A stretch of 64,000 nt of DNA from an uncultured Gemmatimonadales bacterium (GCA_963798085.1 CAWCRS010000007.1:1760001-1824000); one strand, 5' to 3'; shown: positions 1 through 64,000, counted from the first letter of the stretch. Translations and numbers: made by a program. The notes: generated by a model from the sequence alone, not told the origin.

Positions 1-348
1 CGTGCTGTCGTCGCCGCCAGGCTCCAGTCCCAGCATGGCGAACTCGCTGGCAATGTAGCGCGCGGCAATCTCGAGGCCCGGGCTCGGTGTCGCGCGACCG
101 CGCAACATGTCGCTCGCGAGAAAGCCGATGCGCGCCTTGATGTCGCGCGCCGTGATCGTGGCCGCGGCACTGTCGCGCGCGTCCCCGGCGCGGGCTGGGG
201 CGGGCGCCTGCAGCGCTGTCGCGGCGGCGGTCTCGGCATCGCCGCGGCTGCAGCCGAGCAGCAGCAGGAAGGCGACGACGCCGGTCCGCGTCCGGCCCGC
301 TGCGCGCCGGCGTGCGCGTTCCGTCCCGTACTTTTCGCGTGTCGTCAT
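1..348 (-). CDS. M28-family (PA-domain) aminopeptidase lipoprotein, N-terminal part (runs off the left edge)
   Basis: My own translation of the minus strand from ATG 348: ...VVAFLLLLGC (lipobox) ...ITARDIKARIGFLASDMLRGRATPSPGLEIAARYIASEFAMLGLEPGGDDST, a typical M28 N-terminal motif. Not in the ORF track. Confidence 0.8.
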   Translation of the reverse strand, partial: MTTREKYGTERARRRAAGRTRTGVVAFLLLLGCSRGDAETAAATALQAPAPARAGDARDSAAATITARDIKARIGFLASDMLRGRATPSPGLEIAARYIASEFAMLGLEPGGDDST

Positions 349-433
349 CCGGCTGCTTCCATCCCCGGCTCGTGATGCGTGCTTCGGTGCCGCGCCAAGC
401 TAATCACAGGCGGCCGGGCGACGCGAGGTCGCA

Positions 434-463
434 TTGTCGTCGTTGGCGGACCGCCGCTACCTT
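434..463 (+). promoter_or_regulatory. Putative sigma70 promoter TTGTCG-N18-TACCTT; ATG 470 lies 6 nt after the -10 box (leaderless mRNA candidate)
   Basis: Hexamers at 434-439 and 458-463; no Shine-Dalgarno before ATG 470. Confidence 0.4.
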
Positions 464-469
464 CCAGCC

Positions 470-1399
470 ATGAGCGAGCAACGACTCAGCGAGGCCGCCC
501 GAGTGCGCGCGGATCTGCTGCTGCCACACGATCTCGCCGCACTGGGCGGCATTGAGTTCGTGGCGAGGCAGATCGTCGAGGGCTTCATCGCGGGCCTGCA
601 CCGGTCGCCGCACCGCGGCTTCTCCGTCGAGTTCGCCGAGCACCGCATGTACCAGCCGGGCGATGACCTGCGGCACATCGACTGGCGCGTCTTCGGTCGC
701 TCCGATCGCTACTACATCAAGCAGTTCGAGGAAGAGACCAACCTGCGCGCTTATCTGCTGCTGGACGTGAGCGCGTCCATGCAGTGGAGTTCTTCACCGG
801 ATCGCCTGCCACCCAAGCTGTGGTATGCGAAACAGCTGGCCGCCAGCCTGGCGCTGCTGCTGCTGCGCCAGGGCGACACCGTCGGTCTCATCGGTTTCGA
901 TCACGAGCTGCGCGGCCGCGTCTCACCCCGCGGCGGACGCCGCCACTGGTACGAGCTGGTACGCAGCATTGGCGCGGTGCACGGCGGCGGTCGCACGGAA
1001 GCGAGCACTGCGTTGCGCGACGTGGCCGGACGGCTGCGTCGTCGCGGACTGATCATTCTGCTCAGCGATCTGCTCGTGGATCCAGGCACGACGCGCATGG
1101 CGCTGCGCTTCCTGCGCCACCGCGGCCACGAGGTGCTCGTGTTCCATCTGCTCGATCCGGGCGAGCGCGAACTGCCCGGCGTGGGCGATGCCCGCTTCAT
1201 CGATCCGGAGACGGGCGAAGAGCTGCCCGTGAGCGTGGCCGACCTGCGCACCGAGTATCGCGAAGCCGTGAGCGCAGCGTTGCGCGAGTGGCGCGACACG
1301 CTCGTGCCGCAGGCCATCGATCACGTCATCGTCGAGACGGACCAGCCCATGGCTCTGGCGCTGCGCGCGTATCTCCACAAGCGGGAACGGCTGGGCTGA
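470..1399 (+). CDS. DUF58 domain protein (MoxR-associated)
   Basis: GLHRSPHRGFSVEFAEHRMYQPGDDLRHIDW...YYIKQFEEETN...LLLDVSASM motifs. Confidence 0.92.
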   Translation: MSEQRLSEAARVRADLLLPHDLAALGGIEFVARQIVEGFIAGLHRSPHRGFSVEFAEHRMYQPGDDLRHIDWRVFGRSDRYYIKQFEEETNLRAYLLLDVSASMQWSSSPDRLPPKLWYAKQLAASLALLLLRQGDTVGLIGFDHELRGRVSPRGGRRHWYELVRSIGAVHGGGRTEASTALRDVAGRLRRRGLIILLSDLLVDPGTTRMALRFLRHRGHEVLVFHLLDPGERELPGVGDARFIDPETGEELPVSVADLRTEYREAVSAALREWRDTLVPQAIDHVIVETDQPMALALRAYLHKRERLG

Positions 1400-3372
1400 T
1401 GGGTTTTCTGAGTCCGGCTCTGCTCGCGCTCGGCGCCGCCGTCGCCGTGCCGCTCATCCTGCATCTGTTCCAGCGGCATCAGGGTCCGCGCGTCATCTTT
1501 CCCGCACTGCGCTATCTGCGGCGGGCCGAGACCGAGCACGCGCGCCGCATTCGCTTCCGCCAGCTGCTCCTCATGCTGCTGCGCGTCGCGGCGCTGCTGC
1601 TGCTCGCACTCGCTGCAGCGAGGCCGTTCCTGCGTTCCGCCGGCGCGCGGCACCAGCCGTCCGCGGTGGCCATCGTGCTGGACAATTCCATGAGCACGAG
1701 CGCGGTGACCGGCGATCGTCGCATGCTCGATGTATTGAAAGACGTGGCGCTCGAGACGCTGGATGATGGCGAGCCGGAAGACGTGTTCTGGCTGATTCGC
1801 GCCGGATCGCCCTGGGAGCCCGCCTGGCCCGGTGATGCGGCGCTCACGGCCAGGCGGGTGCGCGAAACGCGTGGATCCAGCGCGGCCGGTGACATGGCCG
1901 CGGCGATCGCGCGCGCCGCGGCCGTGCTGCAGGCCGGTGCCGGCGGGCGCGCACCCGAGATCGAAGTGCTCGGCGATCTGCAGGCGACCGGTTATCCGAC
2001 CGCTGCGGACGCATCCGTTGGCGCCGGCCCGCCGCTCATTGTATGGGTCCCTTCAGCCGACCCGCCGCGCAACATCACCGTTGCATCCGTCGATATCGCG
2101 GGTGGCTTGCCGCCCGTGGCCGGCCAGCGCTCCAGTGTGGCGGTGCGTGTCACCGGCGATGCGCCACCCGATTCGGTCAATATCCGCCTGCTGCTCGATG
2201 GGCGTGTGATCGGCGCGGCCACCGCACCGCTGGGCAGCGCGTCCATCCTGCCCTTCCCCGCACGCGATGCAGGCTGGATCAGCGGTGCGGTGGAAAAGGA
2301 CCCCGATGCGCTGCGTCCTGATGACCGGCGCTTTTTCGCAACACGGGTCGCCCCGCCGCCGGCTGTGGCCGTGAGTGGCGGGCTGGGACTCGCGGGCGAA
2401 GCGCTGAACGTGCTGGAACAGGCGGGTCGCATTCGACGCACGGACCTGCGCAGCGCCGATGTGGCGCTGCTGCCGGCCGGGCGCGGTCTCGAATCGCTGC
2501 CGCCTGCGGAGAACGTCATCATCGTGGCGCCGGATTCGCTGCTCGAGCTGCCGGCCGTGAATCGCCGTCTCGCCGCGGCCGGCCTGCCCTGGCAGCTGGC
2601 CACGCCGGAAGCAAGTGGCGAGACGCGCTTCGCGCTGCCCGCGCAGGTCGACCCCGCGCTGCGCAGCCTCGATGATGTGCGCCTCCGTACGGCGTTCCGC
2701 CTGGTGCCGCAGGGGGCGAGCCCTGACAGCGTGTTATTGCGTCTTTCGGATGGCTCCGCCTGGGCAGTGCGCGGGGAGCGGCCCGGTGGCGGCCGGTACA
2801 TCATTCTGGCTTCGCCACTCGGTGAATCGGCGACGACGCTGGTTTCATCGCCGGCACTGGTCCCGCTGCTCGATCGCCTGCTCGGTCCCTGGGTGGCCAA
2901 CCGCCTGGCCGTGGCCGACGTTGCGCCAGGCAGCGCCGTGTCGCTGCCGCCGGGCACCACCGGCATCGTGACGCCGGGCGGAACCACGGAGCCGGCCAGC
3001 GCCGACTATCGCGTGGGCATCGATGCCGGTGTCTACCGCTTCGTGGCCGGAGACAGCACCCTGGGCATGGTTGCAGTGAACCCGCCGGCGGCGGAATCCG
3101 ATCTCACCCGTATCGATGCCCGTCGTGTGCGTGCGCTCTTCCCCGCTAACGCGATCTTTACGGCGAACAATGCGCAGGAATGGCGCACCCGCATCTACCG
3201 CGAGCGCGTGGGGCGCGAACTCTGGCGTACGCTGGCGTTGCTCGCGCTGGGCCTGCTGGTGGGCGAGGCGCTGGTGGCCGCCAGCGGCGCAGTGGGCGAC
3301 CGTTCGGGCGGCAGGCGTGCGCCGGCGCGCGCCCCCTCGCCGCGGCGGGAGACCACGCACGCGGGGGATTGA
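1399..3372 (+). CDS. BatA N-terminal domain / vWA membrane protein
   Basis: TGATG overlap with the DUF58 stop; MGFLSP...PLILHL...FPALRYL BatA motif, MIDAS-like LDNSMS, C-terminal ESDL and ELWR..L transmembrane helix. Confidence 0.88.
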   Translation: MGFLSPALLALGAAVAVPLILHLFQRHQGPRVIFPALRYLRRAETEHARRIRFRQLLLMLLRVAALLLLALAAARPFLRSAGARHQPSAVAIVLDNSMSTSAVTGDRRMLDVLKDVALETLDDGEPEDVFWLIRAGSPWEPAWPGDAALTARRVRETRGSSAAGDMAAAIARAAAVLQAGAGGRAPEIEVLGDLQATGYPTAADASVGAGPPLIVWVPSADPPRNITVASVDIAGGLPPVAGQRSSVAVRVTGDAPPDSVNIRLLLDGRVIGAATAPLGSASILPFPARDAGWISGAVEKDPDALRPDDRRFFATRVAPPPAVAVSGGLGLAGEALNVLEQAGRIRRTDLRSADVALLPAGRGLESLPPAENVIIVAPDSLLELPAVNRRLAAAGLPWQLATPEASGETRFALPAQVDPALRSLDDVRLRTAFRLVPQGASPDSVLLRLSDGSAWAVRGERPGGGRYIILASPLGESATTLVSSPALVPLLDRLLGPWVANRLAVADVAPGSAVSLPPGTTGIVTPGGTTEPASADYRVGIDAGVYRFVAGDSTLGMVAVNPPAAESDLTRIDARRVRALFPANAIFTANNAQEWRTRIYRERVGRELWRTLALLALGLLVGEALVAASGAVGDRSGGRRAPARAPSPRRETTHAGD

Positions 3373-3377
3373 GGCCC

Positions 3378-6300
3378 ATGCACCCCGCGCTCGTCGAAGC
3401 CATGCGCGCCCAGCCCGCGTTCGCGCGACTGCTGGGGGCGCTGCCCGCGGCCGGCGCACGCTTTCGCGTATCCGGTCTGGCCGGCTCGGCCCCATCCCTG
3501 CTGGCCGGCGCCCTCGCCGAGGCTCTGCCGCACCGCATCTTCGTCGTGCTGGCCCACTCGCCCGCCGATGCCGAGGCCTGTGCCGCGGACCTGCTCACAC
3601 TGCTGGGTGACGATGCCGCGGTGCTCTACCCGCAGCGCGAAACACTGCCGTACGAAGCCGCGCAGGAGCACATCGAGCTGGGCGGCCTGCGCGTGGAGGC
3701 GCTGGAAGCGCTGTTAGCCGGACGCTCGCGGATTCTCGTCACCACGGCGCGCGCCGTGCAGGAACTCTCCGAGCTGCCCAGCGAGCTGGCCGAGCTGCGG
3801 CTCACGCTGGCCGTGGGCCAATCGATTCGCCCCGCCGTGCTGATGGCGCAGCTTGATGACCTCGGATTCCAGCGCACGGCACTGGTGGAAGAGGTGGGGC
3901 AGTACGCGCCGCGTGGTGGCATCCTCGACCTCTTCGGCTTCGGATCCGCCGAACCTCTGCGCATCGAGTTCTGGGGCGACGAAATCGCCTCCATCAGGCA
4001 CTTCGATATTCTGGACCAGCGCTCCACCGGTGGACGGCGCAGTGTCGACATCCTGCCGGTGTCGCTGCGCACCAGCGAGAGCGGGGCTTCCGTGCGCCGT
4101 TCGCTCCTCGATGTCATGGGCCGTGATGCCTTGCTCGTCGAATGGGCCGATGGCGTGAGCGAGACGGAATTTCAGCGCGCCTGGGAACAGGCGGTTCACC
4201 TGCACGATGCCGAGCTGCGCCGGGGCGGCACGCCCGCCCCGCCTGACACGCTGTTATTGACGCCCGCGGACGCGGCGGCGCAGCTCGCCGGCTTTGGTGT
4301 GCTGGCGCTGACCGGCGCGGCCGAGAGCGACCTCCGCTTCGATGCCCGCCCCGCGGAACCCATCGAGCGCGACATGGACCGGCTGGCCGCGCTGCTGCGC
4401 GCCGGCGCGGCCCGCCGCGAGCGCAGCTGGATTCTCTGCGACAACGAAGGCCAGCTGGATCGTCTGGAAGCCCTCATGATCGAGCGCGGCGGGCTGCCGC
4501 CCGGCACATCGCTCGCGCTGGGCGCGGTGCAGGCCGGCTTCGTGCTCGAGGGCGCGAAGCCGCCCGTCCGCGTCCTCACGGACCACGAGATCTTCGCGCG
4601 CGCCCGGCGCCTGCGCCGCGCGCGCCGTTTCCGCGGCGCCGTGGCGCTGGAGAGCATCTCGCAGCTCCGCAGCGGCGATTTCGTGGTGCATCTCGATCAT
4701 GGCATCGGACGCTTCCGCGGGCTGGAGCGCGTCACTGTCGGCGATGCCGTCATCGAGGCGCTCGCCATCGAGTATGCGGGTGGCGAGACGCTGCGCGTTC
4801 CCGTTTATCGCCTTGACCAGATTGAGCGCTGGATGCCGGACCGCGATGACGGCCGCGAGCCGAAACTGCATCGCATTGGCGGCAAGACGTGGAAGACGCT
4901 GCGTCGCAAGACGGAGCAGGCCATCCAGCAGATGGCCACCGAGCTGCTCGAGCTGTACGCCGCACGGCAGCTGGCAGAGCGTCCGCCCTACCCTCCCGAC
5001 GGGCGCTGGCAGCGCGAGATGGAATCCGCGTTCCTGTACGAGGACACGCCCGATCAGCGGCAGGCGACTGCGGACGTGAAGCGGGACATGGAATCGCGTC
5101 GTCCGATGGATCGTCTGCTGTGCGGTGATGTGGGTTATGGCAAGACCGAGATCGCCATTCGCGCCGCCTTCAAGGCCGCCGTGGACGGACGGCAGGTCGC
5201 AGTGCTCGCGCCCACGACGATCCTCGTCGATCAGCATCTGCACACCTTCCGCGAGCGACTGGCCGGCTACCCCGTGCGCATTGAATCGCTGTCACGCTTC
5301 CGCACCGAGCGCGAGCAGCAGGATATCCTGGCCGGCATTGCGACCGGCAGCGTCGATATCGTCGTCGGCACGCATCGCCTGATCGAGCCGGATGTCACGT
5401 TCCGCAACCTGGGCCTGCTGGTCATCGACGAAGAGCAGCGCTTCGGCGTCAAGCAGAAGGAGCGTTTCAAGGCGCTCAAACATCACATCGACGTGCTTTC
5501 GCTCACTGCCACGCCCATTCCGCGGACGCTGCACCTCTCTCTCAGCGGATTGCGCGATCTGTCGCTGCTGCAGACGCCACCGCGCGATCGCATGCCCATC
5601 ATCACGCACGTGCTGCCCTGGGTGGACGAAGTCCTGGAAGATGCCATTCGCCGTGAGCTGGACCGGGGCGGCCAGGCGTTCGTCGTTCACAATCGCGTGC
5701 AGTCCATCGGCATTGTCGCGGAGCAGGTGCGCCAGATCGTGCCCGATGCGGTACTCGACGTGGCGCACGGGCAGATGCCCAGCGCGAAGCTGGAATCGGT
5801 AATGCGGCGTTTCCTCGAGGGCGAGACTCGCGTGCTCGTATCCACTGCGATCATTGAGAATGGCCTGGACGTGCCCACCGCCAACACGCTGATCGTGGAC
5901 CGCGCGGACCAGTTCGGACTTTCGCAGCTCTACCAGATCCGCGGCCGCGTGGGTCGCTCGCACCATCGCGCGTACTGCTATCTGCTGGTGCCCGAGGGGG
6001 CCAACGAAGAAGCCGAGCGTCGTTTGCGCATCCTCGAGCATTTCACGGACCTGGGCAGCGGGTATGCCATCGCGCTCAAGGATCTCGAGCTGCGCGGCGC
6101 CGGCAACATCGTGGGCGCCGAGCAGTCGGGCTTCGTCCACGCCATCGGCCTGGACACGTATACCCGGCTGCTGGAGCAGACCATGAAGCGTCTGCAGCAG
6201 GGCGAAGCGGCCGAGCCGGTGCCCTGCGATGTTTCCCTCGACGGCGCGGCATTCCTGCCCGACGACTATGTCGCGGATGCTGCCCTCAAACTCCACATTT

Positions 6301-6674
6301 ACCGGCGTCTGTCGCGCGTCGAGAGCGTGGCGCAGGTCGATGCGCTCGCGCTCGAAGTGCGCGATCGCTATGGTCCGCCCCCGCCCGAGGCTCAGCGTCT
6401 GTTCCGCGCCAGCGCGTTGCGACTCGCGGGCACGCGCGCCGGCGCCGAGCGCATTCTCGTGCGCGGCGAGAGTGCGCGCATCACGTTCCGCCCCGGCGTC
6501 CTGCCTCGCCTCGCGGCCCTGCAGGATACCATGGGTGACCGGCAGACAGAGCTGGAAATCGCCCGCACCAATCCGCTTTCGCTCGTGCTGCGCGCCCGAG
6601 GCGCGGCGCCCGTCACCGAGACCGTGCTGAGCGCGCTGGAACGCCTGGCGGACCGTCCCGCGCAGGCCGCCTGA
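3378..6674 (+). CDS. mfd: Transcription-repair coupling factor
   Basis: UvrB-like [66 protein letters not shown]-terminus. Confidence 0.97.
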
Positions 6675-6782
6675 GGTCGTTGTCGGCTGGCGCAAAACAC
6701 GGGATTTCGATACCTTGTGCGGGTTTGGCTCCCACGAAAACGCGTCCGTCTCGCAAACGGCTCTGTCAAGGAAATGGGCTGG

Positions 6783-8216
6783 ATGAAAAGAGGATTCGCA
6801 CTCACTGTCTTCGCGCTCTGCGCTTTCGCCGCATGCGACAGCTTCGGGCAGGCCGTTTCCTCGCACACCGATGTGCTGGCGCGCGCCGCCGGCCACGACC
6901 TGAGTGTGGACAAGGCCGCCTCGCTGATCGCACCGCACAAGGAAGTGCCCGCGCAGCGCGATGTCGTCGACGCGATCGCCAATCTGTGGGTCGACTACAC
7001 GCTGCTGGCGGTCGCTGCCACGCAGGACACCACGCTGGCCAACGTGAATCTCGATGCGCTGGTCAAGCCGTTCCGCGATCAGGCAGTCGTCTACAAGCTG
7101 CGCGACAAGGTGATCAAGGTCGATACGGCAATCTCCGACGCGGACCTGCTCGCCATGTACCAGAAGGATGAGTCGGGCGTGACGGTGCGTGCCCGCCACA
7201 TCCTGCTCAAGATGCCGGCCGATGCGCCGGCATCCGTGCGCGACAGCGTGACGAAACTCGCGGTGCAGCTGCGCGACCGCGCGCGCAAGGGTGAAGACTT
7301 TGCCGCGCTGGCGCGCAAGTACAGCGCGGATGGATCCGCGCAGCAGGGCGGCGACCTCGGCTTCTTCACGCGTGAGCAGATGGTCGCGCCTTTCTCGGAT
7401 GCGGCGTTCAAACTGAAGCCCGGCGAGATCAGCGACCCGGTGGAGACGCCGTTCGGCATGCACGTCATCAAGCTGGAAGAGCGCAAGCAGCCACCTTTCG
7501 ATTCCATCAAGGACTCGTTCCGCGAGACGGCGCAGCAGCAGCGCGAGCAGGATGCGCAGGTCGCGTACGTGAAGGGGCTGACGGACTCGCTCAAGATCAC
7601 GGTGCAGGACGGCGCGGTCGCGAACGCCAAGGAAATCGCGCGCGCACCGGAAACCGAGCTGCGTGGTCGAGCCGGTTCACGCGCCCTCGTGCGCTATCAG
7701 GGCGGCGCCTTCACGGCCAACGAGTTCCAGGATGCGGCACGGACCTATCCCCCCCAGTGGCGAGGCGGTGTAGTGGCGGCACCCGATGCGCAGATCACGC
7801 AGGTGCTCGAGGGGCTGACACGCAACAAGATCCTGGTGCAGGAGGCGGAACGGCAGAACCTGGCCATGTCGAAAGAGGAGACGGATTCGCTGCGCACCGC
7901 AATGCGCGGACAGCTGCACACGGCGGCGGCGCGCGCCGGACTCATCGCCGTGCAACCGCAGAATGGCGAGAGCATGCACCAGGCGATCGACCGCAAGGTG
8001 AACGCGCTGCTCGACGCCATCATGAACAACGAGCAGAATGCCTTCCCGCTCGGTCCGATTTCATTTTCGTTGCGCCACCAGATGAATGGCGAAGTTTTCG
8101 AGCGCTCCTATGACGCCGTGGTGGCGCGTATCGAAGCGCAGCGGCCGGGTCAGCCTCCGCTGCCTTCAGCGCAGCCGACGCCGCCTCCCACCGATACCGG
8201 GCGAGGCGGCAAATAG
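6783..8216 (+). CDS. Parvulin-type peptidylprolyl isomerase lipoprotein (PrsA/PpiD-like)
   Basis: Lipobox FAAC; VRARHIL...[16 protein letters not shown]...[23 protein letters not shown]. Confidence 0.92.
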
Positions 8217-8334
8217 CACGCGGACGCATGACGGCGTGCGTGCTTGACGCCGGAACCCGCGGGCAGCGCGGGGATATCATGGGCGGGTCGGGCCGGCTGG
8301 CCTCGACCCGCCTCCGGTTTCGAAGCGATCGGGC

Positions 8335-9672
8335 ATGCCACGTTCGTTGAAACTCGCTCTTGCCGCGCTGGCGCTGGCGCCGACCGCGGTTCTCGCGCAG
8401 CAGTCCACCATGCGCGTCGATACCCTGCTGCGCATCGTCGCTGTTGTCGGGGACAGCATCATCACGAATGTGCAGCTGAAGCAGGCACTGGAATTCTGGG
8501 CGGCGAACCCTCCACAGGAGCTGCCGCCGCCGGGGCCGAAGCTGGATTCGCTAATCAATGAGCTGATTCAGCAGCAGATCGATGAGCTGGTCTGGGTGCA
8601 GGCGGCGCAGAAGGACACCACACTCAAGACCACGGACGAAGAACTGCGCGGTTTCGTCGACCGCCAGATGGATGCCGTGCTGCAGCAGCAGTTCCGCGGG
8701 GACCGCGCTCGCTTCGAGGCTGCAGTCCAGGCAGAGAACATGACGATGGACCAGTACCGCGAACAATTGAGCACCAACATCAAGCACCAGCGGATGGTCC
8801 AGCTGTACCAGCAGAAGATCACTCGCGATCGCAAGCCACCGCCCGTATCCGACAAGGAAATCCGCGAACGCTTCGATCAGGCCACGCGCGAGCAGGGCCC
8901 GCCGCAGCTGCCGCCGACGATCGCATTCGATCAGGTGGTGATTCCCGTGACGTCGTCGGATTCGGCGAAGGCGAAGGCGCGGGCCCTCGCCGATTCGGTC
9001 CTCAAACTGATCCGCGACGGCAAGGAAGACTTCGCGCAGCTGGCCCGCCGCTTTTCCGAGGATCCGGGCAGCAAGGATCTGGGCGGGGATCTCGGCTGGT
9101 TCCGGCCGGAACGCATGCAGGCCGAGTTCGGACGGGCTGCATCGCTTCTCAAGCCCGGTGAAGTAAGTGATCCCGTTGAGACGATCTACGGGTTCCACAT
9201 CATCAAGCTGGAGAAGATCCGCGGCCCGGAGCGCCAGGCGCGCCACATTCTGATTCGCCCTGCACTCGACGATGCGGACAAGGAACGCGCCCGTGGCCTG
9301 GCTGACAAGGTCGTGGCCGCACTGAACGCCGGCGCTTCCATCGATTCGCTGCGCCGCGAGTACGGCGATCGCGATGAACCGCCTCACATCACCTTCGCCC
9401 GCGACAGCCTGCCCGAAGACTATCGCGCGGCTCTCACCGATGCGACCGGTGGCCAGGTCGTGGGGCCGTTCGAACTGACCGGCGAGGTGCCGAAATTCGC
9501 GGTCGTGAAAGTGGAACGCGTGGAAGCGGCGCGACCCGCAACCGTCGAAGACTATCGCGCGCAGATCCAGCAGCAGATGGCGCACGAGAAACAGCTCGCG
9601 GAAATCATCGCGGACCTGCGGCGCGCCACCTACATCGAGATCCGAGTCGGACCGGGCGCATCCAGCCATTGA
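8335..9672 (+). CDS. surA: SurA-like periplasmic chaperone/PPIase
   Basis: Signal peptide, RIVAVVGDSII, FAQLARRFSEDPGS..GGDLGW, ETIYGFHIIK; lies directly upstream of pdxA. Confidence 0.85.
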   Translation: MPRSLKLALAALALAPTAVLAQQSTMRVDTLLRIVAVVGDSIITNVQLKQALEFWAANPPQELPPPGPKLDSLINELIQQQIDELVWVQAAQKDTTLKTTDEELRGFVDRQMDAVLQQQFRGDRARFEAAVQAENMTMDQYREQLSTNIKHQRMVQLYQQKITRDRKPPPVSDKEIRERFDQATREQGPPQLPPTIAFDQVVIPVTSSDSAKAKARALADSVLKLIRDGKEDFAQLARRFSEDPGSKDLGGDLGWFRPERMQAEFGRAASLLKPGEVSDPVETIYGFHIIKLEKIRGPERQARHILIRPALDDADKERARGLADKVVAALNAGASIDSLRREYGDRDEPPHITFARDSLPEDYRAALTDATGGQVVGPFELTGEVPKFAVVKVERVEAARPATVEDYRAQIQQQMAHEKQLAEIIADLRRATYIEIRVGPGASSH

Positions 9673-10652
9673 GCCGAGAGCCGCGCCCGGACGACACGCC
9701 GGCGCAACGCTGGCTGGCGATCACGCTCGGCGACGTACGCGGTATCGGCCCCGAGGTTGCCGCGGCGGCTGTACGCTCGTTCGCTTCCCTCCCCGACCGG
9801 CCGCGCTTCCTGTTCATCGGGCCCGAAGGGACCGGTGTCGAGAAAATCGCAGATGCCTTCACGGCGATCGGCGAATGGCCCGCACACGGTACGCCAGCCC
9901 TGGCCGGGCGACTCGCCGGACTTGCCATTGAAGAGGGCGCGCGCCGCGCGCTCGCAGGCGATGTCGCCGCACTCGTAACGGCACCCATCGACAAGGCCGC
10001 GCTGCACCTGGCCGGCTACGACTTTCCCGGGCACACCGAGTTCCTGGCCGCCTTGAGTGGCTCTCCCGAGGTGTCGATGCTGATGAGCGCGGAGAAGACC
10101 GCCCTGGGCGGGCCATTGCGCGTGGTGCTGGCCACCACGCACGTGGCCCTTGCCAGTGTCCCCCGACTCCTGACATCCGATCTGCTGGTGCGTCAGACCC
10201 GCATTCTCGTGCAGGCACTGGAGAGCGGCTGGGCGATTCCCCGGCCGCGGGTTGCGCTGTGCGCGTTCAATCCGCACGCTTCCGATGGCGGCCTGTTCGG
10301 CGACGAGGAAGCGCGCATCTTCCAGCCGGCCCTCGCGACCCTGCGTGCCGAGTCCATCGACGTACACGGGCCATTGCCGGCTGACACGGTGTTTCTGCGG
10401 GCGGCGAAAGGGGAATTCGATGCCATCGTCGCACCCTATCACAATGTGGGCATGGCTGCCTTCAAGACGGCCGCGTTCGGTGGCGGCGTCAACGTGACGC
10501 TGGGCCTGCCCTTCGTGCGCACATCGCCCGACCACGGGACCGCGCTCGACATTGCCGGGCGAGGCCTGGCGGATCCCGGCTCGATGGTGGAAGCCATCAC
10601 ACTGGCCGATCGACTCGCGGCCCGGCGGCGCGCACCGGTGCGGTCCGCATGA
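9669..10652 (+). CDS. pdxA: 4-hydroxythreonine-4-phosphate dehydrogenase
   Basis: GIGPE, TAPIDK, FPGHTE, NPHA, GPLPADT, NVTLGLPFVRTSPDHGTALDIAG. Confidence 0.95.
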   Translation: MSREPRPDDTPAQRWLAITLGDVRGIGPEVAAAAVRSFASLPDRPRFLFIGPEGTGVEKIADAFTAIGEWPAHGTPALAGRLAGLAIEEGARRALAGDVAALVTAPIDKAALHLAGYDFPGHTEFLAALSGSPEVSMLMSAEKTALGGPLRVVLATTHVALASVPRLLTSDLLVRQTRILVQALESGWAIPRPRVALCAFNPHASDGGLFGDEEARIFQPALATLRAESIDVHGPLPADTVFLRAAKGEFDAIVAPYHNVGMAAFKTAAFGGGVNVTLGLPFVRTSPDHGTALDIAGRGLADPGSMVEAITLADRLAARRRAPVRSA

Positions 10653-11332
10653 TCCGCCTCATCAATGTGCACAAGGAATACGCGCGCAGCGGGTCCGCGC
10701 TCAACGGCGTTTCCTTCGAGGTGCGCAAGAGTGAGTTCTGCTTCCTCACGGGACACAGCGGTGCCGGCAAGTCCACGATCATGCGGCTGATTCACATGGC
10801 GGACCGGCCCACGAGCGGCGAAATACGCGTCGCCGGCTTCCGCTCCGGCACCATCAAGCCGCGGGAGATTTCGATGTTGCGGCGCAAGATCGGCTACGTC
10901 TTCCAGGATTTCCGGCTGCTGCAGGACCGCAGTGCCTCGGCTAACGTGGCGTTTGCACTGGAAGTGACCGGCGCCCGGCCTGCGGTGATCCGCACCAAGG
11001 TGGGCCGGCTGCTGGCGCAGGTGGGCCTGGCGGCCAAGTCGGAGTCACTGCCCTCGGAGCTGTCGGGCGGCGAGCAGCAGCGCGTGGCAGTGGCACGCGC
11101 CCTGGCCAACGATCCGCTGGTGCTGCTCGCGGATGAACCCACCGGCAATCTCGATGAGCGCGCCACGCGCGGCATATTCGATCTGTTCCGCGAGATCAAT
11201 CTGGCAGGCACGGCCGTCATCTTCGCGACCCACAATCTCGACCTGGTGCGCAGCAATCCCGAGTTGCGCGTGCTGGAGCTGGATCACGGCACCATCGTGT
11301 TCGACTCGGCCGCTTTGGCGGCGGGCGGCTGA
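10649..11332 (+). CDS. ftsE: Cell division ATP-binding protein
   Basis: GHSGAGKST, VFQDFRLL, LSGGEQQRV, LADEPTGNLD; followed by ftsX. Confidence 0.95.
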   Translation: MIRLINVHKEYARSGSALNGVSFEVRKSEFCFLTGHSGAGKSTIMRLIHMADRPTSGEIRVAGFRSGTIKPREISMLRRKIGYVFQDFRLLQDRSASANVAFALEVTGARPAVIRTKVGRLLAQVGLAAKSESLPSELSGGEQQRVAVARALANDPLVLLADEPTGNLDERATRGIFDLFREINLAGTAVIFATHNLDLVRSNPELRVLELDHGTIVFDSAALAAGG

Positions 11333-11336
11333 AGCC

Positions 11337-12191
11337 ATGTACGTGCTGCGTGAAGCGCTGCGCGCGTTCCGCCGCGCGCCCCTGCTGGCCGGATTGTCCG
11401 CCGGCATGATCGCGCTATCGCTGTTCCTGGTGGGCCTCTTCGGGATCGCCGCCTACAACATCCGCCGGGTGCTCGAGCGCGTGGAGTCGCGCGTCGAAGT
11501 GATCGCGTACCTCACTGATGACGCGACGCCCGAGGCAGTGAGTGAAGCGCAGCGTCAGATCGCCGGATACCCGGAAGTGCGCGAGGTGCGCTACATCTCG
11601 AAGGAAGCGGCGCTCATGCGTGCCAAGCGCGAGCTTCCGGAATTCGAATCGCTGTTCGGCGGGCTGGATGCCAATCCGCTGCCCGCATCGGTCGAAGTCA
11701 TGCTCAAGCCCAACCAGGCCGGACCGCAGGTTGTCGAATCGGTGGCGGCGCGCATCAAGCTGTACAACTTCGTCGAGGACGTGCGCTACGGCAGCGAGTG
11801 GCTGGACAAGATCTTCCTGCTGCGGCGAGTCGCTGCCACCGCCTCACTGGTGCTGGGCGCGGCCTTCGCCATCGTCGCGTCGCTGATCATCGGCGCAGCC
11901 ATTCGCATGGCCATCTACGCGCGTCGTGACGAGATCGTCATCATGCGCCTGGTCGGCGCGACCGAGAATTTTGTGCGCCAGCCGTTCCTGCTCGAGGGCC
12001 TGCTGGCCGGCGTGGTGGGGGGTGTGCTCGCGGTTGTCGTGACCTACGCCGCGTTCACGATTGTCTCGCGTTCGGTCATTCAGCTCGAGTGGCTGCCCAT
12101 GTCATGGATGGGTGCGGGTCTCGGCGCTGGCGCTCTCGTCGGTGTGCTGGCCAGCGCTGTTTCCGTGCGCCGCCATCTGAACGAGGTGTGA
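11337..12191 (+). CDS. ftsX: Cell division permease
   Basis: 4 transmembrane helices, NPLPAS, RRDEIVIMRLVGAT..FVRQPFLLEG. Confidence 0.95.
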   Translation: MYVLREALRAFRRAPLLAGLSAGMIALSLFLVGLFGIAAYNIRRVLERVESRVEVIAYLTDDATPEAVSEAQRQIAGYPEVREVRYISKEAALMRAKRELPEFESLFGGLDANPLPASVEVMLKPNQAGPQVVESVAARIKLYNFVEDVRYGSEWLDKIFLLRRVAATASLVLGAAFAIVASLIIGAAIRMAIYARRDEIVIMRLVGATENFVRQPFLLEGLLAGVVGGVLAVVVTYAAFTIVSRSVIQLEWLPMSWMGAGLGAGALVGVLASAVSVRRHLNEV

Positions 12192-13399
12192 CCGTGCGCC
12201 GGTGTCCTGCGATTCTGCTCGGTCTGTTGCTGCTGCCGCTGCCGGCAGCAGCACAGCAGGCGAATGCACAGAAGCAGCTGCGCGACAGCCAGGTGCGGCT
12301 GGACTCGATCCGCCAGGAACGCGCCCGCCTGCAGCGCGAAATGGACCAGCTGCAGACCCGGGCGCGCGACGCCTCCCGCGATCTCGTCAACATCGGCCGG
12401 CAGCGCGCCGCCTCCGTCAGCGCGTTGCAGGAGCTGGATTTTCAGGCCACTGTCGTGCAGGCCAGTGTAAACCAGACAGGGCAGGAGTTGACCGCCACCG
12501 AGCAGAAGCTGCACGACCGGTCCGCTGCGCTCAATCAGCGGCTGCGCTTCATCTACATGCGCGGCCCCCTCAGCGATGTGCGCGTGCTCCTCAGCGCCGA
12601 GAGCTTCGGCGATCTGCTCAGCCGCTACAAGTACCTGCACATGGTGACGCGGTACGATCAGATGGTGCTCACGGATGTGAAGCGGCTGGAAGCATCATCG
12701 AAGCTGCAGCAGGACGATCTGCAGCAGAGCATGGCGCAGCTCGATCGCGTGCGCTCGCAGAAGACGCATGAAGTGGAAGACCTGCGCCGGCTCGAGGGTC
12801 AATCGAAACAGGCGCTGGATCAGGTGAAGCAGGCGCAGGATGCCACGGCAGGCGCCATCAGCAAGGCAGCCAGCGACGAGCAGCGCCTGGGCAGCATCAT
12901 CGACCGACTGGAGAAGGAGCGTCTCGCCGAAGAGAAGCGCGCGGGCGCCGGCAATGCCACGCCCGCAACCATCACCACCACGGACCTCGGGACGCTCAAC
13001 TGGCCAGTGGAAGGGAAAGTAATCTATCGCTACGGCGCGGAGCGACGGCCCAACGGCGTCACCCTGATGAACAACGGGATCGGCATCGCGGCGCCGCCCG
13101 GAACGCCCGTGAAGGCGGTGGAAGCGGGCCGCGTGTCCCATGCCGGTCCGTTCGAAGGGTACGGCTCCATGGTCATGGTCAACCACGGTGGCGGTTACTA
13201 CACGCTGTACATGTATCTGAAAGCCGTGTCCGTGCGTGAGGGCGAGACCATTGCCGCGGGGCAGATCATCGGCACCGTGGGTGGCGAATCGTCGGAGGAA
13301 GGCGCGCACCTCGAATTCCAGGTGCGCGCACCCGTACGCGGCACCCTTCCCGAGGCGGTGGATCCATTGACCTGGCTGCGTTCCCGCGGCGGATCGTGA
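12188..13399 (+). CDS. envC: Murein hydrolase activator EnvC (coiled coil + degenerate M23)
   Basis: GTGA overlap with ftsX; signal peptide, long coiled coil, WPVEG...NNGIGI...LEFQVR with the Zn ligands of active M23 enzymes mostly missing. Confidence 0.88.
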   Translation: MTVRRCPAILLGLLLLPLPAAAQQANAQKQLRDSQVRLDSIRQERARLQREMDQLQTRARDASRDLVNIGRQRAASVSALQELDFQATVVQASVNQTGQELTATEQKLHDRSAALNQRLRFIYMRGPLSDVRVLLSAESFGDLLSRYKYLHMVTRYDQMVLTDVKRLEASSKLQQDDLQQSMAQLDRVRSQKTHEVEDLRRLEGQSKQALDQVKQAQDATAGAISKAASDEQRLGSIIDRLEKERLAEEKRAGAGNATPATITTTDLGTLNWPVEGKVIYRYGAERRPNGVTLMNNGIGIAAPPGTPVKAVEAGRVSHAGPFEGYGSMVMVNHGGGYYTLYMYLKAVSVREGETIAAGQIIGTVGGESSEEGAHLEFQVRAPVRGTLPEAVDPLTWLRSRGGS

Positions 13400-14574
13400 G
13401 CGGGCTCGCGCCGGTACGCGGACACGACCGGGTGCGCCGCCAGCTGGCCGCAGCCCTGCTGCGCGCCGAGCTCGCGCCGGGGTTGCTCTTCGTGGGCCCG
13501 GCCGGGGTTGGCAAACAGCGTGTTGCGCTCTGGCTGGCACAGCTCCGGCTCTGTGAGCGGCCCACGCTCGACGGGCCCTGCGGCCAGTGCCGGCCCTGCC
13601 GACTGGTGCTGCGACTCGAACACCCCGATGTGCACTGGTTCTTCCCGCTGGCCCGGCCCAAGGTCTCCGGTGGTGCGGAGCGTCTGGGCGAAGCCCTCGA
13701 GGATGCGCGCGCCGTAGAGCTCGCTGCCCGCCGCGAAGACCCGTATTACACGGATTACAGTGATGAGCCAAGCGGCATCTACCTGGCGCACGCGCAGGTG
13801 ATCCGGCGCATGGCCGGCAGCCGGCCGGCCATGGCGGCGCACAAGGTGTTCGTGATCGGTAATGCCGATCTGCTCGTGCCCCAGGAAGCCAGTCCGGAGG
13901 CGGCTAACGCGCTGTTGAAACTGCTGGAGGAGCCGCCCACGGACACCACGCTGATTTTGACGACGAGCGAGGCCGACGCCCTGCTGCCCACGATCCGGTC
14001 GCGGCTGCTGCCGGTGCGCTTCGCGGCGCTGCCCGAAGCGGAAGTGACCGCCTTCCTGCAGGAAGTACGGCAACTCAATGCCGCGCAGGCCGGACTCGTG
14101 GCGCGACTGTCCCAGGGATCGATCGGCCGCGCCCTGGCGTTCCTGCCGCAGGGCAGTGATGCGGGGCCTCTCGAAGCCGCGCGCCAGCGGGCGTGCCAGC
14201 TGCTGGATGCCGCGCTCGACCTGTCGTCGCCGCAGCGCTTCGCGCTGGCCCTGGCACAGCAGCCGTACTCCGCCCGCGGCGACTTCAGCGCCACGCTCGA
14301 GTTCCTGACGCTCTGGCTGCGCGATCTGGCAGCCGTCGCCGCGGGCGCGCCCGAGGCCGTGGTGAATGCCGATGCCGTAGCCTGGCTGCAGCAGCGCGCG
14401 GACGCCCACCCGGCCGCGGGCGAGGGCGCTGCGGGCGCCATTCTCGCCGTGCAGCACGTGCAGGCGCTCACGCAGTTCAACATCAATCCGCAGGTGGCGC
14501 TGGGCAATGTGGTCCGCACCGTGGGCGAGCACCTGCGCCTTGCGCCCGGCGGACTGGCCGGCATCAGCGCCTGA
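13396..14574 (+). CDS. holB: DNA polymerase III subunit delta'
   Basis: [16 protein letters not shown] Zn motif, [23 protein letters not shown]. Confidence 0.92.
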
Positions 14575-14618
14575 GGCCGACGGCCTCTCACAACCTGTTG
14601 GACCGACGCGCCGATCCC

Positions 14619-15182
14619 ATGCGAGGACCTGTGCCGACACGCAAACACCGCAGCGCGCGCGCTGCCCGCCTGACGCACGTGGATGAGACCGGTCGCCCGC
14701 ACATGGTGGATGTGGGCGCCAAGGAAGTGACCGAGCGCGTCGCGCGGGCCGAGGGGCGATTGCTGATGCAGCCGGAAACGCTGGCACTCCTGCGCTCCGG
14801 CAGCACACCGAAAGGCGATCCTCTGCTGGTGGCGCAGATCGCCGGGCTGCAGGCGGCGAAACGAACGGCGGAGCTGATCCCGCTCTGCCACCCGCTGCCG
14901 CTGACGCACGTCAAGGTCGATGTCGAATTGGAAGAGGCGCCGCCGGCGGTACACGTCACCGCGAGCACGAAGGTCGCCGGCCGCACGGGCGTCGAAATGG
15001 AGGCGCTCACCGCTGTCAGCGTGGCGCTGCTGACCGCCTACGACATGCTGAAGGCGGTGGATCGCGGCATGACCATCACGGACATCCGGCTGCTGCAGAA
15101 GAGCGGCGGACGGAGCGGTACATGGACGCGCGTCGTCGCCCCGGATGCGGTTGCCCCGCGCAGTCGCAAACGGCGCGGGTGA
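14619..15182 (+). CDS. moaC: Cyclic pyranopterin monophosphate synthase
   Basis: [43 protein letters not shown]; start uncertain (14619 or 14631). Confidence 0.95.
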
Positions 15183-15185
15183 GGG

Positions 15186-16619
15186 TCAGCGCGAGGCCTT
15201 CACCACCAGCCGGTCACCCACGTGCAACACACTGTTAAGACGCAGTGCGTTCCACTCGAGCAGGTCCTGCGTGCGCACGCCGTAGTGGCGCGCAATCGCT
15301 GACAGCGTCTCGCCACGCTTCACCTTGTGCACGGTGGGCGTGACAGCCTTCGCCGAGGGTTTCCTGGGGCTGGAACTGCCGGGCCGCGACGCGATCTGCT
15401 CCGACGCCACCAGTCGGATGGAACCGCGCGGAATCCGCAGGCGCTGGCCCACGCGCAGCTGGTTGGCCCGCTTGATCCCGTTCGTCTCCTGCAACAGGCC
15501 CACACTCGTGCCGTACTGGTGCGCGATCGCGCCCAGGGTCTCACCCCGCTTCACCGTGTGCTCGAGAAAACGCACCCGCTGTTCCGGCGGGATGTTGGCG
15601 AATGCGGCTCGGAAGTCTTCCCCTGTGCCGGGCGGCAGATAGACGATCGTGCTGCGACCCGGCGGTGTCACCTGTTTCGGCAGCTGCGGATTCATGTCGA
15701 TGACTTCCTGCACAGACACGCCCGCGGCTCCGGCAATTACGCTGAGGTCGGTTGCGTCGGGGATGGTCACGGTATCCCTGGAAACGGGCTGCAACTGGAT
15801 CACATCGCCGAAGCCGAAGCGGTCGCGATTGCGCCCGATGATGGTGGCGGCGATCAGCTTGGGTACGTAATCCCGTGTTTCCCGCGGGAGCGCGGCGTGG
15901 ATACGCCAGAACAGGGAATCCGAGCCATCCGCGTTGGGGGCGCGTTTTGCGATTGCGCGATCCACGCGACCGGCGCCGCTGTTGTAAGCGGCGGCGGCCA
16001 GGTACCAGCTGTTGTAGCGGTCGTGCAGCTTCTCGAGGTGATTGAGTGCTGCATCCGTGGCCAGCTCGACGTTGCGGCGCTCGTCCAGGTATTCGGAAAC
16101 CTCGAGTCCCTCAATGCGGGCCGTGCCGGTCACGAACTGCCACATGCCCACCGCCTTGGCGCGTGAGCGCGCGACAGGCGAGAACCCGCTCTCGATCAGG
16201 GCGAGGTAGAGCAGCTCCTCGGGCAGGCCCCGGTCCCTCAACTTCTGCGTGATCAGGCCCTCGAAGCGCCCTTCGCGCGAGAGGTACGTCGCGAAATGGT
16301 CGCGCTCGGGTCCGGTGAAGATGTCGAGCCAGTACTGCACGCGTGGATTGATGACGAGGGGGATGCTGGTGCCCGACAGATCCAGGCCCTCAGGCGCCGC
16401 GGTGGTGCTCTCCGGTACCGAATCGCCGGGGGGCTCCGGGAACGGCGCCGGCTCCAGACCCGTCGGGTCCGAAATATCGACGTCGTCCACATCGAGCAGA
16501 GCGGGCGGCAGAATGACGGTCACTTCCGGCCGCGGTGGCAGGGGCTCGGAAGGCGCGTGTGCGCAGGCCGCCAGGACGGGCAGCATCGCCAGGTAATATG
16601 GAAACCGCATGAACCTCAC
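15186..16619 (-). CDS. mltD: MltD-like lytic transglycosylase lipoprotein with two LysM domains
   Basis: Lipobox LAAC; LALIESGF..A.S.AKAVGMWQF, AAYNSG, ETRDYVPK; two LysM repeats (HTVKRGETL, HKVKRGETL). Confidence 0.9.
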   Translation of the reverse strand: MRFMRFPYYLAMLPVLAACAHAPSEPLPPRPEVTVILPPALLDVDDVDISDPTGLEPAPFPEPPGDSVPESTTAAPEGLDLSGTSIPLVINPRVQYWLDIFTGPERDHFATYLSREGRFEGLITQKLRDRGLPEELLYLALIESGFSPVARSRAKAVGMWQFVTGTARIEGLEVSEYLDERRNVELATDAALNHLEKLHDRYNSWYLAAAAYNSGAGRVDRAIAKRAPNADGSDSLFWRIHAALPRETRDYVPKLIAATIIGRNRDRFGFGDVIQLQPVSRDTVTIPDATDLSVIAGAAGVSVQEVIDMNPQLPKQVTPPGRSTIVYLPPGTGEDFRAAFANIPPEQRVRFLEHTVKRGETLGAIAHQYGTSVGLLQETNGIKRANQLRVGQRLRIPRGSIRLVASEQIASRPGSSSPRKPSAKAVTPTVHKVKRGETLSAIARHYGVRTQDLLEWNALRLNSVLHVGDRLVVKASR

Positions 16620-17239
16620 CGGGTGACGAGGTAGTTGCCGAGCAGTCGATTCAACGCATGCAGCACGGCAAGCGCCGCGGCCCGCAGTGGTTCCTTCCCC
16701 ACAAGCACAGCGCCGAGGTACTTCTGGAAATCCGGCCCCGGGCGATAGAGCGACACTACCATGAGTTCCGCGTCGAACGCCCGGACCTGCTTCACACCGG
16801 CCAGCCTCACTCCCACGGGGCGGTCCGATACGCCATCAAGAGCTTCCAGAGCGGCCTGTGCCGCCGTCCTCAATTCGATGTTGATTCCCTTCTCACCGGT
16901 TGCCTCGCCTTCCGCGCGCTTCCCCTTCCACTCCAGGGCCACGCGCACACGGACGTGCATATCGGCCTCTTCGACGCGTTCCACGCCCTCGAAGCGAACC
17001 CGCTCGCGGTCTCGCTGATCGGCCCGGATCAGGGCCTCCACCCTGAGACCCTCGCCGGCAAGCCCCTCGGATCGGATCGCCGCCTGAGCGGCTTCCGTGA
17101 CCTCGGAGGCATTGGCCTGCGGCTGGCAGACCAGCCAGATGCAGTGCTCCTCGATAATGGCATGGTCGACGCCAGCCAGGGCCTCGAGTTTTTCGTGCAG
17201 CGCCGGGAGTAAACGCGTGTTCTGGGCCACCAGAGTCAT
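16616..17239 (-). CDS. Hypothetical protein, possible LeuA-regulatory-domain-like fold
   Basis: Clean 207-aa ORF; its stop overlaps the mltD start (GTGA); duplicated G...AA..A.L.AL motif. Confidence 0.75.
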   Translation of the reverse strand: MTLVAQNTRLLPALHEKLEALAGVDHAIIEEHCIWLVCQPQANASEVTEAAQAAIRSEGLAGEGLRVEALIRADQRDRERVRFEGVERVEEADMHVRVRVALEWKGKRAEGEATGEKGINIELRTAAQAALEALDGVSDRPVGVRLAGVKQVRAFDAELMVVSLYRPGPDFQKYLGAVLVGKEPLRAAALAVLHALNRLLGNYLVTR

Positions 17240-17348
17240 TCGAATCTCGGGTTCCGTTCGACTGCGAGGAGACCGGGGAGGGAAGAGGCGGGACTACCCA
17301 CGTAAGCGAAGCGTCGACCGGCTGTCAAGCCAGGAACAGCCTGCTCCG

Positions 17349-18818
17349 TCACAGGTGGTAGTTCGGTGCCTCCCTCGTGATCGCGACGTCGTGCGGATGC
17401 GATTCCCGCAACCCGCCCAGCGTAATGGGCATGAAGCTCGGCCTCGACTGCAGCTCCTGGATCGTGCGGCAGCCCAGGTATCCCATGCCGCTGCGCAACC
17501 CGCCCACCAGCTGGAAAACGACGTCCGTCGCGGGCCCTTTGTACGGGACCCGCCCCTCGATGCCCTCCGGGACGAACTTTCTGTTTTCCTGCACTTCTTC
17601 CTGGAAGTATCGGTCGGCAGAGCCCTGTTCCATTGCTGACAGGGATCCCATGCCGCGAACCGTCTTGAATCGGCGCCCCTCGAGCAGGAAACTCTCGCCC
17701 GGGCTTTCCTCCGTTCCGGCCAGGAGAGAGCCGAGCATCACGGCCGCCGCCCCCGCCGCCAGCGACTTCACAATGTCGCCGGAATAGCGAACACCGCCGT
17801 CGGCAATGATGGGGATTGCGTTCTCCACCCCCTCCACCGCGTCCATGATGGCCGTGATCTGGGGCACACCGACTCCCGTTACCACCCGAGTGGTGCAAAT
17901 GCTCCCGGGCCCGATCCCGACCTTGACCGCGTTGGCCCCGCGCTCCTTCAGGGCCCGGGCGCCGCCGGCGGTCGCCACATTGCCGGCAATGATCTGCGCT
18001 TCCGGGAACCGCTCCCGCGTCCGGGCCAGAGCCGCCAGAACCCCGACGGAATGGCCGTGCGCCGTGTCTATGACCAGAACGTCGCAGCCTGCCGCCAGCA
18101 GGGCTTCGGCCCGCGCCAGGTCGTTGATGGAGGTGCCTATTGCCGCTCCCGTACGCAGGCGGCCGTGACTGTCCTTCGAGGCATTCGGAAACTGCCGCCG
18201 CTTGAAGATGTCCTTCACCGTGATCAGCCCGCGCAGGCGTCCACTCTCGTCGACGACCGGCAGCTTCTCAATGCGTTCCCGGTGCAGGATTCGTTCGGCC
18301 TCTTCCAGCAATGTGCCCACCGGCGTCGTGATCAGACCCTCCGAGGTCATGATTTCGTGGACAGGCCGGTCCATACGAGTCTCGAACTGTAGATCGCGAT
18401 TCGTCAGGATGCCGCGCAGGAAGCCGGCTTCATCGACAATGGGAACGCCGCTGATGGAAAACCGCTCCATCATGCGAAGGGCCTCATGGAGCGGACGATC
18501 GGGAGTAAGCGTGATGGGGTTGAGGATCATTCCGCTTTCCGAGCGCTTGACGCGATCGACCTCTTCGACCTGCTGGTCAATGCCCATGTTCTTGTGGATG
18601 ATTCCGAGTCCGCCTTCACGCGCAATGGCGATGGCCATGCGCGATTCTGTGACCGTGTCCATTGCCGCCGAGAGCAGCGGGATGCTCAACTCGATGGCCG
18701 CTGCGAGCCGGGTGCTGACGGATGTTTCGCGTGGATGCACCTCGGAGTAGGACGGGACGAGCAGCACATCGTCGAAGGTGAGGCCCTGAGGAACGAACCG
18801 GTTGGCGCGATCGGTCAT
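17349..18818 (-). CDS. guaB: Inosine-5'-monophosphate dehydrogenase
   Basis: [20 protein letters not shown] pair, [27 protein letters not shown]. Confidence 0.98.
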
Positions 18819-18830
18819 ATCCCTTTCCCG

Positions 18831-18885
18831 AAAACGAAAAACGCCCGCGGCCGGGGAGTTTCACTCCGCCAGGGCCAGCGGGCGC
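18831..18885 (-). terminator. Intrinsic-terminator-like hairpin in the guaB 5' leader (candidate attenuator)
   Basis: Minus strand GCGCCCGC-T-GGCC...GGAGT-GAA-ACTCC...GGCC-GCGGGCGT followed by TTTTCGTTTT, just upstream of the guaB ribosome-binding site. Confidence 0.7.
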
Positions 18886-18924
18886 ATCCTTGGACGCTCG
18901 CCTGTATCAGGTCTTCCATGCGGC

Positions 18925-18954
18925 AAGCTAGAGACGCCGGTCGGCAGGTGTCAA
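18925..18954 (-). promoter_or_regulatory. Putative sigma70 promoter for guaB, TTGACA-N18-TAGCTT
   Basis: Perfect -35 at 18954-18949 and TAnnnT -10 at 18930-18925. Confidence 0.55.
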
Positions 18955-18992
18955 GCAGCGCAACTGTCGCCTGGATGCGCGCATCGGGTGGT

Positions 18993-19415
18993 TCAACTGG
19001 CGCGCGTCCAGCGGTCCAGAGTGCGGCGGATCGGGTTGGGCAGGAGGCGGCCCACGTCGCTCACGCGCTCCAGCAGGTAACCCAGTTCACGAGGGTCGCC
19101 GTCCCAATGCTCGAGCAGAAGATCCGGTCCGATGCCACCCAGCAGGCGGGTCAGCGCCATTCCCACCAGATACACGTCGTCGAACCAGCCGAGAAAGCCC
19201 AGGAAGTCCGGAATCAGATCGGCGGGCGTGAGCACATAGAAGAGCACGAACCCGAAGATCGCCTTGTCCAGCGTGGAAACGCGCGCGTCACGCACCAGGC
19301 GGAAGAGCAGTCGGATCAGACGCGGGAGATTGCGTATGAGTGCGAGCGCTACGCCGGTCGCATCGAGTCGGCGCCGTCGCCGCCGACGACCTGCGAAACG
19401 GCGTCTGTCGCGCAC
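18993..19415 (-). CDS. YkvA/DUF1232 family membrane protein
   Basis: D.RV...K......YVLTPADLIPDFLGFLGWFDDV motif; GTG start 1 nt after the upstream stop. Confidence 0.85.
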   Translation of the reverse strand: MRDRRRFAGRRRRRRRLDATGVALALIRNLPRLIRLLFRLVRDARVSTLDKAIFGFVLFYVLTPADLIPDFLGFLGWFDDVYLVGMALTRLLGGIGPDLLLEHWDGDPRELGYLLERVSDVGRLLPNPIRRTLDRWTRAS

Positions 19416-19416
19416 G

Positions 19417-19779
19417 TTACTCGCCCGGACGCGCGGGTTGCGCGCCGCCCGTCTTCTGCACTCCGGTTCCCGGTTCGCTCTGGCCTTCACCCAGAATCGT
19501 GCGACTGATTTCACGGCCGGCGTCGGCAACGCCCTGAAAGACACGCCGCGCGGTTCCCACCATGCCCACGGTGCCACTGATGACCTTCGGTGCCACGTTG
19601 CGCATGCGCATGCTGTCTTCGAGACGCTCGGCAAAGCGCTGCAGTCCGTCCGGCCGCGCGGCACGCGCGGCTGCGTATTTGCTCTCCAGGAATTCAATGT
19701 AATCCAGCACCTGGTAGACCTGCGCCTCCGGCAGGACGTTCAGCTTGCGCATGAGGCGCTCACGCAGGATGTCGTGCAT
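19417..19779 (-). CDS. Hypothetical protein with DUF2281-like N-terminus
   Basis: MHDILRERLMRKLNVLPEAQVYQVLDYIEFLESKY (LP....EVLD(F/Y)IEFL pattern). Confidence 0.75.
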   Translation of the reverse strand: MHDILRERLMRKLNVLPEAQVYQVLDYIEFLESKYAAARAARPDGLQRFAERLEDSMRMRNVAPKVISGTVGMVGTARRVFQGVADAGREISRTILGEGQSEPGTGVQKTGGAQPARPGE

Positions 19780-20016
19780 GACTTTCGATCCACTGTTACC
19801 GAGCGAGCTTCGCCACTCGCTCCAAGTCGAAGAATAACGCCGCTGCCGCCAGCTGGAAACGCACCACCCGTGGCGAGGGATTCCACTACTACGCCCCGCC
19901 GGGACGGGCGGTTGCAGCAGTTCAGGCCCTCGCCTAACGTACCGTGCGCGCCGTCGAGTGTGCTCGTACCTGTGCCGCGCGGGCTGATGCACCCTCTCAC
20001 GGAGGATTTCAGACAC

Positions 20017-20865
20017 ATGCCTTTTCTGCCGCTGCGGCAAGTCGTTCTGCCCGACGCTACGGAGCACCTGTACGAGACATGGCTTCAGGAACTGGCGCGA
20101 CGCCTTGAGCGTCCGGACTGCGATCGCAACGAGTTGTGCCGCGAACTCCTCACGGACCTGTACTACCCCGAACTGCGGGATCGACCGATGGCGTCGCTTT
20201 CCTCGACCTCGCAGCTGGCGCTGGCGCAGATGGATCCGCGCAATGTCACGCTGGAATCCGAATATTACGCCGACATCGACGCCGCGCGCTTCGCACCGGT
20301 CAAGCCGCTGCTCTGGCTATGGGAGATGTTCGACAAGAGTCCGGCAGGCGAGAACGTCGAGCTGGGTGTGCGCTTCCGGCGCGTGCTGGCGCATCACATC
20401 TTCCGCCGCTGCGGCCGCAACTTCAAATGCTTCCAGTTCGTGAAGTTTTCCTTCGGCTACAACATCGAGGCAGGCGACGACGTGGTGATCCACCGCTACG
20501 TCCTGCTCAATGATCGCGGCGGAATCGTGCTCGGCGATCGCTCATCGGTAGCGGATTACGGCAACGTCTATTCCCACACCCACGACCTGGGCGACCAGCG
20601 CGTTGTGTCCTCGCCTGTCACCACGCTCGAAGAAGGCACACGTCTCACCTATCACGCCACGCTCCTCGCCGGCAACCGCATGGAACGCGACTCCATGCTG
20701 GGTGCCATGGCCGTGGCGACGAAGGACGTGCCCGCGGGCTACGTCGCGGTGGGCATCCCCGCTGTACCGAAGATCCAGAAGCCCACGCCGGAAGCCCGGG
20801 CGAAACTGCCTGCCACGAGCGACCCGCTCGCGGGCCTGCAGGACGATGCGGCGGCCCGCACGTAG
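20017..20865 (+). CDS. Left-handed beta-helix (hexapeptide) acyltransferase
   Basis: GDDVVIHRY..., YSHTH, TTLEEGTRLTYHATLLAG, MLGAMAVATKDVP...VGIPA. Confidence 0.85.
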   Translation: MPFLPLRQVVLPDATEHLYETWLQELARRLERPDCDRNELCRELLTDLYYPELRDRPMASLSSTSQLALAQMDPRNVTLESEYYADIDAARFAPVKPLLWLWEMFDKSPAGENVELGVRFRRVLAHHIFRRCGRNFKCFQFVKFSFGYNIEAGDDVVIHRYVLLNDRGGIVLGDRSSVADYGNVYSHTHDLGDQRVVSSPVTTLEEGTRLTYHATLLAGNRMERDSMLGAMAVATKDVPAGYVAVGIPAVPKIQKPTPEARAKLPATSDPLAGLQDDAAART

Positions 20866-20874
20866 GTCGCGCCG

Positions 20875-22830
20875 TCAGCCCTCCTTCTCTTCGTACTCGT
20901 CTTTCAGGCGAGCGACCACGGCCGGGTCTGCTAACGTCGTGGTATCGCCCAGCGTGCGTCCCTCCGCGATGTCGCGCAGCAGTCGCCGCATGATCTTGCC
21001 CGAGCGCGTCTTGGGGAGATCCGCGGCGTAGAGAATGTCATCCGGTCGGGCAATGGCCCCGATCTTCCTGCTGACGTGCTCGCGCAGTTCCTTCTTGAGC
21101 GCTTCAGTCGGCCGGACCGACTCCTTCAGCGTGACGAACGCAGCAATCGCCTGACCCTTCAGGTCGTCGGCGCGGCCCACCACCGCCGCTTCGGCCACGG
21201 CCTCGTGATCCACCAGCGCGCTCTCCACTTCCATTGTGCCGATGCGATGGCCGGCCACATTGAGCACGTCATCGACACGGCCGAGGATCCAGAAGTAGCC
21301 ATCCTCATCGCGCTTCGCACCATCGCCCGGAAAGTAGACGTTCGGCCAGCGCGACCAGTAGTTGGCGCGATAGCGCGCGTCATCGCCGTAGATGGTGCGC
21401 AGCATGCCCGGCCAGGGTCTGGTAATGGCGAGGTAGCCGGCGGAGACCTCGTGGCCATCGGTGTCGAGCAGGGTTGCCGTGATGCCCGGAAATGCCACGG
21501 TGGCGCTTCCCGGCTTGGTTTCGGTGACGCCGGGCAGCGGTGTGATCATGATGCCGCCAGTCTCGGTCTGCCACCACGTGTCCACGATGGGACAGCGGTT
21601 CTGACCGATATGCTGCTGATACCACATCCACGCTTCCGGATTGATGGGCTCGCCCACTGTTCCCAGCAGGCGCAGCGTGGAAAGATCGTATTTCGTGGGC
21701 CACTCCGTGCCCCAGCGCATGAAGGCGCGAATCGCGGTGGGCGCGGTGTAAAACACTGTTACCCCGTACTTCTCGACCAGCGACCAGAAACGACCGCGAT
21801 CGGGCCAGTCCGGCGCACCCTCGTACATCAGAACGGTCGCACCATTGGACAGCGGTCCGTACACGATGTAGCTGTGTCCCGTCACCCAACCGACGTCGGC
21901 GGTGCACCAGTACATGTCTTCTTCCTTGAGATCGAACACGAGGCGCGTCGTCGCATACACCTGCGTCATGTAGCCGCCGGTGGTGTGCACCACGCCCTTG
22001 GGCTTCCCGGTCGTGCCCGACGTGTAGAGGATGTACAGCAGATCCTCGGCATCCATCGGCTCGGCCGCGTTCTTCGGCGAAGCGTACTGCACCAGCTCGT
22101 GGTACCAGTGATCGCGTCCCGCACGCATGTGCACGGGTACCTCCAGGCCACCGCCTCGCCGCACTACCACCACCGATTCGATGGACGGTGTGTCCTGCAG
22201 TGCCTCGTCCGCCGCTTCCTTGAGCGCGACGACACGGCCGCGACGAAAACCGCCATCCGCGGTGATCAGCACTCTGGCCTGCGCATCGTTGATGCGATCG
22301 CGCAGGCTCTCCGCGGAGAACCCGCCGAACACGACGGAGTGCGGCGCGCCAATGCGCGCGCAGGCCAGCATGGCAATCGCAGCTTCGGGGATCATGGGCA
22401 GATAGATCGCGACGCGGTCGCCTCGCCGGACACCGAGATTCTCCTTGAGCACGTTCGCGAAGCGGCAGACTTCGCGGTACAGATCCCAGTACGTGAAGAT
22501 GCGCATATCGCCAGGCTCGCCTTCCCATACCAGCGCTGCCTTGTGGCGGCGCGGGCTGGCGACATGGCGATCGAGGCAGTTGTAGGACGCGTTCAGCTTG
22601 CCGCCGATGAACCACTGCGCGTGCGGCGGCTTCCACTCGAGCACGCGCTGCCAGGGCTCGAACCAGTCCAGCTCCCGGGCCCACTGCGCCCAGAAGGCCT
22701 CCGGGTCGGCGGCCGCCTCGGCGTGGATGGCGGGATCGCCCGCATTGGCGCGGGAGCGGAATTCCGGCGGCGGCGGGAACCTTCGCTCTTCGTGCAGCAG
22801 CGCGTCCAGAGGCTTTTCCTGTGAGGCCAT
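20875..22830 (-). CDS. acs: Acetyl-CoA synthetase
   Basis: [51 protein letters not shown]. Confidence 0.97.
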
Positions 22831-23155
22831 GACTCCCATCCCCCGCAATCGGCGGAACCGCAACCGGTGAACACTCGAGGCGCGACGTATGCCTCGCCTC
22901 ACGAGCAGCGACAGGATAGGTCGCCGTTCGGGCAGGCGGCAACGGCTTGCGGTAGAGCGCCGGGCGCTCTGACGCGGATGCGCGGGTGAGGCTCGATTCC
23001 AGCCCGTCCGGCAGCTTGTTGCTGCTGCGGCCTGACGTTATCGTTCATGGCTGAGTTTTCCTTGGCCGGACGGCTCCGGCACCCATGGTCGAGCTGCATG
23101 ATACGCGTCGAAAACGGCGCCGCTGGATGATGAACCCACGGAGGGCGAACTCGGG

Positions 23156-23554
23156 ATGCCAACCATCAAGAAGCTTTCCAAGAAACAACTCGAACACCTT
23201 CAGCACCGGCTGATGCGGGAGCGGGAGCGTGCGCTTCGGTCGCTGGGCCAGTTCGACGAGCTGGCCAAGCAGTCCGCGGAGCAGAACGACTCCGATTCGT
23301 ACTCCTACTCCGATCACATGGCGGACCTGGGGACGGATGCGATGGAGCGCGAGAAGATGCTGCTCTTCGCCAGCAAGGAGGGCCGCTACCTGTACCGGGT
23401 CGAGGAAGCACTGCGCCGGCTGTACAAGGATCCTGACAATTTCGGGCGCTGCCACAGCTGCGGCACGCTCATCGACTATGAACGACTCGACGCCCTGCCC
23501 CACGCGCGGTATTGCATCGACTGCAAGCTGAAAGAAGAAGCGGACGCGGCCTGA
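23156..23554 (+). CDS. TraR/DksA C4 zinc-finger protein
   Basis: Coiled coil with HMADLGTD tip; CHSC...ERLDALP.ARYCIDC; GGAGG upstream. Confidence 0.93.
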   Translation: MPTIKKLSKKQLEHLQHRLMRERERALRSLGQFDELAKQSAEQNDSDSYSYSDHMADLGTDAMEREKMLLFASKEGRYLYRVEEALRRLYKDPDNFGRCHSCGTLIDYERLDALPHARYCIDCKLKEEADAA

Positions 23555-23575
23555 ATCGTCGCGATCGATTCCACG

Positions 23576-23607
23576 AGGGCCCCGTGAAGCTGCTCACGGG
23601 GCCCTTT
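23576..23607. terminator. Hairpin terminator between convergent genes
   Basis: Perfect 12-bp inverted repeat AGGGCCCCGTGA-N6-TCACGGGGCCCT followed by TT. Confidence 0.7.
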
Positions 23608-23998
23608 CAGTTTCCCGAGCCAGCAGCGCCGGCAGTTCCGCCACGAAAGCCGACCTGGCCAGCACGCGATCTGCGCCTGCCGCGCGCCCGGCCGCGATGG
23701 CGGCGCCGTTCATGTGCGAGGCGAAGCCCACGATCGTCACACTGCCGGGCAGGCCAGCTTCACGCAGCTGTCGGATCGCGTCGGCCCCTGCACCGGAACG
23801 CAGTTCGAGATCGATCAGCACCAGCCCGGGCTCGTGTTTGCGGACCGCGGCAAGCATCGCTTCGGGTGTGCCCGCCATTACCAGACGCCGGCCCAAGGCG
23901 TCCGCCACGCCCCGAATCCTGGACGCGAACAGCATGTCTGCGAGCGCGACCACCGGCCGCGACGCGGCTTCGGATGAAGTTTCACTCATCAGTTTCAA
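23594..23998 (-). CDS. Atypical single-domain receiver (CheY-like) protein
   Basis: ADMLFASRI, PGLVLIDL, GFASH, AAGADRVLARS; lacks the canonical KP lysine. True start may be 23989. Confidence 0.8.
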   Translation of the reverse strand: MKLMSETSSEAASRPVVALADMLFASRIRGVADALGRRLVMAGTPEAMLAAVRKHEPGLVLIDLELRSGAGADAIRQLREAGLPGSVTIVGFASHMNGAAIAAGRAAGADRVLARSAFVAELPALLARETERAP

Positions 23999-24047
23999 CC
24001 TGCTGTCCCGGAAAGAGATGAACCGCCCCCTGCAAAGTGCCGGCGCA

Positions 24048-24077
24048 TTGACAGCGCGCTGCCCGACGGCCTACTCT
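24048..24077 (+). promoter_or_regulatory. Putative sigma70 promoter TTGACA-N18-TACTCT for the Fur-family gene
   Basis: Hexamers at 24048-24053 and 24072-24077. Confidence 0.55.
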
Positions 24078-24112
24078 TGTAGCGTTCGCTCATTCGCTCA
24101 CGCGTGGCTTCA

Positions 24113-24562
24113 ATGATCGACTTCAGCGACTCGATCGTTCCCGACCCGGAATCCGATACCCGACTTCGCTCGGCGCTCGCGTCCAGTGGCCAGCGCTTCA
24201 CTGAGCAGCGAGCCGCAGTGTATCGATTTCTCTGCGCCAGCACCGCCCACCCCACAGCGGATGACATGTTCACCGCCGTGCGCACCGAGATTCCCGATAT
24301 CTCGCTCGCCACTGTCTACAAGGCGCTGGAAACCCTCGTGGGTTGTGGCCTCGCAGTCAAGCTGACCTACGGTGACGGCTCCGCCCGCTACGACGGGCGC
24401 ACCGACCCGCATCCGCACGCCCGCTGCCTGCGGTGCGGCGCCGTGGTGGATGTTCCCGGTCGGCTGGATCCCAATTCCTTCGGCGGCCTTGGTCGGCTCG
24501 ATGGTTTCGAGGTGCGCAGCTACCGACTCGAGCTCGTGGGAATCTGCGCAACCTGTCACTGA
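24113..24562 (+). CDS. Fur-family transcriptional repressor, PerR-like
   Basis: TEQR, HPTA, ISLATVYKAL, RYD, HPH..CLRCG.VVD (Asp as in PerR), C-terminal CATC. Confidence 0.92.
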   Translation: MIDFSDSIVPDPESDTRLRSALASSGQRFTEQRAAVYRFLCASTAHPTADDMFTAVRTEIPDISLATVYKALETLVGCGLAVKLTYGDGSARYDGRTDPHPHARCLRCGAVVDVPGRLDPNSFGGLGRLDGFEVRSYRLELVGICATCH

Positions 24563-24586
24563 GCCCTGCCCGAAAGCACTACGGGA

Positions 24587-24621
24587 GAACGCCCGACCGG
24601 ACCGGCCGGGCGTTTCTTTTT
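24587..24621 (+). terminator. Intrinsic terminator after the Fur-family gene
   Basis: GAACGCCCG...CGGGCGTTT followed by CTTTTT. Confidence 0.8.
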
Positions 24622-24628
24622 ACCTCTA

Positions 24629-24698
24629 GCAACATTTTCAGTGACAGTGTGCAAGACGCTTGCCTGCTGGTCTTGCATTCTGTCCAGCAGAATGTTGC
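24629..24698. repeat. Nested inverted-repeat element upstream of the glnA promoter
   Basis: GCAACATT/AATGTTGC, GACAG/CTGTC, TGCAAGAC/GTCTTGCA, plus alternative pairs CTGCTGG/CCAGCAG and CATTCTG/CAGAATG. Confidence 0.7.
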
Positions 24699-24717
24699 CT
24701 GAAGGACACCTCGCCAA

Positions 24718-24746
24718 TTGACATTGCGCTACTTTTCGAGTAACAT
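24718..24746 (+). promoter_or_regulatory. Sigma70 promoter for glnA, TTGACA-N17-TAACAT
   Basis: Consensus -35, 17-nt spacer, TAnnAT -10; AGGAG Shine-Dalgarno before ATG 24787. Confidence 0.75.
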
Positions 24747-24786
24747 CGCGTCTTTCGAAGCCACCCGCAACCCAGGAGAGAACTGA

Positions 24787-26232
24787 ATGGCCACACCAAC
24801 CAGAGTTCGGCGCGCGGAACCGGGCGCCAACGGTGTCATTTCCACGCTGGTGCCAGAACACAAGGTGCGTCACCGCGAGCCGCGTACACGCATTGCACGC
24901 ACCGCGGGTGCGACGAAGGCGGACCTGCTGAAGTTGATGAAGGAATCGAACGTCCGGTTCCTGCGTCTCCAGTTCATCGACATCATGGGCCAGCTCAAGA
25001 ACGTGGAGGTTCCGCCCAGCCAGTTCGAGAAGGCTCTGGATGGCGACATCATGTTCGACGGCTCTTCGATCGAGGGTTTCGTGCGCATCGAGGAATCGGA
25101 CATGGTGCTGAAGCCGGACGTGTCGACGTTCATGGTGTTTCCATGGGGCGATGCGGACAACCAGGTGGCCCGCCTGATCTGTGACGTGTACACATCCGAC
25201 GAGAAGCCATTCGAGGGGGATCCGCGTCGGGTGCTCAAGCGCCAGATCGAGGCGGCGGCCGCGCTGGGCTACGAGATGATGGCGGGCGTGGAAGCGGAGT
25301 TCTTCCTGTTCCATCGGCGCGACGATGGCTCGCCCACGCGCGCCACGCATGATGCGGCGGGTTATTTCGACCTGATGCCGGTGGACTTCGGAGAAGTGGC
25401 GCGCCGCGACATCGTGAATGCGCTGCAAATGATGGGCTTCGAGGTGGAAGCCGCGCACCACGAGGTGGCGCCGGGCCAGCACGAGATCGACTTCAAGTAC
25501 GCGGACGCGCTGACTACGGCGGACGATCTGGCGACGTTCCGCTTCGTGGTGCGTAATATCGCGTTACAGCACGGGCTGCACGCGACGTTCATGCCCAAGC
25601 CCATCTTCGGTCAGAATGGCTCGGGCATGCACACGCATCAGTCGCTGTTCAAGGCGGGCGACAACGCATTCTTCGACGCGGGTGACACGGATCAGATCTC
25701 GCAGGTGATGCGCTGGTACGTGGGCGGACTGCTGCGGCACGCGCGCAGCTTCTGCGTGGTCACGAATCCGCTGGTCAACAGCTTCAAGCGGCTGGTGCCG
25801 GGCTACGAGGCGCCGGTGAACGTGGCGTGGTCGCACCACAACCGCTCACCCATGATCCGCATTCCGGCGCGGCGAGGCAAAGGCACTCGCCTCGAGCTGC
25901 GGATGCCGGATCCTTCGGCGAATCCGTATCTGGCGCTGTCGGTGCAGCTGGCTGCCGGCCTCGACGGCATCCGCAATCGCACCGCACCACCCGAACCGGT
26001 GGACAAGAACATCTTCGAGCTGAGCGTGCGCGATCGCCGCAAGCACAAGATCCAGGAATTGCCCAGCGATCTGGGTGAAGCCATCGAGCTGCTGCGCCGC
26101 AGCGCCTTCGTCAAGGTCGTGCTCGGTCCGCACATCTTCGAGCACCTGGTGGCCGCCAAGGAGCAGGAGTGGCAGGAGTACATTGCGCAGGTACACGAGT
26201 GGGAGATCGAACGGTATCTCGCGGTCTACTGA
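24787..26232 (+). CDS. glnA: Glutamine synthetase type I (GSI-alpha-like)
   Basis: FDGSSIEGF..IEESDM, EAEFFLF, HHEVAPGQHEI, TFMPKP..GQNGSGMHTHQS, KRLVPGYEAP, ELRMPDPSANPYLA. Confidence 0.97.
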   Translation: MATPTRVRRAEPGANGVISTLVPEHKVRHREPRTRIARTAGATKADLLKLMKESNVRFLRLQFIDIMGQLKNVEVPPSQFEKALDGDIMFDGSSIEGFVRIEESDMVLKPDVSTFMVFPWGDADNQVARLICDVYTSDEKPFEGDPRRVLKRQIEAAAALGYEMMAGVEAEFFLFHRRDDGSPTRATHDAAGYFDLMPVDFGEVARRDIVNALQMMGFEVEAAHHEVAPGQHEIDFKYADALTTADDLATFRFVVRNIALQHGLHATFMPKPIFGQNGSGMHTHQSLFKAGDNAFFDAGDTDQISQVMRWYVGGLLRHARSFCVVTNPLVNSFKRLVPGYEAPVNVAWSHHNRSPMIRIPARRGKGTRLELRMPDPSANPYLALSVQLAAGLDGIRNRTAPPEPVDKNIFELSVRDRRKHKIQELPSDLGEAIELLRRSAFVKVVLGPHIFEHLVAAKEQEWQEYIAQVHEWEIERYLAVY

Positions 26233-26285
26233 CTACCAACGGAACGATTCCGGGGCTGGGCTGGGACAAGGCGTTGCTGCTGTAC

Positions 26286-27449
26286 CTAGACCTTGATGGG
26301 GAATGAAAGAACGACTTCAGTGCCCTGGGCGGTTGCGTGGGTGTCCACGTGGCCGCCCAGTTCATCCCGGACCAGGGCCTGCACGATGGCGCGGCCGCTG
26401 CCGCTGAGGGGTTCGGGGTTGTGGCTGGCGGTGCCCACGCCGTCGTCGGCGACGGAGAGGCGAAACTCGCCGTTATCGTGAGCGAAGCGGATGTGGATGC
26501 TTCCCTTGCGACCGTCAGGGAAGCCATGACGGAAGGCGTTGGTCAGCAGTTCGTTGAGTGCGAGGGCGAGGGCGAAACCCTGGCGCTCGTCGAGCGTGAC
26601 GGTGGTGCCTTCCATGACCATGTCGATGCGCCGTTCGGCATCCCATGCGTTGCGCAGGCGTTGCGCCAGCTTGTCGAAGATCTCGCGTACCGCAACACCG
26701 TGATAGTTCTGGCGGCGCAGGGCTTCGTGCACGAGCAGGAACGAGCGCAGTCGTCCCTCGAGTGTGGCCAGCGCCTCGGCGGAGGGTCGGGGCGGGCGCC
26801 GGTTTCGCTCCATGCTGAGCAGCCCGAGGATGACTGACAGGTTGTTGCGGACACGGTGGTCCAACTCGCGCAGCAGCAGGGCGCGCTCTTCGGCATCGTG
26901 GCGGGCGCGCTCGTACAGCTGGTAGTTCTGATCGGCCAGCTCGCGCAGCTGCTGGTTGGCGCGCTTGATGGCGACCTCGGCGCGGCGCACGCGCAGGCGG
27001 GACTCGATGCGGGCGGTCAGCTCGGCGATGTGGAAGGGCTTGGCGACATAGTCGTCGGCGCCCGCGGCGAACGTGCGCACCACGTCTTCCGGCGACGTGC
27101 GCGCGGTCACCATGATCACGGGGAGCAGCGGGTCGTGCTCCTTGATCTCGCGGCAGATCGACCAGCCATCGCGGCCCGGCAGCATGGCATCGAGCAGAAC
27201 CAGCTCGACCTCGGGCAGGAAGGAAAAGACCTCTTCGCCGCGGGCGAGCGCGAGGACGTTGTATTGATGCGCCTCGAGCAGGTCCACGAACATTTGGCGC
27301 GCCAGCGGCTCGTCGTCGACAACGAGAATGGAAGCGCCGGTGCCCTGCCGGGCGGTGTCAGGGCGGAGCGCAGCTTTCTGTCCGTTGCGGTCGCTCTGAC
27401 GCCGATCGACCGCGGCGCCGCGCTCTTCGCTCCTGACCTCGCCAGGCAC
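26286..27449 (-). CDS. Hybrid REC-HisKA_2-HATPase histidine kinase
   Basis: ILVVDDE...LLDAMLPG...TAR...KPF receiver; ELDHRVRNNL H-box; NELLTNAFRHGF, DDGVG. Confidence 0.9.
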   Translation of the reverse strand: MPGEVRSEERGAAVDRRQSDRNGQKAALRPDTARQGTGASILVVDDEPLARQMFVDLLEAHQYNVLALARGEEVFSFLPEVELVLLDAMLPGRDGWSICREIKEHDPLLPVIMVTARTSPEDVVRTFAAGADDYVAKPFHIAELTARIESRLRVRRAEVAIKRANQQLRELADQNYQLYERARHDAEERALLLRELDHRVRNNLSVILGLLSMERNRRPPRPSAEALATLEGRLRSFLLVHEALRRQNYHGVAVREIFDKLAQRLRNAWDAERRIDMVMEGTTVTLDERQGFALALALNELLTNAFRHGFPDGRKGSIHIRFAHDNGEFRLSVADDGVGTASHNPEPLSGSGRAIVQALVRDELGGHVDTHATAQGTEVVLSFPIKV

Positions 27450-27455
27450 GTCGCG

Positions 27456-28046
27456 CTATTCCTTGTTCAGCAGGGGCGCGGCGAGAAGGATCTTGCGGGC
27501 AAGCTCCACCATGGGTGTGTTCTTGTCCTGACTCGTCTTCTGGAGGAAGCGATACGCCTCGCGCTCGCTGAGGCCGCGCGTCTCCATGAGCAGTCCCTTG
27601 GCGCGCTCGACGATCTTGCGTTCTTCGAGCTTCAGCTCCAGCCGGTCGCGGTCGCGGCGCGCTTCCAGCCACTCATCGAAGCGGGCGCGTGCCACCGCAA
27701 TGGCGGGCGCCAGATCGTCCGGATCCACGGGCTTCACGAGGTAGTGGAAGATGGGTGCGCGAATCGCCTGATCAACGGTGCGGGCATCGCTGTAGGCGGA
27801 CAGGATGATCATGGGGATGGGCTTTTCCCGCGCGATCTCGAGAGCGGCCTCGGGTCCGGTCATGCTGGGCATGCGGATGTCCAGGAACGCGATATCGAAG
27901 TCCGTCTCACGGGCCAGCTCGACGGCTTCGCGGCCGTTGGAGGCCGTTGCGACCACCTGGTGGCCCAGCGTCTCCAGCTGACTGGTGAGCGCGAGATTGT
28001 GAAGGGCTTCGTCGTCGGCGATCAGCACTCTCAGCGATTCGGACAT
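27456..28046 (-). CDS. REC-ANTAR response regulator (PdtaR/EutV-like)
   Basis: RVLIADDE, LDIRMP, YLVKP; ANTAR LEERKIVERAKGLLM....SEREAYRFLQKTSQDKNTPMVELA; Shine-Dalgarno GGGAGG. Confidence 0.93.
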   Translation of the reverse strand: MSESLRVLIADDEALHNLALTSQLETLGHQVVATASNGREAVELARETDFDIAFLDIRMPSMTGPEAALEIAREKPIPMIILSAYSDARTVDQAIRAPIFHYLVKPVDPDDLAPAIAVARARFDEWLEARRDRDRLELKLEERKIVERAKGLLMETRGLSEREAYRFLQKTSQDKNTPMVELARKILLAAPLLNKE

Positions 28047-28428
28047 TCTATTCCTCCCTTTTGCTGCAGTCGACGGTCCATGTGCACTACCGGGGAGAAG
28101 AGCAGAAGGGGCGCCTCTCGAATCTGTCGAGTTGGCGCCCGCGGCCACGACCTGAAATCGGTCGACGATGCGTGTCAGAGTGTGTGAAAAAAATCGCTGC
28201 ATTGAGATGCGCGGCGCAAGGGGGGCGGAACCGACTGGAGCGTCGCTGTGTTCTACTCCGCGGCCTTGTTGCGCGGGCGCATCGGCCGTGACAGGCTGGT
28301 TCCGCTTTCGTCCGCCACGACAATAGTTTGGGCCTTCCGGGCCGGCGGCGGAACGTGGCCTCGGAATTGCCGACCCTGCGCGACGTGGAGGGTCGCTTGC
28401 GACGACGCAACCCCGATTCGCCGGTGGT

Positions 28429-29976
28429 ATGAACGAGATTGCTCTGGTACTGACGCTGGTCACGGCCCTCGCGGGTCCCGGTCTGAGCCGGGCCGCGAGC
28501 TTTTTCGCGCCTGCCTTCGATGCACACCGCGAAGTGCTGCGGAACGAGATCGAGAGCATACTGCACCGGGCTCGCATGGACGGTCAGGCCGGTGTGCTGG
28601 TGGTTTCGCTCGATCATGGGGACACCCTCTTCATCCACAACCCCGACCTGCCTCTGGCGCCGGCTTCCAACCAGAAGCTTTTCACGACGTTCGCGGCTCT
28701 GCACTATCTGGGCCCTTCGTTCCGCTACAACACGTATCTGCTTGCTACAGGCCCCGTACGGGAGGGTGTCCTGGAGGGCGATCTGGTGCTCTACGGCACA
28801 GGTGACCCCACGCTGTCGGACCGTTTCGGCGCGCGCGTTCTCGAGGCCTTCGCGGACACGCTCGCGCACATGGGGATCCGTGAAATCCGGGGCGCCGTGA
28901 TCGGCGATGCTTCCTATTTCGGTGGTGACGGCATCGGCATCGGCTGGCAGCCCGAATACAGCAACGCCATCTACGCTGCGCCGGCCAGCGCGTTGTCATT
29001 CTCGGAGAATGTCGCGCTGGTGGAGATTCGACCCGGCGCCGCCGGCGATGCCGCCGCGGTACGGATTGCTCCCGGCGGCGATGGACTGGAAATCGTCAAC
29101 CGTGCGGTGACGGTAGCACAGGGACGCACGCGCGTGAGTGTGGGCCGCGCGAGTTATGACGGCCCGCTCATGGTGCAGGGCCAGGTCTCACGCAGTGCCG
29201 GAGCCGTGCGCTACGCGGTCCCGGTGGCAGATCCTCCGTTCTTCGCGGCCGGGGCTCTGCGCGAGGCCATGGAAGCGCGGCACATTGCCGTTCGGGGTGG
29301 TACGCGCGCGGTTCACGACGGCGAGGCGTCGCCCGTAGCGGGGCGTTCGCTGTTTGCTCCCACGCTCGAGCGGGATGCCGCGCTGCACGTTCTCGCGATA
29401 CACACATCGCCGCCGCTCATCGATGTGCTCGAGGTGATCAACAAGCGCAGCCAGAATTTCATGGCGGAGCAGGTGCTTCGCACGGTGGGCCGTGTAGTCG
29501 CGGGTGACGGCACGGTTCAGGGCGGCACCGGCACGGTCATGCGTTTCGCCGCCGACGTACTGCGCGTGGACACGACGCAGGTGCGGCTCTTCGATGGGTC
29601 CGGTCTTTCGCCCCTGAATCGCACAACGGCCAGCGCCATGGTGCGGCTGCTGGCGTTCGCCGCTCATTCGCCCATGTGGAAGGCGTTCCTGCAGACGCTA
29701 CCCGAAGTGGGCGCGCGTGACGGCATGCACCGCATGACCGGGACACCGGCGCAGGGACGGGTCTGGGCCAAGACGGGTACCATCAATCACGTTTCGGCGC
29801 TTTCCGGTTACGTTCGCACGGCGGGCGGTGAGCTGCTGGAGTTCAGCATTGTCAACAACCGGGCGGTCAATGAGCATCGTGCGAAGCGCACGGAAGACGC
29901 GATCGTGGTGCGTCTCGCCATGTTCGACCGCGCGCAGTCGGGCGTCCCGGGCGGAGACGGTTCGCCCAACCGCTAA
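28429..29976 (+). CDS. dacB: D-Ala-D-Ala carboxypeptidase/endopeptidase PBP4
   Basis: PASNQKL (SxxK), G.GDPTL, KRSQNF.AE (SxN), DGSGLS..NR, AKTGT. Confidence 0.95.
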   Translation: MNEIALVLTLVTALAGPGLSRAASFFAPAFDAHREVLRNEIESILHRARMDGQAGVLVVSLDHGDTLFIHNPDLPLAPASNQKLFTTFAALHYLGPSFRYNTYLLATGPVREGVLEGDLVLYGTGDPTLSDRFGARVLEAFADTLAHMGIREIRGAVIGDASYFGGDGIGIGWQPEYSNAIYAAPASALSFSENVALVEIRPGAAGDAAAVRIAPGGDGLEIVNRAVTVAQGRTRVSVGRASYDGPLMVQGQVSRSAGAVRYAVPVADPPFFAAGALREAMEARHIAVRGGTRAVHDGEASPVAGRSLFAPTLERDAALHVLAIHTSPPLIDVLEVINKRSQNFMAEQVLRTVGRVVAGDGTVQGGTGTVMRFAADVLRVDTTQVRLFDGSGLSPLNRTTASAMVRLLAFAAHSPMWKAFLQTLPEVGARDGMHRMTGTPAQGRVWAKTGTINHVSALSGYVRTAGGELLEFSIVNNRAVNEHRAKRTEDAIVVRLAMFDRAQSGVPGGDGSPNR

Positions 29977-29995
29977 ATCCGCGAGTCTTTCCGCT

Positions 29996-30241
29996 TCACA
30001 CCACTTCTGCGCGAGTCAGCGCGGTCGCCAGCCGGCGACGCAGCTCGAACATCGACATGCTCCGTACCGTGCGGTCCGCGGTTGCAAAGGTCTGCCAGCG
30101 GACCTCGGCCTGCGGGAAGACGCTGGAAGGATCGTCCTCGGGATGAAAGACGAGGAACCAACGGGTGTGGTGACGGGGCGAATTCTCCTGACGCGCTGTT
30201 GCGATCCAGGCACGACCGGTCTCGTCGGCGAAGCTGCGCAT
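29996..30241 (-). CDS. Small hypothetical protein
   Basis: MRSFADETGRAW...; 2 nt downstream of a similar small ORF whose end supplies a GAAGG Shine-Dalgarno. Confidence 0.7.
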   Translation of the reverse strand: MRSFADETGRAWIATARQENSPRHHTRWFLVFHPEDDPSSVFPQAEVRWQTFATADRTVRSMSMFELRRRLATALTRAEVV

Positions 30242-30243
30242 GC

Positions 30244-30468
30244 TCAGCCTTCTTTCACGCTCGACGCATCGAGCAGTTGCTGGAGGCGGGCGTCGTTCAT
30301 GTTCTCGAGTTCTGATTCCGCCTGCTCGGCGCTCACCGCAGGCAAGGCGGTTTCGCGGACCGCTTCCGCTGCGGCGAGAGGTACGAACAGGGCGCAGTAC
30401 GTACCCCAGGAAGCGCGACCGAGCACCACGTCCCAGGCGGCGCCATTGAGGTCCTTGAATCTGCGCAT
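30244..30468 (-). CDS. Small hypothetical protein
   Basis: MRRFKDLNGAAWDVVLGRASWG...LQQLLDAS; GGAG Shine-Dalgarno upstream of ATG 30468. Confidence 0.7.
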   Translation of the reverse strand: MRRFKDLNGAAWDVVLGRASWGTYCALFVPLAAAEAVRETALPAVSAEQAESELENMNDARLQQLLDASSVKEG

Positions 30469-30544
30469 GCGTGCACTCCGCATTTTGCGTTTCGCATTGA
30501 CTCGCGCCAGGCTTTCACTGCCTGCCACCGGGAGATCCTGAAAA

Positions 30545-31297
30545 ATGCAGCAGCGCCTTGCCGACCAGCTGAGCCAGGGATTCGTCGAGATCGGCGAATT
30601 CGTACCGAAGCTGGCCGAAGCCGTCGGCATCCTGATGATCGGGTTCGTGCTCGCCAGGATGTTCGAGCGAGGCACCAGCTTCGTGCTGCGACGCATCGGA
30701 TTCGATCGCTGGATGCGCGAGGGCGGCGTCACGGAAGCACTGGAGCGCGCGGGCACGACACTCGACCCGTCCGGCGTGCTGGGCAAGCTGCTCTTCTGGG
30801 CGATCATGCTGGTCGTGATCATCCTGAGCGCGAGCGTGCTCGGTGTCTCCGCCGTGAGTGTACTGTTCAACGAGCTGGTCACGTACATCCCGAACGTCAT
30901 TGCTGCGGTGATCGTGCTCGTGCTGGGCATCCTGCTGGGTGAATTCCTCAAGGATCTGGTGCTGGCGTCCGCCGGCGGCCTGAGCGGCGCGCCCACGCTG
31001 GCGCGCGCAGCCAAGGTCGCGGTGATCCTGCTGGCCACGTTCATGGCCCTCGAGCAGCTCGACATCGCGCAGAACATCGTGCTGGTGTTCTTCATCGCGG
31101 TCGTGGGCGCGGCCGCACTGGCGGCCGGCATTGCGTTCGGCTTCGGCGGTCGCGAAGTGGCGGGCGAGATCGTGCGCGACTGGTACATGCGGGGCCGCAT
31201 CTCGACGCACAGGGAGAGCCCCGCCGAAGCGCGCGTGCCGGCGCCCGAACCCGCGGAGCCGGAGCCACCTGCATCGAGCGACGCCGCGGCCGACTGA
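30545..31297 (+). CDS. MscS-associated TM-helix repeat (CmpX-like) membrane protein
   Basis: FVPKL.A..IL.IG and YIPNVIAAVIVL repeats; ALEQL.I, AAGIAFGFGGREVA. Confidence 0.85.
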   Translation: MQQRLADQLSQGFVEIGEFVPKLAEAVGILMIGFVLARMFERGTSFVLRRIGFDRWMREGGVTEALERAGTTLDPSGVLGKLLFWAIMLVVIILSASVLGVSAVSVLFNELVTYIPNVIAAVIVLVLGILLGEFLKDLVLASAGGLSGAPTLARAAKVAVILLATFMALEQLDIAQNIVLVFFIAVVGAAALAAGIAFGFGGREVAGEIVRDWYMRGRISTHRESPAEARVPAPEPAEPEPPASSDAAAD

Positions 31298-31325
31298 GTT
31301 CGGCGAGCAAGCCCCGTCGTTCGCG

Positions 31326-32108
31326 CTACATGCCGAGGATGTTGTAGCCCGCATCCACGTGCAGCACCTCGCCGGTGATGCCGGCACCCAGATCACTGCA
31401 CAACACGGTTGCCGCGCGACCCACGTCATCGCTGGTCACATTGCGACGCAGCGGGGCGCGCTCCTCAGCCATGCCGTACATGCCCTTGAAGCCGCGCACG
31501 CCAGCCGCCGCGAGCGTACGGATGGGGCCCGCACTGATGGCGTTGACCCGCACACCCTGCGGACCCAGCTCGTACGCCAGGTAGCGCACGCTGGCTTCGA
31601 GCGCGGCTTTCGCGACACCCATGACATTGTAGTTGGGCACCACCTTCTCGGCGCCGTAGTACGTCATTGTGATGATGTTGCCGTGGCGGGCCGTGAGCAG
31701 CGGCGCGGCGTGGCGCGCCAGCAGGACGAGCGAATAGACGCTGATGTCGAGCGCCGTAGCGAAGCCGGCGCGTGATGTGTCCAGGTATCGCCCCTCGAGA
31801 TCCTCACGCTGTGCATAGGCGATGGAGTGGATGAGCACGTCCACGCCATCCCACACCTCGCCCACGCGGCGGAACACATCTTCGACGTGCTCGTCGCGGG
31901 TGACGTCGCAGGGCAGGATCAGCCGTGCATCGAGGCTCTGGGCCAGCGGTCGCACGCGCTTCTCGAGCACATCGCCCGCATAAGTGAAGATGAAGTCGGT
32001 GCCACCGCCCGCGTGAATCGCCTGGGTGATGCCCCAGGCGATGCTGCGTTCGTTGGCCACACCGAACACGAGCACACGCTTGCCCGCGAACAGCGCTGTT
32101 GTATCCAT
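31326..32108 (-). CDS. fabI: Enoyl-ACP reductase
   Basis: GVANERSIAWGI, HSIAYA, YNVMGVAKAALE, NAISAGPIRTLAA, HVDAG. Confidence 0.96.
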   Translation of the reverse strand: MDTTALFAGKRVLVFGVANERSIAWGITQAIHAGGGTDFIFTYAGDVLEKRVRPLAQSLDARLILPCDVTRDEHVEDVFRRVGEVWDGVDVLIHSIAYAQREDLEGRYLDTSRAGFATALDISVYSLVLLARHAAPLLTARHGNIITMTYYGAEKVVPNYNVMGVAKAALEASVRYLAYELGPQGVRVNAISAGPIRTLAAAGVRGFKGMYGMAEERAPLRRNVTSDDVGRAATVLCSDLGAGITGEVLHVDAGYNILGM

Positions 32109-32137
32109 GGATCTCCTGGCGAGCGGGTAGAGGTGCG

Positions 32138-32413
32138 CTACTGGAACATATCGAAGGCGCTGTCCAGGTCCTTGCGGGAATAGACACGGAAGGAAACCAG
32201 CGTGGTGGTACGCTCGAGTCCGGCCACGCGTGCGAGTTTGCCGGTGACCACGTCGGCGATCTGTTCCCACTCGGGCACGCGCACGATGGCAACGAGGTCC
32301 CAGTCGCCGGAGACGGAATAGACCTCGGCCACGCCCTCGATCTCGGCCACTGCCCGTGCCGCGATGGGGATCTGCTCCCGCTGGGCGCGGATCAGCACGA
32401 CTGCTGCCACCAT
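32138..32413 (-). CDS. Lrp/AsnC ligand-binding-domain-only protein
   Basis: IEGVAEVYSVSGDWDLVAIV...GLERTTTLVSF; no HTH. Confidence 0.88.
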   Translation of the reverse strand: MVAAVVLIRAQREQIPIAARAVAEIEGVAEVYSVSGDWDLVAIVRVPEWEQIADVVTGKLARVAGLERTTTLVSFRVYSRKDLDSAFDMFQ

Positions 32414-32585
32414 CGCCTGCCTCCCGTCATGAGCCACTGCCGCTGCGGGCGACTTCGCGTCGTCCGGCGCGGGGGAGGCGAAGGTATCGCGGCGTCTCGA
32501 CCGGCCGCAACCCGGCGCGGGCGGCGCAGGCATGGGGCGGCCGGACCTTGCGCGGAGCGGTGGGCGCCGGGATTTTTCGCGCCCC

Positions 32586-33548
32586 ATGAATGCAAGGCCC
32601 TCCCCGGCTGTGACTGCTGCTGTACCCGTGCCTGCCACATCCCTCCGCGCGCACGTCGCACTGCTCACCATGGCGCTCATCTGGGCGTTGAATTTCTCCA
32701 TCAGCAAGCAGGCGCTGGCCACGTTGCCGCCGCTGCCGTTCAACGCTTTGCGGTTTCCGCTGGCGGCCGCGGTGGTCACTGTGGCACTACGCTGGCGAGG
32801 CGGGGTGCGACTGCCGCCACGGGAAGATCGCTGGCGGCTGATCGGACTGGGCGTACTGGCGAATGTGTTGTACCAGCTGCTGTTCATATTCGGTCTGGCG
32901 CACACGCGGGCGGGTACGGCGAGCGTGCTGCTGGCAGGCACACCCATGGCCACGGCGGTGCTGGCAGCGGCGACGGGGCAGGAACGCGTCACGCGCAGTG
33001 TCTGGGTGGGCGCGGCGGCGACATTGCTGGGGATTGCGCTGGTGGCCGGTGCAGCCACGCCGGAAGCCGGGGAAACCCGTCCTCTGCTGGGCAATCTGCT
33101 GCTGCTGAGCGCAACGGCGGCGTGGGCGGTGTACGCGGTCGCCAGTCGCGACCTGATCCGGAAGCACGGTGCGCTGCCGGTCACGGCATGGACGCTCTGG
33201 GCAGGCTCTGTCGGCATTGTGCTCGCGGGTCTCCCTTCCCTGCTGCACCTCGAGCCCGGCGTGCTCACGCCGGCCGTCTGGCTGGCCATCGTCTATGCGG
33301 GCGCGCTGAGCATTGGCACGGCCTACGTGCTCTGGTCCTATGGCCTGCGGCAGATCGGGCCGACACGGGCGGGCACCTACTCCAACCTGGTTCCCGTCTT
33401 CGCGCTGGTGGCGGCGTGGTTGTGGCTGGGTGAGCGGCCCACGCTCATGCAGGTGCTGGGCGCCGCCATCATCATCGGAGGTGTGACACTGGCGCAGGCG
33501 CGCATCCGGCGGCCCAGCTTCCCGGTGCTGCGGTCGCCGGCACCGTGA
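32586..33548 (+). CDS. DMT/EamA family transporter
   Basis: 10 transmembrane helices; IWALNF..K...PP....LRF, GPTRAGTYSNLVPV..LGE. Confidence 0.92.
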   Translation: MNARPSPAVTAAVPVPATSLRAHVALLTMALIWALNFSISKQALATLPPLPFNALRFPLAAAVVTVALRWRGGVRLPPREDRWRLIGLGVLANVLYQLLFIFGLAHTRAGTASVLLAGTPMATAVLAAATGQERVTRSVWVGAAATLLGIALVAGAATPEAGETRPLLGNLLLLSATAAWAVYAVASRDLIRKHGALPVTAWTLWAGSVGIVLAGLPSLLHLEPGVLTPAVWLAIVYAGALSIGTAYVLWSYGLRQIGPTRAGTYSNLVPVFALVAAWLWLGERPTLMQVLGAAIIIGGVTLAQARIRRPSFPVLRSPAP

Positions 33549-33576
33549 AGCGGCGTCGTCGTCATCTAACTGTATG

Positions 33577-35736
33577 TTAACGGACGCGCAGTATGGTGAG
33601 TTGCGCTGTGCCCGGCCCGGCGAAGCCGCCCCCCTGCAGGCCCGTGAAGGCAAGGTTGAAGGGGTTGGCGATGGGTGAGGCGCTCTGCAGCATGACGTAA
33701 TCCTGCGTGCCAGCCGGCAGCTGGTCACTCCTGAGGTAATCCTGGAACGCCACCACCGAGGGGAACAGCGGGTAGCCTCCGGACACGGAACCGAGCATGG
33801 TGTGCAGGTCGAAATCGATGAAGCCGTAGCGGGCGTCGACGCTGATGCCTGCCAGATCCGGCGCTCCATCGGCCCAGAGCGCGACGCCGAACTCGCTGAG
33901 CAGCTCGCGCCACGGGCGGCCGGTAGCGCCGGCAATGTTGGCTGCTCCGAGGGCCGTGCTGGCCGTCAGCCTGCCCAGCAGCGCGTCGCCGCCGTACTGC
34001 CCGTGCAGGTATTCCACCAGCAGCCAGTTGGCGCCGCGCTGCTCGAGCGTGCCGGGTGATTCCTCGGACAGCGCGGCCACGCTCGCAGGATGCGCCAGGT
34101 ACAGCTGGGCGCGCACGAAGTTGGGGTGACGGAAATCATTGGCCCGCTGTACGTCACCGCGTGCCAGCAGCACGCGGCCGACGATTTCTTCCGCGGAGTG
34201 CGCAAGACCTTCGGAAAGCCACAGCAGATCGAGCCGGCCACCCTTGCGGGAAAAATTGATCATGTGCTGGAACTCGTGCGCCAGGACGCCGGGCACGGTG
34301 CGCAGCACAATGTCCTTGGTGCGCGCCGCGCTGAACTGTCCCTGCGGATCAGGCACGACACCGTAGAAGATCTCGCCCTTGTTGGTTGCCGAGCAGCGGC
34401 TCACATCCACCAGATCGCAACCGTAGAAATAGCCGGCAATGAAACCGGATTGCGATCGATCGGTCAGCGCATTCACCGCGGGCGTGAACAGCACGATGAT
34501 GTGGCCGTTGCCATCAATGTCGGAGGGCGATCCATAGACACTGGTATCGGTGGCGTAGATGGGATCATCGAACAGCGCGAGAAAGCCCTGGATGTCGGTG
34601 GTGTTGAAGCCGCCGCTGGGCGCCGTGTCATCGACGTACGCAATGGCGTGCGTGCTGACGGCCTGCACGGTCGCGGTCACGCGCTTCGACTTGTTGTCCT
34701 GTGTGAGGACGTTGAAGGCGCGCTTGTCGCCGACGGCGGGAATGACAACGGCCGCGCCCGCCGCCGAGGGCTGCGGTGGTGCCCCGCCGCGCATGGCCAT
34801 CTCACTGCGCCGCAGCATCGTCTCGAACTCGAGCGCACGATCGGTGTGCGTGGCCGCAGTTGCGGGCGGCAGCGCCACCGGGCTGGCGCCGGCAATGCCG
34901 AGCAGTTCGTAGCGCAGCGGCAGTCGCATGGTGTCGACGGCATTCTGCGGAACCAGCAGGAAGCGGGAGCCGCTGCCGGCGGCAAACTGCACACAGGCGA
35001 GGTCCGTGGGCTGATCGATGCGCAGCGTCTTGCCGACCGCGAGGCTCAGGGGCGTTTCCGCGGCGGCCACCGTGAGCAGCGGCACCGTGCCGCTGGTGAC
35101 TGCACCGAGCGTCACGCGCAGGGTGGTGCTGCGACTGAGAACGCAGCGCGGCGCATCGACGACCAGTTGTGTGCTGCTGGCGCTGCGGGTCACACCGCGC
35201 AGGCCACCGAAAAGCACGGCGTTATCCGCCGGGTTCGTCGAGAAGTTGCGACCGGTGACGGTGATGGACTGGCCGCCGGTCACCGTGGTGGGCGAAACCG
35301 CCTCCACGATGGGTGCGGACACGGCGCGCAGTGCGAAGGTGGGCGCGGCGCCCACCATTTTCGGTGCTGAAGCCTCGACGCGGATGGCGCCCGTATCCCC
35401 GCCCGCTGTCACGCTGGCCGAGGCGAAGCCGTTGCCATCGGTGCGGGCGTCGATCTGGGCAATTGTCGCCTTGCCCGAGGTCACGCGCCAGGAGATGCTG
35501 GCGTTCTCGACGGGTGTGCCGTGCGTCGGGTCGCTGGCAACCACGGTGAGCGGTACAGCGGCGGCGCCGCCGGGCAGCAGGAACTGACCGCCGCCCTCAG
35601 CGGCGGCGAGAGCAACAGCGACATCGGCGGGCGAGGTGCTGTCATGGGAGCAGGCCGCGAGCGCGACTAACAGCGCGATAGCAAATGCAGGCCCCGCCGG
35701 GCGGCGCTGCGGGCGGACCGCCGGATTCAGGCTCAC
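33577..35736 (-). CDS. Lipoprotein with Ig-like/IPT-TIG domains and a zinc metallopeptidase (M30-like) domain
   Basis: Lipobox LAAC; TD.NG.AS Ig motif; ITVTGRNF IPT; D.DGNG.I..LF; AHEFQHMINF...WLSEG. Confidence 0.85.
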   Translation of the reverse strand: MSLNPAVRPQRRPAGPAFAIALLVALAACSHDSTSPADVAVALAAAEGGGQFLLPGGAAAVPLTVVASDPTHGTPVENASISWRVTSGKATIAQIDARTDGNGFASASVTAGGDTGAIRVEASAPKMVGAAPTFALRAVSAPIVEAVSPTTVTGGQSITVTGRNFSTNPADNAVLFGGLRGVTRSASSTQLVVDAPRCVLSRSTTLRVTLGAVTSGTVPLLTVAAAETPLSLAVGKTLRIDQPTDLACVQFAAGSGSRFLLVPQNAVDTMRLPLRYELLGIAGASPVALPPATAATHTDRALEFETMLRRSEMAMRGGAPPQPSAAGAAVVIPAVGDKRAFNVLTQDNKSKRVTATVQAVSTHAIAYVDDTAPSGGFNTTDIQGFLALFDDPIYATDTSVYGSPSDIDGNGHIIVLFTPAVNALTDRSQSGFIAGYFYGCDLVDVSRCSATNKGEIFYGVVPDPQGQFSAARTKDIVLRTVPGVLAHEFQHMINFSRKGGRLDLLWLSEGLAHSAEEIVGRVLLARGDVQRANDFRHPNFVRAQLYLAHPASVAALSEESPGTLEQRGANWLLVEYLHGQYGGDALLGRLTASTALGAANIAGATGRPWRELLSEFGVALWADGAPDLAGISVDARYGFIDFDLHTMLGSVSGGYPLFPSVVAFQDYLRSDQLPAGTQDYVMLQSASPIANPFNLAFTGLQGGGFAGPGTAQLTILRVR

Positions 35737-36618
35737 CCGCGGCCGCGCGTGCCTCGTGCGCCGACGTACAGGAACGCCCCGTGCCCAGCCCTGCCGCCGT
35801 ACCTGCCCGGGCCTGCCGGAAGGCCGCTGTCGAACCCGGGCCAGGTCGGTGCCTGAGCGTGAGTCGGGACCGCGCGCAGGCGAAGGCCGCGCGCCACGAG
35901 CAGGTCCTGTTGCTTCGGGATGAGCTTATGGTTTCGGCCTGGCGCACTGCGGACCGCGTCGTAGCGTGGCGGGCAATGGCCCATGCGATCGCCGTGCAAC
36001 ACGACGTTCTGACGGGCGCTCGCGGGAACCTTCACGCTGCGACGGACGGTATCGAGGTTCGCCGTGCCGACAGCCAGCGGCACGAACAATGAGACGCGGC
36101 GGCTGTCCGGCACCGGAATCCGCGACTTGCTGCCTGCGCGGACGGAGGCGGTGTACCCTGCGCGTCGTACGCGGGTATGCAGCGGCCGGTGTTGCCGTGA
36201 GCGGCAGATGTCGGGGAAGCGTCCGGCGTTGCGGCAGGCTCACGGGGCTCAGCAACGAGAGACCGGACGGAATGGTCATGACCGATGCCGTTGCGTGCGG
36301 ACCCTTGCGCGGGCTGTGTCGCGGCGTGCTGCGCGTGGCCTGAGGCTGAAAGCGAGCCAATGACCGGTGGGAAACGCAAGCGCCCCATCAGTGACATGTG
36401 CTACCAGGTCCTGCATTCTGATAAGCAAGGGAAGGCGCGCGCGGCCCGGAGGCCGACGCGCGCCTGATACACGAAGTCTAACGGCGCAAAAGGGGGGTGG
36501 TCAACCGGCCGCGCGGCATGCGTGGCTCGCTTGCGCCGCCTCTGCGCGGGTTTCTACCTTGCGCGCGCTTCCTCGCCCGGCGTGGACCGGGCGCTTCTTC
36601 CTGTGAACGGATCGGAGA

Positions 36619-37314
36619 ATGCGCGGGAAACTGCAATGGCTGCTGCTGGTGCTGTCCTGCAGCGCACTACTGCCACGCGGCGCGGCAGCGCAGCACATCG
36701 CGTCACCCTATCGTTTTCTGGGCGCGAAGCAGGGCGGCACATTCTTCGCCGGCTATCTGCTGACGGGTCGCGGCTCGCTGCAACTCGGGCCGCGCTCGGG
36801 TCCGATATTTGGAGCGCGTTACGACATTATCCTGAGCGGACCGTTCGCGATCGAGGCAGATCTCGGCTACTTCTCGCGCACAAGAGCGGTCTGGGACACG
36901 ACAGCGAATGATACGACGCGGCACACGGTGGGGGATGCGAATTTCCGCGCGGTGCTGGCGACGGCCGCGCTGCGCTTCAATCTGACGGGGCCGCGGACCT
37001 ATCACGGTATTCTCCCTTACCTGCTGTTTGGGCTGGGCGCTGCTCTCGATGTTTCCGGGTCGAGTCCCGCGGAGACCGATCTGGGCAGTGACATCCAGTT
37101 CAACTTCGGCACCAGTTTCACGGGCGTACTGGGCGGCGGTTCGGAGTTCGCGGTGGGCGACCATTTGGCGCTGCGCGTGGATGCGCGCAATCTGCTGTGG
37201 AAGCTGAAGACGCCGCGCGCGTTCCTGCTGAAGTCCGATCAGGCGCTGCTGCTCCCTGCGGATGAGTGGGCGCAGAACCTGTCGCTCACCGCGGGCCTCG
37301 TCATTCGGTTCTGA
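36619..37314 (+). CDS. Outer-membrane beta-barrel protein
   Basis: Signal peptide, amphipathic beta-strands, PY...GLG, C-terminal LTAGLVIRF (terminal Phe). Confidence 0.8.
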   Translation: MRGKLQWLLLVLSCSALLPRGAAAQHIASPYRFLGAKQGGTFFAGYLLTGRGSLQLGPRSGPIFGARYDIILSGPFAIEADLGYFSRTRAVWDTTANDTTRHTVGDANFRAVLATAALRFNLTGPRTYHGILPYLLFGLGAALDVSGSSPAETDLGSDIQFNFGTSFTGVLGGGSEFAVGDHLALRVDARNLLWKLKTPRAFLLKSDQALLLPADEWAQNLSLTAGLVIRF

Positions 37315-37331
37315 CCGCTTCGCACGATCGC

Positions 37332-37910
37332 ATGGCGACTCCGAAGCCGGCTGTGGGATCCGCACAGCGAGGTCCTCGCCGGCTGTTTGGCGATCGTCTC
37401 ATGGGCGCCGCCCGCCTGGATCCGCAGACCTACGAAGATGTGGAAGCGGATACCAGCGCCACGCCGCAGGCCGCGCTGGTGGTGTGTCTTTCTGCGGTGT
37501 CTCTTGCCATTGGACAGTCCGCCGCAGGCGCGGAGGGCGTCGCGTACAGCATTGGTCGCGAGCTGCTGGGATGGGTGCTATGGTCCGGCATCACGTGGCT
37601 GATCGGCGACAAGCTGCTGCGCGGCCGCGCGACATGGGGTCAGCTGCTGCGCACGATCGGGTTCGCGCAGGCGCCCGGCCTGCTCTACGCGCTGCGCGCG
37701 ATCCCCGGTCTCGATGCACCGGTAAAGTTCGCAGTGGCCGTGTGGAAGCTGCTGGCGGGCATTGTAGCCATCCGACAGGCCTGCGATTTCGACGAGGGCA
37801 AGTGGGGCACGCAAAAGGCCATCCTCACGGCTGTGCTGGGCTTCATCGCGTACGTGGGCCTGGCGATTCTCGAGGCTCTGGCACTGGGCCTGCCGCTTCG
37901 CCTCGACTGA
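37332..37910 (+). CDS. Yip1-like membrane protein
   Basis: RLMGAARLD..TYEDVEAD..AT.QA..VV, LLRTIGFAQAPG, VAIRQA.D; several transmembrane helices. Confidence 0.8.
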   Translation: MATPKPAVGSAQRGPRRLFGDRLMGAARLDPQTYEDVEADTSATPQAALVVCLSAVSLAIGQSAAGAEGVAYSIGRELLGWVLWSGITWLIGDKLLRGRATWGQLLRTIGFAQAPGLLYALRAIPGLDAPVKFAVAVWKLLAGIVAIRQACDFDEGKWGTQKAILTAVLGFIAYVGLAILEALALGLPLRLD

Positions 37911-37959
37911 AGCGCCGGCGCCTGCAGCACTGCCGCCAAAGGTCCTATATTGCGCCGGC

Positions 37960-38682
37960 ATGACCACACTCCCCGTAGACGAAGTGCCCTGGGTTCTGCT
38001 TGCGAACGGCGTGCGCGTCGCGTCGGGCACGGCCTCGCCCGGAGAAGAGCGCCCGCTGGCGGCCGGCCGGCTGCTGGCCGAGGGTCTGGTGCGCTCGCCT
38101 GCGGAGCTGCTTTCGATAACAGCGCATTCGGGTGATCCGGTGACGCGCATCGTGGCAGGCATCGATGCGGCGGTGTGCGATGCAGGGCTGGCGGAACAGC
38201 GGCATCGCGCGGAGCACGATTGTGGTCTCACGCATTTCGTCACGTGCGATGCGTCTGCGGCACGCCGGCCCCGCGCGCTGCGGTTGCCGGGCGACGATGT
38301 GGCGGAGCTGCTGCGCCTGCTATATGCCGCCTGTGATGCGCGTTTTCCCAACGGTGGCGTGCACGCGGCGGCGCTGACCGATGGCACGTCGCTGCGTCAC
38401 GTGACGGCCGATGTGGGCCGGCACAATGCTGTCGAGAAGGTGACAGGCATGGCGTTTCTCGCGCGCGAAGACCCGGCCGTGCTGGGTCTGCTGGTCACCG
38501 CGCGCATCAGCGGGCAGATGGCGCTGAGCGCGGCACGGGGAGGCGTGTCATGGGTGGCGAGCCGCTCCGTGCCGACGACGCTGGCCGTGGCCATCGCGCG
38601 CGCGGCCGGATTGCCGCTGATCGGACGGGCCGCGAGCCGCGACCGTCGCGTATTTGCGGTCGAGGAGAGCAGCCGCGCATGA
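37960..38682 (+). CDS. fdhD: Formate dehydrogenase accessory sulfurtransferase
   Basis: SPG....LA.G.L.AEG, GGVHAAAL, DVGRHNAVEK..G, SRSVPTTLAV. Confidence 0.9.
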   Translation: MTTLPVDEVPWVLLANGVRVASGTASPGEERPLAAGRLLAEGLVRSPAELLSITAHSGDPVTRIVAGIDAAVCDAGLAEQRHRAEHDCGLTHFVTCDASAARRPRALRLPGDDVAELLRLLYAACDARFPNGGVHAAALTDGTSLRHVTADVGRHNAVEKVTGMAFLAREDPAVLGLLVTARISGQMALSAARGGVSWVASRSVPTTLAVAIARAAGLPLIGRAASRDRRVFAVEESSRA

Positions 38683-39314
38683 CGGGAGCGATGCTCGGGG
38701 CCATCATCGCGGGCGGGCGCAGCGCGCGCTATGGAAGTCCCAAGGCGCTGGCGACAGTCGCAGGCGAGCGCATCATCGACCGGGTGCAGGCCGCGCTGCG
38801 CGCGGTAGTCGACGACGTTGTGCTGATCGCGAACGCACCGGAGCTGGCGCGCGCGGTGATGTTGCCGGTACGTGCCGATGCGGTACCCGATGCAGGCGCG
38901 CTGGGCGGCATCTTCACGGCACTCTCGTGGGCGGAGGAACGGGGGCGTGCGGGGATGCTCGCGGTGGCGTGTGACATGCCCTTCGTGGCACCGTCCCTGC
39001 TCGCAGCGCTGCTACGCGAAGCGGACGTGGAGGAGCAGGGTCGCCTGCCCGATGTCGTGATTCCCGAAAGCGAAGGCCCACGCGCAGTGGAGCCGCTGTG
39101 CGCGTTCTACGCGACCGCCTGCCTGCCCGCAGTGCGCAGCGCATTGGCGCGCGGTGATCTGCGCATGATCGGATTCCACGAAGATGTGCGGGTGCGGCGC
39201 ATCCCGTTCGCGGTCGTGCAGCAGCACGGTGCACCGGAGCGGCTCTTCCTCAACGTGAACACGCGCGAAGAGCGCGAAGCGGCGGAACGCCTGGCGATCG
39301 CGGTGGCGCAATGA
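38679..39314 (+). CDS. mobA: Molybdenum cofactor guanylyltransferase
   Basis: IAGGRSARYGSPKA, GALGGI, VACDMPF, EPL.A.Y, FLNVNT. Confidence 0.92.
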   Translation: MTGAMLGAIIAGGRSARYGSPKALATVAGERIIDRVQAALRAVVDDVVLIANAPELARAVMLPVRADAVPDAGALGGIFTALSWAEERGRAGMLAVACDMPFVAPSLLAALLREADVEEQGRLPDVVIPESEGPRAVEPLCAFYATACLPAVRSALARGDLRMIGFHEDVRVRRIPFAVVQQHGAPERLFLNVNTREEREAAERLAIAVAQ

Positions 39315-40604
39315 GTCCAGGTCGTCAGGCGGACTGGCTGCTGGTCAACGAGGCCCTGGAGCGCATCCTCGCCGCGGTTGCGCCACTGGGCACGGAAGAA
39401 GTCGACCTGTTGTCGGCGGGCGGGCGCACACTGGGCGTTTCCGTGACATCGCCGGTGGATCAGCCGCCATGGACTAACAGTGCGATGGACGGCTATGCAG
39501 TGCGCTCGGCGGATGTGAGCGGCGCCAGTGAAGACGCGCCACGCACGGTGCGCGTGATCGAGTCCGTGGCGGCTGGTGCCTTTCCCACGCGCGTGGTGGG
39601 TGAGGGTGAGGCGACGCGCGTCATGACCGGAGCGCCGCTGCCCGAGGGAGCGGATGGCGTGATCCGCGTGGAGCACACGCGCGCCGCCGGTGAAGCGCGC
39701 GTCGCGGTCGTGAATGACATGGATGCGGGCCGCAACGTGCGCCGCCGGGGCGAGGATCTGGAGCGCGGACAGGTCGTACTCGAAGCTGGCTCCGTGCTGC
39801 GTGCCGGCGAAGTCGGCGTACTGGCAACGGTCGGTGTGAGGCGAGTACCGGTGTTCCGGCGGGCGCGTATCGGCATTCTCGCGACAGGCAATGAACTGGC
39901 GGACCTCGAGCAGTTCGACGAGGTACTGGCGGGCCGGCGCATCATCAACTCGAACTCCTGGGCGCTGGCCGCCGGCGGCGCAGGCGGTGGGCAGTGACCC
40001 GGTGCTGCTGGGGATCGCGCGCGATGACGCGGACAGCCTGGCGCAGCACCTGGCGCCGGCGCGCGCGCTGGATGCGCTGGTCACGACGGCGGGTGCGAGT
40101 GTGGGCGAGCACGACCTGGTGAAGGACGCGCTCGAGCACATGGGCGCACGCACGGAATTCTGGCGTGTGCGCATTCGGCCGGGCAGTCCCTTCTCGTTCG
40201 GGCTGCTGCCGCGACCGGGTGCGCCGGCGCTGCCCGTATTCAGTCTGCCGGGCAATCCGGTATCGGCGGTGGTCACATTCGAGGTGCTGGTGAAACCGGC
40301 GTTGCGGCGCATGCAGGGCCGGCGCGTGGTACACGCCTGCACCATGCCGGTGCGGACAGCGGAGCGGATCGAGTCGCCACCCGGGCTGATGCGTTTTCTG
40401 CGCGTGACTCTGGAAGCACGTGACGATGGCTGGTACGCCCGCCTCACGGGCGAGCAGGGCTCGGGGATTCTGACATCAGTGGCGCGGGCGGATGCGCTGC
40501 TGGTGGTGCCGCTGGAACGCAGTGTTATCGAAGCCGGCGAGATGGCAATGGCCGTGCCGCTGCGGCGCAGCGACGAAGCGCAGGAAGCATCGGGATTCTT
40601 CTGA
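39311..40604 (+). CDS. moeA: Molybdopterin molybdotransferase, interrupted by a +1 frameshift near 39974
   Basis: SAMDGYAV, IxTG-like VMTGAPLP.GAD, TGNEL, NSN in one frame; TTAGASVG..D, RPG.P, LPGNPVSA, QGSG in the next. Removing one G gives 430 aa. Confidence 0.9.
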
Positions 40605-40638
40605 GCGGCCGCCGCGAGCCGCGCAACCGCAAGGGACC

Positions 40639-42303
40639 ATGAGCGCGAAATCCACGTTGATACCAGCGCGTTATCAGCCGGAGCTGCCACTGGCGCAGCT
40701 CATCCTCCAGGAGAAGCCGGATGCCGAGAGCCTGGAGATGGATGTCGTGTTCGTGGGCGCGGGACCTGCGGGCCTGGCGGGCGCCATCGCGCTGGCCCGG
40801 CTGGTGCGCAGCGACAACGAGGCGGGTGGCGGTCTGGGCGAGATCCAGATCGGCGTGCTGGAGAAGGCGGCCGGGCTGGGCGAGCACACGCTCTCGGGTG
40901 CGGTCGTGAATCCGGCACCGTTCCGCGAGCTGTTTCCCGATGTGCCCGAGGCCGAGCTGCCCTTCCGCGGCATGGTGACGAAGGAGCGCGTCTACGTGCT
41001 GACGGAGACCTCGGCACTGCGCATTCCCACGCCGCCGCCCATGCGCAATCATGGCAATCGCCTTGCATCGATCTGCGAGATCGTGCGCTGGATGGGCGGG
41101 AAGGCGGAGGCGCTGGGTGTGAATCTGTTCACCGGCTTTCCCGCCGCGGCCCTGCTGGCCGATAACAATCGTGTTATCGGGGTACGCACCACGCCGTCGG
41201 GGCTGGACCGCGAGGGCCGGCCGGGCCCGGGCGCCATGCCGGCAACCGACATCACGGCGCGCGTGACCGCGCTGGCCGAGGGAACGCGCGGCGCGCTGGC
41301 GCAGGCGTACACACGCTGGCAGAGCATCGCATCGCCCAATCCGCAGATCTTCGCGCTGGGCGTCAAGGAACTGTGGGAAACGAAGAGGCCGCTCGACGCC
41401 GTGGTGCACACCATGGGCTGGCCGCTGCCGCGTGATGCCTTCGGTGGCAGCTTCTTCTATCCACTGGAGCCGAATCTCGTGGCGCTCGGGCTGGTGGTGG
41501 GCCTGGACTATCACGATGCCCGGCTGGATGTGCACGAACTCGTGCAGCGCATGAAGCTGCACCCCTTGTTCCGACGCTATCTCGAGGGCGGCGAGCTGGT
41601 CGAGTGGGGCGCGAAGACGATTCCGGAAGGCGGCTTCCATTCCCTGCCCGAGCGGCGCAGCGGCGATGGCCTGCTGATTCTGGGCGACGACGCCGGGTTC
41701 GTGGACGTGCCGTCGCTCAAGGGCATTCACTACGCCGTGCAGTCGGGAATCTTCGCGGCACGCACCATCTTCGATGCCTTGAAGCGCGGGGACACGTCCG
41801 CGTCCGCGCTGCGGGCCTATGACCGGCTCGTCGACGGCAGCTACATCCATGCCGATCTGCGCCGCCGCCGCAACATGCGTCTGGCGTTCAAGAGTGGATT
41901 CTACGCGGGCGGCTTCAGGGCCGGGCTGATGACGGTCACCGGGGGCGCCTTCCCGGGCGGCCGCATTGCGGTGGAGGCGGATGCCGATACGCCGCGCTCA
42001 TTCGCCGAGGCGCAGGCGCTGGTTCCGGACAATACGCTGACGTTCCGCAAGCTGGACGCGGTCTTCAAGTCCGGCAATGCGACGCGCGACGACATTCCAT
42101 CGCATCTGCTGGTGGGCAAGGACATTCCTTCCGAGGTGGCGGATTTCTACGCGCACATGTGTCCCGCCGGCGTTTACGAGCGCGAGGGTGACACGCTCGC
42201 GGTGAACCCGCCGAACTGCGTGGACTGCAAGGCGACCGACGTGCTGGGCCCGCGCTGGACGCCGCGCGAAGGCGGCAGTGGTCCCAGCTATCGCCGCATG
42301 TAG
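40639..42303 (+). CDS. Electron transfer flavoprotein-quinone oxidoreductase (ETF-QO/FixC-like with ferredoxin tail)
   Basis: VGAGPAGL, LSGAV, GVKELW, HT.GWPL, GAKTIPEGG, KGIHYA..SG, CPAGVYE, PREGG.GP; etfAB nearby. Confidence 0.92.
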   Translation: MSAKSTLIPARYQPELPLAQLILQEKPDAESLEMDVVFVGAGPAGLAGAIALARLVRSDNEAGGGLGEIQIGVLEKAAGLGEHTLSGAVVNPAPFRELFPDVPEAELPFRGMVTKERVYVLTETSALRIPTPPPMRNHGNRLASICEIVRWMGGKAEALGVNLFTGFPAAALLADNNRVIGVRTTPSGLDREGRPGPGAMPATDITARVTALAEGTRGALAQAYTRWQSIASPNPQIFALGVKELWETKRPLDAVVHTMGWPLPRDAFGGSFFYPLEPNLVALGLVVGLDYHDARLDVHELVQRMKLHPLFRRYLEGGELVEWGAKTIPEGGFHSLPERRSGDGLLILGDDAGFVDVPSLKGIHYAVQSGIFAARTIFDALKRGDTSASALRAYDRLVDGSYIHADLRRRRNMRLAFKSGFYAGGFRAGLMTVTGGAFPGGRIAVEADADTPRSFAEAQALVPDNTLTFRKLDAVFKSGNATRDDIPSHLLVGKDIPSEVADFYAHMCPAGVYEREGDTLAVNPPNCVDCKATDVLGPRWTPREGGSGPSYRRM

Positions 42304-42321
42304 TCCGGCCCGGCCGAGCCA

Positions 42322-43545
42322 ATGCGCGCGCAGCAGGCAGGGTATGACGCCGCGCTAACGCTGCGTTTCAGCGAGCGCTTCGGCTCCGCCCCGTCGTTCT
42401 TCGTGCGCGCGCCCGGCCGCGTCAATCTCATGGGCGACCACATCGACTACAATCTGCTTTCCGTGCTGCCCATGGCCCTGCCGCAGTCGCTGTGCATGGC
42501 GGTGCGACCGCGCAGTGACGCGCGCATCCGCCTGCAGTCGATGGACGGTCCGTTCGCGGCACGTGAGTTCGAGGCTGCCCCGCAGGTCACGCCGTTTCCG
42601 TCCGGCGACTGGGGCAACTATGCCGGGGCCGCCGTGCAGGAACTGGCTGCCGGCCGCGGCGGCGCTGGCCTGCGCGGTTTCGACGCACTGATCGACTCGG
42701 ACATTCCGCGGGCGGCCGGACTCAGTTCGTCCAGCGCGCTGGTCGTGGCGACAGGACTGGCTTTCCTGACAGCGAATCAGCAGTCGTACACCGTGCTGGA
42801 TCTGGCCGAGCGCATGGCGCGGGCCGAACGCTACGTGGGCACGCGCGGCGGCGGCATGGACCAGGCCATCATCCTGGGCGCGCAGGCGGGCGCGGCGGCG
42901 CGCATTGACTTCGCTCCGCTGCGCATCACACAGCACGCGGTGCCGCAGGACTGGCGCTTCGTCGTCGCGTATTCCGGTGCTACGGCGGAGAAGAGCGGCG
43001 CCGCGCGCGAGGCGTACAACGAGCGTGCCGGCGCGTGTGCGCAAGCCTTGCGGTTCGCTGCCGATGTGATGGGCGCGGCGCAACCCACGTACGCAATGCT
43101 GCTGGCCCGGCATGGCGCGCAACCACTGCTCGCGAGGGTTCAGGCGACGATGCCGCCGCGGCTCTTCCGCCGCTTTCGCCACGTGGTAACGGAGGCGGAG
43201 CGAGTGGGCCGGGCCGAGGCAGCACTGCGCGCGGCAGATGGCGCAACGTTCGGTCGCTTGATGCTCGAGTCGCACGCCAGCCTGCGCAATGACTACGAAG
43301 TCAGCACGGCCGCGCTGGACGGGCTGGTGGAGGCCAGCGTTGCGGCGGGTGCAATGGGTGCCCGTCTCACCGGCGCAGGCTTCGGCGGCTGCATGGTTGC
43401 CCTCACCGATGCGCGGCAGGCGCCCGCGCTGGTGGAGGCGCTGCTGGAACATGCGTCTGCTTCCGGTGGCACGCGTGCACTGGGGTCTGACACCGTGTTC
43501 ATGGGATTGCCGGGCGACGGTGCACGTGTGACGCGAATCGACTGA
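42322..43545 (+). CDS. galK: Galactokinase (GHMP family)
   Basis: APGRVNLMGDHIDYN, P..AGLSSSSAL, GGMDQ, HVVTEAERV, SHASLRNDYEVS, GARLTGAGFGGC. Confidence 0.88.
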   Translation: MRAQQAGYDAALTLRFSERFGSAPSFFVRAPGRVNLMGDHIDYNLLSVLPMALPQSLCMAVRPRSDARIRLQSMDGPFAAREFEAAPQVTPFPSGDWGNYAGAAVQELAAGRGGAGLRGFDALIDSDIPRAAGLSSSSALVVATGLAFLTANQQSYTVLDLAERMARAERYVGTRGGGMDQAIILGAQAGAAARIDFAPLRITQHAVPQDWRFVVAYSGATAEKSGAAREAYNERAGACAQALRFAADVMGAAQPTYAMLLARHGAQPLLARVQATMPPRLFRRFRHVVTEAERVGRAEAALRAADGATFGRLMLESHASLRNDYEVSTAALDGLVEASVAAGAMGARLTGAGFGGCMVALTDARQAPALVEALLEHASASGGTRALGSDTVFMGLPGDGARVTRID

Positions 43546-43565
43546 GCGTCGTCGCCTGACGTCTT

Positions 43566-44480
43566 TCAGAGTCCGAGCGGGGACGGGTAGTCTCCAGCGG
43601 CCACGCGCGCGCGCAGCTGCTCGATTACAGCGGTGCGGTCTTCCGCGAACGTCAAGCCCATCCACCGTTGCTCGCCCGGCAGCACGCGCACGCGCAGGCG
43701 ACCCTGCGCGATTTCCGCGGCAACCGCCTGCGGCAGCAGGAACTCCGCGCTGTCATCCCTGCCGAAGCGTTCGACAAACGTGCGCAGGCCGTCCTCGAGC
43801 AATGCAAAGATGTTCTGATCGAAGCCCCAGAGGTTGAGCGACACGCGCGCGGCCGGGTCGAGCATGACCATGCGTTCGGCGCCGGCGCCCGTTGCATCCG
43901 CTGCCCTGCCCTGCAAGCGGTCGTGCTCGCGATAGATGTCGTGAAACTCCACGATGCCCGTGAGCCAGCCCGCGTCATCCGTCCGGCAGAGTGCGCGAGA
44001 CACGCCGCCGTGCGCCGAGAGGGTGCTGTCGAGCCGGAAGCCGACGAGTGCGGCGTCGCCTGCCGTCATGTGCTGCAGTTCCCGCGCAACCTGCCCGATG
44101 GACGCGGTGCCGTAGAAGTCGTCTGCGTTGAGCACGGCGAAGCGGCTGTCCACGTGCGGCATTGCGGCCAGCACGGCGTGGCCGGTGCCCCACGGCTTCG
44201 AGCGCGTTCGTGATGCCTGCGAGCCGGCCGGCAGTGGTGCGTGGTCCTGCAGTGCGAAGCGAACGTCCAGCCGTGACCAGCGCGCAGCCATGCGCGTGCG
44301 GAATTCCGGCTCGGTCTGCGAACGGATCACGAGGATGATGCGGTCGAAGCCGCTGCGAACGGCATCGTGCACGGCGAATTCGAAGAGGGCTTCACCGGCG
44401 GGGCCGACGGGTTCGAGCTGCTTGAGCGTTCCATAACGGCGTGCCAGGCCCGCCGCGAGGATGACGAGGGAGAGGCTCAC
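43566..44480 (-). CDS. Sugar-phosphate nucleotidyltransferase
   Basis: LAAG..RRYG.LKQ, KPWGTGHAV, NADDFYG, GGVSRALC, EFLLP, WMGLT. Confidence 0.9.
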   Translation of the reverse strand: MSLSLVILAAGLARRYGTLKQLEPVGPAGEALFEFAVHDAVRSGFDRIILVIRSQTEPEFRTRMAARWSRLDVRFALQDHAPLPAGSQASRTRSKPWGTGHAVLAAMPHVDSRFAVLNADDFYGTASIGQVARELQHMTAGDAALVGFRLDSTLSAHGGVSRALCRTDDAGWLTGIVEFHDIYREHDRLQGRAADATGAGAERMVMLDPAARVSLNLWGFDQNIFALLEDGLRTFVERFGRDDSAEFLLPQAVAAEIAQGRLRVRVLPGEQRWMGLTFAEDRTAVIEQLRARVAAGDYPSPLGL

Positions 44481-44489
44481 ATGCGCGGC

Positions 44490-45012
44490 TCAGCCGGCAA
44501 TGGCGGCGACCAGCTCGCGGCAGAAGTCGGGAATGTCGTCGACGACGCGGCCCCAGACGATATTGCCATCGCGGAACGCAGGCTCATCGACCCAGGTCGC
44601 GCCGGCGTTCACGAGGTCATCGCGAATGGCGCTGGAGCCGGTGGCGCGATGGCCTCGCACGATGCCGGCGCTGATGGGCACCCAACCCGCGTGGCAGATA
44701 ATGCCGAGTATGCGACCCAGGCGGTGGGCATCGCGCACGATGGTCCTGACGCTGTCATAGCGGCGCAGCTTGTCCGGCGCCCAGCCGCCGGGCACAACGA
44801 CCGCGTCGAAGTCTGCAGCGCTGACCTTGTCGGCCGTCGTGTCCGGCTTCGCCTTGAGTCCCTGCTTGCCGGTGTACTCGGGCCTGGAGCCGGTCCCGAC
44901 GACGAGCACGTGCGCGCCTTCTTCGCGCAGCCGCATGACCGGCACCCAGAACTCGAGGTCCTCGAAGCCTTCTTCGACGAAATAACGAGATGTGTTTGCC
45001 GCTGAGCCGCAT
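44490..45012 (-). CDS. PfpI/DJ-1 family protein, +1 frameshift near 44981
   Basis: MRLSGKHI then, in another frame, FVEEGFEDLEF.VP..RLREEG, VPGGWAPDKLR, ICHAGW. Removing one base gives 173 aa. Confidence 0.88.
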
Positions 45013-45020
45013 GGACTGCC

Positions 45021-46007
45021 TCAACCGCCGTGCAGCTTGCGGATGGACTCGGAAAGCCGGGGCAGCACCTCGTGCGCGTCCCCCACGAGGCCGTAGTCCG
45101 CGACCTTGAAGATGGGCGCGTCCGGATCCTTGTTGATGGCGACAATCGTGCTGGCGCTGCGCATGCCGGCGAGGTGCTGCATGGCACCGCTGATGGCAAC
45201 GGCGAAATAGAGGCTGGGTGACACGGTCTTGCCGGTCTGTCCCACCTGTTCCGCGTGCGGGCGCCAGCCGGCGTCCACGACGGCGCGCGACGCGCCGAGT
45301 GCAGCCTGCGGGCCGATCGCGTCGCGGAGTGATTCCAGCAGGTGCCAGTGCTCGGGACCCTTCATGCCGCGGCCGCCGCTCACGATGATGGACGCCTCCG
45401 CGACATCGAGGTTGCCCGCGGGCGCAGTGCTGACATCCGTGACGGTGACCTTCCAGTCGGCGGGTGATCCCGCAACGGACAGACTCACGACGTTCGCGGT
45501 GGCGGGCCGCTCCTGAGCGCGAAACACGCTGGGCCGCAGCGAGACCAGCCGTGTGGCGGTGTCCAGCGAGAGCCGCGCGAAAGCGCGCCCCGCCAGGATG
45601 GGCCGGGTAATCACCAACTCATTGTTATCGAGCGACAGCGCTGTCGCTTCCGTGGCGAGCGGCAGGTCCAGACGCGCGGCCACGCGCGGCGCCAGGTCCT
45701 TGCCCAGCGCGGAGGCGGGAAAGAACACGGCCCAGTAGTTCCCGCCCCGGATGAGATCGGCGAGGGAAGCGGCGAAGCCGTCCGGTGAGTACTGTGCGAA
45801 CGCCTCGTGCGCGCAGAGGTGTACGGTCGTCGCACCGAAGCGGCCCAGCCCGCGGGCGGCTTCATCCATTCCGGGCGGTGCGCAAAGCGCTGCGTGCACT
45901 TCCGCGCCCAGCGCCCCGGCAATGGTCCTCGCCGCTGTGATGACTTCGCCCGAAACGGAGCGCAGCGTAGCCGCGCGCTGTTCCGCTACTGCGAGAATTT
46001 TCGCCAT
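45021..46007 (-). CDS. etfA: Electron transfer flavoprotein alpha subunit
   Basis: VSGGRG, GASRAVVDAGW, QVGQTGKTV.P, ISGAMQHLAGM, AINKD.DAPIF. Confidence 0.96.
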   Translation of the reverse strand: MAKILAVAEQRAATLRSVSGEVITAARTIAGALGAEVHAALCAPPGMDEAARGLGRFGATTVHLCAHEAFAQYSPDGFAASLADLIRGGNYWAVFFPASALGKDLAPRVAARLDLPLATEATALSLDNNELVITRPILAGRAFARLSLDTATRLVSLRPSVFRAQERPATANVVSLSVAGSPADWKVTVTDVSTAPAGNLDVAEASIIVSGGRGMKGPEHWHLLESLRDAIGPQAALGASRAVVDAGWRPHAEQVGQTGKTVSPSLYFAVAISGAMQHLAGMRSASTIVAINKDPDAPIFKVADYGLVGDAHEVLPRLSESIRKLHGG

Positions 46008-46015
46008 GCGTTCTC

Positions 46016-46765
46016 CTACAGCACTCTGGCTTCTTCGTGCAGCACGCGGACGAGTTCGGGAACGGCTTCGGTGCCCGTGCCAATGATGCGACCGGGCGGA
46101 CGCTCCGGCGGATAGGCGAGTCCGAGCAGGCGGACGCGACCGGCTGGCAGCTGGGCATCCTTCTCTTCCAGCGGCTTCTTCCTGGCGGCCATGATGCCCT
46201 TGAGCGAAGCGAGCCGCGGTTCGAAGTCCGCCTTGGCGAGTGTCACCACCGCCGGCAGGGGTGCGCTGATGTGTTCGACGCCGCCCTCGATCTCGCGATG
46301 CGCGCTCAACCGGTTGTCTGCCACTTCGAGCTGTGTCGCCACGGTAATGCAGGGCAGTCCTAACAGCTCGGCAAGCATGGGTCCGACCTGCTGCTGATCG
46401 TCATCGGACGCTTTCATTCCGGCCATCACGAGATCTGCACCCAGGCCACGCACCTCGGCGGCCAGTGCGTGTGCCGTGGCGAGACCGTCCATCGTGGGAG
46501 CGCCACGCAGCAGAATGGCGCGGTCCGCACCCATGGCCAGGCCCGCGCGCAGCTGCTCGCCGCTGGCGCCGTCCCCGAGCGTGATCAGTACAATCTCGCC
46601 CTGGCCCTGCGCTTCCTTCAGACGCAGTGCAGTTTCCAGCGCATACTCGTCGTACGGGCCCATCACGAACTTGATACCGGTGGGCTCAATGGCGGCGCCG
46701 CCATCCGCAATGCGGATGCGCGATTCCGTGTCTGGCACACGTTTGATGCAGACGACGAATCTCAT
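46016..46765 (-). CDS. etfB: Electron transfer flavoprotein beta subunit
   Basis: VCIKRVPD, PYDEYALE.AL, AMGADR, QVG.MLA..L, EPRLASLKGIMAARKK. Confidence 0.96.
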   Translation of the reverse strand: MRFVVCIKRVPDTESRIRIADGGAAIEPTGIKFVMGPYDEYALETALRLKEAQGQGEIVLITLGDGASGEQLRAGLAMGADRAILLRGAPTMDGLATAHALAAEVRGLGADLVMAGMKASDDDQQQVGPMLAELLGLPCITVATQLEVADNRLSAHREIEGGVEHISAPLPAVVTLAKADFEPRLASLKGIMAARKKPLEEKDAQLPAGRVRLLGLAYPPERPPGRIIGTGTEAVPELVRVLHEEARVL

Positions 46766-46873
46766 GATCGCCTGTTGCACTCCACTGTGTGGTTCTCAGC
46801 GCACGTGCCGGGCGGAAAATACGGCCCGGGCCGGGCCGGTGTCCAGCGCACGAGGCGCAGCGCCGCTGTGACA

Positions 46874-48011
46874 TCAGAAGCGGAATTGCGTGCGCCAGAT
46901 CACAGCATGGCCGAAATCGGAAAGGAAAAGCAGGCCGAGTTCCGAGGTGGCCAGCCCTGACGGCGTGCGAATCGATGTGTCGCCGGCGGCGCGGCCGTTG
47001 CCGTTGAACGCGCTGTTGCCGTTTCCCGCAAAGGTGTGAATCGTGCCGCTCGCGAGGTCGATGGCGCGCACGCGGTCGTTGCCCGAATCCGCGATGAACA
47101 GCGTGCGGCCGTCGGCGGAGACGGCGAGCGCATCGGGACGGTCGAAGCGCGCGTCGAGCGCGGGTCCATCATCGCCGGCGAAAGCGGCAACACCACCCTG
47201 CCCGGCGATGGTCGTCATGATGCCGCTGCTCAGATCCACGCTGCGCACGCGATTGTTATCGCGGTCGGCAATCCAGAGTTGGCCCTGCAGGATGGCGAGC
47301 CCGGCCGGATCGCGGAGGCTTGCCCGCGTCGCGGGCCCGCCATCGCCGGCGAAACCTGCCGTTCCGGTACCCGCGAGCGTGCCCAGTCTGCCATCGGCTT
47401 CAATGAAGCGCACGCGCTGCCCCAGCTGCTCGGCAAAGACGAGCCGGCCATCCGTCATGAACGCGAGTCCTGCCGGGGCGTGTACCCTCGCCTGCACCGC
47501 GGGTGTGCCATCCGCCGCATCGCCTGCCGTGCCATCACCGGCGATCACAATGGGCAGCGTCTGGCCGCGGGGCAGCCGGAAGATGCGCTGGCCGACGATG
47601 TCGCTGAATACGAGCGCGCCATCCGGCGCGACTGCCATCGAATGGACGGCTTCCGGGCAGGCGCTGGTGCCGCAGGCGGCTGTGCTGAGCAGCAGCGTGA
47701 GGCGGCCGGTGGATTGCACCGTGAAAATGCGGGCGACATGACGCGTGAGCCCGTTCTGCTGCACGCTGGCCGCGCGGTCCGCGAAGTAGAGTACGCCATC
47801 GCTTTCCGCGAAGGCCACGGCGGTGGGATCGGTCAGACGCGTGCGCAGCGCCAGTGAGTCGAATGCGTGTGCCGGTGGAGTCGCCAATGCCGGCCACAAT
47901 GCGCATGCGCTCGGGCGCATCACCCAGCACGATCAGCGGGTCGCCGCACGCGGCCGCGACGAGGCTGCCCAGGGCAACGGCCAGGCTCAGTGCGCGAGCG
48001 GCGCGGTCCAT
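46874..48011 (-). CDS. NHL-repeat beta-propeller lipoprotein, +1 frameshift near 47862
   Basis: Lipobox VAAAC in the 47535..48011 frame joins the frame with AG.G..GF.GD.GPA..A.L..P repeats. Removing one base gives 378 aa. Confidence 0.85.
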
Positions 48012-49129
48012 ACGTCGTAGCTGTCGGGCGGACTGCTGCGCATGAAGGCCAGTCGGTTGCCATCGGGTGCAATGGCCGGCCAGCGACCGAACTGCGTGCC
48101 CGGAACCTCTGCCGCGGCGCCGCCGGCGGCGGCAACGCGGAAGATGCGATCGCCGCGCTGGAAATAGAGGTTCTGCGAATCCCCCGACCAGGCGGGATCG
48201 GCGCCTTCCCCCAGCTCGTGGGCGCCACTGCCGTCCGGATGCATCACTAACAGCGTGTGATGCGGCTCGCTGTATCCGACGCGGATCTCGGAGCGGGCGA
48301 CGCCATCGCGGGTGATGGCGCAGGTCGCGCTCGCGGAATCACCGCGCTCCAGACGCGCGAAGGCCAGCCATTGTCCATCCGGACTCCATGCCGGGCTCAC
48401 GCCATCCGCACTGCCGGGAATGACGGTGGGCGCTCCCCCGCCTGGTGTCCAGAGCCGCACCTGCAGCCCGTCGCTGAAGACGAGCCGGGCGTTGTCGGGA
48501 GCCCATGCCGGGCGTGCCAGCAGCACGCCATCGGTGCGGAAAACACGCTGATAGGGAAAGGCGTGCTGTGTGTAGGTCGCATTGATGCCGGCCTTTTCGC
48601 GCGGATCGCGACCACTGAAGACGATCGACGCTGCGGGATCCTCCAGCACGGAGCCGGTCGCGCCCATGGTGCGCACGCGCAGCACGGCCGAATCGAGCAG
48701 CGGTTCCGCGTACGGGCAGGGCCCGGCCACGACAGCGGGAGTAATCACGCTTGCCATCTCAATGTACGCGACGCGCCTGCCATCGGGCGACACGGCGGGT
48801 GCAGCGAGCCAGCGCGGCCCGGGCGCGTTCGCTGACTGCAGCTCGGGAAACACCAGGCGTGCGGATCCACCGGAGCGAGCAAGCGCCAGCAGCAGCCCGC
48901 GGCCCGGTGGCAGCCCGGGTGCGCTTTCCGCCGTGTACAGGATGACGTCGCCAGCCGGCGCCCACGCCGGATATTCGTCCTGGCCCGTGCTGTACGTGAG
49001 TCGGAGCACGCCGGTCGTGTCGGCGGACGAGAGTGCCGGCGTCCACGGCGAGAGCGCATCCCGGCAGCCGGCGCTGGCGCACAGCGCGAGCAGCGGCGCG
49101 AACCCGGCGCAGCATCGTCGCCTGCTCAT
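47987..49129 (-). CDS. TolB-like PD40 beta-propeller lipoprotein
   Basis: Lipobox SAGC; repeated PAW(S/A)PDG..LAF motifs. Confidence 0.88.
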   Translation of the reverse strand: MSRRRCCAGFAPLLALCASAGCRDALSPWTPALSSADTTGVLRLTYSTGQDEYPAWAPAGDVILYTAESAPGLPPGRGLLLALARSGGSARLVFPELQSANAPGPRWLAAPAVSPDGRRVAYIEMASVITPAVVAGPCPYAEPLLDSAVLRVRTMGATGSVLEDPAASIVFSGRDPREKAGINATYTQHAFPYQRVFRTDGVLLARPAWAPDNARLVFSDGLQVRLWTPGGGAPTVIPGSADGVSPAWSPDGQWLAFARLERGDSASATCAITRDGVARSEIRVGYSEPHHTLLVMHPDGSGAHELGEGADPAWSGDSQNLYFQRGDRIFRVAAAGGAAAEVPGTQFGRWPAIAPDGNRLAFMRSSPPDSYDVWTAPLAH

Positions 49130-51998
49130 GGGAAACTGATCTCGATGCCCAGGCGCAAAGCCCGCGGCTCGCCGAAGTAGAGCGATGGATCGAAGCGGTC
49201 GAGTACGGCGGCCAGGCGGGCGGTGTCGAATTCCTGCGGTGTGACCTGGCCATCGCCATTCAGGTCAATGGCGCGTGCGTAGAGTGGCGACTCCGCGGGG
49301 ATCGGTGCGGCGGGTCGAGCTACGCTGCCGGCCAGCTGCGTGATGGTGGCGAGCGAGGGCGCCAGACGGCCGCTATCGCGGCGCAGCGCCAACACGTTAT
49401 TACGGCCGAGCAGATTGCGGCCATCGGCCACGATCCGCCACGCACACTGCGCGCAGCCCGGTGCGTGGCCGAGGTCCAGACTCAGGCGCAGGTCAGTGCT
49501 CGAATGTCCACGGCAGGTACGCCCCCTTGCCCGGGACGACGGTGTCGCCGGCGGCGGCCAGGCGGTCGAGCGGATAGCCGCTTTGCGTGGTGGATGTCAA
49601 TGCTGCGGACCAGCGGCTGCGCGCGTGGCCCGCGGCCTGACCCAGCAGGATCGCCACATCAATGGCGTGCCGCTGGTCGAACGCGAGTGGCAGCTCGACG
49701 ACACTGCGCTGTCCGCTGATCAGCGTGTCGCTATCAATGCCGGAGGCTACGCCCGTCGCTTTCTGCAGTGACCAGCCCGCACGCGCGGACACCAGCGTCC
49801 ACTGCGCGCGCACGGACAGCTCCAGGCCTTTCACCGTACCGAAGTCATTCGTGCTGTACTGCGGATTGCCGCTGGAGCCCAGCTGCAGGCCACCGCTCGC
49901 CAGGTCGCGCAGTTCCTTGCGGAACGCGGTGAGCGAAGCGCCCACGTGCTCACCGAGCAGCTGACTGACGCCCACTTCGTACGAGCGTCCCCGCTCGAAG
50001 GATAACTCGGGATTACCCTGACGCTGGATGGCGGTGCGCAGTGAGTCGCCGATCGTGGTGTCGAGGAAGTAGCGGAAATCCGGCGGCTGCGCCACCCAGC
50101 CGTAGTTGAAGCGCAGTGCGCTGCGACCCTGCGTTCCGGGCAGTGGCAGCGCCACGCCAATGCGCGGCATGGCCGCCACCTGCCAGCCCGCTTCCAGCGC
50201 GGGCGCCAGGAAGTCGTTGCGGTCCCGCCGGAACTGCACGCCTGAGCGGAACGCTTCGACGCGCACGCCCGCGGTGAGGTTCAGCTCGTCATCGCCGGCC
50301 AGTCGCGCATCGACGAAACCGGCCAGCGTCGCCGGATAGAAGCGTGCATAGGATGGCGAGGAGCCGGCGAGCCAGGCCTGGGTACGCTCGTAGGTCTCGA
50401 TACTGTACAGGCGGAAACTGGCGCCCGTGCGCAGCATGCCGCCGCGCGCGGAGATCAGCTCGGCCGTCAGGTCGCCGGACAGGGCATCGGAATGCGTCCA
50501 GTTGGCAACGTCCGGCGTGCCGTTCGAGAAGAAGAGACCCTCGCCTGCGGCGCCAAAGGGCGACGTCGTGCCGCCGGGCGAAGCATAGCCGGGCACGGCG
50601 CTGCCGCTCGCCAGCTGATCCTCGATGGGGCTGCGCACGAACGATTCGCCGAGGAAGCGGAAATTGCTGGCGCCGAAGCCAGCGATCGTGCTGCGCTGTT
50701 CGCTGGAGGCATCGAGCGCGCCCAGGTAGCGGTCCAGACGCATGAGCGCGAGCTTCGCCGACAGGTGACGGGCGCGGCCCTCCGTGTTGTGCACGACATC
50801 GAGGCCGGCACTGAGCAGCGTGCCCGTCGAGCGCTGGCCCAGCTGCGAGCCGTTGCTGTAGCGGAACTCCGGCGTGTAAAGCTCGCGTTGCTGCCGGTTG
50901 TGCAGAGCGGAGAACGTGAAGTTGCCGCCCAGCAGCGGCGCATCGAAGCGGGCAAACCCGATCAACTTGTCGCCCTGCTGGTGCGGCAGCGTGTTGCCGG
51001 ACCAGGGACAGTGCAGTGACGGCGCATCGCGGATGATGCGCTGGATCAGCGCGCCCACGGCGCTGTCTGCATCCTGCGGCTCGAGGCAGGTCAGACCACG
51101 TGCGCGCGGATCGGCGTCGCCCATGCCCTGCGCCAGTGCGTTCAGGTACAACGTGGCGGGACCGAGGAAGCGGAGCGGGCCGCCGCCGCTGAGCGAGAGT
51201 CCCGTGAAGCCGCGAAACACGTTGTCAGGCGCCCACTGGTCGGTCAGCAGCGACGCCCGCCCGTCCCAGCGCTCGCTGCTGCCCCGTCGCGTGACGTACG
51301 AAACCACGCCGGAGAGCGCCGAACCATAGCTGGCGGACATGCCGCCGGTGATGACCTCGACTTCTTCGAGCGCGTCCGGAGGAGGCTCGAGGCCGAGTCC
51401 GTGCGCCGAGGCTTCCAGCTGGTTCTTCACCTCCAGTCCGTCGACGACGTAGACTTCCTGTCCGACCCTGCCGCCGCGAAAATGCCCGCCCGACACGCCC
51501 GGTGTCAGCTCCACGACCTGGTCGAATGCGATCCACAGGCAGTGCGCGGACTTCACGTCCCACCACGATCTCGCGCGTGACGCTGACATCCTTCTCGATC
51601 AGCCGCACGCGGTCCGCCTCGACCGTCACGCCACCGACTTCGACCGGCTGTGGCTCCAGCTCGATGCGGACGGACGTACTGCGCGCGAGTGACACAACGA
51701 CGTTCTCGACGACCACCGGCCGGAACCCCAGCTGCTCCACGCGCAGCGCGCGCTCGCCGGGTGGCACGTTGGCCAGCACGAAGCGTCCCGAGGTATCCGT
51801 CACCGCAGTGAGCGACAGGCCCACGAGGGTGACCGTCGCGCCCACGACCGGCGTGCCCTCCCTGGCCACGACCACGCGGCCAAGCACACTGCCCGCCGTC
51901 TGCGCCGCCGTGCTTCGAGGCAGCGCCAGCAGGAGCAGCAGCAGGCAGCAGCGAATGAAGGACGGCAGAGGACCCGGCAGCGGCGTCGCCTCGAACAT
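49126..51998 (-). CDS. TonB-dependent receptor with N-terminal carboxypeptidase-regulatory-like domain; two +1 frameshifts (near 51525 and 49503)
   Basis: Signal peptide, TD..GRF.L..VPPG; plug LTPGV...FRGGR..Q..YVVDG, GGMSA.YG.A.SGVV; GNP.L..E; C-terminal PR.LRLGIEISF. Removing 2 bases gives 956 aa. Confidence 0.88.
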
Positions 51999-52048
51999 GC
52001 TGTTAGTCGGTGCCGGGGAGCGGTGCCGGCGGCGGGCGCGCATGGCGG

Positions 52049-52654
52049 CTAGCGGGACACGCTGGGCTCGGAACGGACATGGAAGCGGAGCGGCCAGTCG
52101 CGGGCGCGGGTCACGCCAATACGCGGGCCTACCGCGACCGCCGCATCCGGCAGGTCGGGCGCATCCGCGATCAGCAGTGGTGGCCGGCTCAACGTGTGGC
52201 CATCGAGCGCGCGCGTCACGCCCAGCGCACGGGCCAGGTTGCCCGGGCCGCGGCCGAGCGAAGCCACGTCCCTGCTGCGGGCAGCGCCACGCCGCGCGAT
52301 CATGGTGTCGATGCCGCTGACGGGCGCGATGGCGCGCAGCAGCACGGCGCCGGGAAAGCCGACACGGTCGGTGACGACGTTCAGGCACCAGTGGACGCCG
52401 TAAATGAGGTAGACGTAGGCGGTGCCGGGCGGGCCGAACATGGTGGCATTGCGGGCAGTCCTGCCAATGCGCGCGGCGGCGTGCGACGCGTCGTCGGCAG
52501 GGCCCAGATAGGCTTCGGTTTCCACGATGCGACCGCTGGTCTCGACGCCATCAATCGTCGAGACCAGCTGCTTGCCGAGGAGGGCACGCGCCACCGCAGG
52601 CGAGGGGCGCGCGAAGAAGGCGCGGCGCAGGGTCTTGTACTGCGTGGCCCTCAC
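52049..52654 (-). CDS. mpg: 3-methyladenine DNA glycosylase (AAG/MPG family)
   Basis: GRIVETEAYLG..D.ASHA, YVYLIYG.HWCLNVV, AVLLRA, GPG.L, GPRIG. Confidence 0.95.
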   Translation of the reverse strand: MRATQYKTLRRAFFARPSPAVARALLGKQLVSTIDGVETSGRIVETEAYLGPADDASHAAARIGRTARNATMFGPPGTAYVYLIYGVHWCLNVVTDRVGFPGAVLLRAIAPVSGIDTMIARRGAARSRDVASLGRGPGNLARALGVTRALDGHTLSRPPLLIADAPDLPDAAVAVGPRIGVTRARDWPLRFHVRSEPSVSR

Positions 52655-54804
52655 GCGCTGTTAGCGGGCGCCCGCTTCCTGCCCCGTCCGCCGCGGCGCC
52701 GTCCACCCCGCCGTCCGCGACCCGGCCCGCGCTCGGCGCCTTCGCCGTTCACAAAGGGCTCGTCATCCGTCAACGCGTTCGCGCCGGGCGGCAGCGTTGC
52801 TTCCACGGCCACCGCGCGCGCCGCCGATTCGGCGCGCCAGCCTTCGATCAGCAGATCGCCACGCTTGGCCCCGAGGATCTCGCGGACACGCTCGGGTGCG
52901 CCGTGCAGCGTCGCGAATACGCGGTCCGCACCCAGCGCATCAACCAGGGACTCGGCCGTCTTGCGACCAATGCCGTGATAGGAGCTGAGGCGAGTGATGA
53001 CGGCCTCGCGATCGGGCGGCGCCGCAGTCGTCGGGCGTGGCCCGGGCGTCGGCGCCGTAGGAGATGCTGCTGCGGACGGCGCTGTTGCAGCGGGTGGTGG
53101 AACCGGTCGGGCGGGCGTCTCCTGACGCACAGGAATGACCTGACCCGCAAGCAGCGGCGGCGTCTCATCGGGGCGACGCCCGCGCGAGCCTCGCCGTGCG
53201 CCGATGGAAGGCGGTGGTGCGGCGGCCGGCCTGGCTGCCGGTGTGGCTGCAGCCGCTGCCGGACCTGCAACCGCGGGTGATGCGGCAGCCGCAACCGCAG
53301 GTGAAGCGGTTGAAGGTGCGGTCTGGGGCGGTGTCACTGGTGCTGCAGGCGTCACAGCTGCCGGCATCGCCGGCACCTGTGCTGGCGCTGGTGCTTCGCG
53401 CGCACTCTCCATCGCGGGCGCGCGCTCATCGTGCTCACGACGTGCGCCGCCACGTTCGCGACGCTCGCCTCGCCGGCCGCGCTCTCGGCGCCGGCCATCA
53501 TCGCGCGCTTCGGCGGCAACAGGCTGTTCTTCTGTCTCTTCCATGATACCGCCGGGCGCACTGCCGGCCGCAGCGACTTCGTAATTGCCGTTGTCCACCT
53601 TGCGCAGATTGATGACCTCGGCATCATGCGCCTGGCGCAGGAAGCGACTGAACTTGCTGAAGCCGAGCTGCGACTCATCCCATTCCGGTTCGAGGTCGCG
53701 CATGCGGCGTTTCACATCGGAATCGCGCACGGCCCGCTCGCCGACGGCGCCCAGATCCGTGGTGGCGCGGCGCAGCAGATCGTACGCGGCACGCAGCTCA
53801 TCGGCGCCGCCCTCGGCTTTCGCGGCGCGTTCACTCGCCGCCGCGGTCTGTCGCCGCGGCTCCGCCGGCGCTTCGCGTGCGGCCTCGGCGACAGGCGGCG
53901 CGGCGCGCTCGGCGCGCTCGGCGCGTTCCACGGGCGCTTCCACGTCCATGTCGCGACCCCGCCGACCGCGGCGGCCGCGTTCGGGGCGCGGTTCACGCTC
54001 ACTGCGGGGCGCGGGCCCATCGCCAGGCGAACCGGCCAGCGCAATCTCGAACTGCCCGTTCTCCAGCTTGTGCAGGTTGATCACGCCGCGATTCGCGGCC
54101 TCGGCGACGAAGCGATTGAACTTGGAGAAGCCCATCGTCTTTTCGTCGAAGTTGGCATCGAGATCGAGCAGCACCTGCTTGAGGCGGTCGGAGCGCATGA
54201 CATCATTATTCGCGACCATCTGCGCCACGGCGACCTCGACCAGCTCCCACGGATCCGCGGTCGGCGCCTGACCATCCTCGCCGGCACGCGTGAGTCCGGT
54301 GAGTGCAGAGTAGGAGTAATACTCGTCGCAGTTCTGCACGAGCAGATCGGATGCCGACTCGCGAATGCCCACGCCCACGACGTACTTGCCGTACTCCTTC
54401 AGCTTGAGCACGAGGCTGCTGAAGTCGGAATCGCCGGAGAGCAGAATGAAGGTCCCGATCTCGGGTCGCGTGAACACCAGCTCGAGCGCATCGATGGAGA
54501 GACGAATGTCCGTCGCGTTCTTCTTCGAGCTGCCGTAGGCAGGCGCGAAGATGAGATCGACCGATGCTTCGGCGAGGGGCACGACGTACTGCGGATAGCG
54601 ACGCCAGTCGGCATAGGCGCGCTGCACAGCCACCTTGCCCTTGATGATGTCGCTGTTGAGGAGATTCTTCAGCTCCTTCGTGATATCGCTGCGTATGCCC
54701 ATCGTGACGTTGTCGAAATCGATGAGGAGCGCAGCGTGGGGAGCGGTAATGGGTGGGCCTGCGGGTTTGGCCTGGTGCGGCGCCCGCGCGAATTGTGCGA
54801 TCAT
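52651..54804 (-). CDS. NYN (LabA/DUF88) ribonuclease-fold protein with two LOTUS/OST-HTH domains, a low-complexity linker and a C-terminal HhH
   Basis: IDFDN, AYADW, KNATDI.L.IDAL, SGDSDF; FDEKTMGFSKF and WDESQLGFSKF; GIGRKTAESLVDALG. Confidence 0.9.
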   Translation of the reverse strand: MIAQFARAPHQAKPAGPPITAPHAALLIDFDNVTMGIRSDITKELKNLLNSDIIKGKVAVQRAYADWRRYPQYVVPLAEASVDLIFAPAYGSSKKNATDIRLSIDALELVFTRPEIGTFILLSGDSDFSSLVLKLKEYGKYVVGVGIRESASDLLVQNCDEYYSYSALTGLTRAGEDGQAPTADPWELVEVAVAQMVANNDVMRSDRLKQVLLDLDANFDEKTMGFSKFNRFVAEAANRGVINLHKLENGQFEIALAGSPGDGPAPRSEREPRPERGRRGRRGRDMDVEAPVERAERAERAAPPVAEAAREAPAEPRRQTAAASERAAKAEGGADELRAAYDLLRRATTDLGAVGERAVRDSDVKRRMRDLEPEWDESQLGFSKFSRFLRQAHDAEVINLRKVDNGNYEVAAAGSAPGGIMEETEEQPVAAEARDDGRRRERGRRGERRERGGARREHDERAPAMESAREAPAPAQVPAMPAAVTPAAPVTPPQTAPSTASPAVAAAASPAVAGPAAAAATPAARPAAAPPPSIGARRGSRGRRPDETPPLLAGQVIPVRQETPARPVPPPAATAPSAAASPTAPTPGPRPTTAAPPDREAVITRLSSYHGIGRKTAESLVDALGADRVFATLHGAPERVREILGAKRGDLLIEGWRAESAARAVAVEATLPPGANALTDDEPFVNGEGAERGPGRGRRGGRRRGGRGRKRAPANSA

Positions 54805-55006
54805 TTGCCTTGCTGTAAACCCTTTCTGGCGGGCGAAACCCCCTCCTCTCTTCGCTCACCCCCGCGGCTCGCTCCGGCGGGCGTTGCCCGGCGATGCGAC
54901 CTGAGCGGCTGGGTGGTCTGCCGCTTCGCGCTGCAACCGTTGCCTCGAGGCGGACGGTGCACGAACCGCGGCAGGCGCGAGACGAGTGAGGGAGTCTCGC
55001 TGTGAT

Positions 55007-56608
55007 TCAGGTCCGGCGACTCGATTCCTCGGCGCTGACCATGCGCGCCAGTTCGATTCGCCGGATCTTCCCGCTCCCCGTGAGCGGGAAAGCATCAAAG
55101 AAGCGGACCAGGTCCGGGACCTTGTAGTCCGCGAGAGCGCCACGGCACCAGTCCTTGATCTCTTCACCTGTGATGATGGCGCCTTCAACGGGCATGATGC
55201 AGGCGCACACGCGCTCGCCCAGCACGTCGTCGGGCACCCCTACCACCACGGCTTCCAGAACGGCCGGGTGCGCCTGCAACCGGTCTTCGACTTCGCGCGG
55301 ATACACATTGAATCCGCCACGAATGATCAGTTCCTTGCGGCGGCCGACGATGTGCACGTAGCCATCTTCGTCGACCATGCCCAGGTCGCCGGTCAGGAAG
55401 AAGCCGTCGCTGTCGAACGCGTGCGAGGTTTCGCCCGGCTGCCGGTAATACCCCTTCATGACGCTGGGCCCGCGCACCGCGAGTTCGCCCAGGCTCTCTT
55501 CCGGCAACACCGTGCCATCCAGATCGAGGGTGCGCAGCTCCGTGCCCGGGAATGGCCGGCCCACGGTGAAGAACTGCTTCTCGAGCGGATCGTCGGGCCG
55601 CGTCATGGCGATGGCGGATGCCGTCTCGGTCAGCGAATAGGCGACGCACAGGTTGGGGCAGAAATCCTGACGGATGCGGCGCACCAGATCATCACTGATG
55701 GGGGCACCGGCGACAATGCCGGCTCGAAGCGAACTCAGATCGCGGCGGGAACGTCCTGCTTCACGGATCTCGGTCACATACGCCGTGGGAACTCCATAAT
55801 GCACGGTTACCCGATGCCGCTCGATCAGTTCCAGCGCCTCGGCCGGATCATGCTGTTCCTGGAGCACCAGCGAAGCGCCGGCCATCATGGTGCCGAGGAT
55901 GCCGGGACCCAGGCCGAAAACATGGAAGACCGTGGCAATGCCGAAGACCACATCGTCCGCCGTCAGGCTGATGCTGTCGACGGTCGCGGCGGCGGCGCGC
56001 AGAACGTTGCCGTGTGTCAGCTCGACGCCTTTCGGCTTGCCGGTCGTGCCCGACGTGTAGAGAATCGCGAACACGTCGTTTGCCGGATCGATCACGGGCT
56101 CGGGCAGTTCCCGGCCTTCGCCACTCGAGAGCAGGTCCTCGAACTGATAGATGCGGTCGTCGTACCAGAGGTCCTCTTCGCCCACGGTCACCACGTACTG
56201 CAGGTCGGGCAGCGAAGCGAGCAGTCCCTCGAAGAGCTGGAGATAGTCAATGCCGCCGAAATTCTCCGCGCTGATGACTACCGCGGCTTCGGAATGGCGC
56301 AGCATGTACTGCAGCTCGGGCACGGTGTAGCGCGGATTGAGCGGCACCATGATCGCGCCCAGGCGGGCGGCCGCAAACATCGAGAGGATGAACTCGGGCC
56401 AGTTGGGCAGGTCGATCGCGATGCGGTCGCCTTTGCCGATGCCCAGCTCGTGCAGCGCGGCCGCCAGCGCACCCGCCTTCTGGTCCAGCTGCGCGTACGT
56501 CAGGCGCCGATCGCCGAACATCAGGAAGGTGCGGTCGTGGCATTCCACGCCCATGCGACGCACGACGTCAGCGACGGACTGCCCGGCCATGCGCGTGCTC
56601 AGCGTCAT
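55007..56608 (-). CDS. Long-chain acyl-CoA ligase (ANL adenylate-forming family)
   Basis: [43 protein letters not shown]. Confidence 0.92.
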   Translation of the reverse strand: MTLSTRMAGQSVADVVRRMGVECHDRTFLMFGDRRLTYAQLDQKAGALAAALHELGIGKGDRIAIDLPNWPEFILSMFAAARLGAIMVPLNPRYTVPELQYMLRHSEAAVVISAENFGGIDYLQLFEGLLASLPDLQYVVTVGEEDLWYDDRIYQFEDLLSSGEGRELPEPVIDPANDVFAILYTSGTTGKPKGVELTHGNVLRAAAATVDSISLTADDVVFGIATVFHVFGLGPGILGTMMAGASLVLQEQHDPAEALELIERHRVTVHYGVPTAYVTEIREAGRSRRDLSSLRAGIVAGAPISDDLVRRIRQDFCPNLCVAYSLTETASAIAMTRPDDPLEKQFFTVGRPFPGTELRTLDLDGTVLPEESLGELAVRGPSVMKGYYRQPGETSHAFDSDGFFLTGDLGMVDEDGYVHIVGRRKELIIRGGFNVYPREVEDRLQAHPAVLEAVVVGVPDDVLGERVCACIMPVEGAIITGEEIKDWCRGALADYKVPDLVRFFDAFPLTGSGKIRRIELARMVSAEESSRRT

Positions 56609-56686
56609 TCGGCCCGTTGCTCTCCCTTCGTGGTCGCGGTCGGCTCGGTTTCCGGCGGGCAGGGCGCCGCCGCGCACGTCGTCGCC

Positions 56687-56715
56687 AAGATAGTCGCCCC
56701 CCTGCGACCCGTCAA
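56687..56715 (-). promoter_or_regulatory. Putative sigma70 promoter TTGACG-N17-TATCTT for the acyl-CoA ligase
   Basis: Minus-strand hexamers at 56715-56710 and 56692-56687; GAAGGGAG Shine-Dalgarno downstream. Confidence 0.6.
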
Positions 56716-56727
56716 AGCTCCACGCCG

Positions 56728-57882
56728 CTATCGCGCCATGCCCGGCGCGTCGTTCTCCAGCGCCGCACGGAGTGCTTCAGGCGACGCTTCGAACGTCCAC
56801 TCGCCGGCGCGACTCTGCGCCGCCCGGCCGGGCTCGGCCAGCAGCGCGTAGCGCACGCGTGACGCGCGTCCTTTCTTGTCCGTGCGCGTGGCGGCAATGA
56901 GCACGTCCGCGTGCACGCCGTCCGGCAGTTCGACGGGCAGACCGCATCGCTGCAGCAGCACGCGCACCAGTGCCGCCGTGCCGGGACGGGTCACACCGAG
57001 CGACTCGCCCAGCCGGCTCTCTGCCACCATACCGATGGCAACGGCGAATCCGTGCGGTACGGCAAAGTCCGTGACGCGCTCCAGCGCGTGCGCGATCGTG
57101 TGACCGAAGTTCAGCGTGGCGCGGGCGCCGGTCTCCAGCGTATCGAGGGCGACAATGCCCGCCTTGATCTCGACGGAGCGTCGAATCAGCTGCGTGAGCG
57201 CGGACTCATCGTGCTGGCGGATGGCACCCGCGCGCTGCTCCAGCCACGCGACGTCGGCCTCGCCAGCGAGCAGCGCGTGCTTCACCGCTTCGGCGAGGCC
57301 GGCGCGGAAGTGATCGTCCGGCAGCGAGCGCAACGTCTCCGGATCCATCACCACGAGTCGAGGCTGACGGAACGCGCCCACCAGGTTCTTTCCCGCCGGC
57401 ACATCGACGGCCGTCTTGCCACCGACCGATGCATCGATCATGGCGAGCAGCGAGGTTGGCACCTGCACACAGGGCACGCCGCGCAGGTATGTGGCGGCAA
57501 CGAAGCCGGCCAGATCGCCGGTGACGCCGCCGCCCAGCGCGACGATGCAGCAGTCCCGGCCGAAGCCGCGATCCAGCAGCTCGTCCGTGAGCTTCGCCCA
57601 GGTGCCCCGCGTCTTGCTCGCCTCGCCGGCGGGAAACTCGAACACTTCGCTAGGAAGTCCGGCGGCACTCGCTGCCGTCGCCACCGGTCGTGCGTAGCGC
57701 GACGACACATGATCGTCCGCGATCAGGGCGTAGCGGTGTGCCGGGACGTGCGCACGCAACAGCTCGGGAAGACGGGCCAGCAGACCCGCGCCGATCAGCG
57801 CATCGTAGGGTCCGCCGGTTTCCGCAGCGGCCGCCACACGAACGCGAAGCGGTGCACTGGATGCCGAGTCGCCGGAGTGCAT
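56728..57882 (-). CDS. aroB: 3-dehydroquinate synthase
   Basis: GEASK, LGGGVTGDLAGFVAATYLRG, PTSLLAMIDASVGGKT, LNFGHTIAHALE, HG.AVAIGM, DKK. Confidence 0.96.
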   Translation of the reverse strand: MHSGDSASSAPLRVRVAAAAETGGPYDALIGAGLLARLPELLRAHVPAHRYALIADDHVSSRYARPVATAASAAGLPSEVFEFPAGEASKTRGTWAKLTDELLDRGFGRDCCIVALGGGVTGDLAGFVAATYLRGVPCVQVPTSLLAMIDASVGGKTAVDVPAGKNLVGAFRQPRLVVMDPETLRSLPDDHFRAGLAEAVKHALLAGEADVAWLEQRAGAIRQHDESALTQLIRRSVEIKAGIVALDTLETGARATLNFGHTIAHALERVTDFAVPHGFAVAIGMVAESRLGESLGVTRPGTAALVRVLLQRCGLPVELPDGVHADVLIAATRTDKKGRASRVRYALLAEPGRAAQSRAGEWTFEASPEALRAALENDAPGMAR

Positions 57883-58108
57883 GCCGCGGAAGGTATCCCC
57901 CGCGGCCCGCACGCAGCAACGAAACGCACACGACTCTCTTCCGTTCAGGTGGCAGCGTTGCTACCTTTCGTGCGCGCGAGCGCTGCGGCGTCGGCGTCGG
58001 CGAAAAGGGAGAAGCATCGACGTCCACGGTTGGATGTCGAACAGGTCGCGTTCTGCGAGGTCAGCGGGCGCGTTTTTTCATAGGGCACGCGAGGGCACGC
58101 AAGGAAAA

Positions 58109-59152
58109 ATGCGAATCGGCTTCGCGTTCAATCAGAAGCCACCGTCCGACAGCGAGTCTTCCGAGGAGCCTCCCAGTCCCGCTCCTGCCGGCAATGACCG
58201 GTACGCGGAGTGGGACGATCCAGAGACGATCGCTGCGGTCGAGAGCGCGCTGCGCTCTGCCGGTACGGTGATTCGTCTGGAAGCCGACACTTCGTTTCCC
58301 GCCCGCCTGCTCGAAACCAGGCCCGACATCGTCTTCAACATTGCCGAAGGTCTGAACGGACCGAGTCGCGAAGCGCACGTCCCCGCCATCTGCGAGTTCT
58401 TCGGCGTGCCGCACACGGCGAGCGGACCGCTCACGCTCTGCCTGGCGCTGGACAAGCGGCGCGCCAAGGAGATCTTCCGGGCGCACGACATTCCCACGCC
58501 ACGCTGGACGGTGCTGCACGGGCGCACGTCGCTGAACGGCGGCCCGCCGGGTGCCGGGCCCTGGATGGTGAAGCCGCTGTACGAGGGATCGAGCAAGGGC
58601 ATCTCGATTGCCTCGCTCTGCGAAACGCGGGCGGAAGTCAGCCAGCGTGCGGAAGCGGTGCTCGCAGAATACGCGCAGCCCGCGCTGGTCGAGGAATTCC
58701 TGTCCGGCCGCGAATTCACCGTGGGCGTACTGGGTAACGGCAGGGCAGCGCGCGCCCTGCCCATCGTCGAGATCCAGCTGGACGCATTGCCGGCCGGTGT
58801 GCCGCGCGTGTTCGGCTGGGAAGCGAAATGGCTCTGGGACACGCCCGGCTCGCAGCTCGACATATTCCGCTGTCCCGCCAATGTCGAGCCGGTTCTGGGC
58901 CGGGCCATTGCCGACACTGCGCTCGCTGCCTATCACGCGTTAGGCTGCCTCGACTGGGCGCGCATTGACCTGCGTCTCAATGCCGCCGGCCTGCCACACG
59001 TGCTCGAGGCGAATCCGCTGCCGGGCATTCTGCCGGACCTTGCGCAGCACTCCTGTCTGCCCGAGGCCGCGCACGCCGCCGGCCTGGCGTACGATCAGCT
59101 CATCCTCAGCGTGCTCGATTTCGCCCTCGAACGCTACGGTATGGCCCGATGA
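58109..59152 (+). CDS. D-Ala-D-Ala ligase-like ATP-grasp enzyme 1
   Basis: YAEWD, VFNIAEG..G.SRE, DK, VKP..EGSSKGI, EEFL.GREFTVG, ARID.R, LEANPLPG; Shine-Dalgarno AAGGA. Confidence 0.9.
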   Translation: MRIGFAFNQKPPSDSESSEEPPSPAPAGNDRYAEWDDPETIAAVESALRSAGTVIRLEADTSFPARLLETRPDIVFNIAEGLNGPSREAHVPAICEFFGVPHTASGPLTLCLALDKRRAKEIFRAHDIPTPRWTVLHGRTSLNGGPPGAGPWMVKPLYEGSSKGISIASLCETRAEVSQRAEAVLAEYAQPALVEEFLSGREFTVGVLGNGRAARALPIVEIQLDALPAGVPRVFGWEAKWLWDTPGSQLDIFRCPANVEPVLGRAIADTALAAYHALGCLDWARIDLRLNAAGLPHVLEANPLPGILPDLAQHSCLPEAAHAAGLAYDQLILSVLDFALERYGMAR

Positions 59153-60105
59153 GAATCGCGCTGCTGTTCGACGACGACGCCGTGCACGAGGACGCGCCTC
59201 CGGACGAGGCGTCCGTGCTGACGGTCGTCCGATCGGTGGACGAGGCGCTGCGCGCGCTGGGCCACGAGCCGTTCGCGCTGCCGGTCGATACCGGTCACGC
59301 GTGGCTGCACACGCTGCGCGCGGAACATTGCGACCTGGTCTTCAATCTGTGCGAAGCGGTGGGCGGACGCGCGGAGCTGGAGCCCGCTGTCGCCGCGCTG
59401 GTCGAGCTGCTGGGCATGCCCATGACCGGCTGCTCGGCCGAGACAATCGGCCTGGCACGGCGCAAGGACCGGGTTAACGCCGTGCTTGCGGGCGCCGGTC
59501 TGCCGGTGCCCGCCTGGATGCGTGCGGATCACGAGCGCGTGCGCGACTGGGACCGCTTCCCTGCCATTGTCAAGCCGGCCGGCGAAGACGCCTCCGTCGG
59601 CATTCACCAGACTTCGGTGGCGAGCGACGACATCGCGCTGGAGCGAGCCCTGCGTTCCGCCCGCAGTTTCGGCCCGCTCATCATCCAGGAGTACATCGAG
59701 GGGCGCGAGTTCAATGTCGGCTTTCTCGACTGCCTGACACTGCCCGTCTCGGAAATCGACTTCGCGCAAATGCCCGACGATTACTGGCGCATCGTCAGCT
59801 ACAATGCGAAGTGGGCGGTGGGCTCGATCGATGATGTCGGTTCGCAGCCGCGCTGTCCCGCGCCCATTGCGGACGACACGGCGGCTCGGCTGGCCGCACT
59901 GGCCGGGGACGCGTGGCGATCGGTCGACGGGCGAGGCTATGGTCGCGTCGATCTGCGCGTCGACCTGAATGGCCAGCCGTGGCTGCTGGAAGTGAATCCC
60001 AATCCCGACCTCTCGACCAATGCCGGTCTCGCGCGCATGGCGAGTGCCGCGGGCATCGACTACACCAGTCTCGTCGGCCGCATCATCGAGGCGGCCCTGG
60101 CATGA
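59149..60105 (+). CDS. D-Ala-D-Ala ligase-like ATP-grasp enzyme 2
   Basis: ATGA overlap; VFNLCE, VKPAGEDAS.GI, EYIEGREFNV, Y.AKW, YGRVD.R, LEVNPNPDL. Confidence 0.9.
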   Translation: MRIALLFDDDAVHEDAPPDEASVLTVVRSVDEALRALGHEPFALPVDTGHAWLHTLRAEHCDLVFNLCEAVGGRAELEPAVAALVELLGMPMTGCSAETIGLARRKDRVNAVLAGAGLPVPAWMRADHERVRDWDRFPAIVKPAGEDASVGIHQTSVASDDIALERALRSARSFGPLIIQEYIEGREFNVGFLDCLTLPVSEIDFAQMPDDYWRIVSYNAKWAVGSIDDVGSQPRCPAPIADDTAARLAALAGDAWRSVDGRGYGRVDLRVDLNGQPWLLEVNPNPDLSTNAGLARMASAAGIDYTSLVGRIIEAALA

Positions 60106-60671
60106 GCGCAGACGGCGAATCGAAGCCGCTGGCGTCGCCGCGCATCGCCCGGCTGCGCCCCCAGCACCGCGAGGCGGTCGTAGAAATACTGCGCGACACC
60201 GGTGTCTTCCTGCCGTTCGAGATCGACACCGCACTCGAAGTTCTCGATGCCTATCTGGATCAGCCCGACCAGGATTACTTCGCCCTGGGCGCCTTCACCC
60301 CGGATGGAAGCCTGGCCGGATATGTCTGCTATGGTCCCACGCCCTGCACGGCCGGCACCTGCGATCTGTACTGGATCGCGGTGTCACCCCGCGTGCAGAA
60401 CGGCGGGATCGGGACGCTCCTGCTGCTGGAGGTGGAACGAAGGTTGGCCCGATCGGGTGCACGACTCGTGATCATCGAGACCTCTTCTCTGCCGCGCTAC
60501 GAGGCCACCCGCGCCTTCTACCTGCGACGAGGATACGAGATGGTGGCACGGGTCCCGGACTTCTATGCAAATGGCGACGATCGCCTGATCTACGTCAAAA
60601 GAATTCGGACATCCGATACGAGGCCAAAGCGCAAATGGAAACCTGGCAGGAAATCCTCAGGCAAAGCCTGA
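60102..60671 (+). CDS. GNAT family N-acetyltransferase
   Basis: ATGA overlap; GYVCYGPTP, DLYWIAV.P..QNGGIG, ETS..P.Y..TR.FY...GY, DFY..GDD. Confidence 0.9.
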   Translation: MSADGESKPLASPRIARLRPQHREAVVEILRDTGVFLPFEIDTALEVLDAYLDQPDQDYFALGAFTPDGSLAGYVCYGPTPCTAGTCDLYWIAVSPRVQNGGIGTLLLLEVERRLARSGARLVIIETSSLPRYEATRAFYLRRGYEMVARVPDFYANGDDRLIYVKRIRTSDTRPKRKWKPGRKSSGKA

Positions 60672-61759
60672 CAACGGTCGACGAGCTGGTCGACCGCTTC
60701 GGAGAGGCAAACGTCGACCGGGACGCGGTGCAGCGTGCCATCGACCGCTTCAACCTGCGCATCACGCCGGCCGTACTGGCGCGGATCCAGACGCCGGGCG
60801 ATGCCTTCTGGCGCCAGTACGTGCCCAGCGCGGAGGAGAACGAGGTGATCGACGGCATCGTCGATTCCCTGGACGAGGATGCCGACTCGCCCGTGCCCAA
60901 CATAACACACCGTTATCCGGACCGCGTGCTCTTCCTGGTCTCGCCCGTGTGCGCCGCGTACTGTCGCTTCTGCACGCGCCGGCGCAAGGTGGGCGACCCC
61001 GAGAAGATCCCGCTCAACCAGTTCGACTCGGCATTCGCGTATCTGCGCCAGCACACGGAAGTGCGCGATGTGGTGATGTCGGGCGGCGATCCCTTTCTGC
61101 TCTCGGACCGGCGCATCGAATTCTTCCTGAAGACGCTGCGCGAGATCCCGCACCTCGAGATCCTGCGCATTCACTCGCGCGTGCCGTCGCACCTGCCCGA
61201 GCGCATCACGCAGGCATTGTGCGACATCATCCGCAAGTATCATCCGGTCTACGTGAACCTGCATTTCAACCACCCGGACGAGCTTACGCCGCAGACACTG
61301 CGCGCCGTGGGCATGCTGGCCGATGCCGGCATACCGCTGGGCTCGCAGACCGTCCTGCTGAAGGGCGTGAACGACGATGCGCGCGTCATGAAGGAGCTGA
61401 TGCAGAAGCTCGTACGCGCGCGCATCCGCCCGTATTACATCTATCAGGCTGATGTGGTGGCCGGCGGCGAGCACTTCCGCACCGCGGTCGAGAAAGGTCT
61501 CGAGATCATCCGCGCCCTGCGCGGCTGGACCAGTGGCCTGGCCGTCCCGCACTTCGTGATCGACGCGCCGGGCGGCGGCGGCAAGATTCCGCTGCTGCCC
61601 GAATACGTGGAGTCCATTACCAGCGAAGAGATCGTGCTGCGCAACTACGCCGGCGAGGTATTCCGTTATCCGCTGCCGCAGGACGGCCCCGCGGTCGCCC
61701 ACAACGGCCCGCGCAACGGACGCCGGCCCGGCGAAGACTTCGCGTTCATGGACCTTTAG
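60635..61759 (+). CDS. KamA-family radical SAM/PLP aminomutase (lysine 2,3-aminomutase-like)
   Basis: HRYPDR, CAAYCRFCTRRR, SGGDP, HFNHP.E, QTVLLKGVND, PYYIYQAD, VIDAPGGGGK. Confidence 0.93.
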   Translation: METWQEILRQSLTTVDELVDRFGEANVDRDAVQRAIDRFNLRITPAVLARIQTPGDAFWRQYVPSAEENEVIDGIVDSLDEDADSPVPNITHRYPDRVLFLVSPVCAAYCRFCTRRRKVGDPEKIPLNQFDSAFAYLRQHTEVRDVVMSGGDPFLLSDRRIEFFLKTLREIPHLEILRIHSRVPSHLPERITQALCDIIRKYHPVYVNLHFNHPDELTPQTLRAVGMLADAGIPLGSQTVLLKGVNDDARVMKELMQKLVRARIRPYYIYQADVVAGGEHFRTAVEKGLEIIRALRGWTSGLAVPHFVIDAPGGGGKIPLLPEYVESITSEEIVLRNYAGEVFRYPLPQDGPAVAHNGPRNGRRPGEDFAFMDL

Positions 61760-61813
61760 GGAACTACGGCTACAGCGTTGCTGGGGCTGGTTGCCGGGGA
61801 ACGCCGTCCGATC

Positions 61814-63157
61814 TCAACCGGTCTCCCTGCAGCTCTGCTTCACGCCCGACGCGCTGGCGCAATAAACAGTCTGTTCGGGCACAGCGTCCGGGGCGAGGCC
61901 GGCGCCGGTAATGGTGATGCGGACGAGGGGCCGGTCGTCCAGGGTGAGGCGCTGCACGCGGGCGCGGCGCGGGTAGGGGTTGGGGATGGCGCCGGTCGAC
62001 AGGATGCGCGCGGCGCGTTCCGCGAACTGGGCGGCGGATGCGTCGTCGTCCCAGATGCTGGTCCAGACGAGAGCCTGGCCGGCGGGCAGCTGCAACAGAC
62101 GGTAGCGATCGCCGTCCCAGCCAGTCCAGGGCCGTACCATGCTGCCCAGATGCGCCTCCAGGAAGATGCCTGTCTCCAGCGCGCCCAGCGTATTCTCGTA
62201 GACGACCTGCCCGCCGTCGTTGGCGTAGCGCAGCTCGGTGGGCGCATCGCGCTGGTTGATGAAACGCTCCACCGGGTCCAGCACCTGCTCCGTCGACTGC
62301 GGCAGCAGCGGACCCAGCGGCGCGGCGCGTTGCTGATCGCGCGGCGTGGTGCGCCACAGTGTCTGCACGAAGGAAGCGCCCGCCGCATAGGGAAACAGCA
62401 GCGTCTCCTGGATGATGCGCGGGGCCCGCTGGAACACCGCGTTATCGCCGCCGGTTTCGTCGGTGGGCCTGATCTGTGCACCCGGATCGGGCAGCGACAC
62501 CGGGTCCACGGGCTGACCGGTGGCGCGCTCCGCGGTCCAGTCCAGCATCACCAGGGTGGCGTGACCTTCGAGCGCCGCCTGTGCCGCCGACTGGCGGTCG
62601 TTCCCCCGCTTCGGCGAAATCAGGGAATCGAGATTCACGGTCTGGTCCTGCAACGCGTGCACCAGCTCGTGGGCCAGAATCGGCACGAGCAGGTCTGGCT
62701 TCGAGCCACGCACGACGTAGAGCTGCCGGGTCTCCGGGTCGTAGTAGCCGGCGATCTGCTCGCTGTACAGGTCGAGCAGCAGCGCGTGCAGGTCGAGCGT
62801 GTCGGGCAGCAGGCCGAGCAGGGCGTAGACATCGTGCAGCCCTTTCAGCTCGCTGGGCGGAAGATCGCGATCCAGCTGGCCGGCGACCCAGGCACGCACC
62901 TCCTCGCGCGAGCGCAGGGCCAGTGTAACGGGCTGTTTGGCCTGCAGGTGCGCAATGCGCGCGAGGGACGGCACCATGGTGTCCACCATGGCGCGCAGGT
63001 CGGCTTCGGTCAGCTCCGTCGTACGCGGCGCCTGCCCGCAGGCAAGGCCGGCCAGAACCGCCAGAGACACGAGCACTGTCGTGGCCAGGCGGGGTGCCCG
63101 AAGCCGCGTGCTGGCCTCCGCAAACGACGCGCAGCAGGCGTGCAGGCGTCGCCTCAT
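61814..63157 (-). CDS. Lipoprotein, putative gluzincin metallopeptidase
   Basis: Lipobox GLAC; IAGYYDP, LAHELVHALQDQ, ALEGHAT, FPY..G..FV, P.STEQ, GWDGD. Confidence 0.82.
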   Translation of the reverse strand: MRRRLHACCASFAEASTRLRAPRLATTVLVSLAVLAGLACGQAPRTTELTEADLRAMVDTMVPSLARIAHLQAKQPVTLALRSREEVRAWVAGQLDRDLPPSELKGLHDVYALLGLLPDTLDLHALLLDLYSEQIAGYYDPETRQLYVVRGSKPDLLVPILAHELVHALQDQTVNLDSLISPKRGNDRQSAAQAALEGHATLVMLDWTAERATGQPVDPVSLPDPGAQIRPTDETGGDNAVFQRAPRIIQETLLFPYAAGASFVQTLWRTTPRDQQRAAPLGPLLPQSTEQVLDPVERFINQRDAPTELRYANDGGQVVYENTLGALETGIFLEAHLGSMVRPWTGWDGDRYRLLQLPAGQALVWTSIWDDDASAAQFAERAARILSTGAIPNPYPRRARVQRLTLDDRPLVRITITGAGLAPDAVPEQTVYCASASGVKQSCRETG

Positions 63158-63657
63158 GCCTGCGCCGTTCCGGTGAGCAGCTCGGTGCCGGGGAACAGGC
63201 GCTCAATGCGCTCGAAGCTGCCTTCTTCGAGGCGTTTCGCCAGGCGCTGGCCCGTTCCCGGGTGCATCAGCCAGGGATCCAGCTCTACCAGCGGCCGCAG
63301 CACGAACGCGCGGTCCATGAGCGCCGCGTGCGGTATCGTCAGATCGGATTGCAGCACGCGCAGGTCACCATAGAGCAGAATGTCGATATCGATGGCACGC
63401 GGTCCGTGGTGGAGAGCCGGCTCGCGCCCCAGTTCCTGCTCGATGCTCTTCAGCTGCTGGAGCAGCGCCGCCGGTCGCAGACTCGTGCGTATGCGAACCA
63501 CCATGTTCCAGAACTCCGGCTGCTCGACGGGGCCGACCGGCTCCGACTCGTATACGGCAGACACCGCCTCGATCGGGCCCAGCCGCAACAGCGCTCGCAG
63601 CGCGCCGGCGAGGTGAGCACGACGATCTCCGACATTGGACCCAAGGCCCAGATACAC
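63154..63657 (-). CDS. folK: 2-amino-4-hydroxy-6-hydroxymethyldihydropteridine diphosphokinase
   Basis: YLGLGSNVGD, YESEP, Q..F.N, IE..LGR, GPRAIDIDILLY, IPH...RAFVL.PL; start uncertain. Confidence 0.93.
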   Translation of the reverse strand: MYLGLGSNVGDRRAHLAGALRALLRLGPIEAVSAVYESEPVGPVEQPEFWNMVVRIRTSLRPAALLQQLKSIEQELGREPALHHGPRAIDIDILLYGDLRVLQSDLTIPHAALMDRAFVLRPLVELDPWLMHPGTGQRLAKRLEEGSFERIERLFPGTELLTGTAQA

Positions 63658-63670
63658 GAGCGAGCTCGCC

Positions 63671-64000
63671 TCAGATGCGGCCGTAGCGATCCTCCAGCCG
63701 GACCACATCGTCCAGTTCCGCCGTCAATGCTTCGAGTACGTCCACATCGGTGACCGCTTCCATGCGGTGCACCGTGCCCGGTATCACGCGGTAGCTCTGA
63801 CCCTGCTCCAGCGGCACCTGGCTGAGGGCCCCGGCTGAAGGTCCAGCCCAGAAGCGCATGGCGCCGCTCAGCAGGTGGATGGTCTCGTCCTTTCGTTCGT
63901 GGTACTGCAGGGAGAGCGCGTGACCCGCCCGTATGTGCAGGATCTTGCCCACATAGCGGTCGGTCTCGGCCCAGATCAGCTCGTGTCCCCACGGCTTCTC
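63671..64000 (-). CDS. Cupin-domain protein (mannose-6-phosphate isomerase type II C-terminal-like); start lies beyond the right edge
   Basis: EKPWGHELIWA...GKILHI..G..LSLQYH..KDET, PGTVHRM, DDVVRLEDRYGR. Confidence 0.88.
   Translation of the reverse strand, partial: EKPWGHELIWAETDRYVGKILHIRAGHALSLQYHERKDETIHLLSGAMRFWAGPSAGALSQVPLEQGQSYRVIPGTVHRMEAVTDVDVLEALTAELDDVVRLEDRYGRI

Follow-up and report, generated by a model that had tools for sequence, protein, structure and literature searches.

What is made by two Ddl-like ATP-grasp ligases, an acetyltransferase and a radical-SAM aminomutase whose genes overlap on one strand? These genes lie in a stretch of 64,000 nucleotides from an uncultured Gemmatimonadales bacterium (hereafter the window), for which a previous sequence-only reading had described a four-gene operon and proposed an acylated beta-amino-acid peptide as product. 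The observation of this operon is confirmed, since all ORFs, with their coordinates, their strand and their overlaps (ATGA between ligA and ligB, ATGA between ligB and the GNAT gene, 37 nt between the GNAT gene and kamA), are as claimed; their GC3 is 0.74-0.86. The interpretation as a whole is partly supported. The features are the following:

57959-57967, + strand, extended -10-like element TGCTACCTT, present, not conserved
58047..58085, + strand, terminator-like leader upstream of ligA (hairpin 58047-58072, T-tract 58073-58078, then CATAGGG)
58109-59152, + strand, ligA, Ddl-like ATP-grasp amide ligase of clade A, 347 aa
59149-60105, + strand, ligB, Ddl-like ATP-grasp amide ligase of clade B, 318 aa
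60102-60671, + strand, GNAT gene, acetyltransferase with a RimI-like fold, 189 aa, often fused to LigB
60635-61759, + strand, kamA, radical-SAM/PLP aminomutase of the lysine 2,3-aminomutase type, 374 aa

The extended -10-like element is present where it had been reported, but a promoter role is unsupported: TGnTAnnnT has 10 matches in 128 kb (both strands) but is absent from all 13 upstream regions of relatives, and a sigma-70 scan did not flag TGCTACCTT. The leader is a possible attenuator. Taken alone, its hairpin in the window is no more stable than shuffled sequences (z 0.14), covariation supports it weakly (2 of 6 pairs) and no Rfam riboswitch or leader RNA matched 10 loci and window positions 57800-58200 (E up to 5).

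The linkage of the four genes exceeds chance. In the synteny survey that the sequence-only reading had proposed, they co-occur in 48 of the 62 GTDB loci that were anchored on LigA and extend 3.3 kb or more downstream, and in 24 of the 26 metagenome loci that were anchored on the GNAT and are long enough on both sides. The GNAT gene adjoins ligB in 68/69 loci, and 60 of the 62 longer GNAT matches are LigB-GNAT fusions; a LigA-LigB fusion was also encountered in a genome and a KamA-LigA fusion in one Methanosarcinales record. Together with the synteny, these three fusions support the claim of one conserved pathway. The GNAT is absent or substituted in 5/62 loci, and a different GNAT is found in 5 of 7 archaeal loci. 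Lineage groupings are alike in the LigA and LigB subtrees (compared by eye). The cassette spans many bacterial phyla and some archaea: 16 of the 41 relatives carry it (15/41 have a close LigA), the cassette, detected by its GNAT, is found in 61 of the 201 genomes of the G042 sample (one phylum), and LigA-type matches exist in 16/201 archaeal genomes. Among the locus neighbourhoods surveyed, no transporter, precursor peptide or regulator gene recurs across phyla beside it. A literature search (titles and abstract openings) found no paper on the cassette; the comparative-genomics description mentioned in the sequence-only reading was not found, its likeliest source (Iyer et al. 2009) lying outside the search. 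The passages retrieved for Dde_3047 concern an unrelated phosphatase, and those from PMC2667541 and PMC5572114 have no bearing on the cassette.

From the observed linkage, fusions, families, active-site residues, neighbours and co-occurrence, we infer substrates, order of steps, product and role as follows. It is probable that both ligases build a small beta-lysine amide which is acetylated; more tentatively, our best reading of the product is a beta-lysyl amide that carries an acetyl group and has a polyamine-like amine as its partner. The evidence on the product tilts from a plain amino-acid peptide toward such an amide, which was absent from the sequence-only proposal. KamA would likely convert L-lysine into beta-lysine, LigA would likely activate beta-lysine with ATP and couple it to an amino-acid acceptor, and LigB would likely couple the carboxylate so formed to a cationic amine that has no carboxylate of its own, for example putrescine, agmatine or homospermidine. 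The GNAT would likely acetylate a free amine. In a minority of carriers, an acetylpolyamine-amidohydrolase-like enzyme would strip this acetyl cap, so that the cell could store a masked polycation and then release it.

The active sites of the ligases are the first line of evidence. The ATP-grasp catalytic set (K97, K144, E187, R255, E270, N272) is kept in both, and the ATP/Mg residues (Lys, Arg, Glu and Asn) hardly vary among 237 LigA and 222 LigB rows, which suggests that both are catalytic. In LigA, E34, D36, E80, R87 and E88 are invariant (E34/D36 in 236/237 rows of its alignment) and S161, G306 and S315 are retained; in LigB, E69, D147, A148, W222, D287, A292 and G293 are the marked residues, beside intact ATP/Mg residues. 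The motifs VFNIAEG and VFNLCE reported in place of LHGxxGEDG were found in the translated ORFs. The position of DdlB His63 (LHG motif) is Glu in 237/237 LigA and 221/222 LigB rows, and that of Tyr216 is Trp in both window ligases; we take these two residues to form the first D-Ala site of DdlB, and Ser281 presumably to bind the acceptor carboxylate. This Ser is kept in 222/237 LigA rows and replaced by Ala in 188/222 LigB rows. LigB also has two extra Asp, D147 (189/222 rows) and D287 (180/222); 28 rows have His or Cys at the first of these positions and 41 rows at the second. Because of the Glu at the His63 position in both ligases, E34/D36 in LigA, and D147/D287 and the Ser281 to Ala change in LigB, these acidic active sites suggest cationic substrates. 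Backbone NH groups of LigB could still bind a carboxylate despite the loss of the Ser.

The second line of evidence is the polyamine-gene neighbourhood. Agmatinase and pyruvoyl arginine decarboxylase genes lie directly upstream of the cassette in 11 of the 66 examined genomes from the phylum of G042 and at locus L116, giving 12 genomes in all, which are Desulfobacterota-type; a homospermidine-synthase-like (DHS-like) gene often accompanies the pair. At L116 all three exceed their NCBIfam cut-offs and are joined by 4-nt overlaps. The neighbourhood was seen in a single phylum: in three other phylum samples, 0 of the 40 loci examined have agmatinase or decarboxylase adjacent, and none of the first locus set besides L116 does. 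Polyamine-linked LigA and the LigA of the window belong to one 100-support subclade, and the linked sequences require 3 changes on the tree, 1 of them forced. The link may be one inherited arrangement of single origin, since some polyamine-linked loci have further neighbours in common. The genome of the window has agmatinase and DHS-like genes unlinked to the cassette. Substitution of kamA by the polyamine genes was rejected: KamA is encoded elsewhere in 5/5 such genomes checked, and loci L343 and L344 have both.

Thirdly, an accessory deacetylase-like gene is located within the cassette or next to it in 4/60 loci, and also at L107, L122, L199 and L257; in P0326 its product is fused to a cassette-type GNAT. 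Among solved structures this enzyme is closest to acetylpolyamine amidohydrolases by sequence (best PDB match 6PHR, 243 bits), and no NCBIfam family matched it at 1e-10. Its carriers are cassette-positive in 8/8 relatives (background 16/41) and in 9/10 genomes of the G042 sample (background 61/201), counts which, drawn from related genomes, overstate independence. The copy in the window's genome is frameshifted and unlinked to the cassette. The evidence points to a reversible acetyl cap, likewise absent from the sequence-only proposal. The extra Asp residues of LigB and an acetylpolyamine-type deacetylase would also fit the side chain of beta-lysine, and not a polyamine alone.

Glutathionylspermidine synthetase forms an amide with a polyamine at the expense of ATP, as is proposed here. 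From the clustering of its gene with those for homospermidine synthase, a polyamine conjugate has been inferred in print (an excerpt of PMC9992855). It differs in belonging to another ligase family, whose Pfam profile matched no cassette protein, and here the donor would be based on beta-lysine and an acetyl cap would be added.

The close rival is the one favoured by the sequence-only reading, an acetylated peptide of amino acids only (for example acetyl-beta-Lys-beta-Lys, a beta-lysine oligomer or beta-Lys-Xaa-Yaa) acting as an NAGGN-like osmolyte, and we consider it somewhat unlikely. The self-containment of the four genes in most phyla, the carboxylate-binding Ser kept in LigA and the fold of both ligases, nearest to Ddl dipeptide ligases, all favour it. 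There is also a precedent in the AsnO-Ngg system, which makes the small N-acetylated amide NAGGN (N-acetylglutaminylglutamine amide) without an NRPS: according to passages of PMC8070244, Ngg acetylates glutamine and forms the peptide bond, a combination reminiscent of the LigB-GNAT fusions. The cassette differs from it by two Ddl-type ligases, a radical-SAM aminomutase and acidic active sites, and no AsnO amidotransferase recurs as a fifth gene in the surveyed loci. Against such a peptide stand the missing Ser281 and the two gained Asp of LigB, the coupling of the ligases to polyamine genes in the 12 genomes and the resemblance of the deacetylase to acetylpolyamine amidohydrolases.

Attachment of beta-lysine to a macromolecule (protein, peptidoglycan precursor, lipid or surface polymer), with the GNAT as capping enzyme, seems improbable. 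The Ddl-type fold acts on small molecules, the cassette also occurs in archaea, and in the neighbourhoods surveyed no gene for a substrate, a glycosyltransferase or an exporter is seen repeatedly from phylum to phylum. On the other side, the nearest named family of the GNAT is RimI, a protein N-terminus acetylator (a weak match in 62/62 members), nucleotide-sugar genes follow the cassette at L343 (ORFs read by eye), and some ATP-grasp enzymes are tied to protein or surface modification in the part of PMC12632600 concerned.

The assignment of KamA as a lysine-type aminomutase is supported. All motifs reported by the sequence-only reading were found: CxxxCxxC (C106/C110/C113), YQAD, VIDAP and GGGGK. 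R115 lies at Arg134 of clostridial lysine 2,3-aminomutase (LAM), and D273, D310 and K317, each present in 181/182 rows, align with D293, D330 and the PLP lysine K337. We take LAM Asp293 and Asp330 to be the site of the lysine epsilon-amine; glutamate 2,3-aminomutases have Lys/Asn at the two positions. BlsG references have Thr for the second Asp and no GGGGK, both of which KamA keeps. KamA passes the cut-off of the broad family TIGR00238, and its subfamily scores rank AblA > Glu > AblA_like_2 > Arg > EpmB. A BlsG-type arginine aminomutase was thus rejected on these residues and on TIGR04468 (304.7 for a cut-off of 600), and a glutamate aminomutase on both Asp and on TIGR04368 (373.2 for 650; of 121 genomes searched for a reference, 0 exceeded this cut-off). 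A role in EF-P modification was likewise rejected. KamA resembles EpmB in having no C-terminal domain, as in YjeK (in an excerpt of PMC2821294), but EpmB is its lowest-scoring subfamily, the EF-P of the genome has Asn at the Lys34 position (alignment) and no epmA was found in this 90% complete genome, where the best match is a full-length LysRS below the cut-off. As to the earlier statement that neither efp nor epmA lies nearby, efp is located about 19 kb past the cassette, beyond the window. A lysine 5,6-aminomutase search gave no match in the window's genome, and none in control genomes either.

The scheme might also hold with an aminomutase that uses ornithine, arginine or a lysine derivative, which we judge quite improbable given both side-chain-binding Asp, unlike BlsG, and the order of the subfamily scores. 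Several observations nevertheless favour it. The best family, AblA (TIGR03820), scores 435.7, below its cut-off of 525.4 (433-495 for other cassette KamA). The match to 2A5H stops at residue 368, so that the C-terminal multimerisation tail of clostridial LAM is missing, and Asp occupies its Cys268 position; a Zn-motif pattern search matched neither KamA nor the AblA references and so carries no information. In the phylogeny that the sequence-only reading had suggested, KamA forms its own 99-support clade and does not group with AblA references. Distant ligase relatives adjoin diaminopropionate, diaminobutyrate or beta-alanine genes. The blasticidin-type cluster is comparable in combining the KamA-family BlsG with an ATP-grasp carboxylate-amine ligase, which presumably uses a beta-amino acid; it differs in the BlsG residues given above, in a ligase very distant from LigA and LigB and in its nucleoside acceptor.

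An aminomutase beside an acetyltransferase is also the arrangement of AblA/AblB (KamA/YodP), as parts of PMC3543383 describe, in which N-epsilon-acetyl-beta-lysine is made by a lysine 2,3-aminomutase and its partner. That the GNAT would act on free beta-lysine as in such a pair is very improbable. It matched no AblB family (best 25 of 27 families), two AblB proteins reach 4.8 and 3.0 bits with its profile, and its adjacency and fusions tie it to LigB; an AblB/YodP identity was therefore rejected. The cassette further differs by a shorter KamA below the AblA cut-off and by two added ligases. The GNAT belongs to the same family as the structural-genomics entry 2R7H (crystal structure of Dde_3044 from Desulfovibrio alaskensis G20).

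Finally, alternative cell-wall D-Ala-D-X ligases of Ddl or Van type are highly improbable: although the database names (routinely "D-alanine-D-alanine ligase"), like the best family, structure and fold matches, are all Ddl, LigA (158.5) and LigB (134.7) score below every listed Ddl/Van cut-off (243), the His63 and Tyr216 positions are changed, canonical Ddl form a separate clade, the genome carries its own ddl and the ligases also occur in archaea. The likeness to Ddl/Van lies in the fold (TM-score 0.81-0.84) and the ATP/Mg catalytic residues, and the difference in the residues of the substrate site, in the clade, in the cut-offs of the families and in the surrounding genes; a cell-wall role was thus rejected, in agreement with the sequence-only reading. 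All matches among the best 25 of 35 (LigA) and 25 of 33 (LigB) curated families were below cut-off, and an ESM Atlas search returned Ddl-named clusters only. In the ligase tree (like all trees here, FastTree without bootstrap), the 14 canonical Ddl rows form a 100-support clade with LigA and LigB outside, Van ligases being left out. The position outside any mur/dcw cluster is as had been reported but has no discriminating value, because the canonical ddl of the genome (C7:1900218-1901243) also has non-mur flanking genes (ORFs read by eye).

Many genes named "D-alanine-D-alanine ligase" are thus likely mis-annotated, and ligases accepting beta-amino acids or diamines would be of biocatalytic interest. 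As the crystal structure 2R7H comes from a cultured organism, the idea is directly testable. We would regard it as doubtful, taken as one statement, that many Gemmatimonadota, Desulfobacterota, Ignavibacteria, Bathyarchaeia and members of other phyla use a pair of mis-annotated Ddl paralogues to make a new class of beta-lysyl-polyamine conjugates, that a dedicated GNAT and the deacetylase toggle between acetyl-masked and free polycation, and that the leader is an uncatalogued attenuator in Longimicrobiales-like hosts. The cassette would likely make a common microbial small molecule of which no description was found in the literature searched. It would widen the uses of beta-lysine beyond those in fermentation, in EF-P, in the AblAB osmolyte and in antibiotics, and would possibly represent a new kind of polyamine conjugate.

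Re-reading of the sequence returned the four genes of the sequence-only reading, with overlaps and motifs as it described them. The source names of the protein matches point to a host resembling Longimicrobiales, in the Gemmatimonadota. The cassette encodes two Ddl-like ATP-grasp ligases (LigA, LigB), an acetyltransferase (GNAT) and a lysine 2,3-aminomutase-type protein (KamA), and is bounded as a unit by the divergent 3-dehydroquinate synthase gene upstream and an unrelated converging gene downstream:

56728-57912, minus strand: 3-dehydroquinate synthase gene, transcribed away from the cassette; also found next to it in 10 related loci
58109-59152, plus strand: ligA
59149-60105, plus strand: ligB
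60102-60671, plus strand: GNAT gene
60635-61759, plus strand: kamA
61814-63157, minus strand: convergent gene with a weak, below cut-off DUF6782 metallopeptidase match, recurring in 7 related loci
63154-63708, minus strand: folK, preceding the DUF6782-like gene

Since the 3-dehydroquinate synthase gene upstream is transcribed divergently, a leader attenuator before ligA is plausible, with weak structural support: a hairpin and, after it, TTTTTTCATAGGG stand upstream of ligA, ending 24 nt before it. Hairpin and T-tract occur in 10/14 Longimicrobiales-like leaders (one at another position) versus 3/140 shuffles, and in 19/131 other ligA-first loci versus 55/1310 shuffles; Rfam returned no match to the leader.

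Close LigA matches (E < 1e-100) were found in 15 of 41 related genomes, one further relative carrying a kamA-ligA-ligB-GNAT variant, and the order ligA-ligB-GNAT-kamA was seen in 11 of the 12 regions fetched around close matches, the twelfth contig stopping at ligA. Among the best 80 of 598 LigA-anchored GTDB loci, a set skewed to close relatives and from which the gene-labelling profiles were themselves built, 62 with at least 3.3 kb downstream were scored: 48 contain all four genes, five lack GNAT, three lack kamA, one has a KamA-LigA fusion, one has the ligases only and four gave no LigB, GNAT or KamA match. Locus titles include Gemmatimonadota, Desulfuromonadales, Ignavibacteria, Verrucomicrobiota, Rokubacteria, Bathyarchaeia and Methanosarcinales. 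When GNAT served as the independent anchor instead (best 80 of 592 metagenome loci), all four genes are present in 24 of the 26 loci with enough DNA and ligB adjoins GNAT in 68/69. The genes grouped by the sequence-only reading do co-occur across genomes. In an even sample of 201 genomes from one phylum (G042 sample), GNAT is present in 61, 60 of which have a LigB-type match, and it lies away from the ligases in 11/60 fetched loci. Three other phylum samples gave LigA-type matches in 16/201, 68/201 and 69/301 genomes, many of the weaker ones being related systems without kamA.

The cassette genes are further tied together by fusions: LigB-GNAT in 60 of 62 longer GNAT matches, as well as LigA-LigB and KamA-LigA. 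Other arrangements were also observed. About 4 kb separates ligA from kamA-ligB in L331-L333 and L336-L338, where GNAT is elsewhere in the genome; sensor and response-regulator genes lie in this gap in L331. In the archaeal form (L369-L375, L129, L133), kamA-ligA is convergent with ligB, and a different GNAT nearby in 5/7 loci looks like acetyltransferase replacement. A kamA-ligA pair (L031:1778-4032) lies on a 31.6-kb IMG/VR contig, which may be viral or host DNA.

KamA, the only one found in the window's genome, passes only the broad KamA family; it is LAM-like, but its best subfamily score (AblA, 435.7) is below the cut-off of 525.4. Its C106/C110/C113, R115, D273, D310 and K317 correspond to C125/C129/C132, R134, D293, D330 and K337 of clostridial LAM (2A5H); the two Asp and the PLP Lys noted from the sequence are in place. 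D273, D310 and K317 are each conserved in 181/182 KamA rows (> 320 aa, stop-free, near-duplicates included), and the second Asp is Thr in two annotated BlsG proteins; the BlsG membership test was negative. In a tree sampling 60 of 181 rows, 42 of the 43 rows in the clade that holds the window's KamA (support 99) come from cassettes; taken together, the cassette KamAs do not form a single clade. EpmAB-type EF-P modification is unlikely, because the best EpmA-family match in this genome is LysRS and its EF-P has Asn where epmA/epmB are reported in PMC2821294 to go strictly with Lys34 (Asn34-type EF-P being rare there, 2.2% of genomes without yjeA/yjeK):

G000:C7:1841048-1841593 (L142): EF-P gene, Asn at the Lys34 position (PGNL) by alignment

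LigA and LigB both match Dala_Dala_lig_C, yet neither reaches any of the Ddl or Van cut-offs listed, and Ddl/Van identity was rejected by membership tests. The canonical ddl of the genome is at G000:C7:1900218-1901243, not in a dcw cluster; its neighbours read as cysteine/cystathionine synthase-like and rhomboid-like genes. In the ligase tree, canonical Ddl forms its own clade, with LigA and LigB separate both from it and from one another (LigB not resolved into one supported clade), bearing out the earlier view of divergent paralogues distinct from cell-wall Ddl. Mapped onto E. coli DdlB, both ligases keep the ATP/Mg residues and so are likely active. The His63 position is Glu in both; LigA has additional invariant E34, D36, R87 and E88, with G306 and S315 retained, and LigB has Asp at Gly149 (189/222 rows) and Gly276 (180/222), Ala or Gly at Ser150 (222/222), Ala at Ser281 (188/222) and Gly at Leu282 (222/222). 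From the presumed roles of these positions in DdlB we infer that both ligases would use cationic substrates, and that the LigA acceptor would carry a carboxylate and the LigB acceptor possibly none. The ligand-free LigB model (pLDDT 96) retrieved Ddl structures only, among the matches listed.

Distant single ligases of the family lie on rhizobial (L032, L035), Thioflavicoccus (L033) and Mesorhizobium (L034) plasmids, beside diaminobutyrate transaminase, sbnA/sbnB-like genes and KamA, or panD and an aminomutase; these neighbours suggest a family tendency toward diamino or beta-amino acid substrates. Sister systems without kamA are of two sorts: in one (L048, L380-L383, L388), a peptidase, DmpA-like by eye, is fused to the ligase or comes after it; in the other (L049, L051-L054, L345), the ligases make up a clade of their own and lie next to a conserved, unnamed gene. 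A third, weakly RimK-like ATP-grasp gene is near the cassette at L270:5134-6060 and L199:780-1757.

The GNAT has weak RimI-like matches, and its profile matches PDB 2R7H (E 5e-50; predicted fold in agreement, rmsd 1.2-1.5), a structural-genomics entry for Desulfovibrio G20 Dde_3044 with a putative name only. AblB identity failed the membership test. P0308 fuses a methyltransferase domain to a cassette-type GNAT. A putative accessory deacetylase (~580 aa), whose domain is closest to acetylpolyamine amidohydrolases and whose N-terminal part is GNAT-like by eye, lies in or beside the cassette in 4/60 loci and in L107, L122, L199 and L257, follows kamA in L173 and L181, and in P0326 forms a fusion with the cassette GNAT. 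It occurs in 8/41 relatives, all cassette-positive, and in 10/201 sampled genomes, nine cassette-positive (Fisher p ~1e-4 in both samples, a value that exaggerates the association, as these genomes are related to one another). In the window's genome, an unlinked orthologue (~55% identity; G000:C5:555017-556778) carries a one-base frameshift near 555536, which makes it either a pseudogene or an assembly error.

Polyamine genes adjoin some cassettes. In L116, genes for a DHS-like protein, agmatinase and pyruvoyl arginine decarboxylase continue into ligA-ligB by way of 4-nt overlaps; according to PMC9992855, some DHS-like proteins of bacteria may act as homospermidine synthases. Agmatinase and decarboxylase are directly upstream in 11 of 66 G042-sample genomes whose ligase locus was examined (one gene between in L270; L079 and L284 appear to be the same genome), and kamA is within the same run in L343/L344. 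Against a polyamine link stand the 0/40 such neighbourhoods in loci from the three other samples, a possible single origin of the arrangement, and the location of the polyamine genes of the window's genome, unlinked to the cassette. A peptide of amino acids only is the rival product, which we consider only somewhat less likely; a polyamine-like final acceptor, giving an acetylated beta-lysyl amide, is our tentative preference.

The scheme most likely as a whole is one in which KamA would supply beta-lysine, the two ligases would form two amide bonds via acyl-phosphates, and GNAT would cap an amine that the accessory enzyme could free again. The cassette would work in like manner to polyamine-conjugating ligases and to the AsnO-Ngg (NAGGN) pathway (PMC8070244); AsnO-Ngg identity itself failed the membership test. 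A literature search of open-access full texts found no description of the cassette. We conclude that it is a real, widespread and uncharacterised pathway, predicted from genes, whose product may serve as a polycation store, a stress solute or a signal.
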